The notes below the pieces were generated by a model, which worked only from the letters and a program-made list of their open reading frames with translations, did no database searches and was not told where the DNA came from. Of a stretch of 64,000 bases of DNA, positions 1-64,000 are shown piece by piece. Source of the DNA: Microthyrium microscopicum (taxonomy: Eukaryota); assembly GCA_010405405.1 (NCBI GenBank), contig MU004241.1, positions 434,001 to 498,000 on the forward strand. The letters run 5' to 3'. The position numbers and the translations under genes were made by a program. Positions within the stretch are counted from its first letter, which is position 1. The number at the start of each line of letters is the position of its first letter.

Positions 1-320
1 CCGCGGCCATCATCTCCAGTTCGCTATACTTTGAGGACGAGAGGGCGAAGGTTCCCTCCGAGTTGGCGAAGAGGGCAAGAGTATGGACGAGCTTGAAGGC
101 ACTGGGGACTTGGGGAGTGTGGATTGATAGGTTGCCAGAGTTATCGGTGGAGGATGACTTGATGGCGATGATGTTGGGCAAGCCGATTCCGTTGCATTTG
201 GCAAAGATCTCAGAGACGGATGAGCGTGTGTTGGAGATTGATTTGGCAAAGGCCTGGAAGGATGGCGACTATGAGAGCAGCTGGTCAAATGAGGTTGCTG
301 TTGAGTTATTTATACGATAG
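1..320 (+). CDS. 3' end of a hypothetical protein gene starting upstream of the window
   Basis: Frame 3 is open from base 3 to TAG at 318-320 (AAIISSSLYFEDERAKVPSELAKRARV...); no recognisable motif. Confidence 0.45.
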   Translation, partial: AAIISSSLYFEDERAKVPSELAKRARVWTSLKALGTWGVWIDRLPELSVEDDLMAMMLGKPIPLHLAKISETDERVLEIDLAKAWKDGDYESSWSNEVAVELFIR

Positions 321-831
321 ATCGGTTGGTTCTGGAGCTTGGAGTTTTCACTTATCTAGAATAGTGGTAGTAACAACGGTATAACTTGTCACATGGCTTA
401 GGATCCAGTTCACCAATTTTACACAAGTTTTTATTACTAGGGGTGTATAATTCCTCAAGTTCGATGGGTTTTTGAGCATCAAACTCGTCTTTGTAGGCGA
501 TGAACAAACTTGAGAGCTCAACTAAATGTCTTCCATAAGTCATAGTATGGTTAATGACTCCTGTTTGCTACAGGACTAATTTGCCCCGTGGCAAATCACT
601 GAAGTCCTCTTCAACATCCCAATACCAATCATCATCAGATCAGTCTGTCACTGGACGGTAGTCTTCTTCACCTTCAGCAATGTCCAAGAATCGCGGGCTC
701 TGAAGGAGTTCCGTGATTCTTGCATTGATCAAAAGGTATGCCATCTTAGCTTTCTGAGAGAGCTCTCCTGACTTGCTTTCGTCCATCTCTTCCCAGTGAG
801 CTTTGTTATAGTCTGCCTGTGCGGAGCGATC

Positions 832-1920
832 TCAGTGGTAATGAATTCCCAAAAGCTGAAAAGCCAGGCCTGAACCACGCTTGTTTCGTGGACGCAGGAA
901 TTTCACGCCGTACTTGTATTCATTCAAATGGTGAAATCGATGCTGGATAGGGAATATATTGCCCTCTAGCCCCTTCTCGTCGAATATTTGCCGCGCCTCG
1001 TCCTGGATGTAGGCCAAAGCGTGCCACATTGCGGTTTCCATAACTTTAGGTTTTGTTACATAGCTTTCCCGGGTTGAATGTTTGAGGATTGTGCCAATGT
1101 TATCCTTCGCCGACCATAGCAGTGCAATGGCAAAATCTTTCAGATGGTTTTTATCACCTAGAGACCATGCAGCCGCAAATAGCCATGCGAATGTATCAAA
1201 GTCATTGGTCACCCAATATGGATCTTCCATTGCTCTCAAAGGCAGTGAGAGCATCCCAGCATTCGGAGCTGAATCGGGAAGTGCAAGACCGTAAAATAAC
1301 TGCGTATGGAGGTCGTTGCTGTATAGATTCAGCCACTGGACGATATCATCGAACAACAATTGCAGCTGTCCGGAACGTTGGAGACTTGGAAGCGCTATGT
1401 AGTAGTCCGCTAGCTCGACGACTTCGAAAAGTAGCTGCCCGGTAATTCGGAAATGTTGGCACTTTAGGTCGACATAGCCATGCAGTATTTGCATGAACAG
1501 AATTAGCGCGTCGAAGGGAACATCTAGACAGCTGATAACCGGCATAGTAGTGAGTAGTGGAACGGGAAGTGCTGGGTCTACTTCTGCTGCCGAAACAACT
1601 TGGGCTGGTTTCCATCTTTTGGCCACTCCGCCGTCTAGATAGCGACGGAAGTATTCAGAGGTGCGCTTCAGAACTTTCGAATCCACTAAAAGCATTGGGG
1701 GAATCTGAATTGGCCCCTGTGTCTCTGGTTTCTCTGATGTTTGTGTTACCCCTGATGTGTCTGTTGTTTCTGATAAATGTGATATGGCCGATGTGTCTGA
1801 CGTATCTGACTCCCATATGAAGAGACCTTCCAGCAGGCAATCCATATTGAGTAGGAGGATCACATCTCCACCAGTGTCCCGGGGTATCGTGTAGGCTTGG
1901 CTAACACGAATTTCCGACAT
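832..1920 (-). CDS. BTB/POZ-like domain fungal protein (may have further 3' exons toward ~350-815)
   Basis: Long ORF from ATG at 1920. Motifs GGDVILL, LLVDSKVLKRTSEYFRRYL, DALILFMQILHG and LFEVVELADYY follow the fungal BTB pattern. The 3' structure is unresolved. Confidence 0.65.
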   Translation of the reverse strand: MSEIRVSQAYTIPRDTGGDVILLLNMDCLLEGLFIWESDTSDTSAISHLSETTDTSGVTQTSEKPETQGPIQIPPMLLVDSKVLKRTSEYFRRYLDGGVAKRWKPAQVVSAAEVDPALPVPLLTTMPVISCLDVPFDALILFMQILHGYVDLKCQHFRITGQLLFEVVELADYYIALPSLQRSGQLQLLFDDIVQWLNLYSNDLHTQLFYGLALPDSAPNAGMLSLPLRAMEDPYWVTNDFDTFAWLFAAAWSLGDKNHLKDFAIALLWSAKDNIGTILKHSTRESYVTKPKVMETAMWHALAYIQDEARQIFDEKGLEGNIFPIQHRFHHLNEYKYGVKFLRPRNKRGSGLAFQLLGIHYH

Positions 1921-3544
1921 TTTGGAAGAACTAGATGCGAGGCAAGTGTGACGAGAATGAGGGGTTTGAGTAGCAAGATTTGTCAAGTTTTGCTGCCTTC
2001 GTGGTTGTTCGTGAGGAGTAATTCATGCGTTTCGGTTTTGTTGACTGCAGTGGGTTTGTGAAGTACAAAGATGATAAAGCTTGTCGCGAATCTGCAAAAT
2101 ATAAGTCCTAGCAGCGAGGTCTTAGGTGAGCGCCTAGCAGTGACAGCCCTTGGTCTAAATTGGGCCATCTGGATTTCACTTCCCAGCAGAATATCTTTGT
2201 TTTGAGGTAGTCGCATTACGTCGACCTCAAGTGCACGAGATGGTTTGTCACCCGCCAATTTGCGATCTATGACATACGAGGAGGAGTAGTATTATGCTAC
2301 CCTGTAGCGAAGCAGCTTGGTTAAGGAGCTTGATTAAGTGGTATATACAAGCGATAGATTGTTTCGACTGCTGGGCGTGAAATCGCGATCACCCGTCTAG
2401 TAAGCTTCCCGGGCTCATCCATGATTGAAAGCATATTATTGAAGGAGAGAACGCCATATATAGTTCTCTGGGGCAAACTTGAGAGTCAGAGTTGGGCGAC
2501 TCATGAACACCTCTAGAAAGTCATCATTGCGGACACTAACCGCTTGCTGTGCCTTTTGCGGCGGTTTCAAACACAACATCATTTTCACTCCTCATGCCTT
2601 GATTGTAGTGTCCATAATGAGACGATCGATATTGAACTTTATAAGCACATCATGATAGATCGCTTAATTGTCTCTACCAATTCTGACCTTTGGCGTTTGA
2701 TCATGCATCTAGGAAGACCATGTTTGTCCACTTAGAAGCAAATATCTCTTCTCCAGGTCTTTCAAGTCTACTCACTGCGCGTATTTTTATGTTAAGCATT
2801 ACCTGGGCAAACAAGCTCGAGTGCTAATGAATGCTAATGAGTGTTGATACATTCATGAAGCGATGAGTAGATGCTCTTGTTGTCCGGTTTATTTGTTTGA
2901 CACGTACATCCTTGATATCCCGCGATCCAAAACACTGGTAACTTTGAAGCGCTTGAACAAGTTTCTCACAAGGAAGGTTCTCTGAATTTCCCGACACGTC
3001 CATCCCATCGTCCACTTCGACAGCCGCAATCATTCGTAAAACGGGCCCATTGATATTGCAGTGAAATATTTGCAATCATCCTTACGATAAATAGGCCCTT
3101 GATGGCGTGATACTCGACAAACCAAGTTGCATTGATTATTAATTTTCCCTTTTTCTCGCCATAACTCCTCGACTGGCAACGAAAGAGTACCTATATAAAG
3201 TCCCACTAGACTTATGAGTAAAGCATCAAGCTTGCCGTTCCATGGTAAAAGAAGCTCTAGCAGTTCAAAACCCCTCGATTCTGATGTGCCTAGCTGCTAG
3301 AAATGTTCAATTCATCCAATTTATCCTCGGTTTGCTCCTGCGATGGAAGCTCTTGCTCTGCCTTGCGCTTTCTTCTGTTGGGCTGGTCGTAGCTATCAGG
3401 CTTGCCGGCATAGTCTTCGGACCCGTCACTCCACAGAGGTCGCTCATCTGTGATAGCCAAACCTAACTTTTCTCTCAGGATAGTTTCCACTTCTTGACGC
3501 AGCTTGAGCCACTCCTTTTTGCGCCAATGCTTCTGTGTCGCAAT

Positions 3545-4315
3545 CTATTTCGAGAACAGAATGGCCTCTGGCTCAATTTTCTCAACGACCAAGTACTCCT
3601 CCTCAAACCACTCGTCTCTTTTGGCATGCCACTTGAGGTCAATGTTGAGCTTGTCCATCTGCTCTTTGGCGCTCAACAATTTCCAAGGTCCTTGACAGAC
3701 CTTTTCGCGACTGATGAACACAATTCTAGTCTTGAGTCCACCTGGGTTCCCATATTCCCGAATCATCTTCTTTTCCTTGCGTCTGCCACGTCGGATGTGA
3801 CGCCCCATCTGAAACCAGTTCGCCGTTGTGGAAATGAAACAATTTCTATAGGCTGAATTGTCCAAGTGACATTTCAGTGCATATTTTCGGTCATCGCTGC
3901 CAGTAGGAAGGCAACGTGCGGTACTGAATCCACCGCCTTCCTCATTTAACCAAGGAATAGAATGACCGCAGGTTGCACGCATTAGAATGAGTGGTCGCGA
4001 AGATAATTCCTTATCATACTCTGCTGCTTTGACCGCGTCAATTGGGCGCGCCCATGGGTCGCCTCTCTTCGGGCTCCTGTAGAGAGCTGGTATTCTGTTC
4101 AGCTTCAGCATCTTCTCACGATGTTTGGCCCAAGCCTTCCAATCTTCCTCGGTCAAAACGTAATCGTCTGCGGTCTTGTCCACTTCATCCTCGTCCCGCT
4201 CATTCTCGGCCACGATGCCTGTTGGATGGAGACCGGGGTTGACGGCAAGCTCCTTGTCCTGCACTGGCTCATGTATGGCGATTGTCGCCGAACCACGCTG
4301 AGATGCTGCTGTCAT
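3545..4315 (-). CDS. Hypothetical cytosolic protein with a putative ADP-ribosyltransferase (R-S-E) signature
   Basis: 256-aa intronless ORF. LMRAT...GGGF...HLD...FISTT...EEEYLVVEKIEPEAI follows the order of enterotoxin-A-type ART motifs. No signal peptide. Confidence 0.55.
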   Translation of the reverse strand: MTAASQRGSATIAIHEPVQDKELAVNPGLHPTGIVAENERDEDEVDKTADDYVLTEEDWKAWAKHREKMLKLNRIPALYRSPKRGDPWARPIDAVKAAEYDKELSSRPLILMRATCGHSIPWLNEEGGGFSTARCLPTGSDDRKYALKCHLDNSAYRNCFISTTANWFQMGRHIRRGRRKEKKMIREYGNPGGLKTRIVFISREKVCQGPWKLLSAKEQMDKLNIDLKWHAKRDEWFEEEYLVVEKIEPEAILFSK

Positions 4316-5264
4316 TCTGATGCTTGGCTTGTTCTGGTCAAATTGTACAGCGTCAAGTGTGCTTGTTGCTTCTGCTCAAAGGTCTGTATTTGCTTGAGGA
4401 ACTGAAGTCTTTAGTCCCAGGTTGGCCTTCGTGGTGCGAGAGCGACGATGATCCAGGGTTGCCTGAAGTTTTGAAGACAATGGAAGCCCAGAACCGTATC
4501 GAGTCGGTTAAGGGAAGATTGATGATATCGTTGGCGCGGAGGCTTGTGATGCGAATGGGAGAGATGAAATATGATTTGATATAATATTACTACTCTATGG
4601 TCAGTAAGATGGAGTCTGGCAGTGAGAACGAGGTGCCAACAATGGTTTTAGTGATGTATTTTCGAATTGAATACTGACTGAAAACTCGAGCCAGCAGAAG
4701 ACAAGCAAAAGGATGCAAAAGACGAGATCCGGAAATTCTACTTGTGCAGCCAGAAGGCTTAAAAAGCAGACTGTGTGACTCTAAATCATAGTGGAAATCA
4801 AGATAAGCAGAGATAAAGATGGGTTTCGGGTGTCCAGTTTGTGCTGCGCAAAGAGTGCAGAGAATGATGGTAGAAAATAGCATACGGAGGAACAGCAGAA
4901 GTATTTATACTCCGTTCTTGAGACAGGCCGAAGACCTGAGCGAATAGCTCACTATATGAGACTTCGAACAGTTGAATGAACATTGGAAGAAAAGAGAGCA
5001 AGGAATCGGGTCTCATCAACAGTTCCTATCATGGCTACCTTATTAGGTAGTGTCTGCCTTTGGACGAAGCAAAATGTAGTTTCCCAAAGTGGCACATCAA
5101 GCGAATGATCATGCATTTGGATGAGGGCAATATATGCAACATATCAGTTGATGAAGGATTCTCATATCTTCATATTGTGCTTGAAGCGGCGCTGGCTACG
5201 GCGCACCCTCAGTGGACTATCACAAAGCAGAGTCCCTTAGCGATGATGTATGCTTATGAGTAAA

Positions 5265-5669
5265 TTAACATGAGCAGCCGCATTTGGAGCAACCGATTCC
5301 ACAAGCATAATCACCACCTTCCTGGCAGTCATTATCTTTCGCACAAGTCCACCAGTCTCCATGACCGCCATTCTTGGCCGTCCAGCACCACTTTCCACCA
5401 GAATCGCAAACTTTCCAGCAGTACCCTCCAGTGCAACCCACTTGCTTGCCGAACCAGCACGTTTCCTGCGCAGAGAGGTCGCGAGCGCCGAGATTGACGA
5501 CGTTATCAAGGGGATGTTCAGCACATGCTCGGACATCGAAGGCATTCAGGCCCTCAGGAACAGGCATAACACCTAATGTACCACATGCTGAAGCATCGTT
5601 TGGGAGAGCAGTAGCCTTGACGTTGAAAGCCAAGCCTAGTGCTGCGATAAAATAGCTGGAGCCCTTCAT
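5265..5669 (-). CDS. Small secreted cysteine-rich protein, IDI-2-like
   Basis: Signal peptide MKGSSYFIAALGLAFNVKA and 14 Cys. CGTLGVM...DVRACAEHPL...GCTGGYCWKVC...WCWTA...GDWWTC resembles Podospora IDI-2 family proteins as I recall them. Confidence 0.8.
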   Translation of the reverse strand: MKGSSYFIAALGLAFNVKATALPNDASACGTLGVMPVPEGLNAFDVRACAEHPLDNVVNLGARDLSAQETCWFGKQVGCTGGYCWKVCDSGGKWCWTAKNGGHGDWWTCAKDNDCQEGGDYACGIGCSKCGCSC

Positions 5670-6708
5670 GGTGAGGTTTTCTGCAAAACGAAAAATTGGG
5701 TTGTATCTGGGTGCGAGTTAGCAACATATCTTTAACAATTATGTCAGACTAGAACTGTACTATTTTTGCAAGAATGGGAGCTTGTTGGTTGTAGAATGGT
5801 GGAGAGAACCCAAATTGCTAAAGAAAGGAGTACACTTTATAGCATTTGACTTTCTTGAACACCTTAGCAGATTATTTGCAGACGAACCTGGTCCCCATAT
5901 AACTAACATTGATGGCCAGATCAATTTTAAACTTACAGTGATGACTGTAGTACACAGTACAAGACCCCGGGACTGAAAGTTTTCACCGCCTCATAACATA
6001 CTCTCGAGTAGCCAAAGATGGAAATTGAAGGAGCATTGACGGTCTAGAGATATGGCAAGCATCAAGACGAGTGCAACGGTGAGCATGAAAAGGCGGAGGA
6101 CCACTTGCTTGGATCGTATTCCATAGAAGTTCTGTATCACACCACGGCGAATAAGAACCTGGAGCCTGGGAACACTAAAGGCTTGGAATTTGGACTTGAT
6201 TGTTTTTACGTTTAGATCGCATGCTGATTCCTTGGTATTGTCAATGGAAGCCTTGAAATAGCTTACAGGCAAACACAACGGCTGGGAAGTCTGCTTATTC
6301 TGTGCTTTGTGGATAGATTGGTTGGAGCACTTCTTGGAGCTATGCCAGTTGTCGTTGAAGCATTGCATTTGCCGTACTAGTACCAGAACAAGGCCAAAAT
6401 TCAGGCTTGAATTGACTACCTGACAGAGTGCAAATTTCACATTGTTGAAAAAAGCTGCACGGAAAGTGAAGAATTAGAAAGTCGTTGTTGACCAAAATCG
6501 AGATGTATGAATGAGTAAACTCTAGCGAAGCATAGCAAGCAATCGCAAGGAACTTGAACAAGGAATTTCGTTCTAGTGGGAATTGAACTATTCAAAATCA
6601 AGAGTCAAAACAATGAAAGAGGAAGAGTTGTTGGAATAGAATCTTTTGGCGCTGCTCCATGTAGTTACCTTTGCTTTTTCCACTTATTGTTAGTGGCTGA
6701 GTCAAAAC

Positions 6709-9409
6709 TAGTGCTGCGCCAAACGGTAGGTCGGTAGGACAGATCTACCGCCAAGATCTAGATATTTGCTACCACGCTCAATCCCCAACCACCCCAAAAT
6801 AGTAATAATTCAAATCACTTTTATTCAATCAATATAGCAGATATTCACAAACTTTTTAGTGTAGCATATAGCTCTATAACTCCTCTATCAATTCCTATGT
6901 CTCCGCCCACAAATTGACCCCCCTTTGCACAACACCTACCATTACCATCTAAGTATCTTCCTAAACAGCAAAAGATACTAAAACAAAGCCATCTTCTTTA
7001 CCTTCGTCCTCTACGCTTAGAGACTACTAGCGCTCAAAGAATAACTCATTAAGAGCGTCTTCTTCAGTAAGAGGAAGATTATACCAACATCTTAGCCTAA
7101 AAGCACCCCTATATAAGTAATATAAGCTTATTTAAAGACCTAAGAGTCAATTAAGCTTTATACCATTTATATAACTAAAAACGAGCTTATTAACGTGCTA
7201 TTAAGTAAGACACGTTCAATAAGGATTCTAGATCTAGTTTACCGCTAAGAAGGACCTTTCTAAAGGAACTAAGTTAGCTATAGTTTTAAATAACCTAATA
7301 GTGATATTAGTAAGAATAGGATTAATAGAACGAAGGGATTCCTAAAAGATAAGAGGGTTCTTATGTTTCTAAGGGCCGTCATTATAATTTAATGTTTAGA
7401 ATATACCTCTTTTGCCTTTAAAAGCGTAAAAAGATAAAGTAGTTTTATCTATTAGTTTCTTCAACCTCTTTTTATTAGAGAGAGACGCTAATAATCAAAC
7501 TCTAAGCCGTTTTTAAAGAGCTTTAAGGGCCATATTATACTAAGTAGTAGTAAGGTCTTTATTAGTTGTATTTAGATCTAGGACAAAAGCAAGCTAATTA
7601 TCGTTAGTAATTTAATTCTAGAGTCGTAATTTAAGATATTTATAAAGATCTCGCTAAGTAGTAGCTATATCATCGATTTCTAGCTATTCTACAAGTAATT
7701 TCTGCCACTCAGCTTTAATAGTGGTCTAACCCTTTATAATACGTCCAAGATAGTGTCATAGGGCCTCTAATTCAACCTAAGCTTCGTAAATAGGTTTTAG
7801 CACAGCATATAGGAATTAAACACGGAGCTAGAAGGTAGGATTCTTTATCTTATTAAAGATCTTCTTATTTTTAGCCTTAGTCTTCTTATCTTCACTTAGT
7901 ACCAGAGTAAAGCAAGCAAAATCTTTAATAGTAACAATACTACGAAGAAGGGATTAAACGACGCTAAATTAAGAGCCCTAGCAAGTAATAATAGATAAAC
8001 TAATCCTATATAATTTGCCTAGTAAAAGCTTTTGAATAGATCGTAGCTATTAAAAGTAAAGTAGCCTCATTCTAAACTAGGTCACCAGTTTTTGAACTTC
8101 TTCTAAAATAAGCTTTAGTGAAGGAATCTTATTCAAAATATCCTTAATTAGAAGCTAAAGACTATAAGAATTATATAGGATAAAGCTATATTATCTAAAG
8201 GCATTATTTAGATATTTATTAAGTATATCTATTATAGATCTCATAGTGTTATAGGTATTAGAGCTAATTAAATTAACTCTTAAGAGGTTGCTATTAGTCT
8301 AACGCTCAAGAATTGCAAGAAGATATAAAGCTAGATTTAAAGCTATAGAGTATTCTCTAACGAGATTAATATTCTCTAAGTAAAAGGATCTAATAGAAGG
8401 GATTATAACACTAAAATTAGCAATCCGTCAACCTACTCAATCTATACTTTCGTCCGTTAAGAAGTTAAGAAGAGGTTAATTCCTAAGTAGCTTTTGAAGC
8501 TTTGAGATATCCTCCTAGTAGATATATTTAATAAGGCTTAGCATCTTATAACAACTTAGAGGGCTATAATCTTAAAGACCCGCCTAAGTAGCAAAATATC
8601 ACTCATGTTGAAAGGTTGTTAGATAACAAACACTATTAAATATGTTTAATAGTAGGCCTTCTCAAACTACCCTCTTTGCATAACGAATATCCTATTATAG
8701 AGCTTAATTTTAGTCTTAGTTCAAAGAAGGAAGATAAGAAAGACTTAAAAAAGGATTAGCAGACTATAGGAAGCCCTCTTAGATCGTATGTCATTCTATT
8801 CTGCCTATATATTCTATATATCGTTTAAGATAGTAACAGTAATAAAATTTATAAGGAATTGAGTCGTTAGTAGCTATCCAATAAGCTAGAATTGCATCTC
8901 ATCATTAGCTTAAACGAGGAAGTGATTAAGGCATTTTTGATAGAGAAATCATCTAGTGACGCTTCAAGCCATAAGGCAAAGAATATAAAGTGTTTAGACT
9001 TAGGATTGACTTACAATAACTGCTTTATTGGCCATATTTTTATATATATCTTGAAGCCTATTTCTTAAGGATTATAGGCGTATTTTTTTCATATTTATTA
9101 TTAAGTATTTTGCTTATGCTAGAGTAGAATGAAATATTAGTATTTTAGTAGTTATGGTAGATTATCTATTTATTGTGCTAAGATATTGTAAAGATGTTGT
9201 AAAGATCTACGGAGCAACGGAACCACCACTAAGCTAAAATAGGATAATTCTTGGTAATCTAATATATTATAGAGGATAATTAATTGATCAAATGCCAAAA
9301 TACCAATTAAATGAAGTAGAACCAATGGTAGAGAGTAATACGCTATTAATACAGCTGTAGGACGGCGTAGTTAGTAGAACCTCGAATTGTGGTCTTACAC
9401 TCAGCACTA
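6709..9409. mobile_element. RIP-mutated hAT-type DNA transposon (2701 bp)
   Basis: Perfect 8-bp TSD GTCAAAAC at 6701-6708 and 9410-9417; short TIRs TAGTGCTG...CAGCACTA; AT/TpA-rich interior with no ORFs. The hAT call rests on TSD length and the terminus, not on a readable transposase. Confidence 0.8.
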
Positions 9410-9543
9410 GTCAAAACAAGCTCCTCAGCCACATAAAGGCTCCCGTCAATTTTCGTGTTCTGCCTCGACTTTCTTAATCATCGCAATCTTAGTTCGAGGG
9501 TTTCATATCTTCATTGAAATAAGCTTTCAGCTCTCGAGGCATT

Positions 9544-10854
9544 ATGGGTTCTACCTGTGGGCATAAAAACCTGCTTCTGCACCCGTCCAGTCATGCTGAG
9601 GCTGCTGGATATATCCAGCCAGACGCGTCAAAACGCGTCGCAGCAACAACGACATCAGGAAGAATAAGCAAAGCAGCGCAAAAGGCTGAAAGTGTCCCAT
9701 TATCTTCAGTATTTCCGGCACCTCTTGTTCTCCCTGGTGATAGCCTTGATTATGACCCGAAAGAGCCAGGACAGACTGTGCGCGCTTGGGTACAGATGAA
9801 GACTAGGAACGAGGTGACATCCCGACGGAAAACCATCTACGTGGTTGCTCCGCCAAGTTCCAATGACTCTACACTAAGTCGTCAGCTAGAGAAATGGACT
9901 CAACCAAAGACTGGGAAGGAAGGAACTTTGAAGGTCAACGGACCATCTACTCAGCATATTGTGGAATATTTGCAAGCATTTTATTCGGGGATGTCTGTAA
10001 AACGTCTGGATAACTTCTTCGAATTCACTACTTGGGACGATAAGCCATCATCAAAGGCTGATGCTCCTGACTTCATGGGTCTCATTGTGAAGAATGAGGT
10101 CGTTCGAATCAGGACGCGGTCTTGTCCTGACAATATGTTTGAACGACAACTCAACCTCAATGACCTCTTGGACGCGTGTATAACTGCACTACCAGCAGAC
10201 GCGTTCTCCATGGTCCTCTTGACGGATCAAGATCTTTACGAAGATGAAGAAGATGACTTTTGCTGTGGTCGAGCGTATGGTGGAAGTCGCGTATCAGTGG
10301 TCTCTAGCGCAAGATATCATCCACTTCTCGATCAACGACAAAGCGTGGAGCGTCTGCATGCCTGGCCGGCGTCTCACTGCGCAGACTATGTAAAAGCCTG
10401 CTGTTCAGAAGCCACAGGGAAGAAGGCCTCCAAGAAAAGGCGCATTGACCCAAGTCAAATGGCAAAAGAGCTGGATGTAGATTCAGCAATGCAGGCTGCT
10501 GTTCTAGCTTACAAGTCCGGGCCATCTTTACTCAGTGCACCCAGCCAAGAAACTCTCACTGGGCTTTGGCTAGGTAGAGTATGTCGAACTGTTAGCCATG
10601 AACTGGGGCACTGTTTTGGAATTGGTCACTGTCCATACTATGCATGCGCCATGCAAGGCACCGCTTCCATTGCTGAGGATGCTCGACAGCCACCATATCT
10701 CTGCCCAGTCGACTTGATTAAAGTTCTGAGAGCGACAGGAGCCAAGGAAGTTGACAGATATCATGCTCTTCTATCCTTCTGTAAGCAGCATCAGGATGTT
10801 CACCTGTTTGGAGCTTTTCGGGCCTGGATCGAAGTTGTGTTGAAAACCAGCTGA
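9544..10854 (+). CDS. Archaemetzincin-like zinc metalloprotease (peptidase M54)
   Basis: 436-aa intronless ORF with HELGHCFGIGHCPYYACAMQG (HExxHxxGxxH, Cys motif, Met-turn), DLYE...FCCGRA and YLCPVDL. Confidence 0.9.
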   Translation: MGSTCGHKNLLLHPSSHAEAAGYIQPDASKRVAATTTSGRISKAAQKAESVPLSSVFPAPLVLPGDSLDYDPKEPGQTVRAWVQMKTRNEVTSRRKTIYVVAPPSSNDSTLSRQLEKWTQPKTGKEGTLKVNGPSTQHIVEYLQAFYSGMSVKRLDNFFEFTTWDDKPSSKADAPDFMGLIVKNEVVRIRTRSCPDNMFERQLNLNDLLDACITALPADAFSMVLLTDQDLYEDEEDDFCCGRAYGGSRVSVVSSARYHPLLDQRQSVERLHAWPASHCADYVKACCSEATGKKASKKRRIDPSQMAKELDVDSAMQAAVLAYKSGPSLLSAPSQETLTGLWLGRVCRTVSHELGHCFGIGHCPYYACAMQGTASIAEDARQPPYLCPVDLIKVLRATGAKEVDRYHALLSFCKQHQDVHLFGAFRAWIEVVLKTS

Positions 10855-10967
10855 AAATGATGAGAAACGCAACATTTCACATCACATATGGAAGATGGCC
10901 AGACAACCAGCTGATGACCTTTCGCTTCCAGTACTCCGCTTCACATACTTGGAAAAACGTGGAGGTA

Positions 10968-11942
10968 TCAGGATGAAATTCTGCCTAGCATGCCACTCAC
11001 AATTTCTTCGACAAGCTGGGAAGTCATCTTTAACTCGGGGTCGTGATCTGGATTCACTTCCGCGACGCTGAGTCCCACGGTCTTTTTGCTCTTCAAAAAG
11101 ATCTTCATTGCAGACATAGTCTCCTTGAATCCAAGTCCCGTCCAATTTGGTACATTCCCAAGAGGAAACAATCCTGGATCTATAACATCAACATCCAAAT
11201 GGACCAGGATATAATCCACTCGATCTTCCATCCATTTCAAAGCCTCTTTGGCTCTGAGCTGTGGCGCTTTCTGTACCGCTTGCGAAGTGATAACATTGAA
11301 GTTGTTATTAAAAAGATAGCCCAAATGCTCTCGTTTGTTGGCTGGCGAGTCGATGTTCAGACCAAATAGGATGATGTTTCCGTTGTCAACAACTCCAGTG
11401 CTCTTAGAGCCAGGCCGGCAAAAACGTTTCATGCTGTCTAATGCTCCTTCTCGCAGTGTGAGATGCGTGAGAGTCATTCCGGCGATGTTTCCTGACGAAT
11501 TCGACTCCTTCGGGGTATATAAGTCACAATCAGCGTCGATATAAATTATGCCTATCCGCTTGTCAGATCCTTTGACATGGTCCCAATAGGCCGACATTAT
11601 CGCAGGGCAATACAGGCATTCTCCAGCGAAAACCAACTGAAAGGTTGATAGTCGATTCTTGTTGTTTTCGTGCTGCTCAGCCAATGCTGCTGCCACCGTT
11701 TGCCGGACCTTGTTGCAGGCTTCGACTGTATTTGCTTCATTTCGCGCCCCATTTGGCTCTCGCGTTGACGACTGCCATCCTCCAGTCGAAAATGCTGTAT
11801 ATTCCGTGAGATGGAAGCCTACAGTCGCAAGCTTCTTGTGTATGCCTACGGACTTGAACGCTGAAGGAGCTTTCGACTTGCCAGCGTACACGGAGCCGAG
11901 GTCGGATGGGACATTGATGATGTTGATAGTTCTGGTCCCCAT
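10968..11942 (-). CDS. Arginase/ureohydrolase-family protein with atypical metal ligands
   Basis: Intronless, likely ATG at 11942. Motifs VFAGEC, IDADCDLYTP, SGNIAGM, VHLDVDVIDP, TGLGF and VAEVNPDHD. Confidence 0.85.
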   Translation of the reverse strand: MGTRTINIINVPSDLGSVYAGKSKAPSAFKSVGIHKKLATVGFHLTEYTAFSTGGWQSSTREPNGARNEANTVEACNKVRQTVAAALAEQHENNKNRLSTFQLVFAGECLYCPAIMSAYWDHVKGSDKRIGIIYIDADCDLYTPKESNSSGNIAGMTLTHLTLREGALDSMKRFCRPGSKSTGVVDNGNIILFGLNIDSPANKREHLGYLFNNNFNVITSQAVQKAPQLRAKEALKWMEDRVDYILVHLDVDVIDPGLFPLGNVPNWTGLGFKETMSAMKIFLKSKKTVGLSVAEVNPDHDPELKMTSQLVEEIVSGMLGRISS

Positions 11943-13486
11943 TTCTCGCGAAAGATGTCCACTTGAGCCTGCGTCTAGCCGATTATATTCTTCCTCAAAG
12001 AATTTATGTGATGGTGTGAAGCGCAAATGATCTGCAGCGTACGTGGACCGCGAATGATATGTCTGTTTATCCTTTGCTTATTATTTTTACCCCACAGTCA
12101 ACGACCACCTTCAATTTCGTTCGTTTGTTTGAACCAACATCACCTTGCAATTACTGTTTGATATTGAAACATGCTGTTGTCGCTTGCGAATTGGAGACTC
12201 GCGTGCTGTGAGAAAGCATAGACATCGCCTCCTTTAACCTCAAGTCCGTTTACTCGATCATCGTGTCCGTTGTTATGTCGCTCATCGACTATTCGAGAAC
12301 AAGGTATTTTAAGGATTGCCAACACGAATTACGATCGATTGAGTTCGACACATTTCCTGCTCATAAGCCGTCGGCCAAGCTTTGGAAAATATCACTGATG
12401 TGTTTTTATCCGCTTTTCTGTCAACAACACAGATGTGGCAACCAGTCGACAAAATACATAACGCGCTCACTTCAAGTGCGGTGAGTACCATCTGCTATTT
12501 TTTTTTTGAATTGAGTGCTTTCTTACCCCCTGTATGCGTAAAACAGTCCATTTTCCATCGAATGCGCTGGAAGTTGAAGCATCTTCTCGTTATAGAGTGC
12601 GATAGGCGACACCGAAGTTGATGGGAGCGCGCTATTTATATTGTCAAACCGGTTGGTATGGCACTGACTTCCATTTTCAGGTATCGTCAAACGAGCAGAA
12701 CTTTGCCGCAAGCAGCCGCAAATATACATTCGATTCATCGCCAGCCACAGTCATGAGAGAATTACAGATTGTACAGCACGTCAGCCTTGCATTAAATTTT
12801 CGTCAACGACGAACGGGATCCACGCAGATGGAGGCTAGCACGCAGCTGTCGAAACCGAACCATCTAGATCTTCTGAGACCACGGCCCTGGGATCCAATGA
12901 AGCAGAGCACGCATCCAGTATCTCCCAAATAACATCTCTGATGTTCGTAGAGCCCCAATCGCACGCGAAGAGATATTAATCCGGGCCTGCGATGGTTTGC
13001 TGGGTTCGCTGGTTGGTTCTCTTGGCATGGTCTCGGCACTCCAATCCATTCAAAGCGTTTACCTCGTGGTCCCTTAGCTCGGCCTTGGTATAACTCTAGA
13101 AGGACGACACTGTTGTAGAACAACTATCTTCGGCATCTCAAGCATGCTTCTCCAGCTTGGCCCTGCAGATGAGCTGCGGATAGCTCTGTCGATATGCAGC
13201 AGGTCCCATCGTGAACGTCATTTTTCAAGGTTCGTGACCGCATTCGGGCATGCCGTAGCCGTTCATGGACAAGGTCAAGTCCTTCTTTTCTTTATTTTTC
13301 TCATGAAGTATTTGGAAAAGAAACCGGATGCCCGGTCACCAATATGACAGGCAAAAGGGTATATATTAGGTGGACATGGGTGAGCTGTTTGCGCAAGGTT
13401 ACAGCTATTCACTCGTGGCGATCTCTTTCATCGTGCAGTCCTGAAAAACACACTTGAAAGAATCGCTAGTACGTTTCAATCTATCC

Positions 13487-15802
13487 ATGAAGTTCACGAT
13501 AGCTATAGTAGGCCTGCTACTTGGTGCGGCTCAAGGTCAGACCTTTCAGAGACTAGGAACTTGTCCAACGTTCGGTGAGTCCCAATACATGTGGCATTGA
13601 AAGAACATCGCTAAGTCAAAAGGATGTATATTTCCTCCTGATCAGGCAAACTTCCTCCTAGGTCAATTCTTTGATATCCGGCTGGAAGTCCACGCACCAG
13701 TCAATGGTACAGAAGCCAACGGAAAGCTTCCTGATGAGAAATTCACGTTCACCGTTGCAAGCAGTTCCGGATCTCCAGCTCCTGCTGCTTCATTCTTTTC
13801 GGTAGCAGAGCCAGCTTTAGAGCGTTGGAACTTCACCTGGTATGAGGACCTGTTTGCTCAAGATGCAAAGACACCATCTCTAGTCAATGTTACATCAAAA
13901 GCATACCGTCGTGTGCGATTCACCGCTCCAGGAACTTATACCGCCACACTCAACTATAACAATGGCTCAACTACTAAGGCAACATGGCATGTTCGGGATT
14001 TGCCCAAGACTCGCCGAGCCAAGAATGTCATTTTGTTCATCGGTAGGTCGTAGTCGCAGCGTTTCTATCATGAATTGACAATGTTAGGGGATGGAATGAC
14101 CACAAATGCTATCACCGCCGCTCGTCTCATTGGTCATAAGATGGTCAATGGATATTATCAGTCAAAGCTCGCATTGGATACGTTTCCAGTAATCGGGCAT
14201 CAAATGACGCACTCGATTGATTCTTTCATCACGGACAGTGCAAACAGTGCTACCGCCTTGTACACCGGCCACAAGAGCACTGTCAATGCTCTAGGCGTCT
14301 ACGCTGACTCTAGTCCTAATAAGTTTGACGATCCAAAGGCAAGTGGTTCGAATTGTAGCAGCTTTGGCTACAGGACTCATCGTGGTTAGCGGCATCGGCT
14401 AACGGAATGTTCAGGTTGAAACGATCGCAGAGCTTTTCCAGCGTCTCGTCAAGGGTGCCGTCGGGTGAGTTGCCAGAATTGCAGCAAGTAAACACGCTGA
14501 TATAATAATCAGGATCGTATCGACTGCCTTTTTAGCTGATGCTACTCCCGCAGCATTGGTAGCACATACCAGAGATCGAGGTCAATATGGACCTGTCGTT
14601 GACAGCTTCTTCAATGGAGTGGCCAATTACACATGGTCGAACTGGACTGGAGTTGATGTGCTCTTTGGTGGAGGAGCCGAAAACTTCTACAACAGCTCGT
14701 TGGGCGGATTAACTTACCTGAATCGCGATCAATATGCCGAAGCAAAGAAAAAGGGCTACGGTGTCGTCTACAACAATACAGACCTTCAGAAGTTGCCCAA
14801 CAACCAGCGTGCACTCGGCGTATTTAGTGTTTCCAATATGGCCAAGGTCAGTAGCCATGTTTGCACTAGAATTTTCATGTTAACAGTGTCCAGTGGCTCG
14901 ACCGTAATGTCTTCACCACCAATCTCAAGGTAAGGTATTCGTAGAGTAGTTTGTGGAAGCGCTGACAGTAGCAGAACCAAAACAACTCTGCTGATGGTCT
15001 CAAGAAGGACGCTATTGATCAGCCTGGTCTCAAAGAGATGACACTCAAAGCTATCGATATCGTCAGCGCTAGATCTAATGGTAGTGGCTGGTTCGTTATG
15101 TCCGAGGCTGCTTCGATTGATAAAATGCTTCACGTGCTCGATTATGATCGAGCTCTGGGAGAAACTCTGGAACTGGACGACACGGTGCGAGCTACTATCG
15201 CCAAGTTGAAGGCTTCCGGACAACTCAACGATACTCTTATCATTGTGACTGCTGATCACGGGTAAGTCAATCTTACCATAGCTACAATGAATGCTAAATC
15301 CTGCAGACATGGCTTCGATGTAACCGGATCTGTTGATACCAAGTATCTTCAAGCACAAAACACCACTCGTGCGAAGCGTAATGCAGTTGGGGTCTATCAA
15401 AACGCCGGTTTGTCACAATATGTCATGACTGGTAACCTCACCTACGCAAATGACTCGCATTTCCCGTCCAATTGGGATCCACGTTATACTCTTCAACAAG
15501 GTGTTGTGACCTTCCCTGACAGGATTGAAGATTATATGGTCAACAAGAATGGCCCTCGAACTCCAGCTGTCAATACCTCAGCTGCCCTTGACAACTATGT
15601 TGCCAATCCAAAAGAGCACACCCACGGCATTCTTATTAACGGCACACTGCCGCTTAATGAAGCTCAAGGTGTTCACTCCTTGACGGACGTACCAGTCTAC
15701 GCTATGGGTCCTGGCCAAGAGCTCTTCGGCGGGACTTATAACAATATCGACATCTTTTACAAGATCGCTGAGGTCTATGGATTGAGTGGTAAGGGGTTGT
15801 AA
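13487..15802 (+). CDS. Secreted alkaline phosphatase (multi-exon)
   Basis: Signal peptide MKFTIAIVGLLLGAAQG; motifs AKNVILFIGDGM, TDSANSATA (catalytic Ser), EAASIDKMLH, VTADHGHG and HSLTDVPVYAMGPG. Several GT-AG introns plus a GC-AG intron at 14339-14414. Confidence 0.93.
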
Positions 15803-16102
15803 CAGGATCGATTAACATTTGACCAGTTGGTGCCTTTAATGAATCTTATGAGAGATTGTACATATAAGAATATCTAATACAATGAATGCTAGTGCTGATA
15901 GTGCTATGTCAACCCAGACACAAACCGCTGCTCAAATTCTCTAGACATCTTCCAGACGATCCGACCTCCTCCGGATGGCCTCACGCCTGGTGGGCACTAA
16001 CCTCAGTAAGGACCGACGTACTGAAGAGGAGAAAGATGAGGTCTTGTTTCCACTTACCTCCAACTACTATGCCTAAAATCAAACAATACCAAAGGCACGA
16101 CC

Positions 16103-17679
16103 CTAAATCAAGAGCGCAACAAAAACAGCGGCAGCGAGACCAGCGATGCCCACCGAGTTCTTCATGCCTAAGGACATTTCCGGCATTGTGCTATTCTTTC
16201 CGCCACTGACACCTGTGCCACCCGTCATTGTTCCATTCATACCTCCTTTCATTCCTCCCCCTTTCCCGTTTTCTCCTCCATTCTCTCCTCCAGTCATTTT
16301 CTTCATTTGTGGGACAACGTACATGATGGAGATACCCTGAAAGATTGTTAGTATGAGTTTTCACAGTTGTTGCAGTTTCAGGCAGCACTGGTCAATATGC
16401 TGAGATCACACCCTGTGGCGCTATGCCAAAGCAATGATAGAGGATCAAACCAGGGCAAAGTGAGGTTGATTTGTTTTTCAACCAAGAACTTACCATGATA
16501 GGACTCATCTTTCCGTCAGCCTCGTACATGCCCATATGCTTAGTCATGTCATAAAAGGCTTTGATCTGGAATTCATCGCCCGTCTTGAACTCGGCATTGT
16601 CTGGTTTGTAGCAGGAGCTGATGTTGGAAACATGCATCATCGCCATAGGCTTGTCCATTCCCGGCATACCTTTCATGCCTTCCATACCTTGCATACCGGT
16701 CATGTTCATACCTGGCATCATGTTGGAGTCAATATAGCCTGGCGCTGCACCATAGGTCGCCACGCTATTGCAGATCTCTTTGTCGTTCTTTGTTACAGTT
16801 AGGTGCGTGCCTCCGTCATGCAAATGACTGCCCATGCCAAGAATCATACCATCCATTGGCATTTTGAATGCTGGCTGCATGGTATAATCACTCGTGGTGT
16901 TGGAGGTTGGTGGCACGTCGCTGTTCATACAACCGCCGATGTCTAGCCAAATGGTGTCAAGGGCCTGGAAGCCTTTGGGCATACCGGGGATGAATTCGTA
17001 GTCAACAGTCATGACGGCGTCGCGCATTTCTGGAATCTCGTTCATGAGTTCCATGAGCATGAACATCTTGTCTTTTGCTTTGAGATAGTATCCAGTCTTT
17101 GAGGTTCTGCATTATATTAGCCCATGCAGCTGCGCATTGTCCTCTCTTTACTTACCCGCCGACGCTTAAATCTACCGGCGTTCTCTCATTGCCACTGGCA
17201 AAAAATCGTTGAGGAGCTAGCTCTGATGCTTGGCAAACAGTGTCCTTTCGTCCAACGTTGATGGCGACAGAGTGGTGAAGCCACATGCCAGTATCCGAAT
17301 TAGCGACTGTCCCGTTGGGGTACTCTAGGCCAGCGTGCATGTATGTAATCAAGCAATCATCGCATGGTTTGGCCGCGTTGCGATCCAAGAATGTAGCCAT
17401 ACCACCAATGACCTTGCTCGAAGGAACACTATGTGGGCCATATTTGACTCGCACCCTTTGGGACTTAAGGTCTTTGAAGAATTGGGGTTCGAGTTTGGTG
17501 ATATTGGGGTTTGCTGCGGACGCAGGAGTTTCTGAGCCCGATCAGCTTGAAGTTCAGGGGCTTTTATTTTTTAACTCACCGGCGAACTGGGCCTTATTGT
17601 TAAAGTCCCAGCTAAATTCTGCGTTTGACTGATGAGCCAGGAGCACTAGGCTGCCCAGCAACTTCAACGAGATAGCCAT
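16103..17679 (-). CDS. Secreted, probably GPI-anchored Met-rich SURNod19-like protein (4 exons)
   Basis: ATG at 17679 starts MAISLKLLGSLVLLAHQSNA. Spliced motifs GMWLHH, FFASGNER, GSHLHDGG, ICNSVATYG, SSCYKP and PIMGISIMYV; hydrophobic C-terminus GIAGLAAAVFVALLI. Confidence 0.75.
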
Positions 17680-18372
17680 AATTCGAAATTGAATCAAAAT
17701 CTTTCTATATCCTGCATAGAAGAGGCGCAAAAAGGGCGATGGCTTCTCACCGCCCTATCATTCAGGTTTAATAGGTACACTTCAGCAAGAAACGGTTCCA
17801 CTATCACTCTGTACTCCGTAGCAATTACCAAAGTAGTAATGTTTTCAGGAAGTTTAAGCTTCTACCTTTCCATGCCGAGGCTGAGAGAAACAAATGGACA
17901 AGCTGCGACATGCAAGCCCGGCGAAGTGTGAAACGGATGCATCATGCGAACCATTTCTCAGATTCTCAAAAGTTCGTAGATCATCTCTTGGATTGGCTGG
18001 ACCTCTGGGAGTTCTCTCAAGCCCATAATAAACCACGCTTTGTGGTATCTTTTCCAGATTTTTGCACGTTATCGCGATAGTAAGTCCCAGACAACGATAA
18101 CCTGTGATAGAATATGCCTCAGAATTCTGACCATAAGGCTGTGATTCGGCCCAGGCTTGTCATTGGTCAAGTACCACCGGCTCTGCACGACCATTGGCTG
18201 CGGAACTGACCGGTCTAGCCTAGTGCGGCTAGTACAATGCAGACTACGAAATGCACTAGCTCGACTTGGAGCTACACAACTCCATCGTCTTCATCAGCCT
18301 CAAAGTTTCTTACCACTCAGCATATGGGCGGGTTCTGTATCATTATACCGGAACAGCACCACGACAAGCCCG

Positions 18373-20134
18373 ATGGCAGACTTCATTCGATACTGCTGCC
18401 CCTTGTGTGGCTGTCCTATCGGCGGGGCTTGTTATGAGACGTGGATACATGAAATTCGAGCTCTCTATGTTACTGATTGGAACGATTGGACAGACGTGAA
18501 TCTATCTGGTGTAGGCTGGAGTCGAGCCAATACTGATAGCGACATCGTTCCGCAGAACATTGGAGAACGATACAAGGGTCCCCATCCCAAGCCCATCAAG
18601 TACATTGAAGTGACGCGAATGCTTCCCACAACAGCGCCATCACTTGGACACCACGTAAGTTTTACCCGTCTAAATCCAACTTCATCATTCTCTTGGGGAC
18701 AAAGCGATTATATCGGAGCACTCGGAGGCTCTCGCTGTAGCTCGTGACAGCCACCAACTGCGGTGAGGCATCATCGTTAGAATCTCTTGTGGATTTTCCC
18801 AAGCGTCTTGAAACCGAAACACCATGTGCTTTTAGACTGACAGATTCAGGGCGCAAATAAAGCCATGGGATATTCCATTCATGATGCCTGTTGGAATATC
18901 TTGGAAAGAGCATGCGATCCTGAGCCAATTCATTTGCAGTCATTGATGCTCATTTTGAGATCGTTTCCAAATGATCAAGGCATCGTCAACTGGGGTCATA
19001 CTTATGGAAATCTTTTCAAGCCCATGAATAGTGAACATCGCGCCATTCCCGGGCAGACTGCCGTTTTCACGCACCGATATGACAAATCTCAGTTGACAGA
19101 CCCTGGGGATTGCGGGCTTCAGGAGGAATTCATAGCCTGGGCTCAGGACCAGACAAATGACCACCTCCTTCTCAGGACACTAGGCGTGCCATCTCAGACT
19201 CGAGATGACTGCCTTGAAAAACTGCCCTTTGAAATCCGGGCGATGATATTGCCATATATATCCTCAAGCGATATGCTCAACATGATATTTTCATCCGCAG
19301 CCTTCAGAAGCTCAGAACTACTCGAAATATTCTTCAAGTCTAGGTTCGCGTTCTATGGCGAGCACGAGTATGTCCTTGAGGCCCAGACCCTTCGTACATT
19401 GCGTTCTGGTCGTCAACACGTGTCATGGCACTCAGTATACTCCAATTTTAGAAAGTATCTTCCAACCCATGCGATGACTATGCAACGACTTCGATCTCGG
19501 AAAAGAATATGGCATTTGGTATTACCGTTGGCTCACCTAGTCGTCACCCACCAAGGTCTTGAGCCCGAAGGGCAGGTATTCCCTGCCGGAGATTTACAGC
19601 ATCAAAGCAAGCAACGACTCGCCAGTACCGATCTCGTATATGCACATGGATCGTGGCTCTCGGCTGTTGCTTTCTATCGCAAAATTACAATAAATCCTAC
19701 CCAAATCACGAGAATAGATATATCGAGGCTTGCCTTCCACGGCGCGATATATACCAGTGGGCTAAAAATCTTTCAGGATGGCAAGACAGACGTACTTGAC
19801 TTAGGTTATCCCACACTTGGCCAAAAGAGCTCATACAAGCTTGATCATAGTACAGTCGCGAATGACAAGAAGACCAGTATGCTCACAAAGTTATATGCTG
19901 TTGTGGCGCCGCTGGGGATTCTTGCTCTCTCCACCGTTCCTGACGATGTCGACCTCGTCAAAACTTCATTTGAAACTGGGCGAAAAATTGATGTTATGGA
20001 GTTTGAGGCTGAACAAGAGATCGAGTTGAAAGCTCACTTCGATGTAAGGTATTAAACTTGTTTGCTGCGCACGCTAACGAATATTTCAGGCGTTTCGGAT
20101 GATATCTTTACAAATTGAGCCCGTCTTCCATTGA
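18373..20134 (+). CDS. Fungal F-box-like hypothetical protein (3 exons)
   Basis: CPLCG...WIHEIRALY...LSGVG; IHDACWNIL; F-box-like DCLEKLPFEIRAMILPYI; LRSRKRIW. Last intron at 20044-20089, then AFRMISLQIEPVFH*. Confidence 0.7.
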
Positions 20135-20724
20135 ACAGGAAGACAGCTCACGAGATATCTGATCAGATCTGTTAGAGCCTATTTTGCATCTGATACGCAA
20201 GCAATATGGATACCCACGCATGTCGCGACGAGCTAAACAACCCAACCACCTATGCCCCATCACTGCGATGTCTGTCATCGAGAGCCAGTACTGACAAGTT
20301 CTTCGGACTTGCTCTACCTGACATTCAAATTTCCATTCATAAAAAGCAGCAAAACGGAACTTAAGTAGGGCAGTTCTCTTAATAAAAGTCATTCTTTCAA
20401 TAACTACTCATTGTTGCTGAAACTTGCACCTTTGGTAAACATCAACCACAGATTGACTTGGCTGCAACTAGAGGTTGGTTCTGGTCTTCTTTTCCGTGGG
20501 ACACTTCCATCATTCTTCCATTATTGCGGCTTGGTCATCCCCTCGCCCGTAAAGTTGTTTCAAGCCCAAGCATACATATCTAAACGAACAAAAATGTTTC
20601 ATCCGTCTCACCATTGCTACACCCCACGAAACGTCACCAACTCGGTTCGACATGCGATAGATACAAGCGATCCAACGTAACTGAAAAGGCTACTATCGAA
20701 TATCTACCATGGACAACAATTTCG

Positions 20725-21707
20725 ATGGAGAAGCAGCTGAAGCCAAACTCGCCCTCGTCAGCTACCAGTATTCTTAAAAATGTCGGGCGCATGTTCACGA
20801 GCTACCCGATATGGAATATATCCTGGGTCGTCGCTTTCATCTATACTATCGGTTCGATGATATGGGTTTTGAATGCTTGGTCAGTCATCAGTGACATTCT
20901 TGGATGATCTTATAGCTTAAACTAACACATTCATGTAGCTTTACTTGGCTACCTTTGGTTGCGCCAAGCAGTGAGTTCCCAAACGAGATTCTTTATGGCG
21001 GCGGTATCACGGCATTCTTCGGAGTACTGGTCTTCGAAATCGGTAGCTATCTTTTAGTAGTAGAATCGGTGAATGCGGAGCAGACAACATATTTTGGATC
21101 CGCTGTGAAGCAACTATTCGGATATGGCCTTACCAACCCAGAAATCATTATACACTCTACTGGTTTTAAAGAGCCGTTCATTTTTACCCAGAAATCCACA
21201 ATAAAATCCGAAGTTGGGCGTACGATCACTACGATTGAGAAGATCGAATGGATCTGGTTTCCGAGCTGGAAGGCAATGCGAACACGTCACTTCTACGATC
21301 TTGCCTTTCTATCCGCTATTTCCCAGCTATTAGGAACCAGTGTCTTTTGTATAAGCGGCATCACAGGTCTTCCTGGAATACTCAATCATCTTTCTAGACC
21401 ATTGACAGCGGCAATCTATTGGACACCCCAGACCATTGGCGCGCCCGGGTTCTTTATATCGGGACTACTGATACTGCTCAAAAACCAGAAACAGTGGTAT
21501 AAGCCAGCTCTCAAAACTCTTGATTGGCATGTCGGACTTTGGAGCGTTTTCGGCGGTGTTGGATTCATTCTCAGTCCAGTGTTTGGCTATAATCCTGCCA
21601 CAGGATTTCATTCTTCTCTGAGCACATTTTGTGGCTCTTGTGCTTTTCTAATTGCATCCCTTCTACAGCTTTATGGCAGTTTGAAAGAGACTACATCGGA
21701 AATATAA
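20725..21707 (+). CDS. Fungal multi-pass integral membrane protein
   Basis: Two exons: YPIWNISWVVAFIYTIGSMIWVLNA, an intron at about 20880-20938, then several hydrophobic helices. The start codon is uncertain. Confidence 0.7.
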
Positions 21708-22331
21708 ATGCTTAGTGCGGCGTAAATGACAATTAAAAAGCAAGATCCTGCACGTCGCCAACGGCGAAGTTTTGTGTTTAAAATCGCAATCGATCAACAT
21801 CTAATGATCATGCTTTACAATAACCAGTACCATTGACCGACAAACCAATGAAGGGCATCACACGTCTATGCAGACGTAGCTTTCCTCGCTCTCCACTCAT
21901 TCTCCAGCATTCCAAAGCTCAAATAATCGTGCCATTTGCCATCATACCACAAACTCTCCCGACTTCTGCCCTCAAACACGAACCCAAGCTTCGGATACAA
22001 TCTTTGAGCTCCGTCATTGTACGAAAACGTCTCAATTCCGATACGATGTAACCCAGCCTTTTGAAATCCCCACTCCAATACCCAGTTAATGGCCTCGGAC
22101 CCATAACCTTTGTTTTGGTATGGCGCCAAAATGTCCAAGCTAATGTAGCTATTTCGGTGGTGCTCATAGCCCGGTCTTGGTGCTGTGAGGTAGATACTTC
22201 CAATCGCCACCTCGTTCTCGGATTCGGTAGAAGAATTTCTGGGCTTGCCTGCAGATTCATGGCTATCGCCTTGTGCTTGATGCTGCTGAGGTGATGTTTT
22301 GAGACAGATAACTACGCCAAGCAGTGTCTTC

Positions 22332-22460
22332 TGTTTGAAGGTGTCTTACAAGAGTACTTCTAGAGTACATATAATAGTACTAATGTCTTGGCACTTATTA
22401 TAAGTAGCAATGGATCCCCTAGTAGTAGATAATTAAGTAATTTTACTCTATCTTTTGATA
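22332..22460 (+). repeat. 5' LTR of the Copia element
   Basis: 129-bp direct repeat of 28646-28774; the differences I saw are C/T and G/A transitions. Confidence 0.95.
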
Positions 22461-22472
22461 AGTTATGAGCCT
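22461..22472 (+). other. Primer-binding site of Ty5/Hemivirus type (half initiator tRNA-Met)
   Basis: AGTTATGAGCCT directly after the LTR, matching GGTTATGAGCC with one RIP-type G>A change. Confidence 0.7.
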
Positions 22473-25400
22473 AGGTAATGTAATACCTAATTATAGCTCT
22501 TCTTTAGTATATTTAAATAACTTTCTAAAATTATTCTATACCTTTAAAATTGTTCTACCTAAAGGATCTAATTAGATTATGTAGGGAAATCCCTTAAGAG
22601 AGATTTCCCTCTATATCCTAAGATAGATATTTTCTTATTTAGAAAAGAAACTAATAAGTTCTCTAGCTATTACTTTTAAGCCTATAATAATAATTCCTTA
22701 TTACTACTATTAGCTAAAACTATAATCTAGATGTACTTAAAACCTAAAATATATAAGCTTAACCCTTATACTAAGACCTAAATAGCCTAAAAAGTAGTTA
22801 TTTATAAGTAGTTGTCTACTCTATTAAATAATAGTAGAACTTGCTCTTAAGATAGTAATACTAGCTAAGGTATCTTATAATCCTTAATAGTCTCTTTCTA
22901 AGTACATATTATTATCTATTAAAAAACCTAATTATATCTTATTATATTCTTAAAATAAGACTTAAGATCGTTAAATAAGAAGCAATATAGCTAAAAAGAA
23001 GCTTTAAACATTTAACTCTACTAAGTTTAAAACTCTTATATCCTTAGAGCGAACTAGGTTATAAAGCAAAATATCTAAAGGTATTAAGCCTAAATAATCT
23101 AAAAAGATTAAGTTAAAGAAGGTAGACCTTATTATTAACGATATACCTTATTAAATTAATACTACTAAAGAATTCCTTTAGGCTAATAAAAATCTCCTAA
23201 AAGTTAACGTAATTAATAAGAAGAAGAAGAGTTAGAATAATAATATACCTTATAAGAAGAATAAAGAGAAAGTACCTATTTAGAGCGTTAAACCTATTAT
23301 ATCTACTAAGTATATCCTAGAGAGAAGTAAAGCCTTAATAAATTATTATAGTAATACTAAACGTTAAGAAAGATAGCTAGTAGAGGCCCCTTTATATATA
23401 AATATAGGTAAAGATACTCCTAATCTAGGTAGTAATTCTTTTCTATTAGAACCTAAATATTACTTAGATAGCGCTCCTCTATTTTTACTAAGTCTAACTC
23501 CTTCTAAATTAGAGTCTAAAAATAAAGAAGTTAAAGAAGAAAAAAAATATAATAACGTCCCTAAAAACCCTCTTCTTATACCTATAATACCTATACGTAG
23601 AGCCTCTTATAGAGCTTATAGCAGACGTAGTATAAAACGCCCTATACTGACTAATTAGCTAGAAGGTATTATAATAAGATTATAACAAAGCTATACTAGA
23701 GGCTTATCTTAGACTAAACTCTCTAATTAACCTAGACTTACTAGACCTACTAGACTTGCTAGACTTGCTATCTCTATTTTATAGTTTGCTATTAATCTAT
23801 AGAGCCTCTTAGGGGGTTTATTCTCTAAATAAATAGTAGCCTTAATATAGTTGCTAGCTTAATAAGCTTAACCTACTCTACCTACTATATTATCTCTTCT
23901 TCCCTTATCCTTTCTTAGTAGTACTATAAATCTACTATTTATCCTAGCTATAAGTAATAAATTCCTTATTAATAGTACTAATATAAAGCTAAACTTTAAT
24001 TAAGCCTTTAAACTTATTATAAGTACTAAGTTCTATAAACTAGAAGGTAACTCTAACTAGTAAACTTAGAACTAATAGTTTAGAGGTTTTATAGAAACTA
24101 TTAACTTCTAGAACTTCTTTATTAGTATATTTAACTATATATCTAACTTCTAATAAGTCTTTTAGTAAAACTACTAAAGTACTTATGTTCTAGAACTCCT
24201 ATTCTTTACTTACTTATCTAAGCTTCTAAGCTTTCCTATATCTCTTATAAATCTAAAAGAGGCCTTTATGCTTCTTAAGTAATAATATTATAGAATAAGA
24301 TATAATTAATTTACTAGTATTATTTATAAGCTACATAATATTAATTATTAATTAATAGGCTTTACTAAAGAACTTACTACTACTATTAGTATTATTTAGG
24401 TAGAAGTAGCTTAGCTTAGTAATAGCTATAAAATTCTAAACTAGATATATAATATTTAGTATATAGAGAATGTTCCTAGTATTCTTAATAATAAAGTTAG
24501 TAGTCTAACTAAGCATTCTAATATATAGAGCTATAAAGTTAATTATAACTTTAGTACTCTTATAGATATCCTTATTACTAAAGAGAATCGCTTTACTAGA
24601 AAAGATAATAGTTTCTTTATTATTTTAAGTATATAATAAAAAGCTAGTAAACTACGTCTTTATTTTAATACTTTATAAGAACTAGTAAACTTTATAAAGA
24701 ATCTAGCTATTAGTAAATATCTAAGATACCTAAATAATTTTTATAGAGACTTTAATAGTCCCTATAGCTATTATAATTATAAAGCAAATACTTAATAATA
24801 AGATAAGAGGCGTTCTAGATAGAATAAGAAATCTAGTTAAGCTCCTAAGCAAAGTTAAGGTATTAAAAAAGGAAGCTTTTAATAATATAAAAGCTCTTAC
24901 TTTAGGTAGTATAGCTAGAATATATACTATAGTTAAAATAAGCCTAAGTATACTAGAATATTTTATTCTTACTACTTATAATATTACTATAGACTAGATA
25001 TTTAACTTTAGCACTAAAAGATACATTATAGATAATTTAGTTTAGTTTGCTAGTTAACTTATAGGCGTATTCTTTAGTACTTACCTTATTAGCGTTAGTA
25101 GTTATATAGAAGTTAAGAAAGTAGGCATTATATATATACCTATTTAAGTTCTTAATAAAGATAGTAAAGAACTATACTCTAAGATTCTTAACTTATATAA
25201 TTCCTACTATATTCTTAATCTCTTATTTAATATTATCTCTCTTAAACGCCTTTTCCTTAATGTATATAGAGAAGAGACTAATATTTTTATTATCTTTAAA
25301 AGCCTCTACGCCTCTATCTTGTATAATAATAGTCTACTTATTACTAAAGCTAATTATATTAGTAAAGATCTTTATTTATTACTTACTAAATATCTTTCTT

Positions 25401-28400
25401 AGGATTATACTAAGTATAAAATATCTTTATAGGCAAAAGCCTTTATATTATATTAAGTACTTATTATACTAACTTTCTAAAATTCTTCTATAACTCTTAA
25501 ACTCTAGTATTAGCGCCTTAGCTATATTAGTAAAGTAAGGCTCTATCATTTATTAAAATAGTAAAGAATATTTACTCCTTAGAATAATATCTTCCCCTTA
25601 TATAATTCTTACTATAAGGTAAATCTTATTTATAAATATACGCTAAGAAGCAACCTAGATTAAGTAGATTATTCCTTTAAAAGAATCTATATAGATCTAG
25701 GTAGTCTCTTTTGCTACCTATACTATAATAAGAATAGTAACCCTATCTCTAGCTAGCTTTATAAAATCTTCTAGCTCTTCTTAACTAATAATTATTCTTA
25801 ATATTGCTAGATATACTTTCTTCTTATAAAGGATATAATATCCTATAAACTTTATAAATAGATAAATTAAGTAAAAAATAAATACTAAGGCTACCTAGTA
25901 ATATTTTATTATAATAATAGATCTAAGTTTAATAACAAAATTATTACTAAGATTTAAGACGTCTATAGTATCTACCTTAAACTTATTATTCTATATACTA
26001 TAGAGTAGAATAATATTAATAAGCGTAGAATAGGGCTAATTACTACTATAGTATAAGTAATAGCTATATATACTAATCTTTCTTCTTACGTTTTTCTAGA
26101 ATTATTAAATATTATTACTTACTTAATTAATCTTTAGCCTATTATAGCTAATAATAGCAAAACTTTTTACTAAGTATTCTTTAATAAAAGATTTCCTAAT
26201 CTTTTAGTACTAAAGGTTATAGGCTATATGTATTAGAAACCTATTCCTTAAATCTCTACTTATTATAAAAAAGATACTGCTAGAAGAGATAAATGTTTCT
26301 TTCTTAGCTATAGTATAATAATAAGTTTTAGTACTTAACTTAATATAAATTAGTATAGAGTATAGAATACTAATACTAATTATATAGAAACTATAATAAA
26401 TCTTTATTTTAAAGAATATAGATTTTTAAATCTTAATAAATTCTCTATAAAACTACTTTATTCTATTATTAGTAAAAATGCCCTAATGTTCTTAACCCTA
26501 GAATAACTCTCTTAGAAAATAAAGTGTCCCTAGGCTAATAGTCTCTTCTTTACTAATAACTATATTAAGGAAGAGATATTGCTAATAAATATTAGTAATA
26601 TATTATTACTACTATTATTAAAGAGACTAAAGCTAGAAGATAATATAATATATAATTATAATAGAGACCTTGTTCTTACTACTAGTTTCTTTAATAAAGA
26701 GAAAAGAATCTATAATTATATTATAGAGGCTACTCTCCTTCTTATAATAATAACTAAGGATAAAAATTAGGATTATTAATTTTGTAAAATTGCTACGCTT
26801 TATTTAATAGATAAGCACTAAGATGCTATCTTTGCTATTATTCCTAATTAAGCTAATAGAAATTTATTACTTAGAGAAGCCTAAATAAAAGACCTAAAGT
26901 CTTATAAGGAAGCTATTTATCTAGATAATCTTAACTATTAAGCGTAAGCTAACTTAGTTAATAAGAAATATAATGCTTATAATTAAAATAGTACTTAGGA
27001 AATAATTAATATTACTAACGTATCTTTAACATTATTAATCTTTACTAGTAAATATATCTTTAAAAAGAAAGAAGACGCTAACTAAAAACCTATATAGTTT
27101 AAGGCATAGTAGTGTGCTAGAAGTTTTAAATAGTAGCTTAGGGTTAACTATTTTAAAACTTTTATATTTATAGTTAAAAGTATAAGCTATAAACTACTTT
27201 TTGCTTTTACTATTTTATATAGCTAGTATATTTATTAAATAGATATTATTATTACTTTTCTTTATAGTATAATTAATAAGACTATATATATAGAAATGCT
27301 ACCTAACTTTTAATAAGTAGGTAAGTATTATAAGCTTCTTAAAGTCCTCTATAGCCTAAAATAAGCTTTATAGATTTAGTAGGAAACCTTAAGTAAATAA
27401 TTAATCTAGCTAGGTTTTTATTATAGCCCTTATAACTATAGTATCTTTATTAATAATATCTTTAAAGTTATTATTATAGTATACATTAATAACTTATTAC
27501 TTTTTAGTCTTAACCTTAATGCTATTATATAAATTAAGAGGAAGCTTTAGAAATTCTTTAAGATAAAGGATATAGATAAAGCTACTTACTATCTAGGTAT
27601 TAAAATTAGTTATACTATTTATAATAATAAGGTTATTAAACTCTTATTTAGCTAGGGTGCCTATTGTACTAAAATTCTTAAAGATTTTAATTTCTATAAC
27701 GCCTATCCTATTACTATACTTATTATCCTTAGTAGAATATTCTTACTAACGCCTCTAATTTATATAGTTAATAAGAAGGTTTATAAATAGTACTAGTCCT
27801 TAATTAAATTTATTATATACTTAATGCTTAGTACTTACTCTAATATAGCCTACGCTATCTCTATACTTAGTCACTTTTCTTTAAATTTAACTAAATATTA
27901 TGTAGAGGAAGCTAAATACTTACTTTACTACTTTATAGATATATATAACTATAGCCTTATTATTAATACTAAATCTTTAAATCGTAAGATTCTTAGCTAT
28001 ATTAATTCTAACTAGGCTAGAGATAAGGATAGATAATTTACTAATAGCTACGTTTTTACTCTTAGCAAAGTAGCTATAAGCTAGAGTTCTAAGCATTAAG
28101 TAATAGTTGCTTTATCTAGTTATAAAGCTAAATATATTATAAAATCTAAAGCTACTAAGAAAGTAATTTAGCTAATAAGACTTATTTTTAATTTTTAGTA
28201 TAAAGATAAAAAGAATATTCTTATAAAAGGTAATAATTATAGTATACTTTTTATAATATATAATCTTAAGTTTTATACTAGAACTAAGTATATTAATACC
28301 TATTACTACTTCATCTATAAAAAGGTTCTAGTAAAAGAACTTTATATAGAGTAGGTACTAACTACTAAAAATCTAATAGATAGACTTACTAAACTACTTT

Positions 28401-28645
28401 TTAGACTAAAGTTCTAAGAGTATTATAAAAACCTAAGTCTTTATTTATTAAATAACCCTATAGTACTCTAATATTCTATTTTTACTAATTATCTAGATAT
28501 ATATATATTTAGTATATCTAGATATATATATTTTATTATTTAGTACTAACTTCTATTATATACTAATTATATTTTTATTATATACTTATATTTTTATACT
28601 TATTGCTTTGTTCCTTATATATCTATTATACTTATTAAGGGAGAG

Positions 28646-28774
28646 TATTTAAAGGTATCTTATAAGAGTACTTCTAAAGTATATATAATGGTACTAATGT
28701 CTTGGCACTTATTATAAGTAGCAACGGATCCCCTAGTAGTAGACAATCAAGTAATTTTACTCTATCTTTCGACA
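28646..28774 (+). repeat. 3' LTR of the Copia element
   Basis: Preceded by the polypurine tract AAGGGAGAG (28637-28645); ends TTCGACA followed by the TSD TCTTC. Confidence 0.95.
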
Positions 28775-29638
28775 TCTTCTCCGCAATATATTTGCGATGT
28801 TTTTCGCTTTCTGGCTTGGTTATTGGTTTGAGCAGGGTAGAGTCTGATGCTGTAAGTGCGGCGTAATCGCTTTGGATTCGATGTATCAAATTTGCGTCTT
28901 CTGCAGTATTTTCAACACCGCGGTATGCCAGGCGTGCGGAAGTGAAAGCGTTGGCCATAATTATGCGTCCTGGATGTTATGATGGATGAATTAGTGGTCT
29001 CTCAAGAATTAGGAAGGTAGTGGTGTAGTTCATTTGACTTTCCAAAATGGCACTTACCTAACCGTAAGTTCTCGCTCAATAAATATAGGACGATCCTTCC
29101 TATCCCTAATGGAGATCACTTACGACACTCAGCGCCCCATGCTTTCCTACATTATGTTCACGAATTAAACCGAACAACGACAAGCAGCTACCACGTAATT
29201 AGGTAGATTTCTACTCACCCAGAGCTAAAGACAGTAGTGGAAAAAGTGGTCTTTGGGGAACTTGCCGCGTAGAGTTGTTTCCAGGCTCACTTCAGCACGT
29301 TCGTTATGAGCTTCATAGGAAAAGCCCTTCGTTTATCTTTTAGATATTTAGAAGGCACATACTTATCTTGAGGTAAGGTCCGGATACATCAACAGTCTCT
29401 ACAGCATGAGCTTGCTTGTAGAAATGTTCTCGAGAATACTGGTAATTAATTTCAATCCCATCGCTGAATTTTAGATATAGTCAGGTATTTCAATAGCTTC
29501 CAGGTTTGGACCGGATTTTGAATAGGTATGGCCCAAAGAAAGGTTTGTTTACTGGCTTGAGACGCTCCCTCCGGTCATTTATGACTCTTCAACACCAAAT
29601 GGGCGGCACAGTAAGCGGCTTGTGGCGAAGCACGGTTC

Positions 29639-31613
29639 ATGGAGCCCAAATACCTGCTATCATCTTTCCAACAAGAAGATGATCACCTTCCGCGACGTCG
29701 AAAGCCGTTCAGATCAAAAGTCTTTCCAGAGAGATTACAGGTACATATCAGAAGGATGCGTCGCCACGATCCTCTTACCGCACTTGGTTACGACGTTTTC
29801 CTGAACACTTTGCTGCAGGTAGTTAGCCCGATTCCTAAATCGAGTACCCTGACATGAGTTATAGATTCAACAGTCTACAAGTTTCGCGTTGCTAACGGTA
29901 AACCTTGTCAACAAAGACTGGCATTCCATAGCTCAACCTCTCATCGATAGGCAACTCGACATTACCATCGGTGAACAACCAGTACGCAATAAGTTGTTGT
30001 TTGCTCGTTTGCAGGATGAAGACTTCAAAGCTCGTGTGCAGGAGATAATTGTGCGACCGACCGAAACCCAAGAATACTTGCCAAATGACGAAAATGAACT
30101 GGCCGTTCTTGCTACCTTCCTACCATGGATGAGGATCACTAGATTCCAGTATTGCTTCCATCCCAGTAATTTACGGCTCACTAATTTACGTAGTTGGAGA
30201 TTTCGCCAGATTCCACCAGACTTTTTGATAGAAGTCTTGCGCAACTGCGATGGCTGCGCTATCCAAATCAGCCCAAGCCAAGTATATCTCGGGCCTCATA
30301 ACCATGCTGCCTGGTATTGGGAGAAGGGCTTTGGCAGATACGCAGCTGGCGACCTATTGCGATTGCAGCTCATATGTTCCAAGATAGAGACTCTTCGACT
30401 AGAAGGGTCTTATGATCTAGAGGGATTCAATAATCTTGGCCGATTATTGGCGCTGTCTGTTCAGCTGTCTTCACTTGAGCTGAAAGTCACAATACCGGGG
30501 GTCCTAAGGTCAGAAAGATCAAAATGGCCAACCTGGTATGCCGGTTGGTTGTCTGAATCACTTTTGGGCCATGTTCTCAATCTACGCACCATACGATTAG
30601 ATGGGCTTTGCGCCTGCGATGACAATGAAGTACGTCGTTGGGGGCAAATCCTGCACTGGGAGACTCTAGAAAACGCCTCCTTCACATGCCCTGCCTTTTT
30701 GACTTGCGCGCCGAGCCGACTGATACGACTCCATACGGTCAGACTAAACATCGACAGACCTCAATCTGGCAATGGCTGGGATTCAGTTGAATATCATATA
30801 GGCCTGAGGCAAAATCATTGCTCATCTGCTCCCAGTGGAGATAGAGTTAGAGATGTCCTTTTGTCACTACCTCCGTTAAGAGAGCTCTGCCTAAAGAATG
30901 CAGGAGTTGACGATTCCATCCTGAGGCGACAACCGAAGCTTGTTCATCTTGACCTGATCAACGACCTAGTGCCAGGAGAAGTCACGGAATCACCATTTGA
31001 TATGTCCATATTCAGATCGATGCACAAGCACTGCAAACGGCTTAGATCACTGTCCCTTCGTCTTCACCTTGATCAACTATTTCCTTGTCTTACATATATT
31101 GCCCGCCACGGGCTGTCAGTATCCCATCTGATATTGGATCTCGGGATTCCAAGGAACAACCCAAATTACTTCGAAGAACGTCCACACCGCGAAGATTTAT
31201 CCACTTGTCTGACAATTTTCCAATGCGTTTCTTCTTTCACGGTCAGAACCTACTCAAATTGTTTGCTCTCGAACCTGAATATTGGGCTGTCTGTTTGTCT
31301 TCCAATGGATATGTCATACTCGACTGAGCAGGCTTTGTGGGTGCTTGCGGAGAGGGAATACCGCCTTGATGTCAAATATCAAGATGGCAAGAGTCATGCT
31401 GTTTTCGTTCCTGTTCCGATAGAGTCTAGTATTTCGCAAATGCAGGAAGCCAGCGGATCGGTTTATAAACGTACGTTTCAGCAACTTGATTTTTCAAAGA
31501 CCCAAATAACGGAGCTCGGTGGAATCAGCTTCGATGCAGTTAGCACTCCATATGGCTGTTCCAACATTGCATGGAAGACGCACCATCAACGTCGTGGGCG
31601 AGCTGTCATATAA
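29639..31613 (+). CDS. Fungal F-box/LRR-like hypothetical protein
   Basis: Exon 1 from ATG at 29639 (DPLTALGYDVFLNTLLQ), then a long Leu-rich ORF with LxxLxL repeats (IETLRL, LSSLEL, LRTIRL, LRELCL, LRSLSL). A probable in-frame intron lies at about 30150-30192. Confidence 0.6.
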
Positions 31614-31728
31614 TCGTGTCCAGAGCGCTGGGAATCATCAACAAACCCGGATTCTAGACTTGAATATCAATGAGTAAACGTTATACATAGCTCAAATACT
31701 TCGACGTTGCCAATTCGCTTGAGTCAAG

Positions 31729-33668
31729 TTAGATCTTCTTCACAGTAACCCAAAGCCCTTTGGCTCTAGAATTAGGATAAACCTCCAAAGTACCGTCTCT
31801 CTTCAAAGCTTCAAGGTCCACTACAGCCCTCAACTCAAATTCCGAGAAAATCCTTGCCAGAGTATAGTAAGTACTTGATTGTGAGAGACTGCAAAGCAGA
31901 TTAGCTCAGTTTTACCGAAACAGCTGGGGGCTTTCACCGAATACCCATACAAGCCATGGGCCCTTTTCCAAACGGCGCAAAATTCTTGTTCAATTTCGAT
32001 ATGTCTGGTGCAAGCCAGCGCTCTGGCTTGAATGATCCAGGATCTGGAAATGCTTCCGGGTTTTGATGGATTGAGGTACGAGATGTAGTTATTACAGTCT
32101 ATGTTTGTCATATGTCAATGCGGTTCCAAAAGCGCGATAAGAAGTAGTAGAGGAAGGACGGAAAGAACTAACGCCTGCAGGAATTGTGTATCCACCATAC
32201 TGAATTGGCACTGAGCTTATTCGTGGGAAGCGAAACACGTTTTGGTGTTCGGTTCTGAAGTAGCGTTAGTAGAAGCCAACTCTCTCGACTTCATGGAAGT
32301 TCACAATCATACCGAAGGCCCTCTTTGGCAACGGCTTTCTGAGTCTGCGTTAGTCAAGTTGAAATCCAATCTCAGTATACTACTTCTTTACCAAGTATGG
32401 AAAGCCTGCGAGCAGTTCGTTATAAGTCATGTTATTCCTAAACTCTCCACTGCTCAGGTCTTCTCGTAATGAGTCTTGCATCTCCATGTTTTGCATCAAA
32501 TGGAAAGATGCATGCACAAGGCTGTGTGCAATAGCCTCGCCACCAGCAAGAATCAGAGAAACCGTATTGTCAACAGTAGCGCGCTTGTTGAAGTTTTTTT
32601 CATCTTTGACCAGTACTTCAGCAATGTACTCTTTGTCCATTCTTTCTTGGCTGCTTTTCGCGAAGCCTGTAACTTTTTCTGCAATCAACTGATACTGAGT
32701 TAGCAAAGGGCCCAAATGAAATCAGATCGTGATATTTTGACTCACCGTACCAAAGCGGAGAACAGGAACATATTTTTCCTGCATTGAACTTGAAATGAGG
32801 TACGGGACCACTTTCGCAACTGTTGGGAACATGCGGGATATGGAAGCCAAACGAAAGAGTTCACGATTGGGAAGTAAGTTGTGGCCAAGGTCTTTCTGAC
32901 TGAGCAGCTGCTCATAGTCTTCCCCTAATAGAGCTGGAGCAATTAGGTCATGGCCCAAACTGCGGTATGCATCTGATAAATTGATTGGCTGACTGGATAT
33001 ACTGTAAGAACGTAGGATAGCGCAAAGCTCATCTGATTTCCTTTGGAGCAACTTAGGAGTGGCTTGAGCAAGCTGTCCGTTCATATGAGGTTTGAGCTCC
33101 TCCCGGCGAGCTTTATGAACAGTTGGGTCTGTCGTAAGGAAGACAGCACCTGGAGCGCCCATGTTGTAGTACCATGGATCCTTTCGAATAACATCTTTAA
33201 ACTTGGTGGCAAATGTAGAATGAAACTCAGGATCGTGAATGTGAACTTCATTGGGGTTGATGCGAACGATGGGTCCTTCAAAGTTGTGAGATGTTTGATC
33301 CCAGAAGTTAAAGCAGAAAAGGATTACATACCGTATTGTTCGTGCAATTCGGCCACTTTTTGGGCGTACTGGAATGACTTGATTGCATTATAGTAGAATT
33401 CATACCATCTGGTTAACGCAGCAAGCCTGGGCCCTGGAATGTTTCTGATTGGCGAAGTCATGTAAGAATACAAAGTCGTGACAATTGGAAAAGCGACCAG
33501 AAAGAGACAGACGCCAATGGTAGACCATAACTCATATGTGGGCTGAACCCCAAGGGTTTCTCGGCAAAACGAGATGTATGAAGTTGTCGCATTGTAGAAA
33601 GCAACTGAAGGAGTATTGATAGCAACCTCCACAGATATACCACTGTGGTTGGACGGAAATAATTCCAT
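31729..33668 (-). CDS. Cytochrome P450 (multi-exon; N-terminus like the trichodiene oxygenase/CYP58 group)
   Basis: TM anchor, IPGPRLAALTRWYEFYY, I-helix LAGGEAI, KEGLR (ExxR), FKPERWL and heme motif FGKGPMACMG (~31940-31975). Last exon ends ...GLWVTVKKI*. Confidence 0.9.
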
Positions 33669-35946
33669 CTTGGTGTCTTGAGACAAACGATCTTTAGCTG
33701 AATTAGTCAAATGATGTGCAGCCACAAGTCTTCTTATGTACCGATATCTTACGTCTTCCTCCGAGACTACTTTGATATTAGCCTATCGACTTTGTCCATC
33801 CGAGCATGACTTAGGAGCGACATTGCTGCCATAATTTGGCCATGCCATTGGCCAGGTCACTTTCTGCACACTGATATTCTTCAGTCAATGGTGACATGTG
33901 GTAGAGATAAGATACCTACTCTGCCGCGTTTGCCAACTTATGAATGTCACCTAGGAACTAAAAGAGATCAAAGAAAAACTAGTCCTGATCTAGGTCGAAA
34001 GCAATTTGTTTTTTTATACGAAAGTTCGTCGCTTCTGAGCCCTTACGATTCAGGTAGTATGATCGGAAGATATGGAGATGCTTTCCTAGAGAAGCTTGCA
34101 TATGCAGCATGCGGGTCGGTCCCGTGCCGTCCAGTAGCATTTGAATTCTTCTAATGGCACGTCTTGAACTGTTCCGAACCAGGAATGGATCGAAGGATGT
34201 GCTGTCAGATTCAAATCTTGTAGAAGGGCCTACGGGCCTACGGGCTTGATCTCAAGGCGCCCATAATCTCACATCCAGCTAGCTGAGCACATGTAAAACA
34301 ACAGAACAATGAACTGGTAGAAACTTCCGTATTAACAAGTTTTGGAACTAATTAGCCTGATATATTCGATCCTTCTCAGGGCTGACGAACGCGTAGTAAA
34401 AGTCGTCCAGTACTTCTCAAGGCGCAAGACTTCCAGACCAATATTGTAGGACATTTAGCAATCAATAAAGCCTTGCAAAACGTGGCCTATGTAGTAAGAC
34501 TTCTGATGTGGTAGATCTGAGCACTGGAGGTCATGCCATCGAGCGGCATATCAGGGCCGCTGAATGATAACATCGCTTGCTTTCAAGCCTGGACCTGTCG
34601 AAACGTATCCATGAGACAACTGAGAAGATTAGACAGATAGCAATATGAGGCTAGTGAGCAGGAGTATAATCAAAGCGGATATGAGCTCGGCAGATACAAC
34701 AGCTGTTCTATATCCAGCTGATAGCAGGCTCACTTTACAGTGTATATGAGGCTTCTCCGGTTGGTAGGCGTGCTATGCGCCATATTCAATTCGAATATCA
34801 TTCTCACTCCTATTCAGTGCATCCACCTGGTTGTCAAACTTGACTACTCGTCGGAAGCACTAGCCGATGGTGACAAAAAGAATCGAGCGACATCAATTAC
34901 ACTGATTGGGTATATGTGTCAACCCTTCAGACATTGGTTAAAGTAGAAAGCCTGGAGTAACTCCAGCCCAAAAGTCGTGAAGCCTGACACCAAACGTCTC
35001 GACGGTTGCAAAGTTGGTATCCTATGATCGGTGAAGACGAATTTCAGCCTGATTAATATTGAAGTTTCTCAAACTCCTATGGCGAACGTGCAATATTGCC
35101 TCAGAATGTGATGTTTCACTGCATAAATTATACATAATGCGTTATGATTTGAATTTTACTATCGTAAAGCGAGAGGAGATTCATCAATTGCATCTAAAAA
35201 CTTCTCTCGGTTCATATTATCAAAATCAAGGGTCATGCACGGGAGAGGTCTGGCATGCAGAAAATGGACGTTGATGCCAGCCTTGTACCTTTCGTATGTC
35301 GTTCCCAAGAACAACGACCAGTTATGGCGTCTAGACGCCTTGCTCGAACCTATCAAAGCTAGATGATAGAAAACTTTTCAATTTATCTCAGCTGAAAGGC
35401 TGGCCGTTGCCAGTGATTTGATGAGCTAGAATGATACAGATTGGATGGCTCGAATGTCCACTGCCAGCCACGCTTGATAATCCTACGCATAGAAGAACAG
35501 AGACTAGAATTGAGGCTATTGGTCGTACCAACCCTTCAAATGAAGCCTCCCCCATTGAAACCGCTTGCAAAGTTCGAAGCACACTATCTCATATTAGATT
35601 CGGTAAGACGAATGTCTGAACAGATGTTCGGGCCAAGCATCAAACCCATAGTGCGCTGAAAATATCCTAGCCGAGCCCGCACTCTGATGGGAGCGCCGGA
35701 TTTATTTGGCCGACCGGTTGGCAGTCGAAGAGCTCAGAAGATAGATTCGAAAATGGTCGAGGACGAGAAAAGCATCGCGTTTGGTGGCTTCGTGTGGCTT
35801 GAAATCAGCCGCAAGTAAAGACGCGATGGGCGCGTGTCGGTAGGGAATCCTAGAACCTCCCATACTCTTTCTTATGTGTATTCTGGAAAGATTTCAATTC
35901 TCTTCTGGAATCACTCCTTTGTCTTTGAATCGAGCGAAATGTATCA

Positions 35947-37661
35947 ATGCCATTCTCATTCGTGCCAACCTGCTCCCTACCTCCTGAAAACACCAAATTC
36001 ACCTCCACCCCCAATGTTCGCGGAACGCTCGACATTGTCTGGACGTGTTTCAGCATTTTACTACTCTGCACATGGACGGTCCAACATCTTAATATCCAGC
36101 CGTTAATCAAACCACGCACCATCGGGCAATACTTCCACTGGATCATATTCTTTATCAAGCGCAAGGCGAAATGGATGATCTTGACCCTCATAGCCCCTGA
36201 GATCCTGATTGGGTTGGCTCTATCACAATTCGTCGCGGCCAGGTATGGACGGGACATGATGCAAGGATTTGCGAATGAGGATGGGGTGGAATGGACATTG
36301 GAACATTCACATTTTGCAGATATGGGTGGATTTGTTATCAACTTTCCTGACACTTATGGTCCTTGGGATATGGCGGAGGATGACAAAATGGCCCCTTTTA
36401 TCAGAGAACATGAAGTTTCAACACTTTCCTCGAAAGGAAGCGACGACCGGCCACTGAATAGACTGGGCTCAACGGCAGAAGTACCTTCCCTTCGACGAGC
36501 TGTCACACTACGACTACTTCCTCGTGGAGTCATCTCTGTCATCAAGACACCCAAGGATCCTCGAACTCAATCGTTGTCAGCATCTTTGTCTCGAGGTATG
36601 GTACAACCTATCGTAGAAGAAGACAATTCTGACATCTCAAAGGTATCAAGCATCTCGTATCACATCCCGAACGCGGGATAGAAGCCTTGCGGCAACAGTG
36701 GGCGTCTACACAAGAAGGAGAGCAACAATGGAAGAGACACGATCACAATTCAAGCATGGTGGACTCGATACTCAAGAAACCTTCCGACGCACTGAAACAT
36801 TACTCCTCCGTCGAAGTATTTTACGAAGGAGTAGCCGTGCTGTCTGGCAACCTTTGGGTTTTGAACACCCAACAGCTGTTCCTTGCCCGTAAATTCGGCA
36901 TCATAAAATCTCTTCCGAGCGTCACTATGGAGGAGATTGACGACAAGAACAAGGGCGACGCGGTCGTGAAGCTGCTCGCTCTGGTTACTGTAGCTTGGTT
37001 GATTCTGCAACTGATCGTTCGCCGAGTACGCGGTTTGCCATCAACACAGCTGGAGATCATGACTCTCGCGTTCGCTGGCAGCACTTTTATCATATACATC
37101 TTACTATGGTTCAAGCCACAGGATGCTTTAGTGCCAATATACATCACCGCAGACAGTGATCCAACCAAAAGTCAGCTACAAGATATTTCTCAGAAACGGG
37201 CCGCCAACACATTCGGCTTTCAGACTTCCGGAGGTCGAGCACCTTTCTGGATCCCAGACAACTCTGTACATGACACTGGCCACAAGTATAGAGACTTTTA
37301 CCTGGACATTGGAGTCGGAGCCGGTGCTGTTCTTTTTGGAGCGCTTCACTTATTGTCCTGGAACCAACATTTCCCAACACCACTTGAAAGACTGCTATGG
37401 AGAATCAGCTTGTCTATAGCAGTTGGCATACCTCCCCTATTCTTAGTTATGTCCTGGAATACCATCCGGATTACGAACTTGAAAGCCCGGTGGCTGGCAT
37501 GGTGCAATGCATCACTACTTCTGGTTGCATATATTGTACTACCAGTCCTTTACGTGCTCGCTCGAGCATATGTTCTCGTTGAAGTATTTCGCGCAATGGC
37601 GTTCCTTCCACCCAGAACGTTTATAGCGACGTTTACTGCGGAGATACCTCACTTCGGATAA
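35947..37661 (+). CDS. Fungal multi-pass membrane protein of unknown function (2 exons)
   Basis: Motifs RGTLDIVWTCFSILLLCTWTVQHLNI, HSHFADMGGF, EEIDDKNKGD, LEIMTLAF, WFKPQD and FPTPLERLLW. A 47-nt GT-AG intron at 36596-36642 (branch CTGAC) joins the two ORFs in frame. Confidence 0.85.
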
Positions 37662-37943
37662 TGTTGTTGGAGAAAACTCAGTAAATTGGGCCGGAACCTC
37701 GTTGCCCTACCTAAGCGTTCAGCGATATGAACAGCTTTTCGGGTACCTGCTCTGTAAATTAACAAGTTTTATATTTGGGTCTTGATATATTCACCAGGGC
37801 TCATTGGCCCATGAGAGAAATTATGGATCATCATTTTTGGTCAAATCTCTATATCGGAAAAGTTATGACCGCCAAAAGGCTTATCTCAACTTCTTCTCAG
37901 ATGGACATGTTCACTTGTGTCTTACCTTTCAAATGCACACAGC

Positions 37944-39923
37944 ATGTTCTCCTCGACATTGAAGTGTCTGGTGACGGTATGGAGTCTGGCACTTTTAGTG
38001 CCCTCCGTACACTCCCAAGCCGTCAAACCACTCGTCGCAGAGCAAGGTGTAGGCGCATACCCGTTCGATATCAGCCAAGTCCGCCTAACGCCAAGTCGAT
38101 GGCTAGACAACCAAGGCCGTACATTGACCTATCTCAAATGGGTTGACATGGACCGTCTGCTCTACGTCTTTCGCGTAACCCACAAACTTCCAACAAATGG
38201 CGCCGCAAAGAACGGCGGATGGGACGCACCAACCTGGAGATTCCGCGGCCATATACAGGGACATTTGATGACCGCCTGGTCGCAATGCTATTCTCAATTA
38301 GGCGATCCAGTATGCCGCGAGCGCGCGCTAACAATGGTCAAAGAGCTGGCGAAATGTCAAGCAAATCCAGCCGGTTTCAAGCCTGGCTATCTCATGGGTT
38401 TCCCAGAATCTGAATTCGACGAACTAGAGCAACGTAATGGGACAATTCGATCCGGCAACGTGCCATGGTACGTCGTCCACAAAACCATGGCCGGACTCCT
38501 CGTACGTAGCCCAAGAAACTCTCTAATCCATCCACCATTACTAACATAATCCCTCCAGGACGTCTGGCGCACCCTCGGCGACAAAACAGCAGAAGACGTC
38601 CTCCTAAAACTCGCCTCCTGGGCTGACATCCGCACAAAACGCCTCCCCTACGCCACCATGCAATCCGTTCTCAAAATCGAATTCGGCGGCGTCGGCGCCG
38701 TCATGGTCGATCTGTACTACCAAACCGGCGACAAGCGCTGGCTAGACGTCGCCGCCCGCTTCGACCACGCCGCCGTAATCGACCCGCTATCTCGCAACCA
38801 AGACCGTCTCCTCGACCTCCACGCAAACACGCAGATCCCCAAATGGCTATCCGCCATCCGCGAATTCAAGGCAACGGGAAAACAACGATACAAAGACATC
38901 GCGGCGAATGCGTGGCAGATTGTGATTAACGCGCACACGTATTCCATCGGCGGGAACAGTCAAGGCGAAGCATTCAGAGCCGCCAACATGATCTCAAAAC
39001 AATTAACAGGCGCCGTGAACGAGGGGTGTAATAGCTACAACATGCTAAAGCTAACGCGAGAACTATGGAGTGTCGACGCCAACGCCAGCAACACGACATA
39101 TTTCGACTACTACGAGCGAACTTTACTCAACCATCTATTAGGGCAGCAGAATCCGCACGATCCACATGGCCATGTTACGTATTACACGGATCTCAAGCCT
39201 GGTGGGAAGCGCGGCCATGGACCGGATGGGAAGTTACGGTATACGGATGATTATGATTCGTTTTGGTGTTGTCAGGGGACAGGGACAGAGACGAATACGA
39301 AGTTTGCGGATTCGGTTTATTGGCGGGATGGGAGGAGTTTGACGCTTTATGTGAATCTTTTTACGCCGTCGGTTTTGAGTTGGAGGGAGAGGGGTGTGGT
39401 TGTTACGCAGAGGACGGGGTTTCCGACTTCTGATGTTTCCAAGATTAAGGTCATGGGCGGCGGTGGAGAGTGGACGATGAAGATACGCATTCCGTTTTGG
39501 ACTTTTGATGCGAAAGTGCTCGTTAATGGCAAGCCTGTGGAGGGCGTGAGGACAGGTAAGTATGCCAGCATATCGAGAACGTGGGTAGATGGGGATGAAG
39601 TGCAGATTCAACTCCCGATGAAGCTCTGGACGATGGCAGCAAATGATAGACGGGATATGGCGACGTTGTTCTATGGCCCAACAGTGTTGTCTGGAAACTA
39701 CGGCAATCAGCCTCTTCAAACAGCGCCAACTTTGGACCTTAGTTCGATTAAGCGTGTCGAGGGCAGTGGATTGCAGTTCACTGGAATGGCTGATGGAAAG
39801 CCAGTGTCGTTGAGTCAGTTCTATGATGCGCATGGGCATACCTATAACGTGTACTGGGTGATCAAAGGTAGTTTGCCGGTCAGTAGGACCATCTCCGATC
39901 AGGTCGAGGTTGAACTTCTTTAA
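37944..39923 (+). CDS. Secreted glycoside hydrolase, GH127/GH146 type (beta-L-arabinofuranosidase-like)
   Basis: Signal peptide; motifs GGWDAP, FRGHIQGH, PWYVVHK, HANTQIPK, EGCNSYNMLKL and FWCCQGTG. One intron at about 38502-38558. Confidence 0.9.
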
Positions 39924-40184
39924 TAGAACCTGTCATGCCTGGAGAGTCGCGCGGGTTCAGCTGCAGTACTCAGATACTAAATTCAAGAACCGAGATGCAG
40001 ACTTAGTTGACTGTCTATTTGATCAGCGTTTATGTTAGGGATATAGACATATCGAATATCAAAAGGCGAACAATGTGAAGCATTAGTGAAGGTTTGTATT
40101 CTGCAGTCTTGTTCACTACATTTACCTAGGCCATAAGCCTGGCACTCATTCTGAAATTATACATGACGCGAGGGTATGAAATTA

Positions 40185-42776
40185 CTACTCCCAGGTCGCA
40201 GGACCGAACTTGCCACCTGGAGCAGTGGCCTGAGTGGCGCCACCTTGGTAATCCTATGTGTCAATTAGCATGAGCCGCAAAGTAAGGAGCAGCAGTAAAC
40301 TTACCAGTGTCGTCGCAACAACGTTATTTCCCCACCAATTCGGCGGGTTTACCTGCGGCAACAGCAACGCAAAGAAGATGATAATGGTCGAGATGGCCAG
40401 ACCAGCATCTAGGGCAGCAGAGGTGACATAGTTGTACATCGACCACCAGCCACGATATCTATTGCGAATGAATTTGTTGAAGATGAATCCGACGAATCCC
40501 CAGGACAAGTACGTCAACGGAGTGGCAGGAGGCAAGTTGCCCGTACCGCCAAAGATGAGTGGCGCATTGATGTACTTGATAGGACTCTTTGGCCAGCGTT
40601 TAGCACCAAAGTATACCATGACAGGGAAGATGGCACCAACAAGCCAGAAGTATTGCAGATTCTTGTATGTGCCATCACCTGAAAAGATACGCTGAGGACC
40701 GATCAAGCCCCAGATAATACTCGCGTTGAAAAAGACGCGGCCGTTGGGGCAGGAAAACCGTGCGCTTTGCTTGAGATCGCAAATGTCGTTGATGTTGCCA
40801 AAAGCCCAGTAGAGAACAGCGACTTGGACAATGCAGCTCCAAAGAGAGGCGACTAGCTGACCCCAGAATAGAGTGCGCGGAGGAACCTTCATATAATGAC
40901 CAAGTTTGAGATCTTGGGCATATGTGAGACCCTGGGACATGCTGATGTAACCGTAAGTTTTAAAGCTCATCATGGCCAAGGGGCGACCTGGAAGCATGTA
41001 GCTGATGATGAACTCTGTGAAGACGTTGAGACCGATTTGAATGTTGGTAGTCGCTTGAATCATGCCAATTGGCACCTAGAATCGGTCAGAGATATACTGC
41101 GTAGGTTTCATTAATGGTACTTACCATCCAAACAATAGAGATGATAAGCGCTATGATCAATGCCCACCAAGTAAGATGGGTAGGGTACCCAAGCACTGTT
41201 CCAAAAGAAAATGCGACCATGATGACGAAGATGACACCGAACCACCAATCGGGTGCTTCCTTGTACTTCTTCATCAATTTCATATGGATATCATCCTCTT
41301 GCGTACGAGCTGCCTTGAATTGATACCAAATTTCCTTGCGGTGGAAGAGGTAGGTATGAACGATTACAGCAATGATCGTGGCAAAACTCAGACCATAAGT
41401 CAATCCGAATGTCGTGGACAAGAACAACGGCGAATATGATCTGTACTTGTCGACATCAAGCGTGTACTGATCGTTGATGATTCTGCTCACGTTGTACACA
41501 GCGCCTGTGTTATCATAACTGCTAGAGTCGCTCATTGGGAGATACTTGGCGTACCAAACTCCGGAGTAATGGATACCCATTGTTGTGACCCAGAAGAAGA
41601 TGAACATGCCGCCAACGGTATTCGCAATGGCGTGCCACGGTGGAAGTAGAGGACTGTATATATATGCAGTGATATATGTCCAATCAAAAGTGATGGGAAG
41701 GAGCGACAAGCCTGAAAATCCACCAAACAGCTGGTTAATCACAACGTTGTTGGGTCGAATCCAAGTAACAAAGGCGAACACACTGAGACCTTGCCAGATG
41801 AAACCAGGGAACCAGTACCAGACGAAGGAGCCCAGGCAGACAAATGAGAAGAAGCGATAACGAGATATCTGCCATCCGTTTGTGGTTGCTGGATCAGGCT
41901 TTGAATGGTCGTGGAGAGTGTAGAAAAGGGCACAGTTTGGTAGCACCGAAGGCCAGATCATAGCAGCTGGATAGACCAGGAATCGGCGGAAAACACCAGC
42001 AAGGCCTAGTCCAATCATCTGCGTTGATATGGTGAACAGGAGAGCAAATCCCCAGCCATAGTCAACCTTGTAGAAGCCGATGAGGGACTCTAGTCCGTAT
42101 GTGCTATATGCAGCACCTTGCGCAAATGACACGTTGGCCATGACTGTGATGAGAGCGTGTTCCTTCATGTTGAATGGGCCAGGATTCAGGGACCATTTGA
42201 GTCCAAAGGTGTTGAATTGATGTGATGGCATGAACTTGGCCCACAAGACACCAAATGGATAAGCCACCAATTGGGCCACAATGGAAGTAATCTGGATGGA
42301 TGGATTACGGAGAGAAAACAACAGGTTACAGCCAGTACCAATAGTCATGAAAAGCATTCCAAGAACCCAGGCGCGAACAGTGTTGGCAGGCATTTCCTCG
42401 TCCCAGTTGCGCACAGAGGCGACAACTTCGGGATAGGGACTGTTCTCTTCGAGTTCATGTTCCAAAGCGAGTTCAGCACCAACATTGTGCGAGTGGAGAG
42501 CATTCTCAATGGCACCTCGCTTCTCCTCTGTATATTAGTTAGTGGATGTGGTAGCAACAAATGCGCGAACAAACCTGGCAGATTGGGATCGAACTTATGC
42601 AAGTCATCAAACTGCTTCAAATGGGCCTCATCGACGGCGGCATTGGGAGGGGTAGTAGCATCAAGATCGTTGGAAGTGCTGTGTGATATTTTGCCATCTT
42701 CCGTAACTGGTGTCTCTTCTGCGACAACGCCTTGAGTGGGTTTAGAGCCCCAAGGCTTTCGAAAGCGGTTCATCAT
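40185..42776 (-). CDS. OPT-family oligopeptide transporter (isp4/OPT1-like), multi-exon
   Basis: Motifs ENSPYPEV, NTVRAWVLG, LNPGPFNMKEH, QDLKLGHYMKVPPR, SIIWGLIGP and NYVTSAALDAG. Confidence 0.95.
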
Positions 42777-45411
42777 GGCGATAGACCTTGGCACACCAGC
42801 GGGGTATTTTGGTGTTGAGTGTGGTTGTAGAGAGCGCAACGGCGCGTGTGAAGAAGTGGGCGACGATCCATGATATGGGGACTGTCGAGTGCTTTAAAGA
42901 GGCAGTCATGACTGAGTAGTGACTGAGTAGTGGCAAGGACGGTTCACCCAGCCTGCACCCTGAATGGCCTGAATACTGGTCGCTCTTTCTTTGTTAGTAC
43001 CATCTGGTCGGGATTTCGGGAAGGCGCAGAGTCGTGACTACCTCCTGGAGGATTTGTGGTAGTAAAGCTAAACGAAGTCAAATGCGATTATGCGAACCAG
43101 GAGTGGTGGTTGACAACGGCACGCGATAACGAACAGCGCGTCATGATAGGACGACCCACCAACATCGACCTCAATCGACGAATCGACGATACTTTTGGCC
43201 TGCTCCTTCACCCAGCATCTCGAGGTCCCCATTGAAGGATCAGCCGGGTTTACCATATATCTGGCAATGTGATAGGTTCAATGCTGGTGATCGTCATCAA
43301 GTCGCGCCAACCGGGACGGGGTTGTAGGAGAATTAGGAAGGTGAGAGGCCAGTGCGCTGAGTAGCATTGCAGCTACGATGTGACTTTGTAGATCTCAAAA
43401 CAGCCTTCTTTGACCGCGGTTGGACAAGCTTTTGATGTGGCTACCGCAAGCAATCTTGCCTCTAAACCTTATCTTCACTTCGGTTGGCGAGCTAACCACC
43501 CGTCCTGATGCATGTGGTGATAACGGATATTACCGTTGTCATCGCCCCCTCCATCTTCAATGTTCGGCACCTCCAACCGTACGAATGGTTGATGATCTGT
43601 CGGTGTTGCCACCTCCACCAGGCTCGCGGTCGAAAGGTTGCAAGTCCTGGTCTTCGCCGCTCACTTTTCAGCTGGGGAGTGGGGTTGAACAGGATCGCGG
43701 GTCCTTGCTGTTCATGTCATGCTGGACGGCGTACAACAGTCCGTGGCTATCTTTGGCCACGCGCCTTGCCACTCTCGATTGGCTTTGTGCATGGTGTTGC
43801 GAAGTAGAACGCTCAAAGAATGTTCTACGATACGGGGTATTTTCACCAGGCGGTTGTCTTATCGAATAATGGCCGTCGTCTTCACCATGTCGTATCATGT
43901 TTCAGCTTACGCCATAGCACATACGGTACTCCTCGCTATTGTCGCCTCAATGTTACACACCTTTTGATCGTTATTACGAGAATTTCTTTTCTCAATGCTT
44001 ATCACAAATGTCCATTTAGGAAAATTATGTAGGTCAGCCAAAATGAATATATATGCCACAACAATATCTATGACGTTGCTCAGAAGACGTCTCAACTCTC
44101 AAATGATTTGGAATATCACAATCGAATCAATTCGTGCTCATGATATTTATATCGCATTTCTTATCTCATGCTCTAGATTACTGTGTTGATATCAGCATAA
44201 AATGCTACGTCGGTGCTACCATCTACTCCACTAACACTTCAGCTATGACAATGCCAAAAGACACTATCCTTCGTAAACGCCAAATGCTGTCAGCCGCATG
44301 CCAAGTGCCACTACTGTATAATCCTTCTAGAAGCCGTTGAGTTCAATGTTGGAACATTCTACCTGTGGGGGACATCGTGCAACCAATCATATAAGAAAAA
44401 TGACACTCTATCACGAAGCCTTCAAGCACATTTGGACCTGCAATGGACTAATATGATGCGCAACCTGCTCAATCCTCACTGCAGTGCTGAACTCCTTCAA
44501 ATGCCATAAGACCCATATCTTATCTTCTCGTTACCAGCCCACCTTGCCCACCACCGCAACCCATGCCAACACAACCCATGCCATGCATCAGACTGAACCA
44601 CAGTCTACCACCCCTCTCTCGGCGCTTTGACATTCCCACGCCCCCATGTTGAATACCGTCCAGACCAAACGTAAATCCAGTCGTCTATTGGCCAGACTAG
44701 TACAGGATTCACTGAACCGTGTCTAGCCGCTCACCAACCTAGCTCGTATTCAAGGGCCCTTGTAGTTGCACGGCAGTACTTGGTTCAATGCTTGTTGATT
44801 CGCGAAAGGGTGTGAGGTGGACTGGTGGCTGGGACGAGCAGGATGCTTGATTTGCGGTAAGCATTTTGTGTCATGGCTTGGAATGGAGTAGGTGAGGTGG
44901 ATGAAATGGATGAAATGGATGAAGGATTTGTGATGACTGGTACTTTGAGTGCTCTGATAACCAGGTAGCTTTGGGATTTGCGTGTAGGCAGTAAGAGGAT
45001 GTAAAAAATCCTAAGGGGCAGATATGGGATAAGTGTGTGTAGAGTCGGTCGAGCTAGGACTTCCTTGTCTATAGGTTTAAAGTGTAGACCATAGGATTAT
45101 GCTATGTGTTTGAACTCGGATTATTCTATTCCTTCCTGGAGGTTGAGTCTTGATTCTCTAAAGACCAGTGGCAGATGTGTGCAGCTGCAGTCATCAAAGT
45201 CAATCGGCAGGACAAGTAAGTATTCTTTCATCGGTGTATTCATGATTGGCTGAACAATGCTATAGCAAAACCCTATAAATTCTAGCTACCTCAATGGTAA
45301 CATGTACACGCTATGCATCTAGTGTCCCTGGGGTATCAATCGCTAGAGTAACCAAACCTCATGACGCTTTCGTCAGCCAAACTGGAACATGGCAAGGCCG
45401 CAACATATGCT

Positions 45412-46448
45412 CTACTTGCGCTTTGCCTCTTGTTCCGCCATGAACTCTTCATAGTCCTGAATGGCGGTTGGATGGCCCGTCTCTGCTTCAATATCCACCA
45501 GCCGCTTGAAGACAAGAGGATGCTCCATGAAGAGAAAGTCTGCAATCGCCGTAGCCTCGGACAGCTTATCATCATGCATCTGAGTCGTGAGTCCCTTCCA
45601 AAATTCACGGGCCCACATAGCGTTTGGTTGAGCGCGAGCAGCAACTACCACCAACTTGACCTGCTCAAGACTCATAGGCTGCTGCTTAGCCAATTGTGCA
45701 ATCTGTCGGGCAAATGCGGCTGTAAAATACTTGAACTCTTGGCCAAGATGCGCGAATGTGTGATGGAAGCCCCATAACTCAGCGAAGCTGTCGAGGTGCA
45801 CCGCGAGTGCATCGACTATATTGACTTTGGGTGGTAGTGTATCGGAAGAGCAGAGGCGTAAGAACCATTGACAGATTTTGTCAAGAGATTTGATATCGAA
45901 ATCTGATGGTCGTAGAATGATGATGTTCTTGTCGGTAATATTGAATTGATGGGGGCGGGAAGTTGAACGTGGCACACATGCTTTGAAGACTTCGACCTGA
46001 GTTTCGTTAGTGTAAGTTTACGAAAGGGTGTTACCAAAGCTTGAAGGAGTAGAAAAGACCAAACGGTCTTTTGAAAGTGACATGTCATCGTGCCCCGTGA
46101 TAGCCATCGAGTGTTATGGGAAGTATAGCAGGCTATGGAATCACAACTTGATGTTTCCAAATGAAGAGAACCTACCGGGAATTGTGGGACCATGATAGTG
46201 AGAGCATGGTTTCCATCGTGCCAGACGATGTCAACCAGGGGAGAATTGAGAATGTTTTGACGATCGGAATAGCTCAGGTCTAGAATGTGTTGGGGAACTT
46301 GAACATTGCGATGCATGGCTTGGGGAGCGGTGTCTTTCGCCTGGTTTTGATTTTTGCGCTTTGACCGGCAATTCTTCTTGTTGGCGACCAAAGATTCGGT
46401 GGCGGCTGTAGGAACAGGTTCGGGCGATGGAGATGACTTTGGAGACAT
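45412..46448 (-). CDS. Hypothetical protein (spliced; exon boundaries uncertain)
   Basis: ATG at 46448 (MSPKSSPSPEP...) and a downstream 187-aa ORF in another frame, implying an intron at about 46170-45990. No family recognised. Confidence 0.5.
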
Positions 46449-46737
46449 GATGAAGTAAACTTGAAGCTGAAGATGTAGTGATTGTGTTGATGCGGAAGCG
46501 AAGGATGTTTGGTTAGGCAATTTTGCATGGAAGAAAACTGTGTTGAAAATTGGACGAGTGTGAAGAAGGCGAAGGATAATATACTAGGCAACAGTTTGTT
46601 ATTTTCCTTAGTGACTGGGCTACAAGGTCGCTCTTTCCGTAAAAAATCAGGCGTGAATTTTAGCTGGTCCATTTCCCCAAGCTTATATTATTCTGCTGAA
46701 ACTTCTGAAGAAAATAACAAGCGAAATAAGAAACTGC

Positions 46738-47588
46738 TCAAGGTGAGTGACTTCTGCTTTTGTGCTTGACCGGAAGGCGATCTCTATCTCTACTGCGACT
46801 CCGACTTTGCCTCGAGGTATGGTGTCTATCCTTCCGAGCTTCTCGTGGCTCCTCATTGGCTTCGCGCTGTCTATCTCTCCTGGGTCCATTGGGCTCCGAG
46901 TGACGGCTCCGGCGGTCCTGATGACGATCTCGACTATGTGATCTATCTCTATGTCGATGTTTATCCGCACCTCTATCGCGTCTAGGTGACCTCTCGCGAG
47001 AATATGATCTTCTCCTATCCTGGGATCGATGTCTCCGTCGCTCTCTGTGACGTTCACTTCTGTCATGATCCCGAGAATGATTCCGCTTATGTCTCCGCTC
47101 GCGATCTCTGCTCCGACTACGTCTTCGTTTCCGTTTCTCTTCTTTGGGTGCTTCTTCTAGCTTGTTTCCTGGTCCGTTGCCGAGGGGCATCATGTTGGCA
47201 TTCTGCTCTTCTGGTGGTGGAAGCCCCAATGCAATAGCTCGAGCAGCCTTCTCTGCTTCCTTGACCTTTCGTAGCTCCTCCGCTCTCGCCTCCGCCTCAG
47301 ATTTATTGGAGTCACCTTTGGCATACCATGTCAAGTCACGTCCCTGTTGCCATCTGCCGACAGCTAGATCTATTGTTAGCAACATGCGCAATGTCAATCG
47401 AATAGGAGGACATACGAGCCATGAGCGAATGGCCCAGATAGTTTTCGCGCTGGGAATCTTTTTGGACATCTTCCCACTTGAAGTCGCCGCGACCACCGCT
47501 AGAAGCTTATTAGCGTTCATCACAAGACACACAGAGGACGTTATACATACCGGCTTCCTTCTTTGCGCACAGTCTGCAGTAAATCCAT
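46738..47588 (-). CDS. MMtag-domain (C1orf35-like) protein with RS-rich tail, 3 exons
   Basis: Spliced MDLLQTVRKEGSR|GGRGDFKWEDVQKDSQRENYLGHSLMA|xVGRWQQGRDLTWYAK, followed by an Arg/Ser/Asp-rich C-terminus. Confidence 0.88.
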
Positions 47589-47956
47589 GTTTGATTTTGA
47601 TAAGAAGGTGAGGGGCAAGATGGCATGACACTCATGAGATGAGGTTGGGAAATTGAACCTAAAAGAAGGCAACAGGGATATGTACGGTAAGTGACAGGGT
47701 TGCGGCCTCCTCAAGCGCTTGTCAGTGAAACGCGACTTAGACGCGCCACAGACGCCTACTGTAGTTTCTAATTATATTTTGGAATGCTGATGCAAACCTT
47801 CACTCAACCACCAACAATACTCAATTGCCCATTCATTAATCATCGTATTCGCTCATTCTCAACGTGAAAATACCCTAGTCCCATATCTATCTCATCCCTC
47901 GCTCCTTGCCTCGAGCTTTCCAATAAGTTGCGAGTCTCCGTACAAGCCCCCCTACG

Positions 47957-48994
47957 ATGGAGGAACGGCTTCTAAATGGCAAGCCATTCGACGAAATAGC
48001 CTGGCGGAACAATGATCTGATCAACTTTCTCAATGGTGTCTGGCCTGAGAACGTACATCGATACTTCCTCTTCTCCGACTTCTGCGACAAAGACTCGACC
48101 AACTCTACCACCGCTACACAATTGTCAGGAAACCCGAATACACATGGCGCTGTATACGATCGAGCCGAGTTTGAGCGACAAGTCAAAGCAGCTAAAGGAA
48201 AGGAGTACCTGGTAGTCGACGGACCAGACAAAACTGTGGATGGTTTCAATCCCGTCTGGGTCATTCGAAAACAACAACGAAATCGAACAGCAGGAGGGCG
48301 ACCCGATGATGTATCACTCGAAGGAACTTACTTTTGTGTCAATCAGCAGCTGTATCAGTCTCCGTCATTATATGATATCATGGCACAAAATCTGGCAAGT
48401 AATTTTATGCGCGCTTCACCGTGGCTTTTCTAATCAAAGTAGCTTAACATCCAGGATAAACTCGAAGACTTTCACACGACTGCTGCCGAAATGCCATTAT
48501 TCAACCCCCAGGAAGGATACAACTACTTCTCCCCCGATGCATTAGCCAAACGCGAAGCCGCCTCTCGAAACGCGAGCGTTGCTAGTACTCCAGGCCCAGG
48601 CGCATTGACCGAAAACACAAACTCAGGCGCATCAAAGATGGACGCGGATCGACAAGAGCAAGTGGCCATGCTACAATCGCTGGAAGCCAGCATTCGTTTC
48701 GGTGGAGAATACATGGACGTGAACCCAATCGTAGGCGAGCCCGGCAAGCTTTCCTTCCAATCAACAGACAGTCATCTACAAGCACAAGCAGCCGCGCGAG
48801 CAAAAGCGGCAGCCGACAAGGCAGCGAAAGAAGCTAGATCAGCTGAAGTATCTGCCATGTCAAGCCCGTTCGCAGATACGCGGCCAGTGAAGAAGGGCAG
48901 CAAGGCTGAGAAGACGATAGGGAAAGAGAATCGACTCAAGCGGCGGAAGAGCAAAGGTCCTGGAGCGACGGGCAGCCCTGAAGCTTCTGTCTAG
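47957..48994 (+). CDS. MED6: Mediator complex subunit Med6
   Basis: Motifs DEIAWR, ENVHRYFLFSDFCDKDSTN, GKEYLVV, VWVIRKQQR, TYF...LYQSPSLYDIM and GEYMDVNPIVGEPG. In-frame GC-AG intron at 48395-48442. Confidence 0.88.
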
Positions 48995-49667
48995 CAGAAG
49001 AAGCTGAAGCGCAGCCGTCCTCGTTAGGGCGCCTTGTATACCACGCATGAATTATGAACTGGCGTTTTTGTGTATTGCACATTTCAGTGCGTCAAAAGAG
49101 CGATATTACTGCATGAGCTGAACCAGATACAGGATCGAAGATAATGGCTCCTCGATTTGCATGTTCTTGGTGACGAAGAAACGATGCTCAGGAAAGGTCT
49201 AGCAGAGCTCGACGGTATGCGATCCACGAGCTGGCAAGATAAATGACGCGCTACCGTTACTTGCGATAGGTATCTACCATCACTCATGACAACGAGGATA
49301 TGCTTTGCTCTCCGGCGTTGTCGATGAGTGATTCTCTACAGAAGTGCTGGGACATAAAGCACCTGTTGGGAGAACGTGGCCGAATTGGAGGCCATGCAAT
49401 TGCTGAGACATGCCAATTATTCTTGTCCACTCGTTGTGTCATAACTCTGGGTGAATTCCAGTCATGAATCAGTGATTTGATATATGGCTTAGCATTCAAA
49501 GCAGCTTTCGCCTTTCTGCACGGTTGTGGTCCTGCATGGAGGCAGTCCACTATTTGATACAAAGTAACCTTCTAGTCGACAGAACTTGATACACACTCAT
49601 CAAATGCGACGCATACTACTGCATCTTTATAAAATCAAAAATATGATTTACATAAAGAAATACCATC

Positions 49668-50320
49668 TCACACCCAAGCCAGCCCATAATGAACACCTAT
49701 ATCCCATTCAACACCCCAATCATCCGGCACAACGCCAATAGACCCCCCTCTCGCCCCACACACCTCTGTAACCTTCTTCAGCGCCTTTCCTACATCCGAG
49801 CACGGAAGCTCAAAGACATGGCCAACTTCCCTCCCACCGTCGGGGCCATGATATGTGCGCATGCTGACCTTTACATCACCCATTTCGCACAGTTGGTTGC
49901 ACTTCCCATCGGATGCTTCGCATTGCTCGTCGGCAGAGTTTAGGAGGATGTTGATACAGCTGGCGACGCCTTTGAATTGGAAGGTGGTCATGTTTTGGAA
50001 GGGCGAGTTGCAAATTGGGCCGTAGCGCAGGGCCCGTCGTTTTGATAGGGGGGGTGCGGTGATGGCTGGAATTTGTCAGTATAAGATTACGCCTGAAAAG
50101 ATTAAATGGTCTTTTTGAGGTGGATCTGTAGAGCTCCAATTGCTCCTGGTGGGATCCATAGTATTCAATCAGGAACGCGTTTTATGGCAGCCATCGGTTT
50201 CGATGGGAGATATGATTGCTTTCGTCCCAACACATGTCATCAAGAAATGTGATTTGGCACGGGGAATGGCTTACCTGTGGGGATTACGGTGAGGATGGTG
50301 AGGAGGAGTGTTGGCTTCAT
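49668..50320 (-). CDS. Small secreted cysteine-rich effector-like protein (possible KP4/Ecp2-like fold)
   Basis: Exon 1 MKPTLLLTILTVIPT, intron at about 50274-50066, then AITAPPLSKRRALRYGPIC... in frame with the 107-aa ORF. Kex2 site LSKR and 7 Cys. Confidence 0.7.
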
Positions 50321-50745
50321 GGCTATCGTTGTTTTTGGCGTTAGGATTGGTTGTTGGTGAGGTAAGGTGAGGTCTGGAATTTTATGTTCTGCTGAAGTCG
50401 ATGAGGAAAGGTGAAGTTGATGGAGCGTCTTGAATTTTCTCCGTGTACGTTTCTTCTGTGCTAATCTTTAGTATGATAGTCTTTCTGAACCTTAGTGTTG
50501 TGCTGCTAGCCAGCCGGTACTGACTATTCGCAAAAAACTATAGTCTTGCTCTGGTATTCTACTAAATAAGAAGCGTGAATTAGCTCACCACCTAGAGATA
50601 AGCTCAGGATCTGCAAGATATCAGACAGTATTGAAATTGCTGAATACGGAATCAGAGAATACATTACTACATTGTTCCAGAATACGCTTCTTCAAAAGAG
50701 CTAGATGAAAGGTGGTAATGTTAAGCTACGGATGGCAAACGGATG

Positions 50746-51251
50746 GATAAAATAAACGGCGTGTCATCAGCTTTGATAACTTCCATCCGCTGCGATCTAG
50801 TATGGTCAAATCTATTCCTATAAAATACGTGAACGAGATACTGTTTATAAGATGCAATGGCGGACATCGCACTTGATGGGATCGTGCCATTGATCTTGTC
50901 ACTCTGTTGAGATGGTCTTTGGTGATGAGACTTTGATGATTTGGGTTTAGAGCTTGTAAGGTCACAGTAAAATCGCTTCTTCAAATGGTGACAGAGACCT
51001 CGAAGTCCAAAGGTTGGAACTGTTGTGTCAACCTTAAAGTCTTTGTAAAACCTGGTGACAAAATAAATGGCGCGCTCCCATCCAGTGCGGTGTCTCCCAT
51101 CACACTTCTTAAAGACAAGCTACTTGAGATCTCACCGCATGCGATGAGGAATCGAGTGAAAGACGCATTGAATAAATGATATGCTTCAAGATAAAGCGTA
51201 GCAGATGGTAGACATCATACTTGATGGGAAGCGTGCCACTTGTTTTGTCGC
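50746..51251. repeat. Degenerate nested inverted repeats (four copies of a ~45-60 bp motif)
   Basis: 50857-50902 (minus) versus 51055-51100 (plus) match at 38/46 by manual alignment. More diverged related copies lie at about 50746-50804 (plus) and 51185-51251 (minus). Confidence 0.65.
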
Positions 51252-51986
51252 CAAGTTGTGTGTCATCGACACGTCCTAGAGGCAGTGTTAGATGCTGAAA
51301 CATTTGCTGTCATACTAGATCAAGGGAAATCATATTAGTGGTGACACCAACTGATCATAGATAGATAACTTTCTCTTCTCTCATTCAAGAGATTCAAGAG
51401 CATGGGATCATGAATAACCATTTCGCTTCCTCAAAATCCTTGAAGCGAGCCTAGTTTCTGAAACGTTCCACGCTTCCACAACAGTGGAATCCGTCTATAA
51501 ATCAATCTAGATAGATCGGGAATCGCATCATACATCCATCGAATATAGGGTGATGTAGATTAGATAGCATCATATTCCGGATTCCCCATATTATAACACC
51601 GACGGCCCGACATGGACCCTGAATATCGGGATCGTTGATAAATTGAACTCAGTTGAGCAAAGATCTGCATGGGAGGCCGCGGACAAGCTTGGGATTTTGA
51701 AACAAGCTGTTTCGATATTCAGTGTTGATCCCTTCAAAATAGAGGGAGGAATGGCATCATATAGGAAAGGATCTGAAGGAGTAGCAGTAGATCAGAAAAC
51801 GGACAAAGTGGAGAAATTGATATTTACCCCATGCTTTTACCCTTGGTCCTTACGGGATGTGGGAACTGATAAACATCCACGTTGCCTTGTGGATATTTCC
51901 ACGTCTGCTATCCACTGAAATCCCTAGTCCTGGATTGTTTGATTGACATGCAGATTTTGCTAGAATATCTGATTGTTGTGGTTATT

Positions 51987-54900
51987 AGGGAGGGTTAGCA
52001 AACCAAATCGTGCCAAATTGATTTAAGTGTTTTCTAGCTAAATCTAGGTTAGGGGGCGTTAATGCTTAGATCTATAAGTATTACGTAGGGATAATACGTT
52101 ATATATAAATTTCCTCTATATACGTTTTCCTATCATAACGTTGCTATATTTTAATCTATCTTAACTAAAAAGAGCCCAAAATAGATACTATTAAAGCTAA
52201 CGATATTAAGATAGCTATTATTAGTATTTTAGTAATACTAATATACGAGATACTTAATAATAAATAATAAAATAAAGAATATAGGTTACTAATTAAATAT
52301 ATACTATTTAATTAGTATCTTAAAGATAAGTTAAAGTAGATATATAAAGTTAAATATTAGTATGCACTATAGGCTTAGGTTAAAGTAATATCTATAATAC
52401 TAATTAGTATGTAATAGATTTAAGAAGCATAAAATATAATAGCTAGTAGAGATATTTAATCTTAATAACGTTCCTCTTCTATATTAAATTATACTACTAG
52501 ATAAAGCTAATTTCCTATTATATATAGTATGCTATAAGCTTACTAGAATTTATACCTATATTAATATTTATTAGTACTTTAGAAGAAGTATTAGTTATAT
52601 AAAGTTCTACTTTAATACTATATTATTATACTTATACTATAAATATATAAAGTTATTATTATAGTTTTACTCTTTCCTTATATTATTAAGATATAAATAA
52701 TACGCTAGAGCTATTAATCATACTAGTAGTATATATAAATTTTAAGGCTAGATTAATAGAATATATATTAATATTAGTAGGCTAAAGGGTACCTAGATCT
52801 AGTAGGAATTCTATAGTAGTTATAAAGAAAACTACTATATAAAAACGTAAGCTATAGCTATGCCTAATAGGATGTTGCTAGCACTTAATTATAGCTACTT
52901 TAGATCCTTAAACAATCCCCTAATATTAATTAATTCTAGTCTTAAAGATAGGATTTAATAAATATTTAGTAATAGTCTAAAGAAGCTATTATATAGCGAC
53001 GTAGCTTATCCTACTAATAATATAATTATATCTCTATACTAAGGCATAGAATTACTCCTTTAGTAATAGAACTTTAATCTATAATAAGCTAGTATTTATA
53101 TTGCTATAAAGTAAATATTTACTATTTTAAAAAACTTATAGTAAGGAGAAACGTCTAACTATAGATATAATATATAGATAGGATTAATACCTATAGTATA
53201 TTATTAGACTATATTAGTATTACTTTAGAACTATAGAATAGCATTATAAAGATATAATCTTATTTAAAGTCATTTTAGGGTTTTGCTACTATTAATTAAT
53301 AAATATTTAAATCCTATAAATATATTTAATATTCTAATACTATTAAAAGGAGAAGAATAAGATAATTTAAATAGTATAGAATAGTTATAGTATTTATTAA
53401 AGATATTAAAGTTATAAAGTAAAGTTAGATATTCTTATTAAAGGAAAAGAAGTTAATAAGGTAGAGTTAGCTAATTATTTAACCCTTTTATATACTTTTA
53501 AAGCTTTTAGTATCTATTATAAGATTTATATAAAAACTATATTCTAACGCTACTACTAAATTATATAGAGAATATTAAAATACTCTTACTAATATTTATT
53601 ACTTATAAGACTCTTTAATAACTTCTTTATCTCTATTATCTCTAAGCGTAATCTATTTACCTCTTTCCTTAGACCTATAACTTTACCTTCTTTATTACTA
53701 CTACTACTACTACCTATAAGATTATTAGTATTACTACTACTATATTTATTTTAATCTCTAAGAGCCTAAATAATTAATTTAGATATCTTTATAATAGTAT
53801 CTTTTAGTATACAAACTTCCTTAGTCCTTTTATACTTCTTCTATACTCTTAGAGTTAAAGTAGAAGCTCTTAAAAAGTAAGGAATTACTAAAGAAGTAAA
53901 GGTACCTATAGGATTTAGCTATAGGTTATTTAAACTAATATCTTATTATATTTCTACTAATATTTCTTTAAGATTATTAGATAATTCTTTAACGTTACTA
54001 TTACTATCTAAAAGAATATTAATTAATAGAGTACCTTTATCTATAAATTATTAAGCAAGATTATTACGTATTATAAAGCTATCTTCCTTCTATACCCTTT
54101 TTATATTAGAGGTACTCTTTTTAATAATAATAATATTATAATGCTATGTCTAAATAGGTTTAAATTAATTAAGCACCTATCTAAATTTATTATATAGAAT
54201 ATTATACTCTAATAAATTCTTCCTCTTTGCTATTTATAGAGGAATTACTCTCTCTATTATTACTATATATACTACTCTAGTAGGTTCCTTATCTATTATA
54301 AAGTTCTTCTTAGTTTTAAAGAAGATAGAAACTATATACTACTACTAGATTTTCTATTCTATAATAGCTTTCCTACTAATACTACTATAAGTATTAATCT
54401 TCTCTAAATAATAATATAAAACTATAGTTAACGTTAGTATAGCCTAATTAAGGTTTTACTTCCTACTCTTTAAAGGCATTAAAGATATTAGAATTATAGA
54501 AACTATAAGTACTAAAGTTATAAAAACTATAAGTACTAGTATAGTAGTAAATACTTACTATAAAGAGAAGAGTAAATAAAGCTTTAGTTAGCTCTATAAT
54601 AATAATATTAGCATAAACTAATTTAAAGATAGTAACATAGTACTATTTTAGTATATATCCCTATATTATAGTTAAGGCTAGAGATCCTATAGTAGCAATA
54701 GTAGCATTTACTAAGAATTAGTTCTCTAGCTAAATTCTTATATCTATAAGCCTATAGTAAAGTTAAAGTTAGGATTTTAGCTAAAATACGCCCTACTATA
54801 AAGTATTTATATAAGAGTTATCTTATTAACGTTATAGGCTTCCTTAAACGACTCTAAATACTATAATTCTTATAGTTCTTATAATTCTTATAATTCTTAC

Positions 54901-55310
54901 TATTATAAAGAACGCTAGATTAACTCTACTAGTAAGGAATTAGTATTATTTAGTAAGTATTATAGATTTAAAGATATACTAACAATATAGATAGATTTAT
55001 ATAGTATTTTACTACTTATAGCTATACTAAAGATTTATTTAACTTTATTAACTTTAATAGCTTTAGCACTTTTAGAATACGCTCCCCTAATAATATTCTT
55101 AGACCTATAGATTTATAAATTAATAGAATGTCGTTAAAATAATAATAAGCTAATCCTATCTTAGTGCTACTAAACCCTTTTAATCAAATCAAATTAAGGT
55201 TAAGCCGCTAGACCTAAGGTCTAGCGGGTCGACCTTGATTTAATTATCTAACGATTTTGGGTAAAGATCTGCAAATCAATTTGGCACGATTTGGTTTGCT
55301 AACCCTCCCC
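51987..55310. mobile_element. RIP-inactivated PIF/Harbinger DNA transposon (3324 bp)
   Basis: About 38-bp TIRs (G/A)GGGAGGGTTAGCAAACCAAATCGTGCCAAATTGATTT, 3-bp TSD ATT (51984-51986 and 55311-55313), and a de-RIPed DDE_Tnp_4-like motif LLY(G)DVAYP at about 52986 on the plus strand. Confidence 0.88.
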
Positions 55311-57138
55311 ATTGGCATGCAGAACTATTTGACGGTACCATTTGCTTGGCTTACAGTAGTAACACCGGTGAGGCTGGTGAGGCTAGTGATTTGGCTGAAA
55401 GGAGCCTAATCAGTTTGTCTAGATCTTGCTAGGGTGCAGTGTGGGAGATGTATAATTTCCAAAAGGTTCAGCCGCGGCTCAAACACCCCTCCATTGGCTT
55501 GTTTGAGGTCCAAATAGTCGAGTCCTTTTCTCATCTCAGCAACTGGTATAATTGGCAAAGGAGCTCACAGGCGCTGTAGTAGTCAATGATGTGGACTCTG
55601 AAAAGAGAACGCTATAAATTCTGTCCTCATCGGGATTTGAGCATGATCCGTCAGCCAGGATAAAATAGCCCTGATGAGCAAGAGGACGCAGAGCTATGTC
55701 ATGTCAGCGAACACCCTTATGAATCCTGTGCCTCCTGATGTAATATGTCGTCCCCGCAGCGATCCGCACAATCCTAAACAATTATGTCGTAGGGAGCAAT
55801 ATATATCCCCAACTTCTCAAGCGCAAGGCTGGGTGAGCTGTGGCAAGATGTGGGCAGATGCGTGATGCGAGGGCAGGATTCGGAGTACGAAGTGAGCTTT
55901 CCTGCTCCTGCTGACCATGGAGGCCATGTCAAGTGACGCTAACAACGTCCAAAATTGGGTTGTCTAGCTGCGTGTTTGTCAGAGCTGCTCTGGAGAATGG
56001 ATCCCAATGGGCAAGCGAAGAGGCTGAACAAAACAAGTTATTGGCGCTCAGCTGGATGAAGCTGGTGAGAATGTTGGCGGGTTGGGTGTTGACGGTGTAA
56101 GTCGTGCTTTTGTTCTTTCGCTTGTGTACTCCTTTGTTGGGTGTAGTTTGAGTGCGGCTGCATCAACATTTGTACTGTTTGTTTAGTCTGGAAGCTCACA
56201 TGGCCAGAAAGACGGGTTGTTCAGCAACTTCAGCTCAAGGTCGGCGCCTACACTGCTCCAAAGCCCACCGACTGGATCAACCCAACAGCATGGCAAAGAT
56301 CGGTGAAGACCTGCTTGGCGTGGAGATTGGGCTTCAGAAAGAGACGAGGCTGGCCAATGGTGGTGAGAAGCTGGGCAAGCGAGGAGTGTCAAAACAATGT
56401 TCCTGGCGATCCACAGCCTGGATGCGGATAGGGCAGACCAATTGCGTATCAAGATGTTGTTTGGTGGAGGGAAGAGAGTCCAAGACGGGCGCAGCGATCG
56501 GCGAGTCTTGATCAGATGGTGAGAACTGAGAAGGTGTCTGACAGGGGCACGTTCCGCCTAAGAGTCTTTTTCAACGGGGATGCCCGTAAGTCTGGCTTTC
56601 CCTGGGTTGCTGCCACGGGGTTGGTGGATTGGTGGGTGCAAAAGGCGTTATGGGCAAATTATTGGCGCTTTTTTCCAGTCCTTTTTGGTGTTTTGCTCTC
56701 TGCACGCTGCAGCCCAGAGGCCCCAGACCACGAGGTTCCCCCCAATTGGCAATCGTTTCCATTGGTGGCGGATGAGGGATTGGCGAATTGCAAAGCGGAT
56801 CTCGTCAGTGCTGCGTGTACTGGGTCCAGGTCCAGGTTCACACAGCCTGCTACCGTATGGTCATGTTCCCAGAGTGATTAATCCTGATGGAGAAGCTCTT
56901 TGAGCTCACCATCAACATCCAGGGGATCCTGAAATTTTACATCTAGACAGATATAAGGCCTTCCTTCCTCCCCCTTGCCATCCAAGGCCTCCTACATACA
57001 AACTCTATACACAACATACAAACCTTAAACCATACCAACAAACTCTTACACAGTTACACCATACTACATCTCACTCTTACCCGACTATCCGATCTCACAT
57101 CTTATCTGTACGACATTACACCAGCCACCACTACCACC

Positions 57139-58269
57139 ATGATGGTCCCAACAACCAATACTCTGGTTCTTATAACCGGTGTCACCGGTCACATTGGCTT
57201 CAAAACCCTCCTCTTCGCACTAAACTCCGGCTTCACAGTACGAGCAGCAGTCCGCTCAAACTCAAAGGCACAAAACATCCTCAACCACCCAAAAATTCAA
57301 TCTCTGGCACCAGGCCCTCGGCTCACATTCATCACCGTCCCCGATCTTACTGCGCCACATGCCTACGACGCCGCAGTAGAAGGCGTAACCCACATTATCC
57401 ACATCGCCTCTCCCCTTCGGATCAGCAGTGGCACTGACGACGAAATTCCATTAAATGAACAAGATGCCTACTTTATCCAGCCGGCCATCCGCGGCACCAC
57501 TTCCATGCTTGATGCAGCCCACGCATCTCAAACAGTCCGCCGCATCGTCATTACATCCTCTTTAACAGCCCTCATCCCCTTTGACGCACTCGTCGGCGAT
57601 GCTCCACTCCCCGCTGAGCCCATCACACCAGCCTCCCGCGTCGAATTAACAGAGGGCCCATATCTCAACGAATTCGAAGCCTACGCCGCTTCCAAAGTCG
57701 CCGCTCTAGCCCACGCAGAGGAATGGCTAGCTTCCCACCCATCTAGGCAATTCGACTGCATTCATCTCCACCCAGGATTCGTACAAGGCCGCAATGAACT
57801 CGCCACCAGCGCCCGCGAAGTCTTTGGCGGCACAAATAAACTTGTCCTCGGCATGGTACTTGGCAAAACCTTCGAAGCGCCCATCGCCGGTGCCACAGTT
57901 CATGTTGACGATGTAGCGCGCATCCACGTACAAGCGCTCTCACCTTTCGTCCCTGGCGACATGGGCTACATACTGTCCCAAGCGACCGAATGGGACGACG
58001 CAAAGACCTTTGTGTCCAAACACTTTGGCGGCGCCGTTGAGAAGCGTGTGGTGCCAAATACAGGGCATATTGAGACGACGCGAGTGAACGTAGACAATGG
58101 CTTGACGGAGGATGTATTTGGACGATTAGCTGGCTTTGAAGAGCAAGTGAAGAGTGTAGTGGGACACTATGTTGAGCTCCGCATGAAGGGCATGGCACGA
58201 CGGAAGCGCGAGAGCAAGCGACCGGCCGCACAGCAGGAGGCAGTGCGCCATGCTATTGCGACGGTGTAG
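57139..58269 (+). CDS. NAD(P)-dependent epimerase/dehydratase (extended SDR, aldehyde reductase II/GRE2-like)
   Basis: Motifs VLITGVTGHIG, IIHIASP, RIVITSS, YAASK (YxxxK) and VHVDDVARIH. TATA-like TATAAG at about 56952. Confidence 0.92.
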   Translation: MMVPTTNTLVLITGVTGHIGFKTLLFALNSGFTVRAAVRSNSKAQNILNHPKIQSLAPGPRLTFITVPDLTAPHAYDAAVEGVTHIIHIASPLRISSGTDDEIPLNEQDAYFIQPAIRGTTSMLDAAHASQTVRRIVITSSLTALIPFDALVGDAPLPAEPITPASRVELTEGPYLNEFEAYAASKVAALAHAEEWLASHPSRQFDCIHLHPGFVQGRNELATSAREVFGGTNKLVLGMVLGKTFEAPIAGATVHVDDVARIHVQALSPFVPGDMGYILSQATEWDDAKTFVSKHFGGAVEKRVVPNTGHIETTRVNVDNGLTEDVFGRLAGFEEQVKSVVGHYVELRMKGMARRKRESKRPAAQQEAVRHAIATV

Positions 58270-58497
58270 TTTAACGACTCATGATTGTTGGTGTTTTTAG
58301 CGTTTTAGCGTTGTGCTTTTTGATACCCGACGTACCAATCGTACAGTCTGAAGATCCAGAATGGATGCAGTAGATAGAATATATCACCACTTGACACTTC
58401 TTTACATTACTTTCTGATGCATCTTTCTCTTCATCACATTTTCTGCTGACCCATACAATGCAATGCAACGAAAATAATTCTCATTTTACCGTCCAAC

Positions 58498-60265
58498 TCA
58501 GAGCATAACCATACCCATACCGCCCTGAGAATTATGCTCAACCTGTTTCCGCGCATCCAAGCCCCCAGCAATCGGACTCGCACGATAATTGAACAAGTAA
58601 TAATGCAATTTTCCATCCCCCGGTCCCCACTTCTGCTGTTCCAAAAACAGCGGATTGTCCAGCAATGTCAACGCATTAACCACATCGAATTTTTGCTGTT
58701 TCCTCAATTAGCATTCCTCCTCACATCTCTCCTTTCCGAGAAAACACTTACCTTTTTAGCCAAAATCAACATATCCTTCATCAACTCATTCAACCTCTCC
58801 TTCAACGCTACGCCCTCATCCTTTTTATCCTCCTTCTTCTCGCCCTTCTTATCGTCTTTTTTGAACGCCGCATCCGTCGCATAATAGTACAAATATGCCG
58901 CCTTGATAACCTTTGGTGTCGCGCTCTTAATCACTGTACTTTCAAGTCTATAAAAGCTAAAGAAATCGGTGATTTTGCCAGCAGTTTCGACAACGTACGT
59001 CCAGACCACGCGCTCAGATTCGGAAGATGCGCCGGAGGAGTGGACGAGCCAGTGCTCCAAGTCGTCTTTGCTGAAATCTTGCGCGATGCTGAAGCGCTGG
59101 AGGTAGCGCTTTAACAGCGTTCGGACGGCGTTGACGTCGCCTGCGACCATGGGCCGTAGACCCTCTGTGGAAGTGTTGGCGGGGAGTTTGAAACGGAGTG
59201 CTTGGCGTGTTCGCGAGACGTTGGGTGGGAGGTGGGCGAAGCCGACGTCGTAGAGTTTGTCAAAATCGAGGGTGCGGTGGAAGTACTGGCATGTACTCAG
59301 CGGGCTTGGTACGACGACACCGGCGGTGTATATGGCTTGGTATATGCCTGTTACGTAGAAGCGGCGGGTGATTTCCTTGATTAGCAGAGGCGCGAGGCGC
59401 TTGCCGCGGATCTTCTTGTGTACGCAGAGATAGTTGACTTCTGCGCTGCGGAAGGTCTTGCCGCGGACACGGAGATCGATGGGAATGCCGGAGACGAAGG
59501 CGACGAGGGAGCCGAGTGTGCCGTCGGGCTTTTTGACGCGGACGCCGACGTGCCATTCCATTTGCCAGCCGGGTGCTTTGAGGGCCCTGAGAAGGTTAGT
59601 TCGGTGTGATGTGGATGAAAGGGGAGTGTGAGACGGACCAGTGGAGGAAGTTTTCGGAGTAGTTGAAGCGGAACATTGCTTCGTCGTCTTCAACATAGTG
59701 GTTGGAGAGAAGGTCATATACCTCTTTCGTCTGGTCACTCTTAGTATGCTTTCTTCATTATATCAAGAAAGTACAAACCTCATTCTCCTTCGTAAGATCC
59801 ATGGTAACCCAAGCAAAGCGGTCGTCAGGCATCGGTACAGGTTCCTTGGGGACTTGGTCTTTGTCGATTTCCTTGATAGGACCTTCCTTCGCCTTGGCCA
59901 CTTGTTCCTTGACCTCATCTGCTTTATAAGCTTACAAGTCATACTGACCGTCGTGTAGTGACATACCAAATGATGGAACAGGTTGACTTTTCCAAAACGC
60001 ATAGTCCTTCATATCCTTCTGGCCTTTGCCTATGATCTAAAACATGGTTAGGAATATGTCAGACTTTGGGGAAAGGAATACATACTCCTGGATTTTTGTC
60101 GGGTGTTATACCCAACTTCTTTAACATCGCTGCAACTTCTTTTGGGTCTGCGGTGTCTTTGGCGGTATTTGCTACAGTTTTGTCTGCGTTTTCAGACGCC
60201 TCTCCAGAAGGACTCGGCTTCGTGTCCTCCGCCTCCTCTTTCTTCGGTTGATTTTCTTCAGCCAT
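58498..60265 (-). CDS. NMT1: Glycylpeptide N-tetradecanoyltransferase (N-myristoyltransferase), multi-exon
   Basis: Motifs [89 protein letters not shown] and the C-terminal GMVML. Confidence 0.96.
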
Positions 60266-60729
60266 GATGACGTTTTTCTGTTAGGCTAGAGCTTTTGCGA
60301 CAAGTTGTTGTGTCCTTAAGAAATCCACTAAGCAGTAGAAGGTCTCTTTTAGAAGCCGAGCATCTAGGTTTCACTCTATCTAGCCGTTTCAACTCCAACA
60401 ATCAAAGAGAAGTTAAGACAGGTTGTGCGCTCGATAAAAGGAGTGCAAGGCTGATATTTCACAGCTTCAACAATTGTCAATTGAACCCTTTTGGTGGGCT
60501 GAATCTGCCCCACAATACAAACCAAACCGAGGAGGGCAACAAGGCCACATGGCCACAATTTCCCAGCTTGTAGCCTTGACGCCCCTAATCTGAGGCTGCC
60601 ACATTTTCCATGTTCGTTTCGCAACTTCACTTCGTCAATGGATATCGATTTGACTCAACAATTTTTCCAGGCAGGACAACAAAACGAAGGTCTTTCATTT
60701 CCGGTCAATTCCCAACAAGGCCGCCGACC

Positions 60730-61112
60730 ATGGCATCACGACTCCTCTTCAGCAGTCTCCTTGCGCGTACTCCCCTAGCTCAAACACCGATCCGATCCTT
60801 CACAACTGCCCTCAGACCCTCCCTAATCGCAAGACCCACGCTCATAAAACCAAATGTCACGTTCCAATGGCAATCAACAAGAGGGATGAAGGTCCATATA
60901 CTCAGTCGCGCAAAATGGGAGGTTTACTGACGAGATATCCAGGTCCGAAGCTCTGTGAAGCGATTATGTGATGGCTGCAAAGCTGTACGTCGGAAGAAGA
61001 AGTATGTGTACATAATATGTAGCAAGAATCCAAAGCACAAACAAAGGTATGCTATGTTTCGGAACTGTCTTGACGAAAGGATAGAAACTGATTTGTGCTT
61101 AGACAAGGATAA
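60730..61112 (+). CDS. RTC6: Mitochondrial ribosomal protein bL36m (3 exons)
   Basis: Arg/Ser/Thr-rich presequence, then spliced [41 protein letters not shown]. Confidence 0.9.
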
Positions 61113-61563
61113 AGGACCTTCTGAGACTGGCGTCCAAGCGAACGATATCATACCCCGTTTATGTAAACTTTTAGCATCTTTTAGACGCGATTGTGTACTA
61201 TACAATTATACTTTCATCTCCTGATTCGAGCCGTCTCTTGTTGATATTTCTTGGTGCTGTTGGGCTAAACAAATAAGTTGCTGATGCAAAAATTTGCCAA
61301 CACGTCAGATTCAATGCGTCATGTCAAATAGTTCACGAACGATCAAGGCCAGATCTGTGTGCACGACGACATCCACGCAATTCCTGCAAAGGTCATTGGA
61401 GATTGAGTGTCAGTTAGACTAGAAGCTCATAGAGTTCTCCGGTTCAGATAGAATACATCATATCAATCTCCACGTGTGCTGCGCGGCTAGGAATACACTT
61501 CATCAGCACACATCCAACCCAACGGCTCCAGCATTTCAGCGTCTACCCCATGACATATGCCAC

Positions 61564-62859
61564 TCAATCATCCCAGGAGTGCTTGAAAGCAGACTCCGGT
61601 CCGTGTTTCCATTTCAAGGCCGTCATGACTTCATGCTCATGTCCCCATTCCCTCAACTTATCATAGTTGCGGCAAGTCTTTGTCAGCCTCAGGTCTGGCA
61701 ACGGTACGCGCCGGTATTTGTTATACGACCAGGAGATTGTGGAGACATCTCCGTGGCACATTATCGAACGGCGAAGATTGTCGATGCAGTGATCTATGGC
61801 CCAGTTAGTGGATGTTACCTCTCGTCGATTGGACTCTGGTTGGCCACGACAGCAAATGGCCGTGGCTCTCAAGAGCCAGCTCTTCAAAACCAGCCACAGG
61901 GGACGTGGACTCACCATAATGCTGCGCATCAACGCTGGTGTAATTACGGGAACCATCTTTGTTGATAAAGTCATCGTAGTCGCTCATATACCGATCCGGA
62001 TAGAGTGATTTTCGCAGTACGTTGAGGCAGTGTAGATCGTGGAAGACGGTGAGCTGGGTCACGTATAGATCGCTGTTTGGCAACTGGACAGTGTCCAAGG
62101 TGAGTTGGCGCGCATCGTCTTTGGTAACCCAGCTGTTCCCAACTATTTCAGTGTCAGTGATGACAACTCGAGGAAAAGATGGTTCGTCTCACAGTCATAT
62201 AGGTCTATCCATTTCTTGTCCGTTGCATTCGTGGGCAATCCGTCAGTGACGTTGCACATATATGGTGTTTTCTGGTAAAAGTTCTCCCCGAAGGTTGTGA
62301 TCTCGTAGGATATCGCTGAGGAAGCGGGTGCTGGTTAGTTTGTTAGTCGAAAGCTAAGACTTTCTGCTATCAGATGTACTCAAGTGCTGCGAAGGACTTA
62401 CAGAACAATTGCTGAGAGATATCTCCGCACATTGGGCTACCGTTGCGAAGGACATTTGAAAGGAGCATACCACTCAGGCAAATGATAACCGTGTAGAGAA
62501 AAGTGAAGTGTAAAAATCTCGACGATGTCCTTGAAATCTGTCAGTATAAGTTAGGATCAATGCCAAGTCTATTTGAATAGACTGAGGTCTTTTCATGGTG
62601 AAATTCCGAATGACTTCATGGAGGCCTTCTCTTCTTGCGGGAATTATAGCACTCGGACAGGAACACATGCTATGGGAGCCATGGAAGGTACTGAAACCCT
62701 GCACTGGTTTTGCTGTTTGTCATGTCGTCACAACATGAGGTTTACCACAAGGAAAACTTACCATTTTCTCACTTCTTCAATGTGCGCAGAAACGCCTTTC
62801 TCAATCCGAACATTGTTGGCTTCTTCATCTGGCAAAGCGGCATAGGTTTTCAAACTCAT
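61564..62859 (-). CDS. DUF3328 / UstYa-like oxidase (multi-exon)
   Basis: Spliced TM helix FLHFTFLYTVIICLSGMLL, then LF|SPASSAI, DKKWIDLY, VFHDLHCLNVLRK, H-Y-D-H-C-IDNLRRSIMCHGD (across intron 61914-61794) and KTCRNYDKLREW: two HxxHC motifs. The first exon (MSLKTYAALPDEE, ATG 62859) is plausible but its splice to the next exon is unresolved. Confidence 0.92.
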
Positions 62860-63476
62860 CGTTGGACCAATATCAGTTATCCAGACGCCCAATGCAGACA
62901 ATTAACCAACAAACAATAGAGATCAGTATATTTTGACTGAACACTGGAAACGTCTGTAGCCTGTAGGCCCAGGGATCTAGAAGCATCCGCCTCGACATAA
63001 TTGGCCTTGAAATAGCTTAGTGACTCTTCGGCGTTTACTTTCTGATCAGTCACCTGCCAATTTAGATTTCTAGGCAGTTCCACGAGCTCTAATTTCACAT
63101 TAGTGTTCACAATCTCAGCCTAATGCTTCAAAAAGACCTAGCTCTTTCCCAGATAATGCTTTCGCCACTCCAAGCCAGGCTGCTTTGAGTATCGCCTTGC
63201 CGCAAAGGAATCCTCAGAGCCTCACAACACGCGCTAAATGTCACAATGGTGAGCCTCATGGCAGGCACGCTTTGAATGAATCACACGGTGACCACGTTCA
63301 GTGACAGCACCAAGCTAGTCCAAGAAAGGGAATGTCATCAATTCTAGGCACTACTTAAGCTCTTCTTCCACTCGAATTGTTCTTCATCCTTCATCCTCTT
63401 CCCGCACACTCTCATCCACAACACATCCAACCAATTCATCTGATCACTTATCGCATCTACATCCAAATCCTTCACC

Positions 63477-64000
63477 ATGAAGCTCAGCATTGCTGTTGCT
63501 TCTCTCACTCTCCAAGCCCTCGCGGTTTTGGCCGCCCCTGCTGGCACTCCAGCAGTCAAGGGTAAGTTGAAAATTCCATCTCCCTTAAGCATATGCTAAC
63601 TCCTCATTTAGCTATTCGTGCCTCTGTCGACGAGCTCAGCATCGCTGAGTGGAATGGTCTTGCCTTCAAACGCGATGAATTCGAATTGAAGTCCAAGGTT
63701 GGTGACAAGTCCAAGGTCGGCGACAAGTCCAAGGTCGGCGACAAATCCAAGGTTGGCGACAAATCCAAGGTCGGTGACAAGTCCAAGGTCGGCGACAAAT
63801 CCAAGGTCGGCGACAAATCCAAGGTCGGCGACAAATCCAAGGTCGGCGACAAGCGCGGATTCACTCACTACAACGGAGGCTGGGTCGCCAAGCTCAAGCC
63901 AAAAGAGAAGCGCGGATCTGCTCACTACGATGGAGGCTGGGTCGCCAAGCTCAAGGACAAGCGTACGGTCAACTACAACGACTGGAAAGCCAAGCTATTC
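63477..64000 (+). CDS. Secreted Kex2-processed repeat protein, putative RiPP precursor (3'-truncated by window end)
   Basis: ATG at 63477 in CACCATG context; signal peptide MKLSIAVASLTLQALAVLA; intron 63562-63611 (GTAAGT...GCTAAC...TAG); then AIRASVDELSIAEWNGLAF-KR-DEFELK(SKVGDK)9R-GFTHYNGGWVAKLKPKE-KR-GSAHYDGGWVAKLKD-KR-TVNYNDWKAKLF. The frame is open to the window end. Confidence 0.88.
63692..63853 (+). repeat. Coding minisatellite, 9 x 18 bp (SKVGDK)
   Basis: Unit TCCAAGGT(C/T)GG(C/T)GACAA(A/G); all variation falls at third codon positions of the plus-strand frame. Confidence 0.97.

Follow-up and report, generated by a model that had tools for sequence, protein, structure and literature searches.

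The window analysed here, a 64,000-nt stretch of a Microthyrium microscopicum contig, ends on two divergent genes, one encoding a UstYa/DUF3328 protein on the minus strand (61564..62859) and the other, which is not annotated, encoding a candidate repeat precursor on the plus strand (from an ATG at 63477 to the window end). The UstYa gene comprises five exons (62859-62762, 62529-62402, 62330-62193, 62142-61915 and 61793-61564, stop codon included). Their spliced translation equals, letter for letter, the protein P0151, a 273-residue hypothetical protein of this Dothideomycete that was retrieved at 100% identity with exon 4 as query. We found that the Pfam profile PF11807, which has a curated cut-off of 25 bits, matched both the two largest UstYa exon ORFs (E = 2.4e-13 and 1.1e-15) and the whole of P0151 (158.8 bits, E = 2.4e-46, profile positions 9-220 of 220). 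Both HxxHC motifs are present, HDLHC at residues 156-160 (62027..62041) and HYDHC at residues 196-200 (61786..61921), the second being split by intron 4 into 61921-61915 and 61793-61786. These results confirm the multi-exon DUF3328 gene with two HxxHC motifs that a first-pass annotation of the window had described, and the score of P0151 lies far above the cut-off in the profile check that the same annotation had proposed.

P0151 falls within ascomycete UstYa clusters in the ESM Atlas. By eye, its sequence has a hydrophobic segment at approximately residues 38-60 followed by four N-x-S/T sequons, from which P0151 is predicted to be a UstYa oxidase held in the membrane by its N-terminal part, with its catalytic domain in the lumen. 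The only two matches in a PDB sequence search with P0151 had E-values of 0.33 and 0.41 and were counted as none, in line with the lack of any solved structure for the enzymes of this class, while a comparison of exon 4 with longer proteins gave nine candidates, among which only the self-match was found and no oxidase relatives. Neither a second UstYa gene nor a UstYa paralog was detected within the 64-kb window using Pfam and tblastn.

A stretch of 617 bp (62860..63476, GC 0.457) separates one start codon from the other, close to the 620 bp or so that had been estimated earlier. On the plus strand, exon 1 of the precursor gene (63477..63561) encodes MK, a 17-residue hydrophobic core and AAPAG, a signal-peptide-like segment of classical appearance on inspection. 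It is followed by a predicted phase-1 intron of 50 nt (63562..63611) with canonical donor, branch site and acceptor (GTAAGT...GCTAAC...TAG), and by exon 2 (63612..64000), which is open at the window end and encodes a pro-region, a hexapeptide array and KR-delimited modules. The first KR site (63668..63673) closes the pro-region after the signal peptide, and nine tandem KSKVGD units with an 18-nt period occupy 63689..63850. Module 1, GFTHYNGGWVAKLKPKE (63857..63907), is flanked by KR at 63851-63856 and 63908-63913; module 2, GSAHYDGGWVAKLKD (63914..63958), is followed by KR at 63959-63964; and module 3, beginning TVNYNDWKAKLF (63965..64000), is cut by the window end. The visible part of the precursor has four KR sites, with the longest KR-bounded piece being 59 residues, and comprises, besides the cut module (at least 12 residues), two complete ones of 17 and 15 residues. 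All three visible modules contain Tyr within the motif Y-[ND]-(GG or D)-W-x-A-K-L, and the spacing from Tyr to Trp in module 3 differs from that in the other modules. The signal-peptide-like exon and the KR-delimited modules read from ATG 63477 as the first-pass annotation had them, and the modules in its description of the precursor were correct, but it had omitted the nine KSKVGD units, which are the largest visible feature.

Reading frames were assessed using a codon log-odds score trained on eight Pfam-supported ORFs of the window. Exon 1 scored +11.9 in the precursor frame compared to −12.8 and −9.2 in the other two, and the pro-region (+9.7), array (+37.5) and modules (+25.7) of exon 2 scored positive only in the precursor frame; a UstYa exon, which served as a control, scored +21.9. 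The array was reported by Tandem Repeats Finder with a period of 18, 8.9 copies and 93% matches. Its units vary at three of the 18 positions, each of which is a third codon position where the change is synonymous when read as KSKVGD, whereas the same changes read in the other two frames would cause residue changes or stops. Codon usage and the synonymous-only variation of the repeats thus support the precursor reading frames. The frame offset between the two exons is exactly that needed by the predicted phase-1 intron, which also resembles all eight RNA-validated introns in the same 5.5 kb (48-71 nt) in both size and signals. We found no paralog of the precursor inside the 64-kb window with tblastn.

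Transcription was assessed using contigs from a single run, X5, whose RNA nature is presumed, not on record. The run behaves as RNA, since eight introns are spliced in its contigs: five in the N-myristoyltransferase gene NMT, two in the gene for mitochondrial L36 and one in the UstYa gene (intron 2, 62331-62401). Contig cover of the UstYa gene was thin (depth 3-8), with one contig, 61915-62142, corresponding exactly to exon 4. There was no contig depth over 62548-63283, and stretches without cover, of which this is one, were left out of the evidence. The precursor gene was represented by a contig spanning 63396-63751 at a depth of 377, and depth was 335 after the repeats; transcription of the gene is thus evident and probably begins near 63396.

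We compared the locus with published descriptions of dikaritin-type systems. In PMC9632046, the working criterion is a DUF3328 gene near a signal-peptide gene with kexin-separated repeats of at least 10 residues, and in PMC12048977, DUF3328 proteins carry two HxxHC motifs, which are the proposed active site. Here the UstYa and precursor genes are immediate neighbors in divergent orientation, and P0151 carries HDLHC and HYDHC, such that the dikaritin-like layout noted in the first-pass annotation fits what both sources describe. KEPs were defined by Umemura 2020 as having an ER signal peptide and at least three tandem repeats of at least eight residues between KR, KK, RK or RR, with none exceeding 100 residues (PMC7329392). 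The accompanying survey of 1461 genomes, which used annotated proteins only, comprised 7878 KEPs, of which 22% (1758) had a DUF3328 neighbor and 78% did not, with very diverse cores and 2560 KEPs lacking any homolog (PMC7329392). Conversely, 31.8% of 9399 DUF3328 genes were within 15 genes of a KEP, with a peak at the adjacent position, and Tyr was present in 65.6% of the repeats of DUF3328-accompanied KEPs versus 38.2% otherwise (PMC7329392).

Based on this layout, the adjacency of DUF3328 genes and KEPs in the survey and the Tyr enrichment, we interpret the UstYa gene and the precursor as a functional dikaritin-type, that is UstYa-dependent, ribosomal peptide pair, with a probability of roughly 0.55; the pairing of the UstYa oxidase with the precursor is likely. 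Further points in favor are that both exons are coding only in the intron-joined frames, that both genes are transcribed in X5, that the left flank is housekeeping, and that neither a second UstYa gene nor another copy of the precursor occurs in the window. The chief contrary evidence is that the X5 precursor contig is unspliced across 63562-63611. No accessory gene was found among the scanned ORFs to the left, and no relative of the precursor in the searches described below, which also count against the pair, as do the small number of modules in view, their lack of Tyr-x-Ile, the deviating Tyr-to-Trp spacing of module 3 and the action of DUF3328 proteins in non-RiPP pathways (PMC12048977); accessory tyrosinase, methyltransferase, peptidase and transporter genes are described as typical of dikaritin clusters, not obligatory (PMC12048977). 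With 1758 cases of KEPs with DUF3328 neighbors already in the class (PMC7329392), the term ‘new RiPP system’ used in the first-pass annotation was an overstatement, and the pair is probably one further candidate of the known dikaritin class.

If the dikaritin-type interpretation holds, removal of the 50-nt intron would allow the spliced precursor to enter the ER, where the luminal UstYa domain would oxidatively modify the Tyr-containing modules. A Kex2-type Golgi protease would cleave behind every KR, leading to secretion of short cationic peptides that carry the modification, while the (KSKVGD)9 array would act as a spacer or pro-region and be freed as a separate 59-residue piece. By analogy, the modules would be expected to gain a crosslink between side chains or some other oxidation at Tyr or close to it. 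DUF3328 enzymes can also hydroxylate, chlorinate and transacylate (PMC12048977), and the modules have no Tyr-x-Ile, so the type of linkage cannot be inferred for them. Any crosslink of the Tyr-Trp or His-Tyr type is purely speculative.

Few dikaritin products have been solved so far, and the core of asperipin-2a, FYYTGY, is unrelated to the modules here. Asperipin-2a is nevertheless similar in its minimal design, with a single DUF3328 protein per precursor (PMC7329392). The systems for ustiloxin (UstA with UstYa/UstYb) and phomopsin combine an ER signal peptide, which is predicted here too, with Tyr-containing cores at Kex2 sites and nearby HxxHC-bearing DUF3328 proteins (PMC7329392, PMC12048977). 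Those systems have YAIG, YVIG and YVIP as cores, bearing a Tyr-Ile ether, and depend on a tyrosinase plus two or five DUF3328 proteins (PMC7329392), whereas at this locus one DUF3328 gene is in view, no tyrosinase occurs in the 61 kb leftward, a nine-unit hexapeptide array precedes the modules, and the modules themselves, of 15-17 residues, combine H-Y-[ND]-G-G-W with a basic tail. In Venturia inaequalis, candidate dikaritin clusters, Cin3 among them, fall under the same working definition as the present locus, and their precursors were long taken for ordinary secreted proteins (PMC9632046). Venturia inaequalis is a Dothideomycete, like the host here, but its precursors are annotated and the present one is not.

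The alternative that survives best is that the precursor is an ordinary KEP giving rise to linear, unmodified secreted peptides, for example signaling or antimicrobial cationic ones, while the UstYa protein serves another pathway, possibly one encoded to the right of the window. The precursor resembles alpha-factor and other pheromone-type KEPs in having a predicted signal peptide and dibasic-bounded peptides, and such KEPs usually yield linear products and almost never have a DUF3328 neighbor (PMC7329392). An unmodified product would be in keeping with the 78% of 7878 KEPs that have no DUF3328 neighbor and with modules that are unlike any characterized dikaritin core named in the same paper (PMC7329392). 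DUF3328 proteins also act in non-RiPP pathways, non-ribosomal ones among them (PMC12048977), and the depths of the two genes in X5 are ~50-fold apart (377 versus 3-8), although contig depth cannot rank genes by expression. However, the head-to-head adjacency places the UstYa gene at the very position where DUF3328 genes peak around KEPs (PMC7329392), a chance adjacency would be rare if the genome has only a handful of each, and Tyr occurs in three of three visible modules. The exon-2 translation differs from alpha-factor-type precursors in having no match to an MF_alpha-type Pfam family at E up to 1. We regard unmodified peptides as an unlikely outcome, albeit one with real weight.

The splicing evidence bears on whether a secreted precursor is made at all. 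The contig spanning 63396-63751 follows the genome without a gap through the predicted intron (63562-63611), no junction was reported, and the first ORF of this unspliced transcript ends after 40 codons. The unspliced form is the one assembled in the X5 sample, and the similar depth downstream indicates that it is not a minor form; a minority spliced form is possible, since contigs drop rare variants. Thus, the joining of signal peptide to repeats is a splice predicted from intron signals and frames. The description of a ‘spliced gene’ in the first-pass annotation stands with respect to those canonical signals and fitting frames, but not with respect to the assembled RNA, and of the RNA check that it had proposed, transcription of both genes was found while the splice of the precursor was not seen in the contigs. 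If the 50-nt segment were always kept, the transcript would encode the 40-codon ORF, with repeats that are either untranslated or translated from ATG 63593 without a signal peptide. This would occur if the gene were decaying or non-productive, or if the RNA were non-coding or regulated by intron retention. The colinear contig, from a run that shows splicing of eight other introns within this 5.5 kb, and the lack of a gene model in the protein collections searched are both consistent with this scenario. Yet positive codon log-odds fall on precisely the pair of frames brought together by the intron, the nine repeat units vary synonymously only, donor, branch site and acceptor are canonical, and the contigs may have dropped a minority spliced form, all of which make the absence of a secreted precursor doubtful, and slightly more so than a precursor of unmodified peptides.

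A search of protein collections returned the UstYa gene product itself, whereas the precursor gave no self-match, and the retained intron may explain this absence. The escape from annotation is probably due to the shortness of exon 1, to the repeats and to retention of the intron in the available RNA, such that the precursor shows how genes of this kind are overlooked. Surveys of annotated proteins, including that of the 1461 genomes, would miss the precursor because the gene is not annotated.

We also searched for relatives of the precursor. A search against proteins of near-equal length yielded 5487 word-sharing candidates with none at E ≤ 0.01, and precursor residues 80-130 compared with longer proteins yielded 20 candidates with none at E ≤ 0.1. 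Using phmmer, the precursor had 326 matches at E ≤ 0.001 among 1.84 billion representatives. The 150 of these that were listed all matched best over the hexapeptide array, and the nine that we inspected among the 150 were unrelated repeat proteins without exception; a faint homolog may be present among the remaining 176. The modules had no usable match in the ESM Atlas. A metagenome scan with a 50-residue stretch covering the modules gave 311 pattern matches, of which three passed tblastn and none was retained as a relative, the matches being short and on contigs that looked bacterial by eye; in two (L002 and L003), the matching frame overlaps a longer ORF in another frame.

Literature searches gave a similar result. 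The module and repeat motifs had only an unrelated occurrence in the full-text literature, and the module motifs were absent from the supplements of PMC7329392, PMC6339444 and PMC9632046, as were the terms ‘Microthyrium’ and ‘BT63DRAFT’ from those of PMC7329392, in texts that are possibly incomplete. None of the papers searched linked Microthyrium microscopicum to ribosomal peptides. The earlier statement that the cores match no known core held up against protein, metagenome and literature searches, which produced nothing real, and no exact match to a characterized precursor was found in the proteins and literature searched. The predicted core peptides appear to be new in the sense that they match nothing searched.

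These searches also bear on a secreted repeat protein whose working part is the (KSKVGD)n array, as a left-handed beta-helix-like or surface-binding structure with incidental KR sites, which is the least probable of the readings considered: the array accounts for 54 of the 129 visible residues of exon 2, matches the Pfam Hexapep family (PF00132) at 27.1 bits (cut-off 27, E = 3.1e-6) and drives the 326 phmmer matches in the representative library, but AlphaFold2 on the single sequence of the precursor fragment predicted no strands and no confident fold (mean pLDDT 46.3), all nine inspected of the 150 listed matches were unrelated repeat proteins, and two near-identical KR-bounded modules follow the array.

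Returning to the dikaritin-type pair, a bolder version is that a single UstYa oxidase links Tyr to Trp (or to His) over a Gly-Gly hinge, in peptides of 15-17 residues that are rich in lysine. Such a pair would constitute a new dikaritin subclass in structural terms, with production controlled by regulated splicing of the 50-nt intron. We consider this a long shot; if true, both the ring type and the peptide size would be ones not described for the UstYa family. Even in its plain form, a functional pair would give the dikaritins another precursor that annotation has missed and whose core is an orphan, and a single oxidase acting on a Tyr/Trp core would offer a small system in which to explore the scope of UstYa enzymes. 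One more candidate beside the approximately 1758 known pairs of KEPs and DUF3328 genes is no surprise to the specialist, and what deserves attention is that the intron is retained although the precursor gene is strongly transcribed.

Finally, we assessed the genomic surroundings of the pair. To the left of the UstYa gene are genes for mitochondrial L36 and N-myristoyltransferase (NMT), an epimerase-family gene, and genes for Med6, an MMtag protein and an OPT transporter, and further left are ORFs for GH127, GNAT, alkaline phosphatase, arginase-family and M54-peptidase proteins. The L36 and NMT genes are the housekeeping genes that the first-pass annotation had placed as the left boundary, and both were found there. 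Among the 48 large ORFs between 1 and 61.5 kb, Pfam searches detected no tyrosinase, methyltransferase, peptidase or dedicated transporter, and if the cluster has more genes, they have to be located beyond the right end of the window, at 64000. The OPT transporter gene is 19 kb away, amid housekeeping genes. On the near side, the L36 transcript contig reaches the UstYa exon-5 boundary at 61794.

The strongly transcribed precursor gene was represented by a single RNA contig, in which the canonical 50-nt intron at 63562–63611 was kept, whereas 8 introns nearby were spliced out in the same RNA run. This could reflect either regulated intron retention or a choice made during assembly. Downstream, on the forward strand, the precursor carries an array of nine perfect KSKVGD hexapeptides (63689–63850), and the DNA copies of these repeat units differ from one another at synonymous third positions only. 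The array agrees with the hexapeptide pattern [LIV]-G-x-x-[STAV]-x, barely reached the Pfam Hexapep family (27.1 bits vs. 27), and drew hundreds of matches, which are repeat-driven. A 391-nt contig from X3, the likely source DNA run, begins within the array at 63823 and ends ~213 nt beyond the window end. The position of this break may indicate a further repeated stretch soon after 64000, which would possibly consist of additional modules.

At the other end of the pair, a single RNA contig (60695–61794) covers mitochondrial L36 from its 5′ end, has both L36 introns spliced, and continues ~685 nt beyond the L36 stop codon, as far as the acceptor of exon 5 in UstYa, the convergent gene. L36 and UstYa transcripts therefore overlap or abut at their 3′ ends.

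Farther left, an OPT oligopeptide transporter gene at 40254–42534, split over two ORFs with Pfam E-values of 1.4e-120 and 2.1e-68, is separated from the UstYa/precursor pair by 19 kb and by housekeeping genes, and we found no evidence connecting it to the pair. Other ORFs encode a DUF7587 protein (3548–4375) and an M54 (archaemetzincin-type) peptidase (9523–10851), and several large ORFs around them had no Pfam match, such as that at 29865–31610 (582 codons). Between 52000 and 55000, GC content falls to 0.19–0.23, compared to 0.41–0.53 in the surroundings, and this 3-kb block contains no ORF of at least 90 codons. It looks like an AT-rich repeat relic, possibly degraded by RIP.

What the first reader, a model, noticed from the sequence alone, without database searches (positions are those of the whole stretch)
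63854..64000. Non-identical cores with two aromatic spacings and a conserved basic follower
Seen: two cores have Y-x-G-G-W (YNGGW, YDGGW) and the third has the shorter Y-N-D-W. All are followed by (V/K)AKL, and the residues between KR and Tyr vary (GFTH, GSAH, TVN). Inference: invariant Y, W and AKL against variable neighbours suggest Y/W are the modified residues and AKL(K) is an enzyme-recognition follower, giving a small library with two ring sizes. The dikaritin precursors I know mostly have acidic spacers, so the Lys-rich context is unusual. The released peptides could alternatively be cationic membrane-active peptides.
Basis: partly seen in the sequence, partly recalled or inferred. Interest (0 to 1): 0.7.

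Follow-up and report, generated by a model that had tools for sequence, protein, structure and literature searches.

The report
Fungal mixed-peptide precursor with copper oxidase
A fungal gene encodes one secreted protein that is probably cut into about ten different short aromatic peptides and oxidised by a copper enzyme encoded next to it: a known kind of peptide pathway, but with an unusually varied, tryptophan-centred set of peptides.

Summary
The three modules are real, but they are the first 3 of 10 in a 313-residue precursor that runs 468 bases past the window (signal peptide, 12 KR sites). It lies head-to-head with an intact DUF3328/UstYa oxidase gene carrying both HxxHC motifs, between housekeeping genes: a dikaritin-type pair. 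Y…W-x-AKL holds in 3 of 10 modules, four modules have no Tyr, and 8 of 10 are net acidic, so neither a universal AKL follower nor cationic lytic peptides is supported. All 10 share aromatic-x(1-3)-W/F-x-x-x-[LIVF]. A second precursor on another contig, probably a paralogue, carries NYNDWKAKLF again with four silent differences, so that tract is under selection. That gene sits beside a very different HxxHC protein, and its main modules use a W+3 register instead. A nine-copy KSKVGD block before the modules resembles an amplified follower. Best reading: one dicopper oxidase cross-links aromatic pairs in a small peptide library; the chemistry is inferred, not shown. No relative of the precursor was found outside this genome. 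New variant of a known kind.

The parts
63477..63561 (+). Precursor exon 1: start codon and hydrophobic signal peptide (about residues 1-19, cleavage site not computed)
   Evidence: Gene model; 9-residue hydropathy 1.3-2.1 over the first 15 windows
63562..63611 (+). 50-base intron, GTAAGT...TAG with a CTAAC branch site
   Evidence: Read from the sequence; not among the joints listed for the RNA-derived contigs
63612..64000 (+). Precursor exon 2, window part; it continues to G000:C12:498468 (window-equivalent 64468); whole protein 313 aa with 12 KR sites
63689..63850 (+). Nine tandem copies of KSKVGD with no KR inside; resembles the tract that follows Trp in modules 2, 3 and 5
   Evidence: Tandem array, period 18, 8.9 copies; 3 of 3 variable columns silent; DNA likeness to module 3 12/18 and to module 2 15/24
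63857..63913 (+). Module 1, GFTHYNGGWVAKLKPKE-KR (Y-x3-W; the only net-positive module)
63914..63964 (+). Module 2, GSAHYDGGWVAKLKD-KR (Y-x3-W)
63965..64000 (+). Module 3, TVNYNDWKAKLF(TDE-KR) (Y-x2-W), cut by the window end; its 10-residue centre recurs in a second precursor at G000:C9:1650722-1650778
61564..62859 (-). DUF3328/UstYa oxidase gene, 273 aa, five exons (62859-62762, 62529-62402, 62330-62193, 62142-61915, 61793-61564); one transmembrane helix; HDLHC at 156 and HYDHC at 196
   Evidence: PF11807 158.8 bits, cut-off 25; exon model equals database protein P0008; motifs and helix; intron 62331-62401 skipped in one low-depth contig
62860..63476 (.). 617-base divergent intergenic region shared by oxidase and precursor genes
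   Evidence: a shared promoter is inferred, not tested

Best explanation
The gene is a Kex2-processed multi-core RiPP precursor and its head-to-head neighbour is its tailoring enzyme. Shown: signal peptide, 12 KR sites, ten aromatic modules of six classes, an intact DUF3328 with a membrane anchor and two HxxHC motifs, one kexin-type P-domain protein elsewhere in the genome. Inferred from the family: the precursor enters the ER; the dimeric dicopper oxidase meets it in the secretory lumen and oxidatively cross-links the aromatic pair of each module (by analogy to AprY, an aromatic side chain onto the beta-carbon of an aromatic residue 2-3 places away, here with Trp as the constant partner); Kex2 and Kex1 release the peptides, and unclustered peptidases may trim them. 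Inferred from this sequence alone: the enzyme is positioned not by AKL as such but by a hydrophobic residue four places after the Trp/Phe (W-x-x-x-[LIVF]), of which AKL is one version. The output would be a small library of Y-x1-W, Y-x2-W, Y-x3-W, Y-x2-F and Tyr-free W-x2-W rings.
For: Architecture. Oxidase; a DUF3328 gene is most often the direct neighbour of such precursors (PMC7329392 section 7); asperipin-2a needs a single DUF3328 and has rings between aromatic residues of FYYTGY (PMC6514808 passages; PMC12186524 passages); dicopper HxxHC dimer in an organelle lumen (PMC12435403). Pattern: aromatic-x(1-3)-W/F-xxx-[LIVF] in 10 of 10 modules, 6 of 6 classes, 0 of 200,000 shuffles; it also held for YSPNEWLTAV, a module found afterwards in the second precursor. 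Selection: 5 of 5 variable columns silent in the four EPRDWSKWSFEIPA copies against 0 of 2 in their spacer; 4 of 4 silent in the shared NYNDWKAKLF. Contigs of one run with spliced introns cover parts of both genes.
Against: No product or modification was observed. The W+4 pattern was defined after looking at the data and rests on 7 distinct pentamers. The spacing between aromatics varies from 1 to 3 (4 in the second precursor), which is much to ask of one cyclase. Known dikaritin rings use Tyr, and Trp is no commoner in precursors with a DUF3328 neighbour than without (20.5% against 24.5%, PMC7329392). DUF3328 enzymes also hydroxylate and halogenate. No peptidase, transporter, tyrosinase or methyltransferase gene was seen beside the pair. 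No outside relative of the precursor was found, so conservation between species could not be tested.
Confidence: 0.55

Rival explanations
1. The oxidase does act on these peptides but does not cyclise them: it hydroxylates, halogenates or desaturates one residue (most likely the Trp) at a fixed distance from the W+4 hydrophobic residue, and the upstream aromatic belongs to the pharmacophore only.
For: The position fixed across modules is W/F to the +4 hydrophobic residue, while the upstream aromatic floats. CctR is a hydroxylase and ApnU a halogenase of this family (PMC12435403).
Against: An upstream Tyr/Trp within 1-3 residues is present in 10 of 10 modules (6 of 6 classes, shuffle P 0.002); DUF3328 genes beside multi-core precursors are cyclases in the characterised cases.
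Confidence: 0.2
2. The peptides are released linear and unmodified, as signalling, pheromone-like or antimicrobial peptides, and the oxidase has another substrate.
For: Many KEP peptides are linear (PMC9769878 passages); modules 7-10 start with Glu-Pro, a Ste13-type dipeptide; no other tailoring gene was seen beside the pair.
Against: The oxidase is the direct, divergent neighbour, 617 bases away; the paralogous precursor also has a divergent HxxHC gene; pheromone precursors almost never have a DUF3328 neighbour (PMC7329392 abstract).
Confidence: 0.12
3. Only some modules (for example the aromatic-x-x-aromatic ones, 7 of 10) are substrates; the others are drifting relics of repeat turnover or are substrates of another HxxHC enzyme acting in trans.
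For: Modules differ strongly in DNA (4-13 of 18 bases alike between classes); modules 1 and 2 differ by three amino-acid changes and no purely silent change; PF11807 gives 22 exon-level matches in this genome.
Against: All classes keep both the aromatic pair and the +4 hydrophobic residue, which drift should erase.
Confidence: 0.1
4. The released peptides are cationic membrane-active peptides.
For: Module 1 is +2; the KSKVGD segment is +6 with a beta-type hydrophobic moment of 0.62.
Against: 8 of 10 modules are net negative, and 9 of 10 have negative mean hydropathy.
Confidence: 0.03

Closest known systems
Asperipin-2a cluster (aprA precursor, single DUF3328 AprY), Aspergillus flavus
   Same: Kex2-type multi-core precursor with one DUF3328 and no tyrosinase; aromatic-rich core with aromatic pairs two and three residues apart (FYYTGY; PMC6514808 passages).
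   Different: Asperipin rings start from Tyr oxygen; here Trp is the constant residue and four modules have no Tyr. Six module classes in one precursor. No transporter or AprR-like reductase seen directly adjacent (an epimerase-family gene lies two housekeeping genes away).
Epichloecyclins (GigA, GigB), Epichloe festucae
   Same: One precursor giving several different cores, one DUF3328, core followed by a follower before the next KR (PMC10540207 passages).
   Different: GigA cores are near-copies cyclised through a conserved Tyr, with a clustered methyltransferase and kexin; here cores are far more divergent and neither enzyme was seen in the cluster.
Ustiloxins and phomopsins
   Same: Signal peptide, KR-flanked repeats, acidic residues around the cores. 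Module 4 holds FVIPIA, which resembles the phomopsin core as I recall it (recalled; not found in the held papers).
   Different: They need a tyrosinase and several DUF3328 genes; 0 of 16 tyrosinase matches lie on this contig.
Asperigimycins (recalled; paper not held)
   Same: As I recall, fungal RiPPs in which DUF3328 enzymes join Trp and Tyr, so Trp chemistry by this family has a precedent.
   Different: As I recall, several DUF3328 enzymes act on near-identical cores; here one enzyme faces many cores. Not checked.
KEPs in general (Umemura 2020, PMC7329392)
   Same: 2560 of 7878 KEPs had no homologue and 22% have a DUF3328 neighbour, so an orphan precursor with a DUF3328 is common.
   Different: None of five test strings (genus name, four motifs) occurs in the paper's three supplementary files; whether those files list peptide sequences at all was not checked.

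Membership tests
Kex2-processed repeat protein (KEP) | N-terminal secretion signal | tested here: met
   Hydropathy only, no SignalP: MK followed by a hydrophobic run
Kex2-processed repeat protein (KEP) | Repeated peptides separated by dibasic sites | tested here: met
   12 KR sites; four near-identical and six divergent modules
Kex2-processed repeat protein (KEP) | Kexin available and actually cleaving | tested here: inconclusive
   One PF01483 P-domain match in an 891-aa frame on contig C1; cleavage not testable
Dikaritin RiPP | DUF3328/UstYa gene clustered with the precursor | tested here: met
   PF11807 E 2.4e-46, direct divergent neighbour
Dikaritin RiPP | Two intact HxxHC motifs and a membrane anchor | tested here: met
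   HDLHC 156, HYDHC 196, hydrophobic helix from residue 38
Dikaritin RiPP | Product is cyclised by the DUF3328 enzyme | not testable with these tools
   Needs mass spectrometry and NMR
Dikaritin RiPP (Tyr-ether type: ustiloxin, phomopsin, asperipin) | Tyr in every core | tested here: not met
   6 of 10 modules hold Tyr; modules 7-10 hold none
Ustiloxin/phomopsin-type cluster | Clustered tyrosinase, methyltransferase, several DUF3328, peptidase or transporter | tested here: not met
   No tyrosinase match on contig C12; neighbours are NMT, mitochondrial L36, TLDc and SUR7 genes; an MFS gene lies about 17 kb away. Flanking frames were scanned in part only.
Alpha-type pheromone precursor | Near-identical repeats behind X-A/X-P dipeptides, no DUF3328 neighbour | tested here: not met
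   Only modules 7-10 begin with Glu-Pro; cores are mixed; DUF3328 adjacent
Cationic membrane-active peptides | Net positive, amphipathic peptides | tested here: not met
   1 of 10 modules net positive; 9 of 10 with negative mean hydropathy

The most novel reading that the evidence does not exclude
One DUF3328 makes a family of Trp-linked rings of several sizes, including Tyr-free Trp-Trp rings, guided only by a hydrophobic residue at W+4. A duplicate of the precursor gene was re-paired with a distant HxxHC subfamily that reads W+3, refilled with F-V-T-W modules, and kept three W+4 modules that are still under selection and are processed in trans by the window's enzyme. The KSKVGD array is an amplified follower that works as a docking or dosage element. 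This would be a snapshot of how fungal RiPP precursors change enzyme partners, and of cross-talk between unlinked clusters.
Probability: 0.2. Interest if true: 0.75.

Novelty: new variant of a known kind. Interest (0 to 1): 0.5.

Why it matters
Few dikaritin products are characterised (five as of PMC10512285), and how DUF3328 oxidases recognise their substrates is an open question. This pair is minimal (two genes) and carries its own natural substrate panel, so one heterologous expression would show how many ring sizes and which aromatic pairs a single enzyme accepts. The second cassette gives a built-in swap test of a W+4 against a W+3 rule. If it holds, it offers a promiscuous Trp cross-linking catalyst and a model of precursor-enzyme re-pairing. 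If not, it is one more orphan KEP with a DUF3328 neighbour.

Tried and rejected
Outside relatives of the precursor: none at E<=0.01 among 8000 scored candidates; 1 at E 0.27 among 4046, another KEP with unrelated cores; 3 weak repeat proteins at E 4e-8 to 6e-4 among 1.84 billion representatives, alike only in KR periodicity and spacer; 0 exact matches to a back-translated NYNDWKAKLF pattern in metagenome contigs. Relatives of the oxidase with context: 0 confirmed among 362 pattern hits in metagenome contigs; the protein search with one exon gave 1 hit among 109 candidates, the protein itself; no PDB sequence match for that exon. No run on record as RNA was listed; one run was guessed to be RNA, and its contig depths cannot rank the genes. 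Beta-helix idea for KSKVGD: Pfam Hexapep 24.6 bits, under its cut-off of 27; single-sequence AlphaFold gave mean pLDDT 36, at most about 53 over the repeat: no verdict. The oxidase model had mean pLDDT 55 and was not used further. Complex prediction of oxidase with modules 2-3 was not available; the Atlas could not take the precursor. Further copies of the three cores in the genome: exact pattern matches only in the two precursors; the 8 near-matches that I opened, of 48 listed, were unrelated genes. 3' similarity of the two precursor genes beyond a 14-mer: none by blastn, and the 14-mer alone scores E 0.53 in 190 kb. Papers on AprY in vitro and on asperigimycins were not held. No report of a module shared between two unlinked fungal RiPP precursors turned up in searches (listings only; open-access library only), which does not show that none exists. 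Earlier scan notes: none near this place or like this sequence.

Full report
Observation. The window is part of contig C12 of a 37.1-Mb eukaryotic assembly; a database protein identical to the neighbouring oxidase is labelled Microthyrium microscopicum by its source. The window ends inside module 3, so I fetched the DNA beyond it.

The whole gene. With one 50-base intron (63562-63611) the gene gives 313 residues and ends at window-equivalent 64468. It has a hydrophobic N-terminus and 12 KR sites. After the first KR come DEFEL and nine copies of KSKVGD, then ten aromatic modules: GFTHYNGGWVAKLKPKE, GSAHYDGGWVAKLKD, TVNYNDWKAKLFTDE, NDYNEFVIPIAKSGLA, ADDYYWNIKVNEPEAE, DTESPYIKWTHGFKE and four of EPRDWSKWSFEIPA with acidic tails, then NNEICPGDYC.

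The partner. 617 bases upstream, on the other strand, starts a 273-residue DUF3328/UstYa gene: PF11807 at 158.8 bits against a cut-off of 25, one membrane helix and both HxxHC motifs. The pair lies between an N-myristoyltransferase and a mitochondrial L36 gene on one side and a TLDc gene on the other. None of 16 tyrosinase matches lies on this contig. One kexin-type P-domain match lies on another contig. Contigs of one public run skip ten intervals with GT..AG or CT..AC ends in this 10-kb region, so they come from spliced RNA; they cover parts of the precursor, and one contig of depth 3 skips the oxidase intron 62331-62401. The run may be from the same material as the assembly, and its depths do not rank genes.

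Y-x(1-3)-W-x-AKL fits 3 of 10 modules and none of the 7 beyond the window. Tyr is in 6 of 10, Trp in 9 of 10. After removal of KR, 1 module is net positive, 1 neutral and 8 negative; 9 of 10 have negative mean hydropathy. So the basic follower is not general, and cationic lytic peptides are unlikely. What all ten share is an aromatic residue 1-3 places before W or F, and L, I, V or F four places after it; 0 of 200,000 shuffles of six module classes reached 6 of 6. I chose this pattern after seeing the modules, so that figure overstates it. AKL is one form of the pattern; W-N-I-K-V in module 5 is a close variant.

Selection. In the four EPRDWSKWSFEIPA copies 5 of 5 variable columns are silent (P about 0.002 under a transitions-only null), while both variable columns of the spacer change the residue; in the KSKVGD array 3 of 3 are silent (P about 0.04); modules 1 and 2 differ at three residues with no purely silent change. 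The numbers are small.

The KSKVGD array. L-K-S-K-V aligns with W-K-A-K-L of module 3 (12 of 18 bases; 0 of 653 in-frame windows of the neighbouring TLDc gene reach 12), and the last copy plus KR matches VAKLKDKR of module 2 at 15 of 24 bases (0 of 651); against modules 1 and 2 the 18-base score is only 9, which 16 of 653 control windows reach. I read it as a degenerate module whose follower was amplified nine times. Its role is unknown: docking array, dosage element (repeat number raised transcript and product for ustiloxin, PMC10512285 passages), or slippage. A beta-helix reading got no verdict.

A second cassette. Searching the genome with the modules gave 2 matches: the gene itself and C9:1650719-1650955. 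That is a 222-residue precursor with twelve modules. One is EINYNDWKAKLFGVE: ten residues identical to module 3, with 4 of 4 base differences silent (P 0.012 under a transitions-only null); 0 of 2000 shuffles give a shared peptide of that length. The two genes also share spacer sequence (KNSEVEKR against KNSDVDKR) and a 14-base motif behind the stop that occurs 2 times in the whole genome, once behind each; blastn finds no wider 3' likeness. They are probably paralogues. The C9 gene also has a divergent neighbour, 981 bases away, with a membrane helix and two HxxHC motifs, but it does not match PF11807 or the window enzyme by BLASTP (E 1.0); profile comparison of its 5-member family with 10 PF11807 pieces gives probability 57%, E 1e-4, over the motif region only. 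Nine of the twelve C9 modules are F-[VLI]-T-W with the hydrophobic residue at +3; the three Tyr modules, among them the new YSPNEWLTAV (twice), have it at +4. A third precursor on C15 has five V-V-T-W modules, all +3, near two genes of the C9 enzyme type. Over distinct pentamers, +4 is hydrophobic in 7 of 7 aromatic-pair modules and 0 of 8 T-W modules, and +3 the reverse (Fisher P 0.00016; related modules are not independent). Against a strict pairing: the C15 locus also holds a PF11807 gene, and the other 2 of the 4 paralogues of the C9 enzyme had no precursor-like frame within about 5 kb by my filter, which can miss intron-split genes.

How it most likely works. Shown: anatomy, neighbourhood, motifs, silent variation. 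From the family: DUF3328 proteins are membrane-anchored, luminal, dimeric dicopper enzymes (PMC12435403, first third of the text and passages); AprY alone closes two rings from Tyr oxygen to beta-carbons in FYYTGY (PMC6514808 and PMC12186524, passages); Kex2 and Kex1 release the cores (PMC9769878, passages). Inferred: the enzyme holds each module by the +4 residue, sets the Trp at the copper site and links it to the aromatic residue upstream, giving rings of several sizes; W-S-K-W-S-F, made four times, could take two links. I put this at 0.55; non-cyclising oxidation 0.2; linear peptides 0.12; only some modules used 0.1; cationic peptides 0.03. Trp is not enriched in KEPs with a DUF3328 neighbour (PMC7329392 section 7), so Trp as the reacting residue is the weakest step.

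Comparison and novelty. It meets the testable features of a dikaritin-type pair and works most like the asperipin and epichloecyclin systems (PMC10540207, passages; PMC9233826 and PMC12048977, passages). It fails the Tyr-in-every-core feature and lacks the ustiloxin-type enzyme set, so I do not file it under any named dikaritin. Orphan KEPs with a DUF3328 neighbour are common (PMC7329392, abstract and sections 6 part 1 and 7; PMC9632046, passages). The unusual points are the six module classes under one enzyme, the Tyr-free Trp cores, the amplified follower, and a module conserved across two unlinked cassettes with distant enzymes. No outside relative was found, but these collections hold few fungal genomes with context. 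The AprY and asperigimycin papers, which bear on substrate rules and Trp chemistry, could not be read; what I say of asperigimycins and of the phomopsin core is recalled. Verdict: new variant of a known kind, interest 0.5.

Noticed in passing
G000:C9:1648444-1650973 (L031:7444-9973): Second two-gene cassette: 222-aa KEP with F-V-T-W modules and three Tyr modules, divergent from a 252-aa HxxHC membrane protein that Pfam does not name; Atlas neighbours are unnamed ascomycete clusters, with a UstYa cluster at score 0.84 as a lead only.
   Followed up: yes
L057:8667-8942 (G000:C15:636667-636942): KEP with five EGVVTWADVSKR modules, among two C9-type HxxHC genes and one PF11807 gene.
   Followed up: partly
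L070:247-972 (G000:C7:750247-750972): Frame ending in three RKR-YFAGTEYIA modules and one YFKGSDYIA, about 4 kb from a PF11807 gene; another candidate dikaritin precursor.
   Followed up: no
window 61564-61794: The spliced contig of the mitochondrial L36 gene runs to 61794 and so overlaps the whole last exon of the oxidase in antisense.
   Followed up: no
window 63630-63673: The pro-region ELSIAEWNGLAFKR has Trp with Leu at +3, like the C9 and C15 module class: possibly a relic module.
   Followed up: partly
L001:2437-2466 (just beyond the window): The last segment, NNEICPGDYC, has two Cys and no Trp, unlike every other module; it could form a disulfide loop.
   Followed up: no
L001:2473-2560 and L030:1759-1862: Both precursor genes have a GTAAGT...AG intron-like stretch 3-4 bases behind the stop, then GGGTTGTTTGGGGG. 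The one contig over the C12 stretch reads through it unspliced.
   Followed up: partly
window 22001-30000 and 52001-56000: Two very AT-rich blocks (GC down to 0.22) with no long open frames; typical of decayed repeats, not examined.
   Followed up: no
L003:1088-9825 (G000:C12:508088-516825): About 10-18 kb downstream lie an amino-acid permease, an acyltransferase-3, a short-chain dehydrogenase piece and an MFS transporter; separated from the pair by TLDc and SUR7 genes, link not tested.
   Followed up: partly
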